Part shown: positions 1 to 64,000 of the stretch, piece by piece
How positions within the stretch are numbered: position 1 is the stretch's first letter
How the letters are laid out: every line of letters starts with the position of its first letter
Assembly (NCBI GenBank): GCA_023334545.1
Contig: JAADVB010000050.1
Location: 28,018 to 92,017, forward strand
Direction of reading: 5' to 3'
Length of the DNA stretch: 64,000 nucleotides
Source of the DNA: Salisapilia sapeloensis CBS 127946
Lineage: Eukaryota; Protista; Oomycota
The notes under the pieces: generated by a model
What the model saw: only the letters and a program-made list of their open reading frames with translations
The model's database searches: none
Told to the model about the DNA's origin: nothing
Translations under genes and position numbers: made by a program

Positions 1-1092
1 CTTGTGCTGCACCTTGAGGCGCTTCCGTCCGACCTGGAACCCGTTCATGCCCTTGATGGCAGCTTCCGCCGATGCGGCATTGTCGTAGCTCACGAAGCCT
101 ATTGCAACGTGTTAGCGTCATAGTTACCAAGTTGATGTAGGGAGACGTACCAAAGCCACGGCTACGACCCGTGTCCTTCTCGACCATGATCCTGGCGCTA
201 ATGACGTTTCCGAACGTGGCAAAGTAGTTGAAAAGATCCTGATTGGTCATGTCGTTCGGAATGTGAAAAACAAATAGGTTGCATCCAGGAGGACCTGGTC
301 CATGCATAGAAAAGAAAACGGGAGCGAGACCAAGGGACGAATAGAGCACACGCAGACATGCAAAACAAAATACACGGTGACCATCCAAACATACACAAAA
401 GGAGACGAGAAGGACGCTTTACACGCATGTAGACACTACAGATCCACGAGAGACGGAACGAGTGTTGTACGAGCTGATGGTCTCTTCTCTTATATAAACA
501 AGAGAGAAAAGAGGCTTACCTTGGCCGCTTTCGGTCATTTGGATGGGAGGTCCCGGACCAGCCATCTGAGGCGCATACCCTACATACAGCCACGTCAGGA
601 TACGTTCGATGGACTAGTAAGAGAAGGGATGAACCGTAAGGCGTCGGGACTGGATACATGTATCCACCGTTCGCGTACGGGGGATAGCCCATTTGCTGTC
701 CAAAAGGCTGAGGAAAACCCATAAAGGGAGCACCTATAATATACGATCAGTACGCTGATCCGACAGCTAATCCTGGCGTCTTTCAGCCTATACCTTGGCC
801 TTGGGCGAGCGGTTGATTGACGAATTCAGCGCCAGGCTGACCGACGTGCGGTTGCATTTCCGCAGGTCCTCCCGCTAAACTCGCAGGTCTAGAAGAGAAT
901 AAAATGTCAGTAAGAAAATGAAATGGTTCGTTGTACAGCATCCTACCGTTCCCAAGTGGATTCTCCAGTGAACGAGTTGTAATAATACTTGCGTCCATTC
1001 GGGGCGTCATGCTCCGACCATTGGTTTTCAGGAGAAGGCGTGGTATCCTGCACACCGTGCGGATGTTCCGGCGATCCCATTGTAGTGTCCAT
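1..1092 (-). CDS. WW-domain plus CELF/Bruno-type RRM RNA-binding protein (FCA/CELF-like); 3' end runs off the window
   Basis: Hand-spliced. WW domain [26 protein letters not shown], then a P/Q-rich linker, then [16 protein letters not shown]...SRGFGFVSYDN...[20 protein letters not shown], which matches CELF RRM3. Five GT-AG introns, including a 225-nt one at 295-519. ATG at 1092. Confidence 0.88.
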
Positions 1093-1775
1093 TGTGGTTT
1101 TCGTCCGAGCGCAAAGTAATGACGAAGTGATCCGAGGGATGCAAGTGCTATAGATCAAGAGACGCGGGTCGTGCTTGTCTTTCGATAGAAATACGAAAGC
1201 GGTGTATCAAATCACAAGAGCTTGACGGCGTGGACGCGCGTGGCAGGAGAAAACTCGACGGTAGCTCCTACTTGTTCTCTTTTCCCGAGAAAGTTGTGAT
1301 GTGCTGGTAATTTAGTGGATCACCACCTATCAAATGTAAATTTATGAGACGTCCGGCTAGATATTCGTGCGACATCCGTGCAACCTTTTCGGGTGGGAGA
1401 GTAGGATCTTCAGACGGCACTGAGGAGCGTTTTCTTGCCCTTGTCTGGCGGCTGTTGACTTGATGCGATCAGACGATTGGACAAAACCTTTACTAGCGCT
1501 GATTAAAAGTGTAATGACGTCTTGGCTAAGGTAACGCTTGACGTTCGAGTTCAAGATGCGAGTAGGATCAAGCCAATGAGTTGGAAAGAGGTCTGCTTTT
1601 ATTCCAATCGCATTGCCCGCATGTGGAAGGACGCGACATGCCGATTTATTCTGCCACGACAAGATAGAAAAGTGGTGGGGAGAGGAAGAAAAGTCGTGTT
1701 CCGACGGTCACTGCGTTCTAGTATGAGGCGATCAGACGACTTATAGAGATCCTGGTCCGTCCGTCCGTCCTCTGG

Positions 1776-1790
1776 TCATTTCCCAACTTT
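1776..1790 (+). promoter_or_regulatory. Oomycete-type INR+FPR core promoter
   Basis: TCATTTCCCAACTTT lies 20 nt upstream of the ATG at 1811 and fits the YCAYTYY plus downstream MWTTT pattern known from oomycete promoters. Confidence 0.6.
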
Positions 1791-1810
1791 CCTCCCGTCG
1801 AGCAGACCGC

Positions 1811-3385
1811 ATGGTACGCAAGGCCTTTATCATCGGCGGCGTCGTCCTGGTGCTCGCCGCCGTCGTGGCAGTCATCCTCGGTACGTCTATCAAGTAGTCA
1901 GTAGCATCCCATCAGCTCCTCATCCCTTTCTGTCCTGCAGGTGTCACGTTGAGCGGTAGCGACGACTCGAACACTGGCGACGGCAACTCGGGCTCCGGTT
2001 CCGATGCCTCTGGAGGTGGAGGCGATATATCTAGCTCCAAGAACGTATCGGACGATGACCTCTTGGAAGAAACAAGCGACTCGGGCTCTGGCTCTGGCAG
2101 CTCGCTATATGCGGATGAACCAGACAGTGACCCCGACACGATTGAAGAAGCGTTGACGATGCTCGCGATCGGTGACTGGGGTGCCACGACCGACAAGCCT
2201 GGTTCGTGCTGCAACAAGTACCGCAAGACGCCGAACGATTCGCTCGCGATGAAGATCGACTACTGGGCGCAGATTAATGTGGCTGAAATCCTGTCGCAAT
2301 CTGCTGCAGACATCAAACCCACTGCGATCATCGGCCACGGTGACAACATCTACTGGAACGGTGTCGGTCCGGACGATGCAGAGTACCGTATGGAGAAAAC
2401 GTTTGAAGAAGTGTACGACCAGGAGTCTCTCCAGGGCATTCCATGGGTCAATGTTGTCGGCAATCACGATCTCGGTGGATCCGAGTACCTCTGTGGTGAC
2501 AAGGATTACGAGTTTCACGAGTGTGAGAGCGCCGATGATTTGGTCAAGTACCTTAAGCTCAAGTTTTCTCTCCAACAAGAGTACAAGAGTCCGAATGACG
2601 ACCGATGGAAGCTGTCGGACCACTACTATGTCGAGTCGTTTGAAGCGAATGGCGTGTCCGTAGACATTTTCAATGTCGACACGAATTTGGCAGATTCCCA
2701 TGGTGCCATGCAGATTTGTTGCCAGTGCTATGGCTACGTGAAGAAGGTGGCCAAGACGGCGGAAGAGGCCAGTACACTCGGAGACACTTGTAATGACCAA
2801 AAGCCTGGCGATGAGCTTTGTGCTGGTGGAGATAGAGCCTTGTACGATGCTTGCTACGACGTGCTGCAGGAGTGGTGGGACGATTCGTTGGAACAAGTGC
2901 AAAAGGATCTAAAGGCGTCCAAGGCGACGTGGAAGATCATCAACACGCACTACTCTCCCCACTTCCACATGAGCGAAGACAAAATGAAGCAATGGTACTC
3001 GATTACCAAGGAGCACAATGTCCAGTTGTACATGAACGGACACACTCATGGTTTCAACCATGATCTAAGCAAATGGGGCACGCACTTCTTTGAGAATGGA
3101 GGTGGTGGAGGTATCCAGAGTGAGACGTCTGGTCTGCCACCTGATGTCGCGATCAAGTTCGTGGAGAACGTGTGGGTCGCGCCTGGTAACCCGTACGGAT
3201 TCTTTGAGCTCCACTTTTCGGAAGACTGGCTCACGATGGAATTTGTCACGTTTGACAATGCATGGACATTTAGCAAGGTGAAGAATGAGATTACGACTGG
3301 TGGCTACGAGAAGAGTCATTGCTACCACATCCCAGTGACCATGGGCAAGGGTCGTCCGTGTGGCGGAGGCTCGTCAACTAGCTAG
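1811..3385 (+). CDS. Type II membrane-anchored calcineurin-like metallophosphoesterase (acid phosphatase-like)
   Basis: Exon 1 (1811-1880) encodes a hydrophobic anchor, MVRKAFIIGGVVLVLAAVVAVILG. Intron 1881-1940. An S/G/D-rich stalk follows, then the metallophosphoesterase motifs GDWG, GDNIY, GNHD and GHTH. Confidence 0.88.
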
Positions 3386-3612
3386 AGACAGCTACTTTGG
3401 AAAGATTTCAATCCTTTTTGCATTTACATGTGACCTTTTGGTTTTCAGACACTAGAAAGATCAAAAGGCAAATACAAGTATCGTTTGGCTTGGCATCTTA
3501 TAAATATGCAGGAATAGTCTGTATTCCAAGTTTTGATTGGTTGTAAAGATGAATGTAGCTTTGGGATTGGATGAAAATGAAAAGAGTTTAAATATATTTT
3601 TCCCGCGGAAGC

Positions 3613-4744
3613 ATGAAGCACATGCAGCCAGTGATGCTACGGCATCTACCGTCTTTGGACGATGGATATCACTTGCTTCCTGTCAATGATAAGTGGTCGG
3701 AAAAGCTGCCTGCTGAGCTTCCTCTTCGCTTCGCATTCTTTCGGTCTGTGTATAGTTTGGTAAACTAGTGGAGTCTACTGACAATGACGATGTTGATACA
3801 GTTACTTGGGCTTCTTGGTCGTGTGCAGTAAGAATGGCAAGACGAATGTCGTAAAGACGAAAAAGCTGCGTGCTTTGCATGTGACAATCCATAATGACGA
3901 GGAAGAAGTGTTTGACGAAAGCGTTCATCCGTTCCCGAACGGTGTCTTCTATATGCAGGACTTGATCATGGAGGAGCCTGGCGAGTATCGACTATCTATC
4001 TCTGTGGAAGGAGAGATGGGTCCTCTAATAAAGCCATTGACACTCAGTTGCAACGTATATGAGTTCATGGGTTTAGATAACACTAGTTCCGAGTGGGCAC
4101 AAGGTGTCTACGCTCCACTTCGGCAGGTCGTGGAGGAACTTGAAAGCCAGAAGAAGATTGAAAACCTTCGTGATGAGAAATTCATTACTGAAATAGCTCG
4201 TAGCAAGAGACATTCCTTGCGTGTTTGTGATGCAAAGGTACACTTGTTCTCTGAAGGACAGCTTATCAGGTTCTTACAAATGGACTAGTGGTGGCTGAAA
4301 GCATTCGTCCAGCATAGTCTGGACAGAGAGGAACAGATGCAGCTTCAACGACAGAGACTAGCTGTACGTATACACTACCATTTCATCCCTCCTCTTTCTC
4401 TCATCTCCTACAGACCAAACCTTTGGAATCGAAGCGAAAACGGAAGCAGGAGCATCCAAGTACGCTATATTTTCCTCTTCCATTGCATCCTCTATAGCTC
4501 ATACATTTACATAGGTCGCACAGCCACGGAGAGAGAGCATGAAAACTTGTTCCAGCGTCGTAGGAAAGAGTGGAAGCGTGTCCGAACGGGAGAACTGCGC
4601 ATGTTCACCACTGAACGTCTACATGGTACGTCTATCTTCCTACCTCTTGTTCCACCATCTAACAATTGTATAGCTGGCGCGACCGTGACTGTGTACAGTC
4701 AACGAGATATGTACAAGCAGCTTTCCTTGTACGCTCAGCTATGA
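3613..4744 (+). CDS. Hypothetical protein, 6 exons
   Basis: Five GT-AG introns (the first at 3744-3801) join the ORF pieces 3806-4288 and 4337-4744 into one frame, from MKHMQPVML to SLYAQL*. No family recognised. Confidence 0.6.
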
Positions 4745-4782
4745 CTTAAGACCCAGTAGGCAGGAATAAATATACGTGTATT

Positions 4783-7495
4783 TCAATCCGAGGTCGTCGG
4801 TAGCGTGATAGAAAACTCCATCTGCGGCGCGGGAGGTGTCCCATGCGGTCGTTCAAACGCTGATTCATAGTACTCAGCCAGTACGCCCAAGTACCGCGAC
4901 AATGACCTCTCTGCATACGCTTCCAAGTGTGTCGGAAAGTGAATACCTTCCACGCGTTTCTGCCCATGCGTTGCCATCTGCACTGCCACCATCTTCATCT
5001 GCGCGTCGAGTTTGCTAGCAAGGAGCAAGTCGACTGTCAGCTCTTCATCGTCCATACCTTGATGGAAGATAGAGGCGCTGCTACTACTGCTCGAATGCAT
5101 GCTTCCGTTGCTACTAGGCATCCGAACGGACTTTAACGTAGCGCTTTCATCCCACTCGATCAACCGGCCAAGTACTGCTCTTCCTTCCATCTGCTCTTCG
5201 TCCTTATCTTGAGCATCGGAGGAAGCGCCTAGAAGTAGCGTATGCGCCATCTCACTTAGCTGTGTCCAATACCCACCGACTGGCGATGCAGATGTGGCAG
5301 ACGACGTAGATGCGTCTGTCGCTGTCGGACTATTGTGTTCAAAGAAGCGTGTGGGAGCTAGTAGAATCCGATCGGATGCACAAGGTAGATCCAGTCGATT
5401 GTATACAAAGACTTTAAAGACGAGGATGTAGCAGAATATCTTTTGGACTTCTTCGTTCCAATGGAGGAAGAGCTGGAAGAAGTGTTCTTTCAAGATCAAA
5501 TTCGCGATTAATCGACGTCGCATTGTAGCTGGGAAAAGACCTACGCTTTCAACGTTAGTGTTTAAGAGAGTATGGAAGAGATATTAGAAGGTACCAAGGG
5601 TATTGTAGAGGAACGTCAGGACTTTGAGTAGCGTCTGGACGTGTTCAGTTTCCAATGCAGGTCGCATGGCGGATTCAAACATGTCTAGATCGAACGATTC
5701 GGAGATGTTATGGTTCTTTATCCCGTTCATCCTCTCTTCCAAGGCATTTCCGGCGGACGAAACGGATGTGCCGAGGTCACGTCGAGAGGCTGCAGCGGCT
5801 GCGACTTGCAGTAGTCGCTGAAGGACTGTGAATGAGTAGTTGACACTAGCTGGATCGAGCATATTCGTGCCTTCTAGTACGACTTGGAGGACGACATTGA
5901 CGAGCTGTTCGTTGCAAAGCACTTCATAGGACGCATCATACACGATCTCAGTCTCTCTCCCGACCCAATACGCTTGCCACGTATCGGCCGTTCTGCCATC
6001 AAGGATGGACAAGAGGCGACTCATGGATCCATTAGAGGTTCCTGACGGTGTGTTTAGATCCATACGTTGTCGACGTTGACACATGCGTTTTAATACTTCT
6101 GTATACGCTCGAAGGAAGGTAAAGTATCCAGGAATACAATACCAAACGATCTCTTCTCTAGCATGCTGGCAGTACCATACAGACACAGTATTACACAGAG
6201 CTGCTGTAAACGTTACGACCATCAAGTCTTCGCGAACAGGTACGGCCAGTCGCTTGGTGAATGACGTGATTGCGTCCGATAGATGCTGACGAGACATCCA
6301 GTTCTTCGCAAAGACCTTTCGTTCTGATGTGAGTGCAGTGGAGATGAGAGGCATGGTTGATAGAAAGCTTTCGTCTCGATCCTTATTCGCGTGCATTTGG
6401 TGCTTGAAGACTTTGCTCAGTGCTTCATCGATACGATGCGAGACTCTAGCTAGCATCTTGTCATGACCTTCAGATGTCTTGGTATCGAAAGAAGAGCTAG
6501 GTGGATGGATATCGACGGGATTCCTCTTGTAATTGCGAAAGGCATTCAATACGTTCGTCACGACATTAACATCTTGGTCCGACTCGGAGTCGTTTAATGA
6601 TACGTAATGCCAAGTAATCTGGTCGGATGGACCCTCTATAGAATCTTCCGTCGTCTTGGAAGATGTATCTTGAGGCTGCTTGTCCTTCCCTCCACTCCCT
6701 CGTATCTGGTGCGTACAGTTCCACGCTGCCGTGATGAAGTGCGACGAGAAAGTTGGAAACCGCAAATAGATGAGAGCAAACGTATGAGAGAGAAAGAGCT
6801 GGTGTTCATCCGATAGAAACCGTAGATGCAGCAGCTTAGACGTACACAAGTCGAGGCATCGCGTCAGTAGTGCAAAGTATCGTTCCGCCACTATCATCAC
6901 ATTAGTACCTCTAGAGCACACAAGTAGATAAATGAGAGATGTTATACCGTGATCCGATACGTGGATAATGTCTTTATCTAATCGGAAGCCCTCGACAAAT
7001 TCTAGTCGATGTGCGATGCAGACGGCGATCTGGAGATACAACGCTCGGCATCGATTACGCACCGGAACAGACTCACTCATGTCCATAATGTACTCCCTAC
7101 ATCCACCAGATCATCTACCACTACTCGATATCTCCATCTAACGATAGCAAGTCGTACCATAGATCGACGAGCGCGAGCTGACCCTCGAGCAATGTCAGCA
7201 GCTTGGGTGCTTGTGGGTAATACGACAATGACGTCGTGGTTGATATATGTTCATACCCACTCGCGAGTATATCAGCGCCAAAGTCTGCGTAGAGGAAGTT
7301 TGGTCGTTGGAGCAGCGCTCGGGCGTCCGCAAGCATGGAAACTTTCCGCTCAAAGCCCCAGTGGCCGATGGTCGGACCAGAAACTCGCACCGGTTCTCGA
7401 TTTTTAGCAATCTTGACAAGGTCCTGCTGTACCTGTGAAGTAAAGCCTACGACTGGGTGGTGCACAGCACGATACAAGGCTGCATCGCGGAGCAT
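4783..7495 (-). CDS. Large hypothetical protein, possibly DUF1765-like (helical)
   Basis: ORFs 7121-7495, 5584-7086 and 4783-5523 join through GT-AG introns (LVDLW|EYIMDM and NTLG|LFPATMRRRL). The segment FFQLFLHWNEEVQKIFCYILVFK weakly resembles DUF1765-type proteins. The start codon is uncertain. Confidence 0.6.
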
Positions 7496-7701
7496 GGCGA
7501 CGAGTATTCTAATCTGATCGCAGATAGGAATAAAAACGGCAAGTCATGTCGCTGGTTCATTCGGACAGCCGTTCAAAGGTAGCGATCATATCAGGACAGT
7601 ACTTTGAAACGATGGAAGGGGAGTATTCGGTGTGTGTGGGAAAGAAAGTATACAGTTCTGTCGTTAAATACCTACGCTTGGTTCTAGAGAAATATGCTTG
7701 A

Positions 7702-8322
7702 CTATTCGTTCCATAGCTCAGAATGGTTTTCATCTGGTATCCAGCGCGTAGCTCGAAGAAGTAGCATCTCTTCCATAGGTGGAGAAGGTAGGTCGTCTAG
7801 AGACCGGTCCATGTCATCCATGACGATGACTTCAATGTCGTCGTTGAATCGAACAGCATGCGGTGCACCTAGATATTCGTGTGCTTCGCGGTGTTTGTAT
7901 CGATTCACTTGCTCGAGAACTGCTTTTCGACGCTCCTGACTTACTCGTTCGGAAGCTTTTTCAAGCTTGCGGAGCACACCGAAGGCCTGAAACCACTGAT
8001 TGCGCGCTAGCAACTGTTTGGCGTGATCGGCGGAAGTTTTCAAGACGTTCCATGCATGGCGCACGGCATCATTCGAGGTAACGCGTGGCCATGGGATGGC
8101 ATCCCGCGGCCAAAATGTTTTTGCCGAACGTAGAGATGAGCGAGGGGATGCCGACTCGAATTGCTTCGAGACTTTAAGCAGCGCCAATTGATCGCATGCC
8201 GATCCACCGTCGTCTTCGGTCATTTCGTCTGAAAGGGATTGGGAAGTAGAGCGCAACCGTTTTAGCGATGTCGACATACAGGCCGTGGCCTCGAGCGTCT
8301 GCTGGGGCATGCACGAGATCAT
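7702..8322 (-). CDS. Hypothetical protein (~200 aa)
   Basis: Single ORF with protein-like composition, in a gap where no other gene fits. No recognised domain. Confidence 0.5.
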   Translation of the reverse strand: MISCMPQQTLEATACMSTSLKRLRSTSQSLSDEMTEDDGGSACDQLALLKVSKQFESASPRSSLRSAKTFWPRDAIPWPRVTSNDAVRHAWNVLKTSADHAKQLLARNQWFQAFGVLRKLEKASERVSQERRKAVLEQVNRYKHREAHEYLGAPHAVRFNDDIEVIVMDDMDRSLDDLPSPPMEEMLLLRATRWIPDENHSELWNE

Positions 8323-9343
8323 TGGTTGGGTTCCAAATCGAAAATAAATCTTGATTAGGACTCGTGCTCATGCCGAGGGAACCCCTCTACTGGCTAGAAA
8401 CTTGGTTGCAATGATCTTAACCGGCTGGAAGCTCGTGTCCTGTGGCTCATGACGCCGCAGCCACACAAAGTGACCACGCATCTGTTAACAAACGAAGGCA
8501 AAAGTGCATATAGATAGGGCGAGGGCATCTACTCGTGGCCTAGAAGAGTGATAGTAATCTCGAAAACAAGATCCAAGATCGTGTACCTCGATGCGCGAGG
8601 TTGTGCATCGTTCCTATGCCCTAGTACTTCACCTGACTTCTCGAGCGACTGCGAGTATGAAGTCTCACGTCGGCGACATTTACATGTTTGTGGCTTCAAT
8701 GCGAGTGAAACTGTAGGTTTTCGTACGTGCGAAGAGACCGTGTGAAGAGCCTGTCCAAGCGCCTAGTCAACCTTCGAGGTATCTCATGTAGGCCCACACT
8801 TCTGATATAACTCTTCTCTGTTGCGCAAGACAACTTCAGGAAGGATAGAGTAGAGTAGACCTGTGCTGACGGATACATGCGCCCGTTGCTGTCCATTTTT
8901 GTTGGAGATCGCGCTTGTCATCTCCTGCCTGACCTTGTTTCAACCGAAGTGTATCCAGAACGACGAAAGCCATTAACGTTCAGTCGACAGTCAGGTGCAC
9001 AAAGGTACCAGTTAGGTACACACCTTCATTGTGGTCGGGAGCATGTATCTAGACGACTACATCAAACATTTTCTCATACACCGAGGACATGTAGAGCAAA
9101 AATTTCTCGAATGCTTCAAGACAAAGAGCATTTCTACCAATCACCACTAGCTTCAACCACACTTCGTATGAACTTCAACCACATTAAATGTGGCAATAAT
9201 TATTTATACAAGGCACATCATCTATTCCTACTGTTCAATCATGGCAATCGGTAGATTTGCAATTGATCGAATGTCATCTAACGACTAGCTCCACGCCACA
9301 GAGACATCATTTTATATCCTCCAGTCTCCCTAGTACGTAAAAC

Positions 9344-11011
9344 ATGTCGGACGGATTGTACCTTGGATTCGACTGCTCGACGCAGAGTATGACGGCAGTC
9401 GTCGTCGACGCCGACGGAAACCTCGTGCGAGAGCTAAACTTTAGCTTTGACGAACGTCTGCCGCAGTATAAGACCGTCAATGGCGTCGTGCGTCCAGAAC
9501 GTGACGCAAATGAGGTCGAGATTCCGTCTCTCCTCTTTGTCGATGCTCTGGACGAAATGCTTGCGGACTTGGCGAAAGATCCTAAAGTAGACGTTTCAAA
9601 AATCCGTGCTGTTAGTGGTAGTGCCCAGCAGCATGCTTCTGTCTACTGGTCCAAGGAATTTTCTCTTCATAATGCTTTGAATGCTGCTGAAGGAAATGAA
9701 AGATTGGTGGATGCTCTTCGAAAGCAGTCGGAGCCATTCTACCTCGAGTGTGGTCCGTCCTGGATGGATTCCTCCACGACACGCTTCTGCAAGGACTTGG
9801 AGAAGGACGTTGGTGGGCCAGACCAAGTCGCTGCTATTAGTGGTTCTCGAGCGTATGAACGTTTTACGGGGAACCAGATCGCGAAGCGCGTGGAGGAGTA
9901 TCCTGACTTTTTCGATAAAGTTGGTCGCGTCGCGCTGGTGTCGAGTATGCTAACATCGCTTCTAGCAGGCGAGTACACGGCTATTGATGAAAGTGATGGG
10001 TCTGGCATGAACCTATACGACGTTCGGAAGCAAGAGTACTCTCCGGAATTGATGAAAGGCGTGGCGAAGTACAGCAAAGACCCGAACGCTGTGGACAAAC
10101 TCAAGACTGCTCTAGGAGACAATGTCACTCATTCCTACGCTACGGTCGGTACGATCCACCCGTACTACCAGAAGAAGTTCTCTTTTGCTCCAGACTGCCG
10201 TGTCATCCCGTTCTCCGGTGATAACCCGTGCTCTCTCGCTGGTATCGGATTGTCTGAGACGGGTGACATCGGCATCTCTCTCGGCACGTCGACTACGGTC
10301 ATGGCCGTTGTCCCGACGAGCGACGCACGCTTTTCGGGTAAGGAAGGCCACTTCTTCCGCAACCCGATCGACCCGCACAGTCTCATGGCCATGATCTGCT
10401 ACAAGAATGGTGCGTTGACGAGGGAGGAGGTGAAGAACCGCCGCGTGCAGGATTCGTGGGAGCACTTTGGATCGATGTTGCAGCAGACGCCGATCGGGAA
10501 CAACGGGACATTCGGTTTCTACTACACCGATGCGGAGATCACGCCTCCAACGGCCCGTGGCGGCATCGTTGGCTTTGACGCGAATGACAAGCGCATTGAT
10601 TTATCGCAAGCTCCGGCCGAGACGGAAGTGCGCGCTGTAGTAGAAGGTCAGATTTTGTCGTTACGTTTGCATGCAGAGATGCTCGGTGTCCGTGACCCGC
10701 AGCGTTTGATCGTTGTCGGCGGTGCGTCTGCGAACCGAGAGATCTCGGAAGTTTTAGCAAATGTTTTTAATGCACCTGTGTACACGCTCCCAGCCGTGGC
10801 CAACTCGGCTGCATTGGGTGGCGCCTTCCGTGCTCGCCACGGCTACCGTTGCGCGGAAAGCAACGAGTCGTGGGTGCACTTTGAAGTCGGCAAGAGCTTG
10901 AACTTGCAGTTGGCGGCGGAGCCTACGCAGGATGCTGCAGAAGCGTATACGAAGCTACTTCCACGCTTCCAGCAATTGGAACAGCTCGCGGTACAGGAAT
11001 TATCCACGTAG
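9344..11011 (+). CDS. XYLB: Xylulose kinase (FGGY family, eukaryotic type)
   Basis: Intronless, 555 aa. Motifs GFDCSTQS, SGSAQQH, WMDSST, AYERFTGNQI, GDNP, SLGTS and GGASAN. Confidence 0.93.
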   Translation: MSDGLYLGFDCSTQSMTAVVVDADGNLVRELNFSFDERLPQYKTVNGVVRPERDANEVEIPSLLFVDALDEMLADLAKDPKVDVSKIRAVSGSAQQHASVYWSKEFSLHNALNAAEGNERLVDALRKQSEPFYLECGPSWMDSSTTRFCKDLEKDVGGPDQVAAISGSRAYERFTGNQIAKRVEEYPDFFDKVGRVALVSSMLTSLLAGEYTAIDESDGSGMNLYDVRKQEYSPELMKGVAKYSKDPNAVDKLKTALGDNVTHSYATVGTIHPYYQKKFSFAPDCRVIPFSGDNPCSLAGIGLSETGDIGISLGTSTTVMAVVPTSDARFSGKEGHFFRNPIDPHSLMAMICYKNGALTREEVKNRRVQDSWEHFGSMLQQTPIGNNGTFGFYYTDAEITPPTARGGIVGFDANDKRIDLSQAPAETEVRAVVEGQILSLRLHAEMLGVRDPQRLIVVGGASANREISEVLANVFNAPVYTLPAVANSAALGGAFRARHGYRCAESNESWVHFEVGKSLNLQLAAEPTQDAAEAYTKLLPRFQQLEQLAVQELST

Positions 11012-11165
11012 GCTTATTGAACATGAATTGAAATGAGGAACGAGTGTTTTGTGTCTACTTTATATGGCTGTTCATGCTCAAGGTCGATTAGATGACCTGT
11101 TATCACCCATCCTAGATGCATGTGTGTGTAGGAGCCATTTATCAATATCGTGTGGGTGGAACAAG

Positions 11166-12903
11166 ATGCTCGCGAAACGCTTCCTACAGAGACTACCGAC
11201 GGGATCCCGTAGTGTGCACCGTAGTGCCGTCGCTGCGCTTCCGGAAATCCCATTCAAGCTCGCGGATATTGGGGAAGGTATCGCCGAAGTCGAATTGCTA
11301 CAGTGGTTTGTGAACGACGGCGACACCGTCTCGCAATTCCAGAAAGTGTGTGAAGTCCAGAGTGACAAGGTACTCTTTCCTGTCTTTCCTATCACGACCC
11401 ATGTCCTTATGTATGAGTGCAGGCCACAGTGGAGATCACCAGTCGCTTTGATGGCGTCGTGACCAAGCGCCACTACGAAGTGGGAGATATGGCTGTCGTT
11501 GGCACCACGCTCATTGATATTGACGTCCCAGAGGACGTGGCGAAGGCTGCAGGTCCGTCCACGAGCGAGCCGAAGAAGGAGACTCCTCAGCCGAAAGCGC
11601 CGAGTGCTCCTACTCCAAAGCCGGAGAAGTCGAAACCAAAGACGCCAGAGCCAAAGCCGCAGGCATCTGAAGCTCCAGCGACAAGGAAGACAGCGGATCG
11701 AGGCATTAGTGAGAAGGTGAAGACGTCTCCGGCCGTTCGACGACTTGCTCGGGAACATAACATTGATCTGGAGAACATTGAAGGCACGGGACCTGCCGGT
11801 CGGATTTTAAAAGAGGACTTGCTGGCCTTTATCCGTGATCTGCCGTCTACGCCGCCGGCTCCGGCACCTACTAGCTCCTCGAGTAGTGAGCAGCAGGCTT
11901 CAGACCGTCCGAAATCAGCAGCTTACCTCCAGGAAGACACGGAAGTCTCTCTTACACGTACGCTTAATGCATATGATTCTGCGGAAGAGTAGTATTAACA
12001 TGGAGAATAGCGGTACAGAAGATGATGGTCAAGTCCATGAACGCTGCGCTTGCGATTCCACACTTTGGATACGCGGACGAGGTACGTGTTCATCTATTCC
12101 ATCGCTTGAAGGATGCTGATGAAATAGTTGATAGATCCAAATGGATGCTCTCTACAAACTTCGAGAGGAGATGAAACCTATTGCTAAGGAACGAGGCACA
12201 AAGCTTTCGTACATGCCTTTCGTCGTCAAGGTCCTGCTTTTGATACGATAAACGTCTGTAGCTCTACTTACATGTCTACAGGCAGCATCGCTAGCTCTCA
12301 AGCAATACCCGTCGTTAAATGCTAGCGTCAGTGAAGACGCGACGAAGATGACAATGCACGCTGCGCACAACATTTCAGTTGCCATGGACACTCCTGCTGG
12401 TCTCATCGTCCCAAACATCAAAAATGTCGAGGTATAGCTATTCATCTGATGTGTCTCGACACCCGCATCTTACCTGTCAATGCCACTAGACGAAGAGTAT
12501 CTTTGAAGTAGCAGAAGAGATGAACCGATTGCAGGAGCTTGCTACTGCGAACAAACTGTCTCCTGCGGATCTGTCCGGTGGAACCTTCTCGTAGGACTTT
12601 TACTGATCTTAGGAGGTGCATACGCTAACTCTTTCTCGCTATAGAATCTCCAACATTGGTGCCATTGGAGGCACGTACATGGGTCCGGTGATCATGGTTC
12701 CACAAGTAGCGATCGGGGCGATTGGCAAAATCCAAACATTGCCCCGCTTTGATGAACACGGAGAAGTGCAGGCTGTGCGACTGATGCAGGTTTCATGGAG
12801 TGGAGACCACCGCGTGATTGACGGTGCGACGATGGCTCGCTTCTCGAACCAGTGGAAGCAGTATCTCGAGAAGCCGACAACGATGCTGACGGAGATGAAT
12901 TAA
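11166..12903 (+). CDS. DBT: Branched-chain alpha-ketoacid dehydrogenase E2 (dihydrolipoamide branched-chain transacylase)
   Basis: Mitochondrial transit-like N-terminus. Lipoyl domain [14 protein letters not shown]...VCEVQSDK|[21 protein letters not shown] and catalytic DHRVIDG. Six GT-AG introns, the first at 11370-11422. Confidence 0.95.
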
Positions 12904-12948
12904 GTCGCTCTCGACGCAATAAACTTACCTTGTTATCCTTTAATTCTA

Positions 12949-15295
12949 TCATTCTCTACTCGAAAGCTTGGGAACGAAGACGCCGTTGCGTGATACGGTA
13001 AGGAGGACCTCTTGCATGAGTGGCTTGGGGAGGTTCACAAAGGCCTAAGTGATAGTCAGGGTCAATAATAGAATGATTAGGATCGTTTGATGGAACTAAC
13101 CTCGGTCTTCATGACTTGTCCAAAGTGTTCCAAGATAAAAGCAAGACATTTTTTCTTGAGCGAATGCGCTTCTTGAAAGTCGGCAGCCTAAAAACGATTT
13201 TAAAGGTACATTCCTGTCGAGATAAAGCATGACGTTCGGAATACCTGGAAGACTTCAAAAACATTATCCACAGATAATGTAAACATGCTTTCACAAAGTC
13301 TACAACCATGCATGCATAAAAATATGTCCACACATGAAATTTGTAAGATCGTACCTTTGAAGGTCGACGAGCAGGAATTGGTCAGCTAAAGCCAAGACTT
13401 GGAGGAAGAGCTCTACATCTGCTTTAAGTATCACATGATGATTTGATGTGGATAGTATGCATACGTGTATCCATTTTCTCTGTTTCCCAGCTCTTCACAC
13501 GGTCGGTGTATAGATACTCGAGTAGGATCGCAAACGCATCGTACTATCACATACGTTAGATCACATTATTAGCAGAGTCGCAGCGTATAACGCACCGAGC
13601 AATCTGGAATTTCAATCCGACTCATAGACTCTTCCCGCATGCCTCCCACCAACATTCGCTCGAGTGGTTCACAGCGTGCACCGACGATACAGCGATGTGC
13701 AGGCAAGTCCTTTCCTTCCACGACGAATGTCACGTCGCTATACTGTGCGTTCTTAAAGAGTTTGGATAGATCCAGCCCGAGTGACCGTTGCTGTCCACTC
13801 TGCGAGTCGCTCTTCATGTCTTGTACAATGCACGCCGAGTGGTAGTATCCTGCCGCAACCTATTCCAGATCGTCAAGACAAGTGGCAACTCGAACGCTTT
13901 AGAAGTCAGACCTTGGTGACCGTATAATTACGCAGGGCAGGGATGATCTGCGGAGCCAAGCAGTCGACTGTAGTTTCGAGACCAAGCTGTCCGTGGTTAT
14001 TTCGACCGAAGGGGTATACTTTACCATCGGAAGAAAGCAGTAGAGTGTGGTAACTTCCGCACGCCACCTGCTTCATTTGTATCGATGCCACTGCTTGTAC
14101 CAACTACAATTCTCTTTAGCATCTAGACATACTCCATGATCAACAGAAAAGCTACCGTAGGAACTTGCTTGTCCGTCTTGTGACCCAATCCTAACTGACC
14201 AAACTTGTTCATGCCGAATGTAAAGACAGATCCGTCGGTCGTAATTGCAACGGAATGAAAGTACCCACATCCGATGTGAGGTACAAGTGCTTGATTCAAA
14301 GGTGCCGCTAGGAGTCTCGGCTCACTCACGACATAGCCTGTATCTAGTCTGCCCAATTGCCCCCACTCATTGCTGCCGAAACCAACGACACCACCATCTC
14401 CTGTATGCCTTATTTCATTACTTTTTGCATATACTTCTATGATGAACAAGGACGTACGTAGTGACGCGAGTGTATGATGCTGTCCACAGGCGACCGCCAT
14501 GACCGGCGCAGAGGCAAAGTAGTTTACCGGATATGGCAACTGGCGATCACGATCATCACCAGTTCCTAGCTGCATCTGCTCATTATGACCAAACGTATAC
14601 ACTTGTCCCTCAGTGGTCATCAAGACCGAGTGAAAGTAGCTATTGGCGCCATCCATGATACGTTCATTGCTCAAAGCCGTCACAACTTCCGGCTGTAAAG
14701 TAGACGTCGCAGCCGAGTCTTGTCCGAGCTGACCGTGGGAATTTAATCCCCACGAATACAGTTTTCCGCTCGCTACATCTTGATTAAGATATGCTCGACC
14801 AGATACAAGGAGTAGAGAGTACCTGCAATAGCGAGGGTGTGCTCACTACCATTCGCAGCAATCACATGGTCCATCTTGTCATGATCAAGCGCTGACAGAC
14901 GTGCTGGCTGGTCCATTCGAACGGTTGACCCGACCCCACATTGGCCACTAATGCTACCATGAGGGATTCTCCAAGAAGCAGAATGGGGAACGCACGTACC
15001 TGTCATTAAAACCGAACGCATACACTTCTCCATGCACTAGGACAAAATCAGTACATGTACCTCTTCAGTATCGTCATGTACTTATACCATTGATGACAGT
15101 CGTCTGTTCATTCCCACACGCGACGTCGACGAGTTCCGTCTCGAAGCATGGGACGAGCGTGGGAACATGCCGCTCGAGCACATCCCCGAGCCCGAGCTCA
15201 TGGTAGTTATTCTAGGTCATAATCGAAAGACGTTGGGAGAGAGAAGACATCAGTTGATACGACAAGAGCACCTGTCCAAAGGTCCATAGCGCCAT
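12949..15295 (-). CDS. RCC1-repeat and BTB/POZ(-BACK) domain protein (RCBTB-like)
   Basis: Hand-spliced. Starts MALWTFGQ|NNYHELGLGD. Several RCC1 repeats (GxNxxGQLG...VACGxxH), then BTB (SDVTFVVEGKDLPAHRCIVGARC...FAILLEYLYTD) and a BACK-like tail ending KLSSRE*. Many short introns. Confidence 0.9.
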
Positions 15296-15361
15296 TTCTG
15301 TCCATCAAGATCTTTTTCTTTGTATCAGAATCCGATTCGATCGATAAACCGTACGAGACGA

Positions 15362-16438
15362 ATGACGTCGGAACTACCACTTCTCCGGCGCGTCGGGTCG
15401 AACCACTCGACGGCTAGTATTAGCAGCGCCTCGTCGAAATATTCCCTCCCTCGTGTCGCGTCCGAAGAACTCATTGTACCTGGACCCGAGAGCGTCGACT
15501 CGGTCTACTACGGCGTCGATGCGTTCTCCCCCACGCTCGTCGACCTCTACACGCCCGGACACAAGCGTATCGTCTGGTCTTCACGCGCCCATCGCAAGAT
15601 GATGACGACGCTCCATCGGGCGTGGCACGGACAAGCGTGGCGTCTCTACTCGATCAGCTTCTGGAGCGGTATCTGCGCCCTCGCATCCTTCAGCCTCTTA
15701 GCTATGGGCTTTTTAGCCGAGGCTGTCGTGCATGAACAAAATCCTGCTCGGTCCGTCCACCGACTTGTGGACGATCCCTTGCTGGCAGGTAGCATCCTCT
15801 TCTTTGCTTCCCACGCACTTAGCTACTTGGAAGTCATCAATAGCTGCCACAACCTCGAGCTGTGGCTAGACGAGTACTTTCACGGTCGTCAACCAGTACT
15901 TGAACGTCGCTTTGTCGGGTGCTTCCCTTCTCGTATCGACTTTTGGACTGAGCTGCTCGGCATGGTCGGCGCCTCGTTCTTTGTCGCATCTCGACTTTTC
16001 CTATCACTACGTGCGGATGGCGAGAACTACGGTGTGATTGATGTAGAGAGATCGGACGCAAGTCTGATTATCGGATACTGGTTCCCGTTCTTCCTCGGAT
16101 CTTTCCTGTTGCTCGTCGGAGCCTACTTGGCTCACGTCGAAGTCGTGCATCAATGGTTCTCCTGGCGTTTTGTCACGCTCGAGACGTGGGTGACCGGATT
16201 GAATTTGCTGAGCTGCGTCGGCATCTTCCTATCATCCACACTGCAGTTTATGGATCCGTTTGCAGCGATCTTTACGTTCACGGCATGCATGGCTCCGTTT
16301 GGCGTCGGATGTGCCTTCGGAATGGTGTCCACGGTCTTGGGACTCGTCGAATTGACAACCATCCATACACGCAACCGTCATCCGGAATATGGTCTTTTGG
16401 ATGACGAAGAAGAGACTGGATACGGAACTTGGAAGTAA
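15362..16438 (+). CDS. Multi-pass integral membrane protein of unknown function
   Basis: Intronless. Ser-rich N-terminus followed by about 6-7 hydrophobic segments. Weak resemblance to fungal YrhK-like membrane proteins (unverified). Confidence 0.75.
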   Translation: MTSELPLLRRVGSNHSTASISSASSKYSLPRVASEELIVPGPESVDSVYYGVDAFSPTLVDLYTPGHKRIVWSSRAHRKMMTTLHRAWHGQAWRLYSISFWSGICALASFSLLAMGFLAEAVVHEQNPARSVHRLVDDPLLAGSILFFASHALSYLEVINSCHNLELWLDEYFHGRQPVLERRFVGCFPSRIDFWTELLGMVGASFFVASRLFLSLRADGENYGVIDVERSDASLIIGYWFPFFLGSFLLLVGAYLAHVEVVHQWFSWRFVTLETWVTGLNLLSCVGIFLSSTLQFMDPFAAIFTFTACMAPFGVGCAFGMVSTVLGLVELTTIHTRNRHPEYGLLDDEEETGYGTWK

Positions 16439-17663
16439 CTCCTTTGCACTCCTTTCATGGATATAAACTCGATGGACGAGAACTTCTCTTTCAATTTGCA
16501 TGTCAAACTGCAGTCATTTCGACCCACACCAATACACGCCCGTTACATTTAAAGTTGCTTGCCTTCTTGCGTTGCTTTGCACTTGCTTAGAGAAGGTTGT
16601 ATGTCTAGAAGTACAGGGTAGAGGAAAGAGCGACAGGATTTGATGTACGAAAGGAATAATGCTTTCGATGATTTATGTACGCATTGCATTGTATTTTGTT
16701 TCGGAAGAGTTACCTAGAAAGAGTTTGAAGGAGCTAGCTACTGATGAAAGACACTACACTTGTACATGAAGCTCCAGCGATAGTCGGTCAAGGCACTAAT
16801 TTTTCACTTCGAATCGATGGATAGAAGCGTTTAAAAGGACAAAGGTGGCAACTATGACATCCCGAGAGATCCATAGGATAAAACTTCATTTGCCGATCTT
16901 CTCATAGCCCTTGGAATACATAATACATGCGTGGCCATTTTGTCCGCTGCATTGAGTCGTTCAACGAAAATGAAGTACAGACATTGCTCGATTGCAATGT
17001 TGCATTTCCAAGAAAGCCGGGTAAGATTAGATCTGGTCAGCACTCTGGAGGCCTGGCTTTGCAAGGAAAACAATGATAAAACTCCTTGAGAGCGAAGACA
17101 AGAGGCCAAAAGGATAGGTCTTCTAGTAAAATGACGAGCTTTGGACATTTGGAAAACTGCCACTTCAGCTATGGTGCAGACAAATGGTACGTTCTATTCT
17201 AAAAGTGGCATGGAAAATGTTGATAGCGCTACTACAGCACGTTGGAAATTTATACGAAACCAGATAGTCGTTTCCGGTACATGTCTGGAATGCATTCATA
17301 CTTGTCCCAATGTGCACATCTTTCATCGATGGAAAGTTGAACTCCAAAGTCGTTGCCCATCCTGTTGTAGAGCTCGTAAATCATGTTCGCAGCCACAATT
17401 AATCGGTCTGGTTTATTTCATTCCCCAAGTACTAGTGCCCCGCCTCTGCGACGCCACCGCTACTCGGACAGCTTGCGCATTACCGAACCTCGTGCTGTCC
17501 ATTTGTGTCTGTCAACAAGTTTGGCAAATGTTATCATTTTTCCATTTCGTCCATTGCGTTCGTACTCTCGCTTGCTGGCCACTTCATCTAGGCAGCCTCA
17601 TCTCAAGTTTCTATTCATAGGTGTCTCTTTGCACAGCCGCAGGCCCAGTTTGAATTAGATAGA

Positions 17664-20600
17664 ATGACGGCATCGGATACTGCGTCCCGAGACCGGAGTG
17701 CCAGTTATGCTGAGCTCCGGTCTCCACGTACTGCCAAAGATGCTGACAAATCAGACCACACACTTCCTAATTCTACTGGACATGATTTTACCATCGACTT
17801 TCCGTCGAACCATACGTACGATGCCGACTTGGTCATGATATTTCCTCGTCGAGAGGGTGGTGAAAAGTCCAAGCAAAAGGACTTTACGATCGATGCGTTT
17901 GCCGCTCTCATGCTTGGCGAGAACTTGGATGAATCACAAACCCAAGGGGAGATTGTAGTCGACCCATTCAAACGCGTGTTGCAGACAGAACGGTGTTTCT
18001 TATCGGATTATGGAGAGACTCGTTCGTCAGTCCATCGACGGACGACGACACATAAGCAAGAGATGAGGACACTGCATTCCCGTAAGAAGATTCTTAAGGA
18101 AGAGTATATTAGCTTTGTGGGCCATCAAGGCCCGATCCCGGAAGCCACATTCTGTGAACTGGTCGCCACAGCCATCGCTCGTCGTGTCCAGGTTGCATGT
18201 GGACTCACCACTCGCATGTTCCGTTCGTATGACAACGATGAGATCATTATGACGATCAAAGCGGATGATCATGATCTACGCACCGAAGCCGATCGGTCTG
18301 CATATCACTTGCAGCTAAGTAATCGTCCTTTTGACGATCGATTGCATTCCGGAAAGCATGCGATATTGGCCAAGGAGATTGGAGACGAAGGGATGAAGGA
18401 AGCTCGACTGCATCTATTCCACACACGTGGATCGGTCGCGCAGCAGGAGACAAAGGAAAGAGAGAACGGGACTATTCTGGGCGTCGAACATGATGAAGCT
18501 GAGAGTTTCAACGAATGCGACTCGGAGGATGAATCCGATGCTCCTGAGATGGACCCTCTGCTGATTTCAAGAGGTCCGGACTATCATCCTTCCTTGTACA
18601 ATTCCCTAAAACAATGGGGACATACGGAAGAGGCGGATGGATGGTTTGTCGAGAGCAACGAGTACTCTCAGGTAGAAGGAAATCGTCTCACGCGTTTTTT
18701 GACTGGCCTCGTGTCCATTCCGTACGATCCCATGACATACTTTGCTCCGTATGCTGAATACAGGATGGATACCAAGTACCAACCATTCTACCGTCGATAT
18801 CCGATCCAATGGAAGGACAAGAAAGAGGAGACGCTGTTCACACAAGTCGATCGTATTCGCCTCATTGCTCGCATCATCAATCGACACATTGGTACCGAAC
18901 CACTGCAAGTAGCGAATTACTTGGAAGGCTCCATGTTCGCTCTGCATGACGAGACTGCGCTGGAGGATTTGCGTCGATCGTGGGCTAAACGCTGGCACGT
19001 TTTGCATCAGCCACTGAACAAGATCCGGTCGTACTTTGGCGAACAGATCTCTCTCTACTTTGCCTGGGTCGGCTTTTACACCAAGATGCTCGTCGTTCCA
19101 TCTATCGGCGGCATCATTACGTTCATTTACAACCAGATTAAACGCAGCGATGATGATAAGACGAACGACCAAGGGTACTTGTTGATCGCTTTCTCTGCCT
19201 ACATTGTTCTTTGGTCCATGGTCTTCTCTGAAGCCTGGAAGCGGAAGAACGCGAGCTTTAATGCTCTATGGGGCATGGGCGAGCTAAGCACTAATATGCA
19301 CTACCGACCTCAGTTCCATGGCGTCCGCAGCTACGACTCTGTGACGGATGAAGTAGAACTTACGTACGCTGACCGCAAGCGACGTCATTGCATGATGGGT
19401 GTATCAGTCCTCGTGGTATCGATTATGGTCGGTATCGTCTGTCTAGCGCTCTTCGGACTGTTCTGGCTCAAGTTTACTATTAATGATAATGACGAGCTGC
19501 AAGGGTATGACGTTGGAAGCAATCGTACTATCCTAACGGGCTGCGTGACGGTACTGAATGCCGTTCAGATTCTCGTATTGAATATGGTCTATCGTTACGT
19601 GGCAGAGCACTTGAACTCATTAGAGAACCATCGGACGCATGAGGAGTATCAGAACTACTTGGTCATTAAAGTGTTCTTGTTCCAGTTCTGCAACTCCTTC
19701 GCATCGCTTTTCTACATTGCTTTCATCAAGAGATCTGTCGAACATGAGTGCTTGTACGAAGACGACTGTCTGCTTGAACTGCGTGACCAGTTGCTCATCC
19801 TCTTCCTCATTCGTATCGTTGCTGGTAACTTTATGGAAGTCGCGAAACCGTATTTCAAGTACTGGTTCAAGATCTTAAAAGAGCGATGTTTGACTAAGGG
19901 ACAAGGATTCAAGGAACATAACAGAGTCGAGAAACAAGCCAAACTCGAATACTACGGCGCAGAGGAGGCCTTTGATGACTACAATGAACTGGTGCTCCAA
20001 TTCGGCTTTATAGTTCTCTTCCCCGTGGCAATGCCGTTGACACCATTGCTGGCACTTGTGAACAACTTGATTGAGATCCATGTCGACTCGGTCAAGGTAA
20101 GACTTACCCATCGATATGCCGTTGTTGTGGATTTGATAACTAATGAGTGTTGCCTAGCTGTGCTACATGTACCGGCGTCCATTCCCATATCCAGCGAAGG
20201 ATATTGGAGCTTGGTTTTACATTATGGTAGGAAAGCTGATGTAGTCGTATCTGATCTACGTGCTTATGTTGTTATACAATAGCGATTCATGTCGTACGCA
20301 GCCATGACAACTAATGCAGCGTTGATCATCTGGACGTCCAACTTGTTCGGAGACTCGATGAGTGACTCGACTAAGGCGTTTGTGTTTGTGCTGTGCTGTC
20401 AGCTCTGTCTCATGGTTGCCTTCACTGTCGAACGTACGTATCTACCGCTACTGAGTGGGAGTATTCGTAGACTGACTTTTATACGTGATAGGTTTGATTC
20501 CGGATCAGCCGTATCATGTTCGACTGCTTTTGCGTCGTCATGAGCACATTGTTGCACAGGTCTTCCATGGACTGATGCGTGCGGATGATGACGCGGATTT

Positions 20601-20691
20601 GTCTGAGAGAGCGGAGAGGGTGGATGTGACGATTTATCCGAATGAAGAATGGGAAAACTCAATCGAATCCACAGACAGCTCTCGGCAATAA
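17664..20691 (+). CDS. Anoctamin/TMEM16 family Ca2+-activated channel or scramblase
   Basis: Motifs IRSYFGEQISLYFAW, LENHRT...YQNYLVIKVFLFQFCNSFASLFYIAF and DDYNELVLQFGFIVLF...PLLALVNNLIEIHVD. Three 3' introns join ORFs 20289-20543 and 20485-20691. Confidence 0.93.
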
Positions 20692-21879
20692 GAGTATACG
20701 CCAAGTGATTCTCATTCGAGTTTACTTTCTACATTAATGCATAGCCTGAATAAATCGTTGTTTAACATGAAAGCAACTGATTGATTTAGGCCTTGTTTGT
20801 GCTGAATACCGATTCGACAGAATTGGGGATTCGCATTTTGTACTTTATTCATGAGAATCGAATCAGGCAGTTCCACGTTCGCTGAGAATAGCCGATTTTA
20901 CTTTGCCGCTTGCCGTTGCAAACCTAACGAAACACTACGATATAACTTTCCCATCAAAATCGGAGTATAAGAGCAAATGGTCATTCAACTAGGATGCAAC
21001 CAAGAGGAGATGATCTTCGAGAAGACTTCAAGGCATGTGTGGTGCTCGAAATGTGTACATTTGTAAAAACGCGCGAAAGACTCGGTGAGCTATTCGCTTT
21101 ACTTGCGCTATTGAGCTATTCGCTATTATTTCGGAACAGACAGAATAGTTATGGACGAAATAGTTTAGAGATATTTGCGACTCACAGTGTACTCCGTCCC
21201 ACTGAATTGGCGAAGAGCTCAATATTGCAAGTAAATCGAATGCAACTTCAACGTGAAGGGCTTCTGAGGATATGCTCGACACTTTTCCAATCCAAAGCAT
21301 GACAGAGTAACGGACAATATACGTGGATAGGACTGGAAAGGAAACTAGCGATGTAAGAGTAGGATGAACGACCAAAGGCTTGGGCAGTGATTCTAATTAT
21401 AATTTATCCATGTTTCTTTGCAAAATACCGATTGTTCCTTGCATACTACTCAACTATCTGCTGAACGAGCACTGCTTTAATGTGCAATTAAGTCTAGCAT
21501 ACAAATGCAGTGGATCCTGTATGGTTCACGGACTAGACAATATTTTAAAACATGGTGCATTCATGCGAACATTTTCTATTTTTGCTTAATTTCGGTTATG
21601 CTGCCAGGAAGATTTTTGGTCACACTTATAATTCGCCTTCAAATAGTACTCTGCTTTCTTAGCTGCTTCCATTTTATCTATGATGCATGGAGATTGACAA
21701 GAAATTGGGCCAGAAAAGCTCCAAACGCTGCTCAGTAACGAGTCTCTATGAGGGATTTCAGTAACCAAACGAACGATAGCGCTTTCTTTAAGCTTAAGTA
21801 AGCATATCAAGATCATTTATTGGCATTTTATGGTACGAAGCCGCTCTAGGAGTACAGCAGGAGCTTCCAGATGCGAAGT

Positions 21880-22395
21880 TTAGCGGCTTCTAAGGATATT
21901 CATAGCAGCACTGCGAGGTAGCTGCAGCGAAGACTGGAGCGAATGAAGACATTGCTCCTCGAAAAACTCTCGCACAAGTCGATGGACGGACTGGGACGTG
22001 TACTTATACAGCTCCAGGTAGCTGGAAGGCGGTTGCTCCAACTCGTCTGGGGACACAGACCACTCGCTCTTGCATAGATCATACCAATACGCATCGTTTC
22101 CGCAAATATCGTATAGAAGACGACTGCAGAGGCGCAAAGTGCAGAGCGACTTGCCATCCAGAAAAGTCAGGATCCGGTGCAGGGTCTCATCGCAAGTCGA
22201 GTCCAGCAGTCCTCGGTGTCGAACGACAAGCGAGTCTTCACCTGTCAAAGCGAAATGGGAACGTTCTAGCAGCACCCGCTGCACCTGGTTCCTCCACTCT
22301 GGATCATAAATTGTGGAAGAAGCAAGCGGATGCGGCTGCGACCGAGGGTGAAGAATAAGCGCCCTAGACTCATCCTTCTCCTCCTTGTCAGACAT
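21880..22395 (-). CDS. Small F-box protein
   Basis: F-box motif CDETLHRILTFLDGKSLCTLRLCSRLLYDICGNDAYWYDLC. ATG at 22395. Confidence 0.8.
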   Translation of the reverse strand: MSDKEEKDESRALILHPRSQPHPLASSTIYDPEWRNQVQRVLLERSHFALTGEDSLVVRHRGLLDSTCDETLHRILTFLDGKSLCTLRLCSRLLYDICGNDAYWYDLCKSEWSVSPDELEQPPSSYLELYKYTSQSVHRLVREFFEEQCLHSLQSSLQLPRSAAMNILRSR

Positions 22396-22490
22396 GCTGA
22401 ACACGACAAAAGTGCGAGATGTCAGCTAGAAATAGAAATATATTTATTTATGTATCTACAAGTTGATTTGATTAAATTTTCTGTTTTACA

Positions 22491-22498
22491 CCAATCAC
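22491..22498 (+). promoter_or_regulatory. CCAAT box in the F-box/DOT1-like divergent promoter
   Basis: CCAATCAC lies 75 nt upstream of the DOT1-like ATG. The same motif (GTGATTGG on +) occurs at 62329-62336 upstream of the H+-ATPase. Confidence 0.4.
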
Positions 22499-22572
22499 AG
22501 CGGTGATGCCTGGTGCTCATTCGGCGCCAAAACGCGATTTATTGGCACGGGGGACGTATACCTCCCATAAGC

Positions 22573-23721
22573 ATGTCACCTCAAGAGCGTCTAGAAGCAG
22601 AAGATAGTAAATCCACTTCACTGAAGTCTTCAGAAGAAGCTCCAGCAGACGTTGTGGTTGTAGATGAAGGCGAGTCGGAATGCACGCCATCGACTTTGTC
22701 ACAACCGATGGCCAAGTCCACCCCAGCTCCATCGAAAAGGAAGAAACGGAATAGAGTTGCGTCTACTAGCTCTGCTGTTCCAGGCAAAGCGATTCCAATG
22801 GCTGAAGCTCGTGAAAAGGAAGTCGCGAAACGCTTTGTCGAGCTAGAAGTGAGTGAAGTGTACAAAGCGATTCGAAAGCAGACGGGAGCACTAGGTGGCA
22901 ATGCTGCTGGTGGAGCTATCTACGGAGAAATCACACAATCTTCTTTCCAACGTGTCATTGATTTCCTAAAAGATAATTGTGAATTGGATGAATCGAGCTT
23001 ATTCCTAGACGTTGGCTCTGGTCTAGGGAAGCCCAACCTGCATACAGCAGTGGACCCAGGCGTCGAAGTATCCTACGGTCTAGAGTTAGAAGAATTGCGA
23101 TGGCAGTTGTCACTCGTAAATCTCAAGAGTGTCCTGGCTGTCGAAGCTTGCAAGCACCGTCCGATGCGTGTGGTGTTTACTAGTGGCGACATCTCGGACG
23201 CCCAGACGCTGGAGCCGTTTACACACATCTACAGCTTCGACGTCGGCTTCCCTCCTTTCGTCATGCACAAGCTCGCCAAGATCTTTAACAAGAGCACAGC
23301 GAACTACTTTACGAGTTTCCATTCGCCTCGGAAGTTTATCGATAACTACGGCTTTGACGTCAAGAGCATCGGACGTGTCCATACGTCCATGGCAGGGTCA
23401 AGTGAAGGTCACACGTGCTACTTTTACCAGCGTGTGGAGATGAAGCCGAGACCAGAGAGCTTGTTACATGTAGATCCACTCTTCCGCCCAGGCTTTGACG
23501 TCGTGAGTCAAGGGCGAGAGCGTCTATATGCGTGGATCCAGAGCCAAGGAGGTGATAATAACAAGGAGAGGGCGACGCGTACACGTACTCGTCGTCTAAA
23601 AGCAGTGAAACGGAAGCAGGAGAGACCGTTGGAATCGTTCTACAAGGTCATTGGCAAGTCGCACGTGATGGAAGATGACGCTTTGACGAAAAAGAGACGT
23701 ACGTCGTTGGTTTCGGCATAG
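22573..23721 (+). CDS. DOT1-like SAM-dependent histone-lysine methyltransferase
   Basis: Motifs AIYGEITQSSF and FLDVGSGLGKP...YGLELEELR, plus GDI...FTHIYSFD. Basic, low-complexity termini. Confidence 0.82.
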   Translation: MSPQERLEAEDSKSTSLKSSEEAPADVVVVDEGESECTPSTLSQPMAKSTPAPSKRKKRNRVASTSSAVPGKAIPMAEAREKEVAKRFVELEVSEVYKAIRKQTGALGGNAAGGAIYGEITQSSFQRVIDFLKDNCELDESSLFLDVGSGLGKPNLHTAVDPGVEVSYGLELEELRWQLSLVNLKSVLAVEACKHRPMRVVFTSGDISDAQTLEPFTHIYSFDVGFPPFVMHKLAKIFNKSTANYFTSFHSPRKFIDNYGFDVKSIGRVHTSMAGSSEGHTCYFYQRVEMKPRPESLLHVDPLFRPGFDVVSQGRERLYAWIQSQGGDNNKERATRTRTRRLKAVKRKQERPLESFYKVIGKSHVMEDDALTKKRRTSLVSA

Positions 23722-23840
23722 ATTTTGAATTAAAAAGGGCAAGTTTTACATGTACCTGATGGACTAATTGTTCGACGCCATCTTCTTGATCGATTTTAAA
23801 TAGACGAAAGCGTCATGGAAGCAGCCAGTGTCTTTGGGAG

Positions 23841-25097
23841 TTAATCCACGAGACTGTCGATGAAGTCACCAAAGGCATTGAACATGTCTGCTGTATGATC
23901 GTTGTCCAAGACACGGGAAACGGCGTCGATACTCGCGTCAAACATGTCGTGCATGTCGGAGTCAATGCGGGGTTGCTTTGAACTGGAGACTACGACTACA
24001 TCGTTGTGGCTGAATCCGATGGAATGGCCAATCTTGTGTAGATGCCCACTACTCTCACTATCTTCGGACTCGCTACTGTCATCCAACAGTTCTTCACATT
24101 CGATATCGCCGAACGCAGACAGTTCGCTCACGTGTGATATGACTTCGTTCGAGATGTCTGCAAAGAGTTGGAAGACATCTTCGACTTCATCTTTCGTAGG
24201 TAGAATATCGTAGGCTTCATGTGCTGAGGAACCAGTGTACAAATTCGTTTTCTCTTGGATAGCAGCACCGGCACGACGGTAGTTGTTGCCATCAAAAGCT
24301 TCTCGCGTGATGTCTCGACAAAGCATCAGCATGTCATACAGCTCTTCGCTGTGAGCTGTATCATACGCCCATTTGATTATGTAGAATGCATTTTGAGGAC
24401 CGAGAGTGCGTATAAGGAAGCGCACGCTACTCTTCGCTTGATCCACGCAATCTTCTTGCGAGACGTGAGAAGCTAGGCTAGGAGATAGAGACACGAGCAA
24501 GTGGTAGGCCGGAATGGCAATGCCATACGATACGACCGATACGGACGCATCTCCCGTCGCGAACGCACTATCGCGAACGACACCCGAGAGACGGTCGGTG
24601 GTAGCACTAAATGTCGAATGCGCTCGTGTCGAGACACCTGTGTAAATATTACGCGATGTACGGGTCACTACTGCGTGGGAGTGCGTAATTGCACCAGAGA
24701 TCTTCCGACCGCTGTAGTTCGCGACGCTGATCGGCACGGATGCTGCTGCCGAGATACCAGATACGACAGTACGAGCTGGGAACAATAGCACTCGTTTGAT
24801 CGCATGTTCAGCTTCAACAGGAGGTACATCATTCACATCCGTGAGTCGGGGCTGTTCCGACGGAGTCACTTGAGCTTCCTTTCCCCACGCGCTGTAGATG
24901 CTGCCAGTGATTCGGCCTGGCACGTGCAGTGCGTAGTTCGTCACGCTTAGCGCCATGCGTCCACAGAAGATGTATGGATAGAAGACGACAGTCGCAACGG
25001 TAATTGCGGAAGTGACTACGATCTGCACGGCTGACCGCCGCTCTTGGCTTCGTACGGCCGCATCCGTCGCCTGCGACGTGATCTCCTCTGGTGCCAT
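23841..25097 (-). CDS. Hypothetical protein with an N-terminal hydrophobic segment
   Basis: Long intronless ORF. ATG at 25097 (MAPEEITSQ). One TM-like stretch, IVVTSAITVATVVFYPYIFC. Confidence 0.7.
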   Translation of the reverse strand: MAPEEITSQATDAAVRSQERRSAVQIVVTSAITVATVVFYPYIFCGRMALSVTNYALHVPGRITGSIYSAWGKEAQVTPSEQPRLTDVNDVPPVEAEHAIKRVLLFPARTVVSGISAAASVPISVANYSGRKISGAITHSHAVVTRTSRNIYTGVSTRAHSTFSATTDRLSGVVRDSAFATGDASVSVVSYGIAIPAYHLLVSLSPSLASHVSQEDCVDQAKSSVRFLIRTLGPQNAFYIIKWAYDTAHSEELYDMLMLCRDITREAFDGNNYRRAGAAIQEKTNLYTGSSAHEAYDILPTKDEVEDVFQLFADISNEVISHVSELSAFGDIECEELLDDSSESEDSESSGHLHKIGHSIGFSHNDVVVVSSSKQPRIDSDMHDMFDASIDAVSRVLDNDHTADMFNAFGDFIDSLVD

Positions 25098-25376
25098 GTG
25101 CCGTCGAGCGTGTGTGTTTGTGCTGGATGTTTTGTATTGGCTAATAATAGGCATTCGTAACGCTGTTGATTGGTGAAGAAAAGGTAGACAGACAGGTCAT
25201 ACTGAAGTCAAGTAGTTTGACAGTCGACGGCACAAAGTATACGGCGAGAGAGAGCGGTGGGAGAACGGTTCGAGTTCCTCTCTTCATCATCCTTGACGCG
25301 ACAGTATCTCCGTCAAGTTATTCGAATATCTTGCGAAACGGACTGCGACACTCTGGCGCCGATACGATAGAGAAGG

Positions 25377-27398
25377 ATGGAAGCAGGGTCTGGAGCGTCA
25401 ACGCATAGTAAAGCGTCCATGTCATTGTCTCAGTACTCTTGCGGCCCGAGCAAGTCGGCCATGGGCTCCATGCTCTTCTCCGGAGATGAAGACGATGAAC
25501 ATCGGCGGACGACGCATATGAGAAACCGCGATAGTGGTAGCAGTACGCCAGAGGCCGAGTCCTCGTACGTCATTGAAGGCCCGTGGGAGCAGCGAAACTT
25601 CCACTTCAAAAACGTCTTGCTCCACGTATGCTCCTTTATTCTTATTCTCGAGTTCAGTGAACGTGTCAGCTACTATGGCATCAACCAAGGTCTGAAGAAC
25701 TACATGGACCAACTCGGGTGGAGTCAAGTGGGTGCAAACGCGCTTAAGAGTACTTGGACATCGATATGCTACCTCTCTCCTCTCTTTGGAGGTTACGTAG
25801 CGGATGAAAAATGGGGTCGGTTTAAGACGCTGTGGGTGTTTGGCTTTTGGTATACTGCAGGTACATTTCTGCTCATGGTCTCTGCGTATCCAGCCGTAAG
25901 GGATCAAGAGATGCTCGCGAATCTCTTGTGTCACTTTGGTCTCTTTGGAGGTGTCGCCATCGGTACGGGTGCCATCAAAGCCAACGTCATTACGTTCGGT
26001 GCAGATCAATTCGACCCGAACGATCCGAATGAAGTGCATCAGAAGGAAAATTTTTTCAGCTATTTTTATATCGTCATCAACCTCGGCGCCATCTTCTCGT
26101 ACGGGTACTTGTCCGTACTATGTGTCGAAGGTTCTGGGCTGATTCCTCGTGACTATGGCTACTTTGCCAACTTTTGCATCTGCGGCGGGATCATGGTCTT
26201 TGCCTACGCGCTCTTCTTCTTCGGCTACCCTCGATACGTCCACTTTGAACCAGCCATGAGCACCGTATCGGAGCTCCTAGGTATCATTAGAGGCAATTGT
26301 GCCTACAGCTACGAAGCCCGGATGCTTTGCTACGGTCTAGGAGCTTTTGTCATCTCGTTCTTGTTTAATCTTGTCGCAGCGTTTCTTGCTGATACTTTGG
26401 CGGTTGGTCAGTACTTGTCCTACCTCGTGGTCATTTGCTGTCTCTTTGGTATGTACGTCTGGATCCGATATGGCATGACAACGGCGTATATGGATAAATC
26501 CAAGGCATCAAATGGTGGAAAGTACAATGACGAAGTGGTGGATGATATCAAGGACGTGATCTGCGTTCTCCCATTCGCGTCGTTCATGATCGTGTGGGAG
26601 TGTGCGTACGATCAACTCGACGCTAACTTCCAGTCAATTGCGCAGCAGTGTGACCTTCGGTTAGGAGCTGATAGTCCGACGGACGATACCGCCGTGCAGG
26701 TGCCAGGTGCCAGTCTCGGCATCTTCGATCCGCTGACAATCATCGTCCTCATTCCCATCCTGGATAGCATCATCTATCCTCTCTACCAGCGTCTTGTCGG
26801 ACGTCCGCCTAGTGCATACGGCAAAGTGCTGACTGGACTAGTCATTTCGTCCTTGACCATGTTCTGGGCGGGTGCGTTTGAAGTACTTCGGAGGAACACG
26901 GACGTATTGAAAGACGCGAATGGACAGCCGATTCAAGATCGAGGGTCTGGCGAGCCCATGAATGAAATGTACTGGGCAAACGCTGTGCCTATGTACGTCT
27001 TTGTGGCTGTCGCAGAGTGTCTGATCAACGTCCCTGCGTACGAACTCTTCTACACGTCTGTGCCAGTGTACCTCAAGAGTACTTGCCAAGCGATCAATTT
27101 GTTCATGGTTGCCATGGGGAGTAACTTGACGTCGACGTTTACGCTGTTGTTCCAAAATTTCATTCCACAAGATCTAAATGACGGCCATTTTGAGTACATG
27201 TACTACACGGTCGGTGCAATTGGTGTCGTGAATGCGATTGCTTTCGTGGCTGTGATGCACGCGATGGAGTTTGGTATGAACAAGGATCATGACGATGAAG
27301 AATTGGTGGAAAGCCCAGACTTGGATGCCCATGGCATGGACAGTGGGTACATTGACCGAAACGCCTCTTTTGAAAGCATTACGCTGTCACGAGGATAA
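25377..27398 (+). CDS. Proton-dependent oligopeptide transporter (POT/PTR2/NPF family)
   Basis: ExxER motif ILEFSERVSYYG, plus GTGAIKANVITFGADQF and FFSYFYIVINLG. About 12 TM segments. Confidence 0.95.
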   Translation: MEAGSGASTHSKASMSLSQYSCGPSKSAMGSMLFSGDEDDEHRRTTHMRNRDSGSSTPEAESSYVIEGPWEQRNFHFKNVLLHVCSFILILEFSERVSYYGINQGLKNYMDQLGWSQVGANALKSTWTSICYLSPLFGGYVADEKWGRFKTLWVFGFWYTAGTFLLMVSAYPAVRDQEMLANLLCHFGLFGGVAIGTGAIKANVITFGADQFDPNDPNEVHQKENFFSYFYIVINLGAIFSYGYLSVLCVEGSGLIPRDYGYFANFCICGGIMVFAYALFFFGYPRYVHFEPAMSTVSELLGIIRGNCAYSYEARMLCYGLGAFVISFLFNLVAAFLADTLAVGQYLSYLVVICCLFGMYVWIRYGMTTAYMDKSKASNGGKYNDEVVDDIKDVICVLPFASFMIVWECAYDQLDANFQSIAQQCDLRLGADSPTDDTAVQVPGASLGIFDPLTIIVLIPILDSIIYPLYQRLVGRPPSAYGKVLTGLVISSLTMFWAGAFEVLRRNTDVLKDANGQPIQDRGSGEPMNEMYWANAVPMYVFVAVAECLINVPAYELFYTSVPVYLKSTCQAINLFMVAMGSNLTSTFTLLFQNFIPQDLNDGHFEYMYYTVGAIGVVNAIAFVAVMHAMEFGMNKDHDDEELVESPDLDAHGMDSGYIDRNASFESITLSRG

Positions 27399-27801
27399 CG
27401 TCTTCCTCTTGGGAAGTTTGTTCTTACAACTGACTATGTCGTAGTTCGTAGCGAATTGTTCTAATAATTAAAAAAACGTTTGGGTTTTGTGTCTACATGC
27501 CTTGTTCATCTACTAGATATATCTTCATCTACGCTTAGAAAGATGTAGAGACAGAAGACAAGAGTAGGATTGGGAAGCTAAAGTATTAAATGGATTCGAA
27601 AGAAAGCACTGTTGAAAGGCAAAGGTCAAATATATCGTTCTTCTCTTCATCCAGTCGTGATAGGAAGCAAATAGTCGTTCGTCGTATTATACTACTCATC
27701 ATGGCGAAAGCACGTCCGTGTACGTGCTCAACTGTTTGCTACGAACTAGGTATCTATCGTCAAAGGCTTTTGACACACGACAGGATCCTACTGCCAACAT
27801 A

Positions 27802-29877
27802 TCATCTGCGTCCACGCATACTTGGACCAGGCCCGCGGCCTCGACCGTCGAACTGGTTCATCGGAGTAGGAAATGGACCATTAAACGGCATCGGACCACG
27901 AGAGTTATATTCATTTCCAACTTCATGCGCGTACTGGCACGCGTTGCCATGTTTACAGCCATGTGGTGTATTGAAAAACATGCAAGGAGCAGCACCTCGG
28001 TGTTGCGTCCGTTTCGCAGGAGGACCGTCCGGGAAAAGTCCAGGCTGTGCTTTGCGTTTCGCAGGCGGGTTAAACGCTCGAGGAGGAGGAGGCGGACCTC
28101 CAGGGACAGTGTACCCGTGCGGAGGACCGTTTACAAAGCCGTAGCCCTGAGGATGGGGTGGCTGACGAGGTGGAAAGCCACCGGGAGGACCATGAAACGC
28201 ATGAGGTGGAGGAGGATATTGAGGATACATTGGCTGCTGTTGCCGACGGTGCTGGTCAACAATTTCCAAAACACGACTGTCGGGAATATAATTCCCATTC
28301 CGCTCTGCCTCGCTGTACACTTGCGGCAGCACTTGTTCATTGTCCATAAGCGCAGCCAGTGTCGACTGCTGTAGAGGTCCAAGCGCATCCCGCAACGCTC
28401 GCTCTTCAGCTGTTTCAGCCGGGAGATTGTCGGTAGTAGACGCAGGCTGTGGTACATGTTTATAAGTATTTATCATCGTACAATTCGGAGGGAATAGACT
28501 TACGTCAAAGAGAGGAATTTCGACAGGAGGATCTTGAGGCGGGTAGCTCTTAGGTTTCCACTCCTTCGGATTATCCGGCGGCACTTCTCCGTCAAGGACA
28601 AGGAACTCCATCTCGCGTCGAGTTCGCTGGTCTTGTGCGTCCACTTCCGCAGTCTTGATCGGCCCACGACGTTCCTCTAGCTCGGACGGTAGCTTCATGA
28701 TTGCTGGTTCGCTCCATTCATGCACTTCCTTAAGAGAAAACCTCTCGCGTTCTTTATGAGATTTGATCGCGTTGCGTTCATCTGCATGTTCCCGAAGCTT
28801 TGCATCCCGGAAGCTTTCATCCATCTGAGACTCGTTCACGAGATCTCTCCAGGACTCAATCAAACGGACTTGTACAAGTTCCTTGCCATTATCATCTGCC
28901 CATCGAATCTTTTTCGAAGAAGTCGACTTGGAGGTTTTATTCACAGCAGCATTAAAGCTCTCGATCGTCGGCAATTGGACTGGCGCAGGCTCCTCAATTG
29001 CAGGCTTGGCAGTCGTAGACTGCTCTGTAGTGCCTTCTGCTTCACTAGTCTTTGCTTTCTCCTTTCCAGAGCTACTGGATGTTTTAGATGACTTGGATGT
29101 CCGCCGTTGCATCAAGTTACCAAGCAGATCAGAAGACTTGGCTGATTTGTTGCTAGACTTCTTCTTAGGTGTGTCCTTCGGAGAGCTTTCACCTTGTCGA
29201 GGGGAAGCAGCTCCAGTGGCAGCAGACTTGGCAGCCTCCACCTTGCTCTTCTTTTCTTTTTCCGTAAACTTGCTTCGCCAGAACTTGAGCAACTCTTGTG
29301 CCGAACGCTTGACGCGTTCGTTCTTGGCTGTCTTCCGTAGCTGGACGATGGGCTCGTTTATCTTGGCTTCTGTAATACTGGTGAGGCGAAGAGGTAGGCT
29401 CTTTAAGACGGACAGCAAGAGCAGAATCAGGTCTGTATAGCTCCATTCGACTGCATGGTCTAACCATACTTTCGCGAGCTTAAGCCCTCCACGCTGTTCA
29501 AAGGCACGAGTACAAGCTTTGGCTACTTTACTCGAACTAGAAGTTGTGGTGGCTCGAAGTACAACGAGAATGAGAGCTTGTTCTGGTTCTTGCTTGGCAC
29601 TTTCCAATGCATCGATGAACTTGACGACGTTCTGGAGCGTGTCGATTCGAAACTCGGCGTCAATCAAGGGAAGTAAAGAAGCTTCCGTTGCATTCATAGG
29701 TCGACTGGGATCACGATTGGGACAATGGATCGCATTGTATAGTGCTTTAGGCGTATATTCGCTTGTACTGGAAGAGCCGTTGCTTGATACAGAAGGCTTC
29801 CTAGTGGAAGTGTCAGGACTTGGAGATTGTATACACTGGGGCGTGTCCATGGGCACTGGTGTTGGATCAGCGTTCAT
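27802..29877 (-). CDS. PNUTS/PPP1R10-like protein (TFIIS N-terminal domain, PP1-binding RVxF motif, CCCH zinc finger)
   Basis: TND-like segment LLLSVLKSLPL...ITEAKINEPIVQLRK...AQELLKFW. RVxF-type KKIRW. Proline-rich region. C-x8-C-x5-C-x3-H finger (CMFFNTPHGCKHGNACQYAH). RG-rich tail. Confidence 0.78.
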   Translation of the reverse strand: MNADPTPVPMDTPQCIQSPSPDTSTRKPSVSSNGSSSTSEYTPKALYNAIHCPNRDPSRPMNATEASLLPLIDAEFRIDTLQNVVKFIDALESAKQEPEQALILVVLRATTTSSSSKVAKACTRAFEQRGGLKLAKVWLDHAVEWSYTDLILLLLSVLKSLPLRLTSITEAKINEPIVQLRKTAKNERVKRSAQELLKFWRSKFTEKEKKSKVEAAKSAATGAASPRQGESSPKDTPKKKSSNKSAKSSDLLGNLMQRRTSKSSKTSSSSGKEKAKTSEAEGTTEQSTTAKPAIEEPAPVQLPTIESFNAAVNKTSKSTSSKKIRWADDNGKELVQVRLIESWRDLVNESQMDESFRDAKLREHADERNAIKSHKERERFSLKEVHEWSEPAIMKLPSELEERRGPIKTAEVDAQDQRTRREMEFLVLDGEVPPDNPKEWKPKSYPPQDPPVEIPLFDVSLFPPNCTMINTYKHVPQPASTTDNLPAETAEERALRDALGPLQQSTLAALMDNEQVLPQVYSEAERNGNYIPDSRVLEIVDQHRRQQQPMYPQYPPPPHAFHGPPGGFPPRQPPHPQGYGFVNGPPHGYTVPGGPPPPPRAFNPPAKRKAQPGLFPDGPPAKRTQHRGAAPCMFFNTPHGCKHGNACQYAHEVGNEYNSRGPMPFNGPFPTPMNQFDGRGRGPGPSMRGRR

Positions 29878-30784
29878 GACGGGTACTCTATCGACTAGGG
29901 ATTTCATTAGTGATCTCCTTTACTTGGAGGTACGGTGGTGTAGGAAGGAGATAAAATCAGGTATGGTAACCGCACTCCAGTATGACAAGACTTTTGTATG
30001 TACCTCGATAAACGCAGCGAAGGGCACTCACTTAGGTCTATAAGAGCTGAGGTTCACGTAAAGTAGTTGGACCGTGAAGGATAGAACGATAAAACGCGTG
30101 AAGGCGAAGAAACGTGTCGAGATGGATCTGGAGCTCCGTTCGCAGGCACGTCTATCAGTCGCCTCTTCTATCACGAAGACCCGTTCGATCAACTCGGGAG
30201 TTGGAAAGCCAACAAGGATAGGGGGTTGTCTTTACTCCGCGCAATGTGTACGCTAGAGGGCCAAAGACAAAGAAGACGACGTAGTTTTTGTACTAGTCTC
30301 CTACCTACTCTCTTTTTTGCTTTGTATGAAAGGCTTGAAAATGAAACAAAGGGAGGGGGTAGCACTGCCGAATTTGTTAACTACTACAGGGCAAGTACTC
30401 TCTTCAAACGAGGGCAGACAGACAGAGCTACGAGACGCTCTTCCGTCGTGAAGAATTGGTTCCGATTCTGAACGGCGGAGGTTTTAACACTTTCGGAAGA
30501 CCTTCGAGAAACCTTTTTATAGTTTATCCGCAATGATGTCTTTATTACAGGATGTTTCGAAATAATAAGAAAACAGAATGGAAATGAACCACGAAGTGTC
30601 TTTCTAGCTCCTTGTGTGTGCTCTAGATATTATTTTCAGACTAGTATATGGTATGTGATACTGCGTAGACTTGTTTCTTTAAATAGTGAAACTTTTGTGG
30701 GCTTGAATTGCAGTGATGGATGGATACGACCACTCCGATTGTAGAATGTATTTAGTTTCTACTTGAACGTTCATTTTACGTTGT

Positions 30785-31011
30785 CATGTCTGCTTGATGC
30801 GATCCTTGCACTTACGATAGCACCATGCAACCAATGGGCATGCGTTCCGCCCTCGCTATCAGCCTATGATTTCCTCCAGACTTTCGTACTCCACAGACTC
30901 TCGTCCAGCAGGATCCAATGGCATAGGTTTGCTGATGGCTTTCCACTGGATCCAGTCCCCTCCATCGGATCCATGCAATTGTCATGACGGTCGCGCCATG
31001 GTCCAGACATG
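30785..31011 (-). ncRNA. Candidate structured RNA of unknown class
   Basis: 8-bp terminal inverted repeat, with internal 11-, 7- and 6-bp stems and GNRA-capped hairpins. Mismatches resolve as G-U pairs only on the minus strand. TATAAA about 27 nt upstream. No family motif recognised. Confidence 0.35.
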
Positions 31012-31218
31012 TCGGTCACGTCAGTCGTACTCGTCGGTTTATAGATGAATATATACAACAAGGCAATGAATGAGTTGTCCAGTGGCAGCCTACTGTATTA
31101 TTTCCCTTTTACGTTGCCTGAATGCCTATCCGAAAGAAGAAACAGCATTGCCCCAAGAGAAGACTCGGAGCACCGATAGATGGACCGAAAGCCTCCTCTC
31201 GCTAGCACGACCTCCAAT

Positions 31219-31439
31219 TTACCGGTACTATATCAAGCATCAATAAGCTGCTCAAACACATATAACGTTCACGAGAAAAGTACCTTGACGAAGCCAATGT
31301 CCGTAGCACGCTCACGGAAGCAACGACGGCACATGTTGAGGTGGTACTTGCGGATGAGACCGCGGGTCGTGTGGCAGACACGGCAGTGACGCGAGTCCTT
31401 GCCGTAGTTGCGCGGGTGCGTGTAGTGGAGGTTGGTCAT
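31219..31439 (-). CDS. RPS29: 40S ribosomal protein S29 (uS14), 54 aa, absent from the ORF track
   Basis: Exons 31439-31284 and 31227-31219 give [52 protein letters not shown]|YR*. Intron at 31228-31283. A 5'UTR intron (31440-31501) ends directly before the ATG. Confidence 0.96.
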
Positions 31440-31745
31440 CTACAAAGCACATATCGTCAATACATTCCTCCATCTCGCCATCACGAGCTCATGCGCCGTA
31501 CCTTGTTGTTCGGGCTAGCTTGGACTTTTGGTGGTTGCAGCGCTTTTGCCTCCACCCGTGCTAATTCTACGGGACAATCACCTTTTCTATCTAAATCACT
31601 ACGTCTATTGGTTTAAAATACAATTTGTTATTATTTTATTCGCTAAAATATAGATGCAATACTTAAATCAAGTTCTCAGAATTTTACATGTAATTGGAAA
31701 AGCACCAACTTCGATCCAAAACACGAGACTCAGACGCACGTGGCG

Positions 31746-34400
31746 ATGGCTCGGTCCAAGAAGCGTGTAACTGAAGCTTCCGGTGAGTCTTCACCGGGGA
31801 AAAATACAGAGCCGATTGCGACGGAGAAAGTCGACCCGAATGCAACGGCTAAAGTGTTTGGCGTGCCATTGGATGCTGAGCATGACGTCGAGGATGAATC
31901 GAACGCCCTCGCACCCGTCGCAAAGTATGCGATCTTAGGCATGATTTGCCTCATGTCCTTTGCCATTCGGCTTTTTGCTGTCGTACGATATGAGTCCGTG
32001 ATCCACGAGTTCGATCCGTACTTTAATTATCGTACGACCAAGTACCTCGCAGCCGAAGGATTCCTCGAGTTCCTCGACTGGTTCGATGATCGAGCATGGT
32101 ACCCGCTCGGCCGTATCATTGGAGGAACGATTTACCCTGGACTCATGTACACGGCTGCAATGGTCTACTGGCTATTGAATTTGCTCAATATCTCCATCAA
32201 CGTCCGAAACACGTGTGTCTTCCTCGCTCCTGTCTTTGCTGCGATCACAGCCATCGCGAGCTACTTGCTCACAAAGGAAGTCACCCGTCGCTCAAGCGCT
32301 GGATTGATGGCAGCAGCATTCGCTGGTATCGTTCCGTCGTACATTTCTCGCTCCGTCGGCGGGTCGTACGATAATGAGGGCGTTGCCATCTTTGCCTTGT
32401 TGTTCACTTTCTATCTCTGGGTGAAAGCTGTCCACACTGGATCCATGTTCTGGTCTGCTAGCTGTGCTCTATCGTACTTTTACATGGTTGCTGCCTGGGG
32501 TGGATACGTGTTCATTATCAACATGGTACCCATCTACGTCCTCGTCATGATCGTCGCTGGACGCTACTCGCCTCGTCTGTACATTGCTTACTCCACTTTC
32601 TATGCTTTGGGTAGTTTGTTAGCGATGCAGGTGCCTTTCGTCGGTTTCAACGTCATCAAACAAGCCGAGTGTGCTGGCTCCCACGGCGTTTTCGTCTTGC
32701 TCCAAGTCTACTGCTTCGTGAACTGGATTCGCCAGTACATCTCCGCTGCGTCCTTCCGACGTCTCGTACTCTTCGGAGCAGCGCTCGTGGTTGCAAGCGT
32801 CGGTGGTGCTCTTGTCGTGCTGCAATTGATGGGCAAAGTGCAATGGACTGGACGATCGCTGACATTGTTGGACCCGACGTACGCGTCCAAGTACATTCCG
32901 ATCATTGCGTCGGTGAGTGAACACCAACCGACGACGTGGACTTCATACTTTTTCGATCTACATGTGCTCGTACCGTTTGCTCCTGTTGGTCTCTACTTCC
33001 TCTTTACGAATCTTACGGACGGAGGTATCTTCCTCATCCTGTACGGAACGGTCGCATGGTACTTTGCCGGTGTCATGGTGCGTCTCATGCTCGTACTCGC
33101 TCCGATTGCCTGTATCCTCGGAGCTGTGGGTATCTCCACGACCTTGCGTACGTTCATGGGTATCCTACGTCGCCCATCTGGCTATGTGATTCAAAAGAAT
33201 GCTGCACAAGATGTTCCAATGCCTATTGTCCTATCGGTCGTGGGAGGCATGCTCCTCATGATGCTCAGCTACACGTTCCACGCGTCGCAAGTGTCTTCCA
33301 TGGCGTACTCTTCTCCTTCCATCGTCATCGAAGCCGGACGTACTCGCTCTGGGGAACGTGTCATGTTCGATGACTATCGTGAAGCATACTTCTGGCTGCG
33401 TCAGAACACAGACGCTGATGCCAAGATCATGTCCTGGTGGGATTACGGATACCAAATGTCTGCCATGGCCAACCGAACGGTCATTGTCGACAACAACACG
33501 TGGAACAATACGCACATTGCGACGGTCGGAAGAGCCTTGGCCTCTACTGAAGAGGAAGCGTATCCAATCATGCAGAGTCTCGACGTCGACTACGTCCTTG
33601 TGATCTTTGGTGGTCTCACTGGCTATAGTTCAGATGACATCAACAAGTTCCTCTGGCCTGTACGCATCGGCTCTGGTGTCTACCCAGACGACATGCCGAA
33701 GGAGCAGGACTACTTTTCTTCCTCTGGCAACTTTGACATTGGTGTCGGTGGCTCCAAGACACTGCACAACTGTCTCGCGTACAAGCTGTGCTTCTACCGC
33801 TTTGGAGAGGTCATGACGGACTATCAGCATCCGCCAGGCTACGACCGTGCGCGTAATACCGAGGTGGGTGTCAAGGACATTAAGCTCACGCACTTGGAAG
33901 AAGCGTTCACGTCGGAGCATTGGATCGTCCGAATCTTCAAGGTGAAGAAGCCCTCGAACGTCGAACCGATGAAGCCTGTGAAGGAAGCACGTGTGCGTGA
34001 AGGATTGTCGAATCCGGAAGATATCACGTCTGAGAAGACGACCTTCCTCGGATGTGTCACGGGAGAAGACTTGCTTGGCAATGACCGAGTGTACTCTGGT
34101 GGTCCGAGCGGTGCGAACTACCAAATGGCGTTGCATCATGCGAAGGCGAAGGACAAGCGCTACTTTGCTCTGTCCCGAGTCGGTGGAGAAGGACATGCGT
34201 TTGCCTTTGACAAGCTCCCGGTGAGCTCCCAGGCGTTTGATGGAAACGATGCCGGGTGCACGCGAGCGTGTAAGGATGATAAAGACAAGGCGTGTGGATG
34301 TGCAGACTTGGGATGCGAAGACGTTGGTGTGAAGCCTGGTGAAGGACAGGAGCACAACCGTCGTTGGGCCATCTACGAACGGGACGCAGCGAGTGACTAG
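31746..34400 (+). CDS. STT3: Oligosaccharyltransferase catalytic subunit STT3 with a C-terminal Cys-rich extension
   Basis: Motifs ESVIHEFDPYFNYR, YDNEGVAIF, SVSEHQP, WWDYG, DNNT and DINK. Intronless. About 120 extra aa after the usual end. Confidence 0.97.
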   Translation: MARSKKRVTEASGESSPGKNTEPIATEKVDPNATAKVFGVPLDAEHDVEDESNALAPVAKYAILGMICLMSFAIRLFAVVRYESVIHEFDPYFNYRTTKYLAAEGFLEFLDWFDDRAWYPLGRIIGGTIYPGLMYTAAMVYWLLNLLNISINVRNTCVFLAPVFAAITAIASYLLTKEVTRRSSAGLMAAAFAGIVPSYISRSVGGSYDNEGVAIFALLFTFYLWVKAVHTGSMFWSASCALSYFYMVAAWGGYVFIINMVPIYVLVMIVAGRYSPRLYIAYSTFYALGSLLAMQVPFVGFNVIKQAECAGSHGVFVLLQVYCFVNWIRQYISAASFRRLVLFGAALVVASVGGALVVLQLMGKVQWTGRSLTLLDPTYASKYIPIIASVSEHQPTTWTSYFFDLHVLVPFAPVGLYFLFTNLTDGGIFLILYGTVAWYFAGVMVRLMLVLAPIACILGAVGISTTLRTFMGILRRPSGYVIQKNAAQDVPMPIVLSVVGGMLLMMLSYTFHASQVSSMAYSSPSIVIEAGRTRSGERVMFDDYREAYFWLRQNTDADAKIMSWWDYGYQMSAMANRTVIVDNNTWNNTHIATVGRALASTEEEAYPIMQSLDVDYVLVIFGGLTGYSSDDINKFLWPVRIGSGVYPDDMPKEQDYFSSSGNFDIGVGGSKTLHNCLAYKLCFYRFGEVMTDYQHPPGYDRARNTEVGVKDIKLTHLEEAFTSEHWIVRIFKVKKPSNVEPMKPVKEARVREGLSNPEDITSEKTTFLGCVTGEDLLGNDRVYSGGPSGANYQMALHHAKAKDKRYFALSRVGGEGHAFAFDKLPVSSQAFDGNDAGCTRACKDDKDKACGCADLGCEDVGVKPGEGQEHNRRWAIYERDAASD

Positions 34401-34530
34401 ATCCGCATGGACTGTGACAGACTTGTAGGATAGCACTATGAGTTTCGCCTTTTACGTCTCGAATATTTTTCTTTGATGCTGCAATCGAAAGCGTTTTGTT
34501 TTCCTGGAGGTTTCAGTTGCTTGTTAGGTG

Positions 34531-35841
34531 ATGGGCGTAGTCCTTAGCACAGGAGGAGAGCAAGCTCAACTCTTTCGATGTTGCGTATGGAAGCTCTGCT
34601 GTAATTGTTCATGTATCTTGTCTGACGTTGTACAGGTCGTTTATACGTACTATGGAGACTTGGATTGCTTGAAAGAAGCGTTTCATCCGGTCTTGAATAC
34701 TTTGCAGGTACAGAGTTTCTCAATCTGGCAATAAATGGCGTAACCTAGGTATTAGATTTCTCGAGCTACGTATATTGATTTATGCGAGAGTGAGATCACG
34801 AAGATTGATGCTATCGATGATTTGTACGAGCGTGAAAGGAAGGAGAGCGCTTTGCTAGATGAAAAACAGGAATTTTTCTCGGCTGTAGAGAATGGAGACA
34901 TTGTTCTGGGAGATACATTGCTTCACGTTGCGGCTCGAAGAGGCCATGAACATGTCGTTGATTATTTGCTTACGAGGGACGATTCAGTCTACCGCAAAGA
35001 TACTATGGCTGCGAAAGGCTCTCGGGTAGCAGCAGTGCCTCATCCATCGCTTACGACAGCTCAGGTACTGAATCTAGATGGCGAGTTACCCATTGATGTT
35101 GCTGCGACTGCAGCTATACAGCTAATGCTTCAACACGTCAAAGACGTTCAAAACGTCTTGAGCTTGGATGCATGTGAAGAAGCCAAAGTCCATCGTCTTC
35201 TCCGAGCACTACGTCGAATATGGCCGTTCTGGATGGTAGATGGCCAGCCTGAAGTAGCTGCAATCGTTCGTGTACTCTACGCTGCTCGTCCATCCGATCC
35301 TATATTCGCCAAGCTCACGACGGTTGTCCAGAAAGCGACATCTAGTATCCGTCGAGCGATATCTGGAGATGGCATTCTTATCATGGCCACGTTTCTACGA
35401 GATTACCAGAACGATCTTCACGCAGTTCGGAATGAGCTATCAGATCCTTCCAAATGGTCAGGAAAGCAGCTAGAACACCTCTGCCATCGACTCTTTCAGC
35501 GCTGGTTGCCACATGAAGGAGAGGAACGCGACATGAATGGATATTATGAAGAATTTATCTCATCAGCCATGAACGCATGGCTGCAACTGCTATACGACAT
35601 GCGAGCACAGGCATCCCCAGGGACTATCCTAAAGAACTCAAACCTACCAGGAGCCTGCACGTATGAAGACATACTAGACGAGGATAACATCCAATGCATG
35701 ATTGAACATCAAACGGTCGATCGCTACAGTGGACAGATATGGGAAAGGAGACTACATCCTCCACCGACGGCGGTAGATGAAATCTGCAGCTCTATTCGCG
35801 CATTAGAAAGTCATCTACACCTGTCTAATCTCGTCGTCTAA
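34531..35841 (+). CDS. Ankyrin-repeat-containing protein
   Basis: Two short 5' exons (MGVVLSTGG...) splice onto ORF 34822-35841. Ankyrin motifs GDTLLHVAARRGHEHVVDYLL and NLDGELPIDVA. Confidence 0.75.
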
Positions 35842-35846
35842 CATGT

Positions 35847-37865
35847 TTATCCAAACTTGCCATCGAAACCGACAAAGCCACTGAGTTTAAAGATCGGGAA
35901 GAATGGTTTCTTGTCCAGATTCGAGCACCAGTTCCAAGCGCTTGTGAGGCGACCATCAATACAGGATCCGGCATCAAAGAAGTTGTCTGCACCACTGCCA
36001 TCGAACGCTTCTCGGAAAAAGTCCGAGAGGATCGTACGCTTCAGTGCTGCTGGACCATTAAACGTTTTGACAATATAATCGTTCAATTCCTTCGACTTGC
36101 TACACAAGTCATCAATGGCATCAACCGTCTTTACAATCGGTCGTAGAATATGTCCAACCTGCGTGTACTTGTCGATAAAGATGAGTGCATTCGGCACATT
36201 CTTGTCACCCAAGTGGATGACACTCGATCCGACCCACGAGTCCAAACGACGTTGAGTCGAGTGCAAAATCACGTGCATCGCTCTCGACACACGTGGTGAC
36301 TGCTGAATACGATGGAGACCTTGACCAGTGTCCGTCAAGTTGTAGGACGTACCATCCGCCAAGAGATCCTCGTCCGTTAGACACCACAGTCGGAACATGT
36401 CGTGCGCAATCTCACGCCACAGCGTCAGCGACTGCAGGACGTAGTTAAACTGCCTCGTGTGGGAATGGGACAAGCGAGCACCGTCATTTCCACTGACGAT
36501 CGCCAAGGACGCACCCTCCTTCTCTTGCGTCGGATCAAAGTGCTCTTTCAACAGCGCAATCATCCGATCGATCGGATCGCGTTCAAAGTACAAGTGGTAG
36601 TTGTTGTCTGCAATCGAGTAGAGACACTGCTGCATGTCGTCCTTAGTCAGTTTATGATTCGTGTATCGACTAGTGATCTCCTTGATCGCTTTCTCCTTCA
36701 TCTTAATCTGCCGTTGGATCTGCATGCGGGACTTGCCTTCAGGCGTTACGACCATCGTGGCGTATCCGATCTTTGGATCTTTTAAAGCGTCTTCTGCGCC
36801 TGCTTCCTGCAGCACATCGTATACGGATCGGATCTTGCGTAAACAAGAGAAGCCGAGCAAGTCTTGGATGTGTGGACTGTTCGCGTCTTGGAGCAAGTAC
36901 ATAAGCTTCCCGTACTCGCCACGCATCTTCTCTGGGTTCATTATCTTGTATCTCCGGCCGAGCTCAAAGATCTCTTGCAAGAATTCTTCATGCTGAGCAA
37001 AATCCTTGTCCTCTAGCACTTCCTGTCCGCTACGATAGTCGGCAGCAGTCATGATTCCAGAGAGGAAGCCACAGATGTCTTGCAACTGAGCGCGCACACG
37101 TTTGGCTGGAGCCATGTACGCTGGCGTATCGAGCTTGTCGGTGTAGCTACTGACACTGAGTGCTGCTTCAAGGATATGCAGCAAACGTCTCTCTTCGTAC
37201 GTGAGTCGCACGGGAATGTACTTGGCACGCTCGACCATATCCTGTGCGTCTTGGTCGTTCATAGGCGTATCGGTCGTACTGGACATGGAGTAGCTGGGAG
37301 CCGAGCGTGCACCTAAAGAGAAGAGAGAGCCAAAAGCGGCACATATGTTACGCTGAGGTCTAGGAGAGGAAGCAGTAGAAGATTGAGATGAGCTCTCCTC
37401 ACCACTATCGTCGTTGTCGTCCTTGTCATCGCCTCGGGCGTCCTATACAATCGAGATAAGTTATAAGCAGACTGGTAGTTTATCATCAGATAGAAATAGA
37501 CGCGAGTATACCAAGCTAATGGGCATGTCGACGTCCTTGGTCTTGTCAGGTGTACCGACTGGTTGGTGCGTATGGCGTCTACGATTACCCTTTCGATGTT
37601 GCCCACCGAAGCAGAGGTCACAAAAGTAGTCATGACACTGCTCGCAAAAGAGCTCAGCAGCATGTGCTCTACACTCGACACACATGACTTGACCTGAAGT
37701 CGACCGTTCGTACGGCTCGAGCTCCTTGTCATTCATCGATTCCTTTGCATGGAGCTGACTTAATGGACCTTCCCCATTATCGTCACCCATATCCTCTTCA
37801 TCATCTAACATCGCCGATAGCTTTCGCATCCGGCTCACACGTTCAATCGCATCAGTACTCGCCAT
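35847..37865 (-). CDS. B-box zinc finger plus DUF2009 (UPF0652-like) protein
   Basis: Exon 1 has the B-box CVECRAHAAELFCEQCHDYFCDLCFGGQHRKGNRRRH. Two GT-AG introns join it in frame to ORF 35847-37286 (YIPVRLTYEER..., RRYKIMNPEKMR, AGSCIDGRLTSAWNWC). Confidence 0.88.
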
Positions 37866-37940
37866 GCCGCCCGTCCACCTTCGTCTGGTGTCGAACTTTT
37901 ATGTGTCGTACATCACGAACGACAAGCAAGTAGGACCGAA

Positions 37941-38516
37941 ATGGATGATTTGCTATCGTACGAGTACATTTGCAAGTTAGACGAGCTTCCAGAAGGCTCT
38001 CGTCGATGTTTTGCGCTCCCGTCTTCTCAACGAGGTCTATTGCTCATTCGATTGGATGGACAAGTCTATTGTCTCGATCAAGCATGCTATCGTAAGCTGA
38101 TGTTCATCTGACTTTGGATGGTCTTGCTCATGCGTGTCTATGATGAGGTAGATCATGGCGGACCGTTGGTGAATGGCGATATTGAAGAGATCGGTGGGAA
38201 GAGGACGATCAAGTGTCCTTGGCATGCCTATCAAATTGCAATCGAGACGGGAGAAGGGCTGTACAAGGGCGTGGATATGGCCATGGATCCAGCGACCAAG
38301 AAGCTCGTCAAGTCAGCACCAAAGATCAAGAGCAAAGGAGTCAAGCAACGAACGCATTTCGTACGGATAGAAAACGGGGCAGACGTGTACGTCGCCGACT
38401 CGTCACTCGTACCTGGTTGTGCGACGATCGAGTCGGACATTTATGCACTTAAGCCGACCGAGATTCCACCTCGTCAAGAACGAGGTCAAGTAAAAATTCA
38501 TTCTAGCATGCAATAA
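37941..38516 (+). CDS. Rieske [2Fe-2S] domain protein (RFESD-like)
   Basis: One intron. The spliced product has the Rieske ligands CYH|HGGP and CPWH. Confidence 0.88.
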
Positions 38517-38568
38517 CCAAACAGAAAAAACCTGTGCCTATTTTTCGTCTTATTCGGTTCGTGTAGAA

Positions 38569-41189
38569 TCACAAGGACTTGGTCACGACGCGAGCGGCGT
38601 CCGCACGTACAAAGAGCTTGGCGGACGCATGCGGCTTCTGATGACGCAGCCAGAACGTTGCGTCAGCCATCGTCAACTGGCTGTCGTCACGCCGACGATG
38701 CTTCTGCGTAATGCTCTCATTGACTCGGCCATCGACCTTGACGACGCCCTTCTTATCGTCCTGCAGCAGTCGTTCCTTTAGATCCTTCTTCGCCAGCTCA
38801 CTGACGTCCATCTCGCCCTCGTCCCGTTCATCCTGCGGCGGCTGCTTGCCCTTGTCCGCCTTCTTTCGCTTCTTACTCCGCTCGCGCTCCAATTGCTCCT
38901 CCTTCTTCCCTTCCTCAAGTAGTTTACTCCGCATCGACAGATCCTCCTCTCTCATACGTGCGAACGAGTCGTTGCTACTGACACGCAGCAAGTCTGCGCC
39001 AGTCACTTGCATCTGTCCCCTCCTTCCAGGCCGTGGCTGTATCTGCTCGAGAGACTGGGCACTGCTATCACCTCGTTGTTTCGAGATCTCGACCATCTCT
39101 TCCATCGCTTGCTTCAAGTATTCGTGCAGCGCATACGACATGACTTCACTCGTGTTCGTACCTAGCTGTACACCCTGTCGAGAAGCGATTTGTCGCATGA
39201 ACTGCGTCAACTGATCGGATTTGAATAAATCGCTTTCAGCCCACTCCGCCTTCCGACTCGCAAGTCGTTCTGGCAATTGTCCAGGAAGCTTGGCACCTTC
39301 CATCATCGACTTGCGCTCAGCCGCGAGCTCGACGTTCGTGTGCGTCAGTACATCCGCCTCCTTTCGAATGTCCGAAGCATTAGCTTGTGCTAGTTCCTGC
39401 TCGACAGTCGTGTCCGTCCGACCTTTTGCCGGTGGTATCACCTTGGCTTTCTTCACGGGCGATCGAGGCGTCGCACCTGTAGAGCTCCCGCTACGTTTAA
39501 GTGATGGAGATGCAGCTGGGACGATGGGCTGCAACCCGATCTTACACACTGGACAATTGTTCGTGTTATTACTCGCCTGACACATCTTGTAGTGGGAATA
39601 AATCTCTTTGAACGTCTGTGCTCGTTTTGGAGCATTCGGAGCATTCATCTGCTTTAAAAGGCTTTTGGCTTCCGCGCATTCTTCTCCGACAGGACATGAC
39701 GAAGTGTTGCACTGCTGGACGTGGAGGATAAGCTGTAGCATCCGACCGTACTCTGCCGGTCCACTCGCCGGGGCACTTGGCTTGGGGCTAGATGCAGGGA
39801 CAGAAGGACGAGAGGTAGGTGGTTGGGAGACCGACGGTTTTCTCTTCGCAGCAATCGGTGCAGCTGGCTTCGTAACCGGCGTGGGTTTTGCTGTAGGTGG
39901 TGACTTGGCCACCTTTGCCTTGGATGCAGGAGACGTCGTCGCTCGTTTCGCGGCGGAGAGAGGCGTGTTGTCCTCATCGTCACTCGGTTGCTTTGCCTTG
40001 GTCGACTGATATGTCTGGCGAAGACCGTCGCAGAACGGAATGGGGCACTTGTCGTTTAAAGCAATGGTACAGTCCTTTGCATGGTACTTGACTAGACCTT
40101 TCAGCTGATCGCAATGCGTGCATCCGTGTGTCGCTCCACACGTGACACTGTGCTTGAAGACTCGCCTCACGTCTTCACACTTTTTCACTTGACACTGTCC
40201 AGGCCCAGCGGTGCATTTCGTCGCGTGGAATAAAAGCTGTTTGGCAAATTTGATCTTAGCTTCTGTGTCCTTGTTGGCCGTTGCCTGTGGCTCTGGCTTG
40301 ATAGGAACTTGAGCCTGCGATGTTACTGGAGCTGATGCTGGTGCAGAAGCTGGTGCTGATACAGGAGCACTTGTAGTTGTCTATGGTTGCATTAGAAGAT
40401 GGGGATGGGAGAATGTACTTGGCGTAGCCTACCGCTGGTTGTTTAGACGTATCCATCTTTTGAATGACACTGGCGAATATCTTGTCACCAACGACACGTT
40501 TGATGGTATCTACGATCGCCTTGACGTTATTCTATAAGCAATAGTTAGACACGGATCTCTTCTAAGGAGGTGATAAGCATACTCCATCGACATTCTTGAG
40601 CTCCTTGTGGAGTGCCAAGTACTTGTCTGGCGGAAGGAGTTTTTGTAGCAACTCGAACATCTTCTTGAACATCTCCTGACCATTGTTTAGCATCGGAGAT
40701 GTCGACGTCGACACACTTGGAGTGGATGCTACGCCTGCTAAGAAGGATTTATATAAACTACGACTCGTGCAATTTAATTTCATAACTGTATCCAACCTGT
40801 ACTTGCTGTAGAGGATGGTGCAATGGAGGCGGTAGGTGCCACAGAGGCGCTAGGGGCAACCGTAACGGATCCTGGTGCAAGCGTTGGTGCAGGCGCCGAC
40901 AACGGCATGGAGCTGGGTGGCTCCGGTAGAGACGATGAAACGGATTCTCCAGGCGACAATATTCCTTCCGGTGCTGATATAGGGGCAGACATACCGAGTG
41001 CTGCGCTTGGACTGAGCATGCTACCCTGCAGTCCATTGCTCGCCTCTGTTCGACCGAAAAAAAGTGAGTTCATGTTGGTCGTTCTTTCGGCTCATACGCC
41101 AAACTAGTGGTCGTAATAGACTTACCGTTCAACGCTTCATCCCCAGGGTCATCATCGTCGAATAAAAGCTCGTCAATCGGTGCGCTCAT
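38569..41189 (-). CDS. TAF4: TAF4-like protein with an N-terminal RST domain and two TAZ-type zinc fingers
   Basis: Four introns. RST-like FELLQKLLPPDKY...IKRVVGDKIFASVIQKM. TAZ LLFHATKC...C...C...HSVTC...C..C...HAKDC...CPIPFC. Histone-fold-like LTQFMRQIASRQG...MSYALHEYLKQAMEEMVEISKQR. C-terminal LTMADATFWL. Confidence 0.75.
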
Positions 41190-41547
41190 GTCGGTCTAGG
41201 ATGCTCCTTCTCGAGGTTCACCTCCAGACTAGAATTGCATACTGAGCCTTTGAGTCGATTTCGGAACTAGCTGAGACGGCTCATTTGTTCGAAACATGTA
41301 GTTGTTTAGAATGTGTTTCAATCTCACATGCCTCTTCTTTACTTCATCAAGCGATGACCGGGCGAACGTGTACATTGCAAATCTTTCCCTTTCATGCAGG
41401 ATGTGCTGAAGATGTGTCTAGTGCTTTTTGCTCTTGATAATATTTGCACATGCATGTTATTTCGAACATTTCGCACGGTTGGAAATGTGTTCGAAATAGA
41501 CGAGCTCGTGTGCAGGATCACTTTCGAATCGACCGCCGAGCAAAGCA

Positions 41548-43373
41548 ATGGGCAAGCAACACATCATCCGAGGCGTTGGCCGTATGGCTGATGTTGTCAT
41601 GAAAGAGGGCAAAGGAAGTTATGTCTGGACTACGGAAGGAAATAAACTCCTAGATTTCGTACGTCATGTCGTATGCTATCGAAGATCATCGTCCGTTCTC
41701 AATCGTTTCATGGACTAGACATCCGGCATTGCCGTCACCAACCTCGGTCATTGCCATCCTCGCGTCGTTGAGGCAGTGCAAAAGCAAGCTGCAACCCTCG
41801 TCCATGGACAGGTAAACGATATGCTCAAGTAGCGTGGTCACAGATCTGATAACGCTCGAGCTCCAGGTGAACATCGCCTACCACGAGCCCATGCTGGAGC
41901 TAACGGATCGGCTGGCTCCGTCCATGCCTCAAGGACTCGACCAGCTCTTCTTTGCTTCTACGTAAGCTGCTTTAATACTCATTCAATCCATCGACTGACA
42001 CGGATGCATCTAGCGGAGCGGAGGCTGTCGAGAATGCAGTCAAGCTAGCTCGTCACTCTACTGGCAAATCGAACATTATTGCGTTCCAAGTACATTTATT
42101 TCGGTGCATGCATTGTAGCTGAGACTAAACTTCTTATTTAGGGTGGATATCACGGTCGCTCCGTCGGAACGATGAGCCTCACGTCCAGCAAAACTATTTA
42201 CAGTGCCGGATTCGGGCCACTCATGAGCGGCGTGACGTTCGTTCCATACCCATACCATCTCCACGGTCCTATCTATGAAAAAGGTGTGTTTAGAGCGTAT
42301 GCACAACTAGTTCATGACTTCTCATGCACTTTGTCTCGTAGAAAAAAGCGGAGAATGGTGCTTGGAGCAGATTCGCCTCGCACTAAAGCAGCAGACAGCT
42401 CCATCCGATACTGCTGCTATCCTCATTGAACCCGTTCTGGTAGGTGCATCTTGAGCACTTGAGAAAAATGTGAATGACTGAAATTCATGTCTCGTAGGGT
42501 GAAGGAGGGTACGTTCCAGCACCCAAGAGCTTTATGCAAGGTCTGCGCCAACTCTGCGATGAGCATGACATTCTCTTGATCGCGGATGAGGTACATTTTG
42601 TTCTCCTTTCTCGTTTCCTAGTACTGATGTGGATGGCTCCTAGGTACAATGTGGATTTGGAAGAACGGGAGAGCTATTTGCTATCGACGGCCATTACGAT
42701 GTCTCACCGGACATTCTCGTCATGGCCAAAGGTATCGCCAATGGCTTCCCACTGAGTGGATTGGCGAGTCGAAAGGAGCTGACGGACAAGCAGCCTCCTG
42801 GTTCCATGGGTGGAACGTATGCTGGAAATGCAGTCTCTTGTGCTGCTGCCATTGCAGTTCATGTCAGTCTCATTTCCTCCTTATGCTCCTTCTTATGCAC
42901 TGACAAGTATTGTATTTGGATAGGATGCAATGAAAGAAGAGAACGTGTTACAGAACACGAAGACTCGTGGTGAACAGGTATACTTATATACACAGCCCCC
43001 CACCACATCCTACTCTAGAAAACTAATATGTCGACAGCTTGCTGCAGGTCTAGACCGATTGAAGGACTCGGGTCGCTATCCGATTCTGGTATGTGTACTC
43101 CAGTAGAATGTCGGAAGCGTATTGACTAAGAGCTATGGATGGTAGGACGTGCGTGGACTTGGCTTGATGCGTGCGATTGAGTTTGACCCTGCAAAGGTGT
43201 CTCCTGGTGCTGCGTCTGCGGTCGCGAATGCCTGTTTGGACAGCGGGATGCTCGTGCTGACCACGAGTGTGTATGAAACGCTGCGCCTTATGCCTCCACT
43301 CAACATCTCTTCGGAAGAATGTGACGAAGGACTCAACGCTCTAGAGCAAGCGCTTGACAAGGTCTTTGGTTAA
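41548..43373 (+). CDS. 4-aminobutyrate aminotransferase-like class III PLP aminotransferase (GabT/PuuE type)
   Basis: Ten GT-AG introns spliced by hand. Motifs LDF|[38 protein letters not shown]|GEGG, ADE|[13 protein letters not shown] and GGTYAGN. The N-terminus is uncertain. Confidence 0.9.
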
Positions 43374-43503
43374 GCAAGTCAAGCAGCTTGATGGTCTGGT
43401 CATCGTGTGCACCAGAACTCGTCCAATACAACGTTACTCTTTTCACTTGTGAACTTTTCTTCTTGACTTGCTTGGAGCGCATGATAGCCATGCTGAGAAG
43501 GTA

Positions 43504-45848
43504 CTAGCTTGCGGACGCATAGGATGACATGCGTCTGGCTGCTGATGTCGTGACTTGATGTCGTATCAGTAAGAGTTTCTTGGCCAGGTCATGGCTTTCA
43601 GACATTAATGCACGAAGATGTTGTTTTAAGAGAACGACACAATGGTCGTTGGAAAGTCGATGTTCTTCTGCACGAATGCTACTTTCGATCTCTTTTGCAT
43701 TTCTGTCCACGTCATCTCGAGTTAACACGAGTCGTTCAAGTCGTTCCTACCATGACTGTCAGCATTTAAAGCTTTAATATCAGAAAGAAATAGGTGTCTG
43801 CACCTCAATTGATCGCTTCTGCTTTTCCACCTTTTCTAGCTGCATGTTAAACTCATAGTAATGCCGCCGACTGCGTCGCATCTGATCATTCACAATACTT
43901 TCTCTTTGCGCTAATTGATCTTGGACACTAGTACGAATCTATTGGAAAAGTTAAACGACATGATCCAAGCGGTAGGTGCTGACAGCGTAGAAATTACCAG
44001 TTGACTCTCGTGAATATACTCTGCATAAGCTGACTTCGTCCCGCGGATCAATAAAATTTGGTTTTGGAGAACAGCAAGATTCTTACGCCAAAACGATTCC
44101 AGTACATTGCTCTCGATTGCTGCTTTCGCACTGTTTCGGAGAGTGTCTCCGAGTTTAGCTGTCTCCAACTTCCACGCTGTTGGCTCTACAGTTGGTTGAA
44201 TCATACCATGCGACGTTTCCTCCTCACCGGCAAAAGCTGCATCTTCTTTCACTCGAACAGAGCCCATGTTATCTCCAACAGAAAAGGCTGAGCAAGTCGA
44301 ATCATTACTTTGATCCAAGTCATCATCTGCTGTAGGAGTGACTTCGAGACTGCCGTCGCACTGCATCACGTCGGCATCGATACTGTCGATCGGCCAACTC
44401 ACCACTGGTAATATCGAGTCCGAACGATAGGTCACTACTCTAGCACTTAGTGCATCCAAGAATATACACATCTTCCATCCAGACTCACTACATAGACCAT
44501 ATGCAGAGAGCTCTTCCAGACCTTGAACACCATTCATGACTGCTGCTTCTAGCATCAATCCAGCAACGGTATCCTTTGTAAAATTATCAATATCGTTTTT
44601 AAGACGAACGTCCATGCAGTTAAACAACCAAGTCGCAAGATGCTGAAAGTCTTGAAACATGGAAGACGCTGAGGTTCGTTGGTCTCCAACAAAATGTTTT
44701 CGAGAGATAGAAGAAAGGTTTTCGTATCGAAGCACACTTAAACGATCATAAAGCCGTTCCATTGCAAATTCCGCTCGCTTCATGGCTTTCATATCGTTCG
44801 TGCCACGTGAAACTACGATTCTATCAGATTGCTTTCTTTGTGCCTGTTGCTCTGAAGACGGTCTAGGCGGTGGATTTGACTGAACATCATCAGCATCCGC
44901 TCCATTGGTCCCTGTAATCGATTTCGTGGTCTCAATGCTCGAGTACGATTTTGTATGCCGATTCTCTTTTGTTTGATTGCCTTCCACGCGATCACTCGGT
45001 CGAACGTGTTCTAGGCATACCTCTTTCACCTTTTGGACAGTCGGCCGGTCCTTTGGTTTCAGTTGGAGCATGCTATCAACCAAAAGACGTAACTCGTTGC
45101 TGTAGAAATTAGGTATTCCTTCATACTCTCCTTTGTTTATCTTTTCAAAAAGGCCGGCGAGATTCAATCCTTCTTCTTTAAAAGGAGAACGCAGCGTCGC
45201 CAGTTCATACAAAATGCATCCCAAAGACCATACGTCACTTTTCCAGTCATAGCCTTCACCACGCAGAACTTCTGGAGACATGTACAAGGGTGTCCCGACT
45301 TTAGATTTTACCTGCATCGTGTCATTTCCAAGCAAACGACCTAGACCAAGATCGCCGACTTTGAGGATTCCTTGGGATGTCAAAAAGATGTTGGCTGGTT
45401 TCAAATCTCGATGCATGATACGATTGGCATGCAGATAAAGAACAGCTTCAGTGAGCTGTAGAAAGTAACGCCAGATCGTTTGTTCATCGAACCGAGTGCC
45501 TCGTTCTCGAGCTTTGCGAAGCTGTCGTTTCAAATCACCGACATCGGCCCACTCAAACGTAATGTAGAGCTTTTTATCGTCAAGAAAGCAGTCCATATAC
45601 TGGATCAAGTTTGGATGCTGCGTACGCTGGACCAACTGCACTTCCTTCAAAGTCTTTCGTCTTGATCGCTCATCCAGAATGTCAAAGCCAGCGACTTTCT
45701 TTAAAGCGACAATTCGACCATCAACAATCCGTCGAGCTTTATACACCACTGCAAACTTTCCTTTTCCAATTGGCTTCAGCACCTCATAATCTTGTAGACT
45801 ACCACTAGACGCAAACAGAGCTTGTTGGTCCGAGGACAGGACGTCCAT
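43504..45848 (-). CDS. NEK6/7-type Ser/Thr kinase fused to an IFT57/HIPPI-like region
   Basis: Kinase motifs IGKGKFAVVY, HRDLKPAN, GDLGLG and GTPLYMSPE. C-terminal MERLYDRLSVLRYE...RKHF...FQHLATWL, FLDAL, WKLE and RESIVNDQ. Two introns join ORF 43504-43728. Confidence 0.85.
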
Positions 45849-45967
45849 CGTTTGATGTCGTGATCCTCAAAAGTCGCATGTAGCCATGTTATTCAAAAGT
45901 ACCGTGTCTTCCTACCTAAATGTCGTGTCGACACGACTGGTTCTCACAATTTGATCGATAGACAAGT

Positions 45968-47242
45968 ATGCCGAAAGGACCTCGTAGCAAGCCGAAGCGT
46001 GCCGCGCCATTGGAAAAGCAATTGGCATTTGATAGCAAACCATGGTACGAAAAGGGCAAAGGCCCGAAAGCTGGTGAAAATGCGTCGGATGATGAAGACG
46101 CAGACATGGTTGGTCAAGAAGTCGTTCCGGAACGATTGAGCCGAAAGACACTGGCAATGGCTCGTGAGCAACAGCAAGAGATGGAACGAGAGCGCAAAGG
46201 TGGTAGCAAGAAATCTGCTCCACTTGCTCGTGCTGCTGTGGAAAGCAGTGATGAAGAAGAAGAAGAGGAGGATGAAGAGATGGGATCGGATGGTGACGAC
46301 ATGGTGCGCCTAAACGATGGGTACGTCGAAGAGATTGAGGTGGACGAAGAGGATGAAGCAGCAATGGCGAATTTCATGATGGGTGCACCGGAACGTCGTA
46401 ATTTGGCTGATATCATCATGGACAAGATCCAGCAGAAGGAGGCAGTGGAACGTGGAGACGTCGAGTACGAAGCGTACGAAGAAGTGGGTCAGAAATTCGA
46501 TCCGAAGATTGTCGAAGTGTACACTGGAGTGGGCAAGATTCTCCAGCGCTACACGAGTGGAAAGCTACCGAAAGCTTTTAAGGTAATTCCAAGTCTGAGC
46601 TACTGGGAAGACATTCTATGGCTGACAGCGCCGGACAAGTGGTCTCCACATGCCATGCGTGCTGCCACTCGGCTCTTTGCGTCCAACTTGAACCCGAAGA
46701 TGGCACAGCGCTTCTACAACGTCTTCTTGCTGGAACACGTGCGAGAGGACATTCGGGAAAACAAACGACTAAACTATCACTTGTACATGGCACTCAAGAA
46801 GGCTTTATACAAGCCGCAGGCGTTCTACAAGGGCATTATCATCCCGTTGTGTGAAGGTCGGGATTGCTCGTTGCGGGAAGCTGCTATCATCGGAAGTGTC
46901 CTGTCCAAGGTGTCCGTGCCAGTGATCCACTCGGCTGCGACGCTGATGAAATTGGCCGAGATGCCTTACTCTGGTAGCAACAGTATGTTCATTCGTGTGC
47001 TGCTGAACAAAAAGTACAGTCTTCCAACGCGTGTGATCAATGCGCTGGGTGAACACTTTATTCGTTTCACGGACGACTCACAGGAGCTGCCGGTGCTATG
47101 GCATCAATCGCTCCTTGTCTTCTGCCAACGATACAAGAACGACATTTCCAAGAGCCACAAGGACCGTATGAAACCATTGCTAAAGCAACACTTTCATCAC
47201 CAGATCACGCCTGAGATTCGTCGCGAACTGTTTGTTGAATAA
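45968..47242 (+). CDS. BYSL: Bystin / Enp1 (40S ribosome biogenesis factor)
   Basis: Motifs RNLADIIMDKI, YTSGKLPKAFK, KALYKP and LPVLWHQSLLVFCQRYK...HHQITPEIRREL. Confidence 0.96.
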   Translation: MPKGPRSKPKRAAPLEKQLAFDSKPWYEKGKGPKAGENASDDEDADMVGQEVVPERLSRKTLAMAREQQQEMERERKGGSKKSAPLARAAVESSDEEEEEEDEEMGSDGDDMVRLNDGYVEEIEVDEEDEAAMANFMMGAPERRNLADIIMDKIQQKEAVERGDVEYEAYEEVGQKFDPKIVEVYTGVGKILQRYTSGKLPKAFKVIPSLSYWEDILWLTAPDKWSPHAMRAATRLFASNLNPKMAQRFYNVFLLEHVREDIRENKRLNYHLYMALKKALYKPQAFYKGIIIPLCEGRDCSLREAAIIGSVLSKVSVPVIHSAATLMKLAEMPYSGSNSMFIRVLLNKKYSLPTRVINALGEHFIRFTDDSQELPVLWHQSLLVFCQRYKNDISKSHKDRMKPLLKQHFHHQITPEIRRELFVE

Positions 47243-47473
47243 GTTAACCCAATACAACTCCTTTCTGCTTGTTCACTCGTATTGGACAGTTATGGTAATA
47301 GCAAGGGTACTTGACTAGTTTCTACAGCAATAGATCGATTCGAGCTAATGGTAACTTGGCCATCAGCATAGTCTAGTACGATAACTTGTGCCATAGTGAA
47401 GTAAGTTTAAGAAGTCTACATTACTGTCCATAAGAATAGAAGAACAACGTAAAATACAAGATCACCAGAAGAG

Positions 47474-48127
47474 ATGGAGTTTGTGCTCTTCCGCTGCGAG
47501 ACCGTGTGGATTTACCAAGTGCCCAAGGCACAGGTAACATCCTTGATGCCACGTGCAGATGCATGGGACCCAGAGCATCCTTTAATGACTGGATCTCTTA
47601 AAATTCACCAGAAAAACGATAAAGCAGCGATCCAATTGTTCGAGCCGACCAAGAAAGATAGCGAGGGCAATGACTACGAGACACTCTTCGCGCAATGCCC
47701 GCTCGAAATTACACGCGATCTGCCTCTCGACATATATATCCAAGACTGCGTCGACTCATCTCGATACTTTATGCTTCGTGTCGAAGATGAAGCGTCTAAA
47801 CGCCGAGCATACATCGGCGTCGGCTTTCCAGAGCGCGCGACTGCTTTTAATTTCAAAGCAGCGCTACAAGACTACGTCAAGTCTTGCTTGCGTCAGTTAG
47901 AAGTAGAGTCTCGACAGACGGCCGAGGAAGACGATAAACCGATGGAGCCATCGAATAAGTACACTTTGCCGGAAGGAGCAACGATCCGTGTGAACGTGAA
48001 CAAGAGTGGTAGAACGAGTGAACGAAAGGCAAAAAGTAGCGAGAGTACAGACGGGAACTTCTTCCTCCCTCCACCGCCAGCAAATAACACTGATGATGAT
48101 GAATGGGGAGACTTTGCATCCGCTTAA
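47474..48127 (+). CDS. NECAP: NECAP (adaptin ear-binding coat-associated protein)
   Basis: PHear domain (DSSRYFMLRV...YIGVGFPERATAFNFKAALQD) and the terminal WGDFASA motif of WxxF-acidic type. Confidence 0.93.
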   Translation: MEFVLFRCETVWIYQVPKAQVTSLMPRADAWDPEHPLMTGSLKIHQKNDKAAIQLFEPTKKDSEGNDYETLFAQCPLEITRDLPLDIYIQDCVDSSRYFMLRVEDEASKRRAYIGVGFPERATAFNFKAALQDYVKSCLRQLEVESRQTAEEDDKPMEPSNKYTLPEGATIRVNVNKSGRTSERKAKSSESTDGNFFLPPPPANNTDDDEWGDFASA

Positions 48128-48205
48128 TCCCTGGATGGTGAATATGACGAATTGATCTCCAACCTTTCTTCTGTATTAACCAAGCGAATGACAAGATCGC
48201 TTGTC

Positions 48206-49248
<1,043 letters not shown>

Positions 49249-49354
49249 GGTGGATCCTAATCTTTTCTTTCTTTGCCTCCCAATTGGTCTGGAAATATGT
49301 TCTACCAGACATGTCTCCTATAAGAAGAACGCATCCACTGCCTCATACACCACG

Positions 49355-51824
49355 ATGCTACATGAGCTACTACTTGCTTTGCTAGGTCACACAGGCGATG
49401 TGATTGTGAATAAACAAGGTCGATTTGTCATTAATGATGAAGCAGACTTTCTAAGTCCACCACAGCAAGTGGTACTGAATCGATTGCTTCGACTGGGCGC
49501 GATGTATGCTAAATTGGACGACTTTGTCCAGCACCAAGCACCGCAAGTATCGAGTTTGTACGTACGAGCGCTTGGACAGGGTATACAAAAGTACTTGGAA
49601 CGATATGAGCAAGCGATTGGACAAGTGGAAGTGAAAGTATTATCCAAAGGTGTCGTGTTTCCATTAGCTGAAATGGAAGTGGAGCTCGAAGAGTTTTACG
49701 AAGTCATACCAGAGCTAATAAAAGTTATACACGAAGTCCTCGTGCCATCCAATGGCTCCCATCATGGAGTACTTGATAGTACCAAGTTGCTACTGCTACT
49801 TCATCATCGTAGTCGATCCGGATACCCTCGCGTCCAGACTTGTATGCAGGAGCTACAGAGCTATTGCCATCGGTACATTCTTCATGACTTTTGTGAACTA
49901 GACGTATCTAATTTAATGGAATAGGATACTCTTTCGACAGATCGTCCATTGGATGATCTATAGCGAACTGAACGATCCGTTTTGCGAGTTCTTTGTAAAG
50001 AAACGACCGACGCAAGATCATCACGATGAAAGTGTCTACTTGGATCTAGAAGCCGTTCCGACGTCTTACTTTCCTGCCAACGTCGCGAACAGTATCTTTT
50101 TCATTGGAAAAGCAGTTCAGATCTTGAATCAGTCAGAAAAATTGACATCGGATGAAAGTCAGCAAATTATCGATCGAATGACCCCTTTTACCCAGTCCAA
50201 GCCATTCGATCGATTGGCATTAGAGTATGCGATCGAGACAACGAGAACGTATATCGCTTCTCGAGTGTATGAACAAGTCGTCGTTCAAGCTGAGTTCGTC
50301 CGGTTCTTCCAGACACTCCGTGACTTGTTCTTACTATCCAAAGGCGAGATTTTCCAAGCACTCATCGATCGAACCGAGTCTCGGATGGCTGGCCCACCCA
50401 CACAGAAGATCGTAGAAGAGATTAATCAGTACGTGTGGCCGGATATCCTCCGGGAGTTTCATCTGGACCAAGATCCATTTGCAAACTCCTTTACCATCGA
50501 TGTACCACTCGAGACATTCACGTCCCACGGATTTCAATCGACAAACGGATTTTCTCTGCAAAACGTCGGTCCAAGTGCACGGGATAGAAGTATCCTCAAC
50601 GTTGTAGATCATGGAGATCATGGATCTGTCTGGTGGGAACATCCGCAACGACATCTACAAGCTTTTTCGACGTCCTTCACACTGCATATGACAGGTCGAG
50701 CGAACTATCACTTTGCCTTCCAAGTTTCCAACGACAAATCTTTTGCTCGATCAGCTTTTACAGATACGTCGATGGGGGATGCAGTGTCAAGCGGACGACG
50801 TATCCTAGTGGAGTTCAGCATAGACCGCACGTCCCGACGAATGTACCACGTAAATGCGCACATCCGGACTCTTTCCGCAGAAGCAGATGAGCCCGTGCGT
50901 ACCTCGTCACACACTGTCTCTTGCGGTGCACAAACTGACGTGGCACACGTCTGTCTTCAATATGCGCTTAAAGAATTGCCTCAAGAGACGGATGTGGCAC
51001 CGGTACGCTTTGAGCCTGTGCTCGTGGCGTGGGTGAACGATTCTCAAGTCCTCGAGGAGGTGACGGATGTACACAAGTTATTGGAACGCACAGCTGCAGC
51101 GTCTGAATGCTACATAGGCATATCTTTGTCTCCGTCATTATCATTGTCCCACTGGCAATTTGAAAAATACAAGCATGGGAGTGTACTCCGACCGGACAAT
51201 ACGCTAGATGACAAGTACAGACGTAGTGGACGAGACCTCTGGGCTTCCTTCCGCCTCGATTGTCAAGTCCAGTGGCCATTGCACTTGCTTGTGCGACGTG
51301 AATCTGTTCAGGCGTATGCTTCTCTCTTTGAGTTTCTCTTCCAACTGAAACGTTTAACCCATGCCATGGACCGTACATGGAAGGCCGAGATGCTTCAAGG
51401 AGCTGTGTCACCGGAAAGCCGAGCTGTCTTGGCTCTACGTAGTCGCATGTCATTTGTTTTGCATAGTCTAGAGCAGTATTTGTACGTCTTTGTGATCCAG
51501 TCGAATTGGCACAAGTGTTTCGATCAAGTGACGGCATCATCGGACTTTGACCAGGTCAAACGTGTGCATGAGCAATTCGTCGCCAAAGTCGTTTCGAAAA
51601 GCTACATCCATACGTCTGGCGTCCGTACCTCGCTCCTGGAGCTTATGGACGGTTGTTGGTCTTTTATCTATGCGGTCGAGAATCAGTCGCACGCAGATAT
51701 CCGGGGACTATCCGCTTCTTTTTCAAAGCATGTGGAGCAACTGGAAAGTATGTTATCTACTTCGTCGGATCAGGATCTCCTTCTCTTGCTTGACTTCAAC
51801 GGATACTTTGCACCTCGCGGATAG
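49355..51824 (+). CDS. TUBGCP4: Gamma-tubulin complex component 4 with an internal lectin-like insertion
   Basis: N-terminus MLHELLLALLGHTG is typical of GCP4. GRIP2 motifs LRDLFLLSKGEIFQ and VQWPLHLL...YASLFEFLFQLKR. One intron (~49872-49924). Confidence 0.9.
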
Positions 51825-52170
51825 TCTTCTCGTCCACACTATAAAAAATTTAAATCCAGTTCCATCTGTGCCACCCACCGAGGGACCTAGTCTCGAGCAT
51901 TCTTATCCATCTCCTATTTTATAATCAACGGCGTGTACTCGACGCCATTGTCGCGATCGTTTGAGGGACAAGGCCCCTCAAAAGACAAGCCAGCCGGTAC
52001 GACGAAGCGACGTACTGAATCGGTAAAATACACCAGTGTCCAACTGTCTGCTCGTCTACTAGGCCTGTAGCGAAGTTTCGGGAGTGACCAGTCACGAAGA
52101 AGGACAGTGCGCTCGTAGCACACGAGGAACATTCACAACGATAGGGACGCCCACGACAGGATTTGCGCTT

Positions 52171-55100
52171 ATGGACGATGACGGTCGGTGCCGCAAGTCG
52201 CCGGCGGCCGCGAGCTTATCACGAGCGACACCGAGCGGCGTACGTGGCGACCGAGTGAGTCACGCAGCGGATGACTATTTTGCAGAACGACCGTGGTGGA
52301 AGCGATGGTTATACTGTGGATGCTGCTGGCCGTTCGTCGGACGCGGTGCTGACAATGATAGTTTGTTGGGTGCTAGCGGTGCAAATAGGTCGTCATCGGT
52401 CCCGGGAGCTAGTACGCGGCCCCAATCGGCGGAAACCGTCTTGGCAGAGCAGCAACTAAAAGCACAGATTGCCTATTACTCGACACGAAGAGTGCACATG
52501 AAGCGCGTGCAATTGTGTCTGGAGCAGGAGAAGCGGAACAAATTTTACAAGGAACTCGTGATTTACGTCATCTTCCTCGCGCTGATTCTCACGACCGTAT
52601 TATCCCTCCCAGTCCACTTTCCGTATGAACAGAATGCTGCCTTGTCCGATTTGTTCTTTGACGAAGAGTTTCCGGACATTGAGATTAAAAAGACATTCTC
52701 GGACGTGATGACGGAAGACGAGGTATGGCAATGGGTTGATGGACCGCTCTTTGAAGGTTACTATAGTTTACCTCTACGGAACAATCGGAGGATAGGAAGC
52801 ATTATGCTCCGTACCGGTCGAGTTTCTGGCCAAATGTGCCGAGACATGGACAATCGCAACGACTTTGTTCTATTTGAAGACGAAGTCTGCTTCCCGTCCT
52901 TCGACGTTGACGTCGAGTACAAGAAACCTTATGGGAATGCCCGAGGAGCACTGAAGCAGTCGTATAAGTGGCGTGATGGTATGGAAGTCCTGCGTCGATC
53001 ACAGACGTTCACACCTGGTCTAGTTAGCCACTCGATGAACTATGGTGATGGAGGGTACGCAGTGTATCTTCCTCGAGAAAACGAGACTGCTGCCAAAGCG
53101 ATTGTGAGTCAGTTGAAAGAAGACTTTCTCACGGATAGCACACGCTACCTTGTGGCGACGTTCTCCTTTTACAACCAGCAATCCAATCTCTTTACGTTCG
53201 TCCAAGCCTTGTACGAAATGTCAGACACGGATTACATGGAGACATCGGCACGTGTGAAAAGCTTCCGTATCATGTCCAGCTACACTGATACACAAGCGTT
53301 TTTGCAGGACAATGTGTTTATGATACTATTATCACTCGCTACTCTATGGCTATTGTATCGAGAGCTGTCTGATCTGCGTGACAATGGAATCTCGAGATAC
53401 TTACATTCGCTCTGGAATGTACTGGATGTTGCACAACTCGTTATACTCATCTTCTTCATCCAAGCGTGGGTGCAATACATCATCAAGGCTGAAAAGCTCC
53501 GACATGACTTGTTCCGAGTAGTCGATTTGCAGTGCGACGGTCCTGCTCATGACCAGACCGCTGCGGCTGACTGCTACGTCGATGTCGGATCTCTTGCATG
53601 GTTGTACATGTCCGTGAATGACTTTGCGTCTACTCTCGCGCTCATCTCGATTGTCATTGTTTTCAAGTACTTGCGACTCAACTCTCGTTTGAACTTGCTC
53701 TGGCGGACGCTACGACATGCTTCGAAAGATCTACTAGGCTTTGCATTCATCTTTTTCATCCTCTTCTCCGGATATGCTGTCATGGGACTTTTGATCTTTG
53801 GCAGTTCCACGCGTGGATACCACTCGCTCTCCATGTCATTGATCTCGTGCTTCCAAATGCTCCTAGGTGCCTTTGACTATTCGACGATCCAGAACGCGAA
53901 CCCGACGATGGTCGCAGTCTTCTTCTTTTCCTTTATGATCACAGTCTACCTCGTCTGTGTCAACATGTTCATTGCTATTATGAGCGAGTACTACTCGTTG
54001 TCTCAGAACGAGATGCGGGAGCATGAAGCGCAGAGACGCAATTTTGTCACACAGACGAGTGGTGGAGATGGAGATTTCCGTGACTCGCTCCAGTTCGTGG
54101 ATGTCGAGTACGACATTATTCGACAGCTAACGTCCTATTGGCATCGTATGCGCATTCAAGTACAGCTCCCTCCATCCTCTCCATCGTTTGGGTCACAATT
54201 GACTACGACACCTTTGTACGGATGTCAGCGAGTACTACTTGTGGATTACGATTATTTAATGGCTGAACGTAAGCGACTACGAGCGAAGCTACGTGCGTAC
54301 GTCCATCTAGTCACGACGTGCTTGTCCCTTTTGAGAGTAACGAACTCGGACTTTGAGTTTCGTCTTGAACCAGAGTGCATTGCCGATAAACGACCTCGAG
54401 CATCGTCGAATGATTCGTCTATGGACTATGTCGACTTCCCAGTTACGTATATCCCGATCTCGTCGAAAGCGACGAATGTAGTAGAAGCGCTTAAGTGTCT
54501 ACGCAAGGGCAATCACATTGACATGGATGACGGATCGCTTACCAAGGATCAGATCACGTTGCAAGTGCTTGGAGACCAAGACGCATATGTCCCACCGAAC
54601 TACAAACTACAGGAAGACTTTGAATTTGATGAAGACTGCACATCTGAAGTACGCATCGCAAACTCTGAGGATGGAGAGCGCGTGGGCAACCGACGCTTTG
54701 GTCTGCATCATGTGCATTCTCGCATTGGAGGTGGCGAACACATTCGCAGCTGTCGCGTGCTTTATAATGGTGAGACGGTGGTGGAAGGGAAAGAGATGTG
54801 CAGTCTTCCTCCAACTGCCTGGGTCAAGTACTTGTTCCGACATCTTGTGTGGGGAGGTATCAAGCGTGCTTTTAGCATGAAACGTCGTACGAAGAAGCAG
54901 CGTTTGATCTCAGATGCAGAGGTTGATCGTTTGATCACAGAAAACTTTATCACACCTGGTCGAGGTATGTCCTGTCGGTTTGATGAGCTCGTGCGAAACT
55001 TTCGCATGTTCATCGCGAAGAAGATTCATCGACGTCACATGCGCATTCGCAATCTGGATGAACGCATCTTTATGGAAGTCATTAATTTCCTCGAGCGGTT

Positions 55101-56175
55101 TCCATCTGCCCATTCGCCTCTGGACAAACGAGAGCTCGAAGGGTACAAGTACACGCCTCAGCCTGTGGACACACGTCGTGTCCGGTTACCTAACTCGGTG
55201 AATATGCTGGCGGAGATACTCTCTCAGAATGCACATGAGGTATGGTCTGCCGGTCGGATTGAGCAGGGATGGAGGTGGGGACCTGCTCGAGACAATGATA
55301 CGAAGCTCCATCCGGACTTGGTGCCGTACGAGTCGCTTACGGAAGAAGACAAGCAATACGACCGAGATACGTCTTTGGCGGCACTCAAGGTGATCACAGC
55401 GCTTGGCTACATCCTCGAGCCTCCAGACCACATGGAAGAATTGAAGGTATCATTTGGTACGAAGGCGACTGAGCCTGGTGGAACTTACATGCCTCGGCCG
55501 ATTCCGACTAATAAAGTCCACTTGCCACCGCACTTGAAGTCACTTGTGGAACTGCTTGCAGAGAATACGCATGAAGTGTGGGCCAAGATGCGGATGGAGC
55601 AAGGGTGGGTCTATGGTCCTCGTCGGAATGATGAGAAGCGGGAACACAACGGGTTGGTGCCATATATTTACTTGACACCAGAAGAAAAGCAAATGGACAG
55701 AAATACGGCGATGGAAGCTGTCAAGGTCATTCTTCAGTGTGGCTTTAACTTTGTCCATCGAGACCAGCGAGGAAATAAAAGGATTAAGAAGAAGAGATCA
55801 TCAAAGATGAAAGTGGTCGGACGATCGGAGAATCCGAGCGCGAATCACGTGAAAGATGCAGTTACACTTGCTCGAGGTACTAGTCGCGCGAGAGATGCTT
55901 TCTTACGGAATAACTCTCGAGGAAACAGTGTAAGAAGACGACGTGGTCAATTTGCATCGTCGCCTGCATCGTCCACTTCGACGGTAACCTCGCAGTCAGC
56001 TTTCGGTCTGCAGAGGCAGGCATCGACTGCGACGGCTTCGGTGACGTCCCAGCAATCGACGGAGGTTTCCACACTCCGTACAGAATCCGTACCAGACATT
56101 GTGTCTCCAAGATCCGAATCTAGTAGAGCTGAGGAACAGTCGAGCGACGGAAGGTCGACTGACCAGACAGAATGA
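52171..56175 (+). CDS. Polycystin-2 type cation channel with two C-terminal RyR repeats (oomycete PKDRR type)
   Basis: TM1, then a polycystin extracellular domain, then LWNVLDVAQL...FKYLRLNSRL...LLGAFDY (pore). Two RyR repeats: NAHEVWSAGRIEQGWRWGP...HPDLVPY and NTHEVWAKMRMEQGWVYGP...HNGLVPY. Intronless. Confidence 0.93.
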   Translation: MDDDGRCRKSPAAASLSRATPSGVRGDRVSHAADDYFAERPWWKRWLYCGCCWPFVGRGADNDSLLGASGANRSSSVPGASTRPQSAETVLAEQQLKAQIAYYSTRRVHMKRVQLCLEQEKRNKFYKELVIYVIFLALILTTVLSLPVHFPYEQNAALSDLFFDEEFPDIEIKKTFSDVMTEDEVWQWVDGPLFEGYYSLPLRNNRRIGSIMLRTGRVSGQMCRDMDNRNDFVLFEDEVCFPSFDVDVEYKKPYGNARGALKQSYKWRDGMEVLRRSQTFTPGLVSHSMNYGDGGYAVYLPRENETAAKAIVSQLKEDFLTDSTRYLVATFSFYNQQSNLFTFVQALYEMSDTDYMETSARVKSFRIMSSYTDTQAFLQDNVFMILLSLATLWLLYRELSDLRDNGISRYLHSLWNVLDVAQLVILIFFIQAWVQYIIKAEKLRHDLFRVVDLQCDGPAHDQTAAADCYVDVGSLAWLYMSVNDFASTLALISIVIVFKYLRLNSRLNLLWRTLRHASKDLLGFAFIFFILFSGYAVMGLLIFGSSTRGYHSLSMSLISCFQMLLGAFDYSTIQNANPTMVAVFFFSFMITVYLVCVNMFIAIMSEYYSLSQNEMREHEAQRRNFVTQTSGGDGDFRDSLQFVDVEYDIIRQLTSYWHRMRIQVQLPPSSPSFGSQLTTTPLYGCQRVLLVDYDYLMAERKRLRAKLRAYVHLVTTCLSLLRVTNSDFEFRLEPECIADKRPRASSNDSSMDYVDFPVTYIPISSKATNVVEALKCLRKGNHIDMDDGSLTKDQITLQVLGDQDAYVPPNYKLQEDFEFDEDCTSEVRIANSEDGERVGNRRFGLHHVHSRIGGGEHIRSCRVLYNGETVVEGKEMCSLPPTAWVKYLFRHLVWGGIKRAFSMKRRTKKQRLISDAEVDRLITENFITPGRGMSCRFDELVRNFRMFIAKKIHRRHMRIRNLDERIFMEVINFLERFPSAHSPLDKRELEGYKYTPQPVDTRRVRLPNSVNMLAEILSQNAHEVWSAGRIEQGWRWGPARDNDTKLHPDLVPYESLTEEDKQYDRDTSLAALKVITALGYILEPPDHMEELKVSFGTKATEPGGTYMPRPIPTNKVHLPPHLKSLVELLAENTHEVWAKMRMEQGWVYGPRRNDEKREHNGLVPYIYLTPEEKQMDRNTAMEAVKVILQCGFNFVHRDQRGNKRIKKKRSSKMKVVGRSENPSANHVKDAVTLARGTSRARDAFLRNNSRGNSVRRRRGQFASSPASSTSTVTSQSAFGLQRQASTATASVTSQQSTEVSTLRTESVPDIVSPRSESSRAEEQSSDGRSTDQTE

Positions 56176-56406
56176 ATCATCTTGTAAGAGGTTACGATAG
56201 ACGAAAAGCTTTTCGTAGGGAAGATATGACGTGTACACGCCACACTGTAAAACTAAATCCAGTAGTGTAGCGGCGTTGCTATTCATTATATTCAGTCTTC
56301 ATTCATGCTTCGTACGTTTATTCACAAGATAAAGATAATGGATAGTTGCTTCATTACCACGGAGATTACCACGCAAGTTGACTGAAAATTAAAAAAAAAA
56401 GAGAGC

Positions 56407-59022
56407 CTAGAAGAGAAACATCTTTTGAGCCAAGGGAAGGACGTCTGCAGGATCACAAGTCAGTTCCGTTCCGTCTGCTGTTACCACGTACGTCTCTGGA
56501 TCAACTCGGATCTTTGGCAACGCATCGTTCAGCTTCATATCTTTCTTCGACACTCTGCGACAGCCTTTCACAGCTTCAATGCGTTTCTTCAGTCCATAAT
56601 CCAATGCCACTTTGGCTTCGACACAGCGTTGACTGACGAATGCAATTGAGGTATCTCCAACGGCAGAGCCCAACGCGCCAAACATCGGGCGCATCTTCAC
56701 GGGCTGCGGCGTCGGGATCGATGCATTCGGATCTCCCATTTGCGCATAGACAATAGCGCCACCTTTGATGACCATATCGGGCTTACTACCGAAAAAGCCA
56801 GGGTTCCACAGCACCAAGTCAGCAAGCTTCCCTTCCTCAATGGACCCAATCGCGTGCGACATACCATGGGCAACGGCGGGGTTGATCGTGTACTTGGCAA
56901 TAAAGCGTTTCGCGCGGAAATTGTCGCTCAGTGGTGACGTCGCCGACGCTGCGTCTTCAGGTAGTGGACCACGCGTGCGCTTCATCTTATCCGCCGTTTG
57001 CCACGTACGAGTGATGACTTCTCCAATACGACCCATCGCCTGCGAATCAGACGAGATGATCGAGATGGCACCCATGTCGTGTAAGACGTCTTCCGCTGCG
57101 ATCGTTTCTCCACGGATACGCGACTCGGCAAACGCAACGTCCTCGGCGATGTTCTTATCCAAATGATGACAAACCATCTACTTCAGCTATAAATTTCATG
57201 ATACAACACTAGATCGAATCGTACGTACCAACATGTCGACGTGCTCATCGATAGTGTTACGAGTATATGGACGTGTGGGGTTTGTAGACGACGGCAAGAC
57301 GTTTGACTCTCCACATACCGTAATAATATCTGGCGCATGGCCTCCGCCAGCACCTTCGCTGTGATACGTATGGATCGTACGACCTTTAAATGCAGCAATC
57401 GTATGTTCCACGCAGCTCGATTCGTTCAAAGTGTCCGTATGGATTGTGACCTGGATATCATTCTCATCCGCCACGGACAAACAGTTGTCGATGGCAGCAG
57501 GTGTGGTGCCCCAGTCTTCATGTAGCTTCATTCCCACGGCACCCGCAGTAATCGTATCCTGAAGTCCGACGGGAACAGACGTGTTTCCTTTGCCAGTAAA
57601 GCCAAAGTTCAATGGTAAGTCATCCGTTGATTGCAGCATGAGTTTCATGTGCGCTGGACCAGGCGTGCATGTCGTGGCATTCGTCCCTGTTGCAGGTCCA
57701 GTGCCTCCTCCCACAAGCGTCGTCAACCCACTTGCAAGAGCTTCCGTACATAGTTGCGGACAAATGAAGTGAACGTGAGCGTCAAAGCCTCCAGCCGTGA
57801 GGATCAAACCTTCGCCAGCAATGACTTCGGTGTTGACGCCAACGAGTAGATTAGGCATGACACCGTCCATCACGTCTGGGTTACCACCTTTGCCAATGCC
57901 CGATATCATACCATTTTTAATCCCAACGTCAGCTTTGTAAATGCCAGAGTAGTCCAAAATGAGAGCATTCGTGATGATCGTATCGAGTGCAGTGGAAGAG
58001 TCAATACCAGTTGTTTGGCCCATACCTTCTCGAAGCACTTTGCCACCACCAAACTTGCATTCGTCCCCATACACCGTCATATCTTTTTCGACTGTAATGA
58101 ACAGCTCCATATCTCCTAGACGAATGACGTCTCCAACCGTTGGACCGTACGTCTGAGCATACACGCTTCTCGGCATCTTGCAAATGGCAAACTCTGGCGT
58201 CGAAGCGCTTGCAGGAAGAGAGCTTGGGTCTTGTACCTTGTGGTGAAAGCCTGCTTTGACTGCTTTCTTGACCACATCATCTACTTTACTCGGATCCACA
58301 GGTCCGGTTGCAAGGTTGTTGCCTCCTGAAATCTTCTGATTACCTCCGATGAGCACCACTGGCACCGTCTTCTTGTCTCCAGGCTCAAAGCGCACGGCTG
58401 TACCTGATGGAATATGAAGTCGATGGCCATAAGCGATGGCACGATCCATCTCGAGATACGGATTTGCTTCGACGAGATGGTAGTGACTACCTACTTGGAT
58501 CGGTCGATCCGACAGATTGGTGATTTGCAGCGGTTTGACAGGTCTCGACGCATTCAGCACGATCGAGTCGGCATTCGATGGTGTAATGATCTCTCCTGGC
58601 GTACTGTACTCTCGGTCGATCTTGGCTTTCTTCGCAACAGGTTCAGATGATTTAAACGACTCGAGGGAGGGTACAGGCAGGAAGGATCCATAGAGGGCGA
58701 GTGTGAGATCGCCATCAGCTCGAGCGATGGGGTTGTGCACTGTAACAAGCTTGGTGCCGTCAGGAAAGGTGCCTTCCACCTGCACTTCGTCCAAGAGCTC
58801 TGGCACGCCATCCATCACTTGGTGACGTCCGAGCATCTGCGCCCCGAGCGTCATGAGCTCGGCCACGGACTTGCCATCCCGTATAAACTCAAGTACTTGC
58901 GTCGCTAACAATGCCGTGCTCTCGGTATAGTTCAACCTCAGTCCTCTCGCAAGGCGTTTCTGTGCCAGAAAGCCTGCCGAGTGAAGTAATAGATGATCTT
59001 CTTCCCGAGGACTAAGCCGCAT
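56407..59022 (-). CDS. Urease, single-chain eukaryotic gamma-beta-alpha fusion
   Basis: Starts MRLSPRE. Motifs [36 protein letters not shown]|MVCHHL and SSDSQAMGR. One intron near 57180-57230. Confidence 0.98.
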
Positions 59023-59291
59023 CGTCCTTCAGGAGTTGTATTAGATGTGCACAAGATCTGATAATACTTTGCAACAAAAGAAAAGAAAAAAAATTGCGAA
59101 TCGAAACCAATGATATTCGTTTCAATTGTTTTTGTGTGAATCCTAGCGAGAAGCTTCGTATAGCAAATGTCATATCAGGACACTACATACACGTACTCCT
59201 ATGAGATGACTACAGCAATGTCATTACGATTCGACAGTGCCAGTCATCTCGATGCCCATCCATCCTAAGGATGCTTTCATCCAATGTCGAC

Positions 59292-62240
59292 TTAATTCAT
59301 GTTGGACGAAGACGAGCGCGGTTGGCGGCCACCAGACTGCTGCTGGATGACCTGGCGCAGGAACTTCATCTCGCCTTCGAGACGGCCAAGGCGGTCCATG
59401 GCCTGTTCCAAGCTCATGTTGCGGTCCGAGTACGACGAACGCACAGCACGGCCGGCAACGAACGAGTCGCGGATCGAACGCTCGCCTTCGCGCTCGTTGA
59501 TCGTGGAGCCGAGGCGGATACGGTTCTGGCGGTAGCGTTCGTGCTTGTGGTACTTGGAGCTCGAGACAGTCTTGTCGAAGACGTCGCTGTCGGCGATCTT
59601 GTCGAGCAAGAAGAGGAGCACGACCTTGCCAATGTCCTGGACAAAGAACCAAGCGACACAGTAGGCCCAGACGAAGCCCGCAAGACGGAGGTCAATGGCT
59701 TCCATCTCCGTGAACGGCCAGAAGATCGAGAGGAGCGTCGACACGATCGTGGCGAAGCAAGCGGCCATGAACAAGAGGCGGCCAGGGGCACGCGTGAAGA
59801 AGAAGCTGTCCGTACGGGCCGTGAAGACGGTCAAAAAGTCCGATAGCGAGATCTTTAAGTACATCATCATCATGACCTGCTGGTAGTTGAGGTGGCCAAC
59901 GCCGAAGTAGGCAAGCACACCCGAGTCGTTCCACGAGTCAAGACCCCAGAAGAGGAGCAGGAGGGAGCTGGCGACGGCAATTACACCGAGCGTCGTGGCG
60001 CACCAGTAGATACGCGGCAAGTTCCACGTCTCCGGGTGCTTGGACGGAACGACGTTGTCGTAGGCGATCGAGATGATTGTACCGTCGTTCAGGATCGTGA
60101 TGAGCACAAGAGCAATGACCGGAAGTTTGAAGTACGGGTCAGCTGGCTCCGGGTTCTCGTTGTCGTTGAACGGGCACTCTCCCTTGCGCGGAACGAAGTG
60201 GTTGAAGCGGCAGCTGTCCGGGTGGAAGAGGAGCACCGACACGAAGAAGAAGAGCAAGAGCTGGATCGTGCAGGCAATACGGTACGTCACGTAGTTACGC
60301 ATACGCTGGAAGATCTTACGAGACAGCGTAATGGCGTTGATAATAACACTGAGACCAGGCTTGGTGAGCACAATGTCGGCAGCGGCACGAGCAGCATCCG
60401 TGGAGCCTTCGACAGCAATACCAACGTCAGCCTTCTTAAGAGCAGGGGCATCGTTGACACCGTCACCGGTCATACCGCACACCCAGCCGCGCTGACGGAG
60501 GATCTCGACAATGACGAACTTATGTTCAGGGAAGACCTGAGCGAAACCATCAGCAGATTCGACAATGGAACCGTAGTCCGTGCCAAGCTTAGAGGAAAGA
60601 CCATCCTCGATGCTCGATTGCGGAAGAACGTCCGTGCCAAGGATAGTCGTGCCCATTCCGAGCATTCGGCAGGTCTCGACGGCAATAGCAGCCTGGTCAC
60701 CGGTGATCATCTTGACACCAATGCCGTTCTTGACGGCATCTTCGATCGTCTGCTTGGTGTCGTGACGAGGCGGGTCCAAGAACGTAAGGATACCCATGAA
60801 CACCCAGCCTTCCTCTTCGTCGCTCGTGCGAGCAACAGCCAAAGCACGGATACCACGGCGAGCGAGGTCCATGACCTTCTCTTCAACCTGCTCACGGATC
60901 TCTTCGGCGTTGTACGCAAGGTTCAGAATGATCTGCGGGGCACCCTTGGTGACCTTGAATTCCTTGCCTTCCGAGTCACGGATGGTCGACTCAGTACGCT
61001 TCACCGAGGGGTCAAACGGCATGTGGTCAAGCATGGTGTACTTGTCGAGCGGACGGAGGTCAATAGCGTTGAGGACAAGCGTGTCGAGAGCGTCCTTTGG
61101 CGGCTCCTTCCACTTGGCAGCAAGGGCAGCGCTGGTGAGCACATCTTCACGAGAGATGTCAGCGGCGAAGATAGGCAAGTCGTCCTGCAGTTCCATCTTG
61201 TTCCTGGTGAGCGTACCGGTCTTGTCAGAGCACAGCATGTTCATGCCAGAAAGCGTTTCAATGGCCTGCAATTGGGTGACAATGACCTTTTCTTCGGCAA
61301 GCTTACGGGATCCGAGAGCCATCGTAGACGTGCACACGACCTGCATGGCGATCGGGATGGAAGCAACCAACAGCACCACACAGAAGGCAATAGCCTCAAG
61401 GAAATCTTCACCGTTGTACAGCAAGTATCCGAGACAGAAGCCAACGAGGACGAAACTGAGAGCCATGAGGAACATGGTAATGCGGATCAAGATCTTCTGG
61501 AAGTGGCTCAACTCGTCGACAGACGAAATCAGGCTGGCCGTACGACCAAAGAAGGTCTGGGCTCCAGTGGCGCTGACAATGGCTTCAATCTCACCACGCA
61601 CAACCGTGGATCCCATCTTGGCGTTGTCGCCCGTGACCATGGTCACCGGGAACGACTCACCCGTAAGGGCGGCCTGGTCGATCTGGAGCGGGTTGCCCTC
61701 GCACAGGTCGGCATCAGCAGGAACGGCTGCACCAGCGACCAACAAGATGCGGTCACCAGGGACGAGAAGGGAGGCGGTGACTGTCTGGTGGACACCGTCA
61801 CGGATGACCTTGGCCTCCGGCTTCAAACTAGCCTTGAGCGCCTGCACGGCGTTACCGGCCTTCAATTCTTCATACCAGCCGACGATACCATTAAGTAGCT
61901 GCAGGACCAACAGCACGGCAAAATCAGGTAAATCCCACGTGATGAGCTCAACGATGATAGCAATCCAAATCATGATGGGCATGGGTCCCCAGAATTGCTC
62001 GAGGAGTTTCATAAACGCACTCTTTTCGGAAGACTCGAGCTCATTCGGTCCAAACTGCTTGTAGCGGCGGTTAGCCTCGACGGTGCTGAGACCCGTCTCA
62101 GGCGTGTTCATGAGCGCGCGCTTGTCGACGCCCATGTAGTAGCGGTCATCTTCTTGGTTGTCATCAACTTGACCGGTGCCGCCATTGCTACTGCTCTTGG
62201 AGTTCTGGAGAAGAGGACTGTGTTCGTCCTGCTGCGCCAT
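59292..62240 (-). CDS. PMA1: Plasma-membrane P3A-type H+-ATPase
   Basis: Motifs DQAALTGES, LLVASIPIAM, CSDKTGTLT, KGAPQ, DPPR, TGDGVNDAPALKKA and ILNDGT. ATG at 62240. Strongly GC3-biased codons. Confidence 0.97.
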   Translation of the reverse strand: MAQQDEHSPLLQNSKSSSNGGTGQVDDNQEDDRYYMGVDKRALMNTPETGLSTVEANRRYKQFGPNELESSEKSAFMKLLEQFWGPMPIMIWIAIIVELITWDLPDFAVLLVLQLLNGIVGWYEELKAGNAVQALKASLKPEAKVIRDGVHQTVTASLLVPGDRILLVAGAAVPADADLCEGNPLQIDQAALTGESFPVTMVTGDNAKMGSTVVRGEIEAIVSATGAQTFFGRTASLISSVDELSHFQKILIRITMFLMALSFVLVGFCLGYLLYNGEDFLEAIAFCVVLLVASIPIAMQVVCTSTMALGSRKLAEEKVIVTQLQAIETLSGMNMLCSDKTGTLTRNKMELQDDLPIFAADISREDVLTSAALAAKWKEPPKDALDTLVLNAIDLRPLDKYTMLDHMPFDPSVKRTESTIRDSEGKEFKVTKGAPQIILNLAYNAEEIREQVEEKVMDLARRGIRALAVARTSDEEEGWVFMGILTFLDPPRHDTKQTIEDAVKNGIGVKMITGDQAAIAVETCRMLGMGTTILGTDVLPQSSIEDGLSSKLGTDYGSIVESADGFAQVFPEHKFVIVEILRQRGWVCGMTGDGVNDAPALKKADVGIAVEGSTDAARAAADIVLTKPGLSVIINAITLSRKIFQRMRNYVTYRIACTIQLLLFFFVSVLLFHPDSCRFNHFVPRKGECPFNDNENPEPADPYFKLPVIALVLITILNDGTIISIAYDNVVPSKHPETWNLPRIYWCATTLGVIAVASSLLLLFWGLDSWNDSGVLAYFGVGHLNYQQVMMMMYLKISLSDFLTVFTARTDSFFFTRAPGRLLFMAACFATIVSTLLSIFWPFTEMEAIDLRLAGFVWAYCVAWFFVQDIGKVVLLFLLDKIADSDVFDKTVSSSKYHKHERYRQNRIRLGSTINEREGERSIRDSFVAGRAVRSSYSDRNMSLEQAMDRLGRLEGEMKFLRQVIQQQSGGRQPRSSSSNMN

Positions 62241-62338
62241 CTTCGAAGGTGCCACTTGTGCTCGCCGACGAAAATTCTCTTATGAACTTCCGAATCAAAA
62301 AGATCCAAATCTTTTGGTTGGAGATCAAGTGATTGGAT

Positions 62339-62353
62339 GAAAATTCAAAATGG
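62339..62353 (-). promoter_or_regulatory. INR+FPR-like core promoter of the H+-ATPase
   Basis: CCATTTTGAATTTTC on the minus strand, about 100 nt upstream of the ATG. Confidence 0.5.
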
Positions 62354-62937
62354 TGGAAGTTTATTGGATGAAATGACTACGCATCCGAAGCTATGGATGA
62401 GCCCTCTACCACATTGCTCGGAACAAAGCAGTGGCAACCCAGCGAATGGGATCGAAGCTGGAGGATGAAGAGCCGTGGCAATCAAAGTCGGTGTACTACG
62501 GGTTACTTATCGGGGGAAGCCGGAAGAGGAAAGGTAGCTGACCAGCTCGTTATCAGAGAGTACAGGCTCTATTCCGTACGCTGAAGCTTAGTCGGCTGAA
62601 GCCTAAATTTCTAGACCAGGCGTGACTGTTCATGGCGATCGTCTCGCGATGACAGGCTGAAGACAATTTTCTAAGCAACGCTAGGTGTCGAAAGGTTAAC
62701 TGGATAGTCGAAAACGCTTGGAATGAGAGAAGATAGAACCGTTGTCAACACATTAACATATGAGACGCATCTCCTGTATCTGTTCCACGTAAACCTTTTC
62801 GTGCACCTTTCTTGACCAGATCCTTTTTTCATTCCCCGTGGGATAATTTAGAAGACTTAGACGATCGGCACTGGAAGAGGCGAAACGACGCAATATGTTT
62901 CCACACACTCGTTCGTTTCTCATTCCGTTGATTCACA

Positions 62938-63324
62938 ATGCAATCCTCATACGGGCAAAGGGACGAGCGAAAAGATGCTCAAGATCTGCGAGGTGCATGT
63001 GATGCATTCGCAGTGGCAATGGAGACCTTGATTGTGGACGTGCTCAACACCGATGAAGTGAGGACAGCAATGACGCTTCAAGCGCAAGCTGTAAAACCTC
63101 GAGATCGTGCGTACAAGCTTGCACAAGAGCAGTGTTTCCATGAGTTTGGAACACCGATTGAGCCGACTACAAGCCAAATCGTTGCTCCAATTGAAGCGGT
63201 GAAAGTGGTAACGGAGGTCCTCGACAACACTATGCATAATATACTACAAGAACTCTTTCACAGTGAGCTCGAAGTCGAACTGGCGAAAGTGCCTCGTCGG
63301 AAAGCCTTTGCCAGCGTCACTTGA
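62938..63324 (+). CDS. Hypothetical protein, probably the last exon of a gene with short upstream exons
   Basis: 128-codon ORF with helical, protein-like composition. Possible upstream exons lie at ~62730-62910. Confidence 0.45.
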   Translation: MQSSYGQRDERKDAQDLRGACDAFAVAMETLIVDVLNTDEVRTAMTLQAQAVKPRDRAYKLAQEQCFHEFGTPIEPTTSQIVAPIEAVKVVTEVLDNTMHNILQELFHSELEVELAKVPRRKAFASVT

Positions 63325-63547
63325 TTGGAAGCAGTTCGTACTGAGTCCATTGGCACATATAAAGCCAAGCTTAGGTACACATGCCAATCGTTTGATACAA
63401 ATATAATCTTTATCTTCACATTAAATTTCCCCTCGTGCAGATACTTATACTGATCTAGTCAAGACTATCAGTCTATTTGGTGTCCAAGGCATTCATGCAA
63501 TTGTGCACCACTATCTTTTGCATTTCATTCACATCTCCTAGCACATT

Positions 63548-64000
63548 TCAAGCTAGAACAAGATCGCCTTGATTACCACAAACAAGTTCGTTACCACCCA
63601 TTCGCGAAGACAAACCTCGGTCACGAGCATTCGCAAGATGTTTATGCGATACACCCCTAGTGTCAAGACAAAGCTGGTTTGCAAAACTGAAGTGATGTCC
63701 AATATCATATAAACTGTATTCTCTTCGTTTAACGTAGAGATATGGATTAGAGCTTGCAAGCAATATTACGCTCAGTTTACTTCTGGCTTCTTATGTTCAT
63801 ATCCCACATTCGCGCATTATTCATTTACATGTGGATTCCTCGAAATGGTGCTTAATGGACGCCACGAAATTTATATGCCTACCGATCGATGTATCCGTGC
63901 TCGTTCGCTTTTGAGGATGATCGAGCAGTCAACACTTCGTCCAGAACCGCCTTTGCTTGCGTGCTGAAGAGCTTACACAGAGTAGATGAGAAGGGCGCTT
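63548..64000 (-). CDS. Possible 3' part of a gene entering from the right edge
   Basis: An open frame at 63880-64000 (APFSSTLCKLFSTQAKAVLDEVL...) ends at a GTAGGC donor. A further open frame lies at 63548-63763. No family recognised. Confidence 0.3.

What the first reader, a model, noticed from the sequence alone, without database searches (positions are those of the whole stretch)
50511..51167. Legume-lectin (ConA-like) domain inserted into gamma-tubulin complex protein GCP4
Seen: between ...ANSFTIDVP and GRDLWASFRLDCQVQWPLH lie ~220 aa with the L-type lectin strand pattern in the right order: FTSHGF, GSVWWEHP, AFSTSFTL, FAFQVSN, ILVEF, HV, HVCLQY, LVAWVND..VL...DVHKLL, CYIGIS, LSHWQF. Known: in human GCP4 the equivalent position (LTIEY...WAALGLSYKVQWPLH) is only a short variable loop in GRIP2, and GCP4 is a cytosolic gamma-TuRC spoke. 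The lectin metal- and sugar-binding residues (the Asp of A-D-G and of EFDT) appear lost. Inference: a beta-sandwich grafted onto the microtubule-nucleating ring, probably as a protein-docking module at basal bodies or spindle poles. I know of no description of this architecture.
Basis: partly seen in the sequence, partly recalled or inferred. Interest (0 to 1): 0.72.

Follow-up and report, generated by a model that had tools for sequence, protein, structure and literature searches.

The report
Lectin-fold domain inserted in oomycete GCP4
A core subunit of the machine that starts microtubules (GCP4) carries, in this oomycete and in every other oomycete GCP4 I could retrieve, an extra roughly 230-residue domain folded like a legume-type sugar-binding lectin whose sugar and metal site is gone; no paper I could search describes this, and it most likely acts as a protein-contact module.

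Summary

- **Gene:** window 49355-51824 (+) is a two-exon GCP4 orthologue with a 52-nt intron. Pfam GCP_N and GCP_C match. Human GCP4 is the best solved-structure match by sequence (E 2e-34) and by fold.
- **Insert:** where human GCP4 has a loop of about 27 residues, the window encodes about 230 extra in-frame residues (50505-51191), between two short strands of GRIP2.
- **Fold:** AlphaFold2 folds the insert confidently (pLDDT 84.9, pTM 0.85) as an all-beta sandwich. L-type lectins are the best structural matches in two independent searches: Foldseek E 4e-8, and VIA peanut lectin Z 16.4 over 190 residues, then ERGIC-53, Emp47p and VIP36. Other ConA-like folds trail at Z 11-12. A protein-language-model search also returns only legume-lectin families.
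- **Not a lectin family member by sequence:** Pfam Lectin_legB scores 12.9 bits against a cut-off of 26.3. The loops that carry the metal and sugar site are 2-4-residue turns.
- **Distribution:** the insert is homologous (22-29% identity) to one in about 25 public oomycete GCP4 proteins (Phytophthora, Peronospora, Pythium, Lagenidium and others), annotated only as GCP4. It is under purifying selection.
- **Open points:** no paper was found. Function is inferred. The scan's notes show no earlier report on other DNA.

The parts
49355..49872 (+). GCP4 exon 1 (start codon at 49355; first part of GRIP1)
   Evidence: The ORF frame of 49070-49924 matches Pfam GCP_N_terminal profile positions 1-172 from the Met at 49355 (E 7e-19). 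Sequence read.
49873..49924 (+). 52-nt GT..AG intron
   Evidence: GT at 49873 and AG at 49923-49924. Splicing restores the frame and gives ...CHR|ILFRQIVHWM..., which aligns to human GCP4 ...VMYKQLSAWM.... Inferred from sequence only, with no RNA data.
49925..50489 (+). Exon 2, rest of GRIP1 and first GRIP2 helices
   Evidence: GCP_N_terminal profile positions 179-292. Aligns to human GCP4 residues 182-394. Helical in the AF2 model.
50490..50501 (+). First strand (FTID) flanking the insert
   Evidence: Strand E189-192 in the AF2 model of exon 2. By position it corresponds to human LTIEY (by eye).
50505..51191 (+). Inserted L-type-lectin-like beta-sandwich domain (exon-2 residues 194-422)
   Evidence: AF2 pLDDT 84.9, pTM 0.85, all-beta, with the same strand pattern in the whole-exon model. 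Foldseek top hits are all L-type lectins. VIA gives peanut lectin Z 16.4, 190 residues, 3.3 A. The Atlas feature search gives legume-lectin families at 0.95. Homologous inserts occur in oomycete GCP4 proteins.
50628..50648 (+). VWWEHPQ, the best-conserved motif of the insert family
   Evidence: Conservation over 28 sequences: W43 and W44 96%, H46 93%, Q48 100%.
51192..51251 (+). Linker back to GRIP2, partly low confidence
   Evidence: pLDDT is below 50 at exon-2 residues 432-436.
51252..51263 (+). Second strand (RLDC) flanking the insert
   Evidence: Strand E443-446 in the AF2 model. The conserved VQWPL motif shared with human GCP4 follows.
51264..51824 (+). Rest of GRIP2 (the gamma-tubulin-binding domain) and the stop codon
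   Evidence: Pfam GCP_C_terminal E 1.8e-33. Aligns to human GCP4 residues 440-656. The whole-exon model's best fold matches are GCP4 chains of gamma-TuRC structures.

Best explanation
**Shown.**
- Window 49355-51824 (+) encodes the GCP4 orthologue of an oomycete.
- At a point where human GCP4 has a loop of about 27 residues, between two short strands early in GRIP2, a complete beta-sandwich domain of about 230 residues is inserted in frame.
- The domain has the L-type (legume / ERGIC-53 / Emp47p) lectin fold.
- The loops that build the Ca/Mn and sugar site in real lectins are reduced to tight turns, and the ligand residues are not conserved.
- The insertion is old. It is shared, at 22-29% identity, with Peronosporales, Pythiales and Lagenidium GCP4, and in Phytophthora it evolves under purifying selection.

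**Inferred.**
- The domain no longer binds carbohydrate.
- It serves as a rigid protein-contact module on the gamma-tubulin ring complex, at mid-height of the two GCP4 spokes.
- It either docks an oomycete-specific partner (a tether or regulator at centrioles or spindle poles) or buttresses the neighbouring spoke or gamma-tubulin. Lineage-specific insertions of GCP5, GCP6 and fungal Spc98 are reported or proposed to act in these ways.
For: **GCP4 identity.**
- Pfam GCP_N and GCP_C match.
- Best solved-structure sequence hits are GCP4: E 2e-34 with the single sequence and 3e-71 with a profile, against 1e-25 for GCP2.
- The best fold hits of the whole-exon model are GCP4 chains.
- The gene order proteasome-alpha(-)/GCP4(+)/PKD-RyR(+) is the same as in P. 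infestans and a second oomycete contig.

**Lectin fold.** AF2 pLDDT 84.9, pTM 0.85. Foldseek E 4e-8, with the top 50 all L-type lectins. VIA Z 16.4 to 14.4 for six L-type lectin entries, against 11-12 for other ConA-like folds. Atlas features 0.95 with 185 of 256 shared. Weak Lectin_legB hits in 2 of 28 members.

**Loss of the site.** Turns of 4, 2 and 3 residues stand at model positions 63-66, 111-112 and 209-211. Only columns 103 (100% D/E) and 107 (86% E) are conserved acidic between positions 60 and 125.

**Conservation.** Five hits in 1.84 billion representatives, all GCP4. About 25 oomycete orthologues of 824-912 residues carry the insert. pN/pS is 0.14/0.72 in the insert against 0.088/0.64 in GRIP2.

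**Orientation.** The whole-exon model has pTM 0.74, which suggests a defined orientation of the domain on GRIP2.

**Precedents for GCP insertions as contact elements.** GCP5/GCP6 GRIP1 insertions are proposed to dock the NEDD1 pinwheel (10.1101/2024.11.05.622067). The fungal Spc98 GRIP2 insertion bridges to the neighbouring spoke (PMC7658347).
Against:
- Some public gene models splice out part or all of the insert (P0022, P0023, P0026, P0030, P0034). Whether any of these splice forms is real was not tested.
- No partner, localisation or binding data exist.
- My mapping of lectin ligand residues onto the insert is by motif and by eye, not by a residue-level structural alignment.
- The insert evolves faster than the GRIP domains: 49% mean identity against 60-65%. 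That pattern also fits a merely tolerated passenger domain.
Confidence: 0.6

Rival explanations
1. **Passenger domain.** A lectin-type domain was inserted once into a permissive surface loop. It is kept only because losing or unfolding it would damage GCP4. It makes no specific contact.
For: The insert diverges faster than GRIP1 and GRIP2: 49% against 60-65% among oomycetes, and 23% against about 40% for the window. The site is a disordered, variable loop in human GCP4. Most of the large central insertion of human GCP6 can be deleted without effect (10.1101/2020.01.21.914036).
Against: The domain has been retained across deep oomycete divergence, with invariant polar or aromatic residues (W43/W44, H46, Q48, E157, N178, D188, K221). 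In the Phytophthora pair its pN/pS is close to that of GRIP2.
Confidence: 0.2
2. **Still a working lectin.** The domain binds a cytosolic or nuclear glycan or glycoconjugate through a non-canonical site and links microtubule nucleation to it.
For: The fold is that of carbohydrate-binding proteins. One acidic column matching the first metal ligand is 100% D/E, and a second nearby is 86% E.
Against: The loops that form the canonical site are reduced to turns. The positions I matched by eye to the lectin sugar-binding Asp and Asn are not conserved as such. Pfam lectin profiles are not reached. GCP4 is cytosolic or nuclear, where classical L-type lectin ligands are absent (established knowledge).
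Confidence: 0.07
3. **Gene-model artefact.** All or part of the insert is an unusually long in-frame intron, or a mis-assembly, and is absent from the mature protein.
For: No RNA data could be obtained. Several public oomycete gene models omit 22 to 221 residues of it.
Against: The only intron seen in this gene is 52 nt. The chance of 219 open codons is 2e-5, with frame-specific codon bias. There is amino-acid-level homology across about 25 species in one continuous frame with GRIP2. pN is far below pS. The predicted fold is confident.
Confidence: 0.03

Closest known systems
Canonical GCP4 (human TUBGCP4; PDB 3RIP, 6V6S chains I/K, 9QVM)
   Same: It has GRIP1 plus GRIP2 with no long N-terminal extension. 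It gives the best sequence and fold matches, and the VQWPL and GRIP2 motifs are conserved.
   Different: Human GCP4 has a loop of about 27 residues where this protein has a folded beta-sandwich of about 230 residues.
L-type lectins (peanut lectin 1CIW, ERGIC-53 1R1Z/8JP4, Emp47p 2A6Z, VIP36 2DUO, Entamoeba lectin-like domain 5ZBT, M. jannaschii 7EXO)
   Same: It shares the whole-domain beta-sandwich: Z 14.4-16.4, 179-190 aligned residues, 3.1-3.7 A. The strand order and several structural motifs correspond; that part is from my memory of lectin sequences.
   Different: - It does not reach the Pfam lectin thresholds.
- The metal and sugar loops are truncated and the ligand residues are not conserved.
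- It is embedded in a cytosolic protein rather than sitting in the secretory pathway or outside the cell.
Lineage-specific insertions of other GCPs (human GCP5/GCP6 GRIP1 insertions, the GCP6 central insertion, fungal Spc98 GRIP2 insertion)
   Same: These are extra segments in the conserved GCP scaffold that make contacts: proposed docking of the NEDD1 pinwheel, binding of a neighbouring spoke, alignment of GRIP2 domains.
   Different: Those are helices or disordered segments at other positions. By coordinate arithmetic the GCP6 central insertion ends about 90 residues upstream of this site, and the S. cerevisiae Spc98 insertion lies about 150 residues downstream. This one is a globular beta domain recruited from an unrelated family.
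Oomycete GCP4 entries in public databases (for example P. infestans KAF4031-series and T30-4 models, Peronospora belbahrii CAH0475945.1, Pythium insidiosum GLD93806.1)
   Same: They have the same insert at the same site and are clearly homologous. They share the same gene neighbourhood.
   Different: The window's copy is the most divergent: 22-29% identity in the insert and about 40% in the GRIP domains. None of these entries is annotated for the domain.

Membership tests
GCP4 (gamma-tubulin complex component 4) | GRIP1 (GCP_N_terminal) and GRIP2 (GCP_C_terminal) domains above the Pfam thresholds | tested here: met
   GCP_N scores 68.8 bits (exon 1) and 37.4 bits (exon 2). GCP_C scores 116.7 bits against a cut-off of 25.8.
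GCP4 (gamma-tubulin complex component 4) | Closer to GCP4 than to GCP2, 3, 5 or 6 | tested here: met
   PDB phmmer gives GCP4 2e-34 against GCP3 2e-14. The profile gives 3e-71 against 1.5e-25. The top Foldseek chains are GCP4.
GCP4 (gamma-tubulin complex component 4) | Minimal GCP, with no long N-terminal extension before GRIP1 | tested here: met
   The Met at 49355 aligns to GCP_N profile position 1, and the oomycete orthologues start at the same MxHEL motif.
GCP4 (gamma-tubulin complex component 4) | Orthology with annotated oomycete GCP4 by gene neighbourhood | tested here: met
   The order proteasome-alpha(-)/GCP4(+)/PKD-RyR(+) holds in the window, in P. infestans L001 and in L003.
GCP4 (gamma-tubulin complex component 4) | Incorporation into a gamma-tubulin ring complex and binding of gamma-tubulin | not testable with these tools
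   This needs biochemistry or a multimer model.
L-type (legume-like) lectin family, Pfam PF00139/PF03388/PF18483 | Two-sheet jelly-roll fold superposable on solved L-type lectins over the whole domain | tested here: met
   VIA Z 16.4, 190 residues, 3.3 A to 1CIW, with six L-type lectin entries at the top. Foldseek E 4e-8.
L-type (legume-like) lectin family, Pfam PF00139/PF03388/PF18483 | Sequence-profile match above the family's gathering score | tested here: not met
   Lectin_legB scores 12.9 bits against 26.3 (E 0.076), and only 2 of 28 family members give any hit. There is no PDB lectin hit by phmmer or by profile.
L-type (legume-like) lectin family, Pfam PF00139/PF03388/PF18483 | Conserved Ca/Mn ligands and the sugar-binding Asp/Gly/Asn on loops A-D | tested here: not met
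   The loops are 2-4-residue turns in the model. Between model positions 60 and 125 only columns 103 and 107 are conserved acidic. The position I matched to the cis-Asp is Tyr in the window and His in most homologues. The residue mapping is by motif, not by residue-level superposition.
L-type (legume-like) lectin family, Pfam PF00139/PF03388/PF18483 | Carbohydrate binding | not testable with these tools
   This needs a glycan array or ITC on the recombinant domain.

The most novel reading that the evidence does not exclude
[quoted passage not shown] It either recruits the ring to centrioles or spindle poles through a lineage-specific partner, or forms an extra spoke-to-spoke or spoke-to-gamma-tubulin brace that sets ring geometry. 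Either way, nucleation in this group of crop and animal pathogens would depend on a structural element that hosts lack.
Probability: 0.35. Interest if true: 0.72.

Novelty: new variant of a known kind. Interest (0 to 1): 0.58.

Why it matters
GCP4 is regarded as the minimal 'core' GCP, and its structure is the template for the whole family. A conserved globular beta domain from an unrelated family grafted into GRIP2 is an architecture I did not find described for any gamma-TuRC subunit in the papers I could search.

It gives a concrete, testable handle on how the microtubule nucleator is adapted or anchored in oomycetes, whose MTOC biology is barely known at the molecular level. It is also a clear case of a lectin fold re-used in the cytosol without its sugar site.

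Two practical consequences follow. Several public oomycete GCP4 gene models that splice out the insert are probably wrong. And because plants and animals lack the element, it is a possible selective feature of oomycete cell division.

Tried and rejected
**Searches that came back blank.**
- Word-index protein searches with the window's exon 2, both insert only and full length. The window protein has no close relative in that index.
- Pfam, NCBIfam and PDB sequence searches with the insert alone gave nothing significant, and a profile of 28 inserts against PDB sequences gave nothing. The lectin assignment therefore rests on structure and the language model, not on sequence significance.
It was empty for the single protein.
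- An exact look-up of a neighbouring window protein found that the genome is not in the collection, so the species could not be named.

**Searches that were uninformative.**
- The Atlas shape search gave only generic ConA-like folds.
- The Atlas search with P0006 gave only GCP clusters.

**Question left open.** I tried to learn from papers which face of the ring the insertion site points to and to map it onto the fungal Spc97/Spc98 insertions by coordinate arithmetic. Both were inconclusive. The Spc98 and GCP6 insertions appear to lie elsewhere. A short C. albicans Spc97 GRIP2 insertion may lie near the site, but I could not establish this.

Each exon was used by reference.
Full report
**Gene model.** The finding lies in a 623-codon ORF, 49953-51824 (+).
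- Upstream, a second ORF in another frame carries the N-terminal half of Pfam GCP_N_terminal. The long ORF carries the rest of GCP_N and a strong GCP_C_terminal match (E 1.8e-33).
- The sequence shows a start codon at 49355 and a 52-nt GT..AG intron at 49873-49924. Exon 2 begins at 49925.
- The spliced junction reads ...CHR|ILFRQIVHWM..., which aligns to human GCP4 residues 182 onward.
Exon 2 (window:49926-51821, 632 residues) and exon 1 were used separately by reference.

**GCP4 identity.**
- The best solved-structure sequence matches are GCP4: E 2e-34 with the single sequence, and 3e-71 with a family profile. GCP2 and GCP3 reach only 1e-25 to 1e-14.
- The AF2 model of exon 2 matches GCP4 chains of gamma-TuRC structures best.
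- The neighbours are a proteasome alpha subunit on the minus strand and a polycystin channel with RyR domains on the plus strand.
- The same order and orientation flank GCP4 in P. infestans and in a second oomycete contig.
- The window's channel is 59% identical to the P. infestans one.
- I therefore read the window as oomycete DNA and the gene as the GCP4 orthologue. The species could not be named.

**The observation.**
- The HMMER alignment to human GCP4 covers the query up to residue about 168 (human about 394) and resumes near the VQWPL motif (human about 440). So about 233 residues stand where human GCP4 has a loop of about 27.
- In the AF2 model of exon 2 (pLDDT 82.6, pTM 0.74) the insert sits between two short strands, E189-192 (FTID) and E443-446 (RLDC), early in GRIP2.

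The indirect evidence is strong.
- The chance of 219 open codons is 2e-5, and codon bias is frame-specific.
- The only intron seen in this gene is 52 nt.
- The stretch is homologous at the protein level to the same insert in many oomycete GCP4 proteins (below).
- Between P. infestans and a second Phytophthora-like contig the insert lies in one continuous frame with GRIP2. It has pN 0.14 and pS 0.72, against 0.088 and 0.64 for GRIP2. Synonymous sites are near saturation, so I quote proportions rather than an omega value.

**Relatives.**
- An exhaustive phmmer search of 1.84 billion representatives with the insert alone found five proteins at E below 1e-3.
- All five match through a segment that lies before their GCP_C match, and in the three full-length ones it lies between GCP_N and GCP_C. 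They are from Peronosclerospora sorghi, Pythium insidiosum and Peronospora belbahrii, plus unnamed Logan and MetaClust entries.
- A profile search then returned about 30 oomycete GCP4 entries. The full-length ones are 824-912 residues. They come from Phytophthora, Peronospora, Hyaloperonospora, Plasmopara, Globisporangium, Pythium and Lagenidium.
- All intact models carry the insert at the same site.
- Precomputed Pfam annotation shows only the two GCP families, and the source names say only 'GCP4' or 'spindle pole body component'.
- The insert evolves faster than the GRIP domains: mean pairwise identity is 49% against 60-65% among oomycetes. The window's copy is 23% identical to the others in the insert and about 40% in the GRIP domains.
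- Invariant or near-invariant residues include W43, W44, H46, Q48, Y153, A154, E157, N178, D188, G205, L214, W217 and K221, in the numbering of the 246-residue insert.
The insertion is therefore at least as old as the split between the window's lineage and Peronosporales/Pythiales. Its outer limit is unknown.

**Fold.**
- With the 28-sequence alignment, AF2 gives mean pLDDT 84.9 and pTM 0.85, an all-beta domain of about 19 strands. The whole-exon model, built on a different alignment, reproduces the strand pattern.
- Foldseek against the PDB gives at least 338 hits at E below 1e-3. The top 50 are all L-type lectins: Emp47p and Emp46p, many legume lectins, and ERGIC-53. The best is E 4e-8, with TM 0.5-0.57.
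- An independent, exhaustive VIA-align scan of 48,161 chains ranks L-type lectins first:

| Chain | Protein | Z | Aligned / rmsd |
|---|---|---|---|
| 1CIW | peanut lectin | 16.4 | 190 residues, 3.3 A |
| 5ZBT | Entamoeba lectin-like domain | 15.7 | 186 residues, 3.1 A |
| 1R1Z, 8JP4 | ERGIC-53 | 15.0 | 189-190 residues, 3.5-3.7 A |
| 7EXO | M. jannaschii lectin domain | 14.8 | 179 residues, 3.3 A |
| 2A6Z | Emp47p | 14.6 | 189 residues, 3.5 A |
| 2DUO | VIP36 | 14.4 | 185 residues, 3.5 A |

- Bacterial adhesin lectin modules follow at about 13.7. Other ConA-like folds (GH16, GH43 C-terminal domains, sialidase lectin domains) score 11-12.
- The ESM-Atlas feature search on the sequence alone returned only legume-lectin families among its 30 best clusters (0.95, 185 of 256 features shared).
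- The Atlas shape search gave generic ConA-like folds.
- Sequence profiles do not reach significance. Lectin_legB scores 12.9 bits against a cut-off of 26.3 in the window's insert, and gives weak hits in only 2 of 28 members. PDB sequence and profile searches found no lectin.
- Conclusion: the fold is L-type-lectin-like. Homology is plausible but not shown by sequence statistics.

**The binding site.**
- In L-type lectins four loops on one edge of the sandwich carry the Ca/Mn ligands and the sugar-binding Asp, Gly and Asn (established knowledge).
- In the model the turns that I match to three of these loops (A, C and D) have only 4, 2 and 3 residues: positions 63-66, 111-112 and 209-211.
- Between positions 60 and 125 of the family alignment the only conserved acidic columns are 103 (100% D/E, in the VEF motif that I match to the first Mn ligand) and 107 (86% E).
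- The column I match to the cis-Asp is Tyr in the window and His in most homologues. The column I match to the second Asp of 'EFD' is Ser or Ala.
- The residue matching uses lectin sequences recalled from memory, so it is a lead. The absence of enough conserved D/E/N/H columns does not depend on that matching.

**Mechanism (inferred).**
- A sugar-blind, rigid beta-sandwich sits on a surface element of GRIP2 near the GRIP1/GRIP2 junction and has conserved polar and aromatic residues. This is most simply a protein-contact module.
- Precedents exist in the same family. GCP5/GCP6 GRIP1 insertions are proposed to dock the NEDD1 pinwheel, and a GCP5 insertion binds GCP6 (10.1101/2024.11.05.622067). 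The fungal Spc98 GRIP2 insertion bridges to the neighbouring spoke and aligns the gamma-tubulins (PMC7658347).
- A counter-example also exists. Most of the human GCP6 central insertion is dispensable (10.1101/2020.01.21.914036). A passenger-domain reading therefore keeps appreciable weight.
- By coordinate arithmetic the GCP6 and Spc98 insertions are not at this site.
- I could not determine whether the domain faces the lumen, the outside or a neighbouring spoke.

**Novelty.**
- Full-text searches found no description of the domain. I searched GCP4 with lectin, gamma-tubulin complex with oomycete, GCP4/GRIP2/insertion, Phytophthora with GCP, gamma-TuRC evolution, and ConA-like with gamma-tubulin complex. 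A 2026 preprint on gamma-TuRC evolution does not mention it.
- The sequences themselves are public, so this is a new variant of a known kind and not a new kind of system.
- I could not consult InterPro, Gene3D or AlphaFold DB, which may already flag a ConA-like superfamily hit on these entries.

Noticed in passing
window 48349-49204 (-), 49355-51824 (+), 52084-56175 (+); L001 4829-13413; L003 5274-14411: The gene order proteasome-alpha(-)/GCP4(+)/PKD-RyR channel(+) is conserved between the window, P. infestans and a second oomycete contig. The window's channel is 59% identical to the P. infestans one. In the two other contigs STT3 and ribosomal S14 lie directly upstream. In the window a DUF1681 (NECAP-like) gene lies there instead.
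   Followed up: partly
P0022, P0023, P0026, P0030, P0034 (public oomycete GCP4 models): Relative to P. infestans P0016, several deposited gene models lack 22 to 221 residues in or around the insert. These omissions look like mis-predicted introns.
   Followed up: partly
P0033, P0027, P0029 (public oomycete GCP4 models): Three other deposited models appear merged with other genes. P0033 combines GCP4 with PKD-channel domains, and P0027 and P0029 combine it with EF-hand domains.
   Followed up: no
window 49873-49924: The intron is very short (52 nt). Its acceptor AG is part of the in-frame TAG that ends the upstream ORF.
   Followed up: yes
window 47474-48127 (+): This is a single-exon DUF1681/NECAP-like gene (Pfam E 1e-39). 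Its exact protein is absent from the 15-billion-protein collection, which fits a genome that has not yet been deposited as proteins.
   Followed up: partly
window GCP4 compared with its neighbour: GCP4 of this lineage is unusually divergent: about 40% identity to Peronosporales in the GRIP domains, against 59% for the neighbouring channel. In the L003 lineage GCP4 GRIP2 is 71% identical and the channel 67%. GCP4 therefore seems to have evolved faster in the window's lineage.
   Followed up: partly
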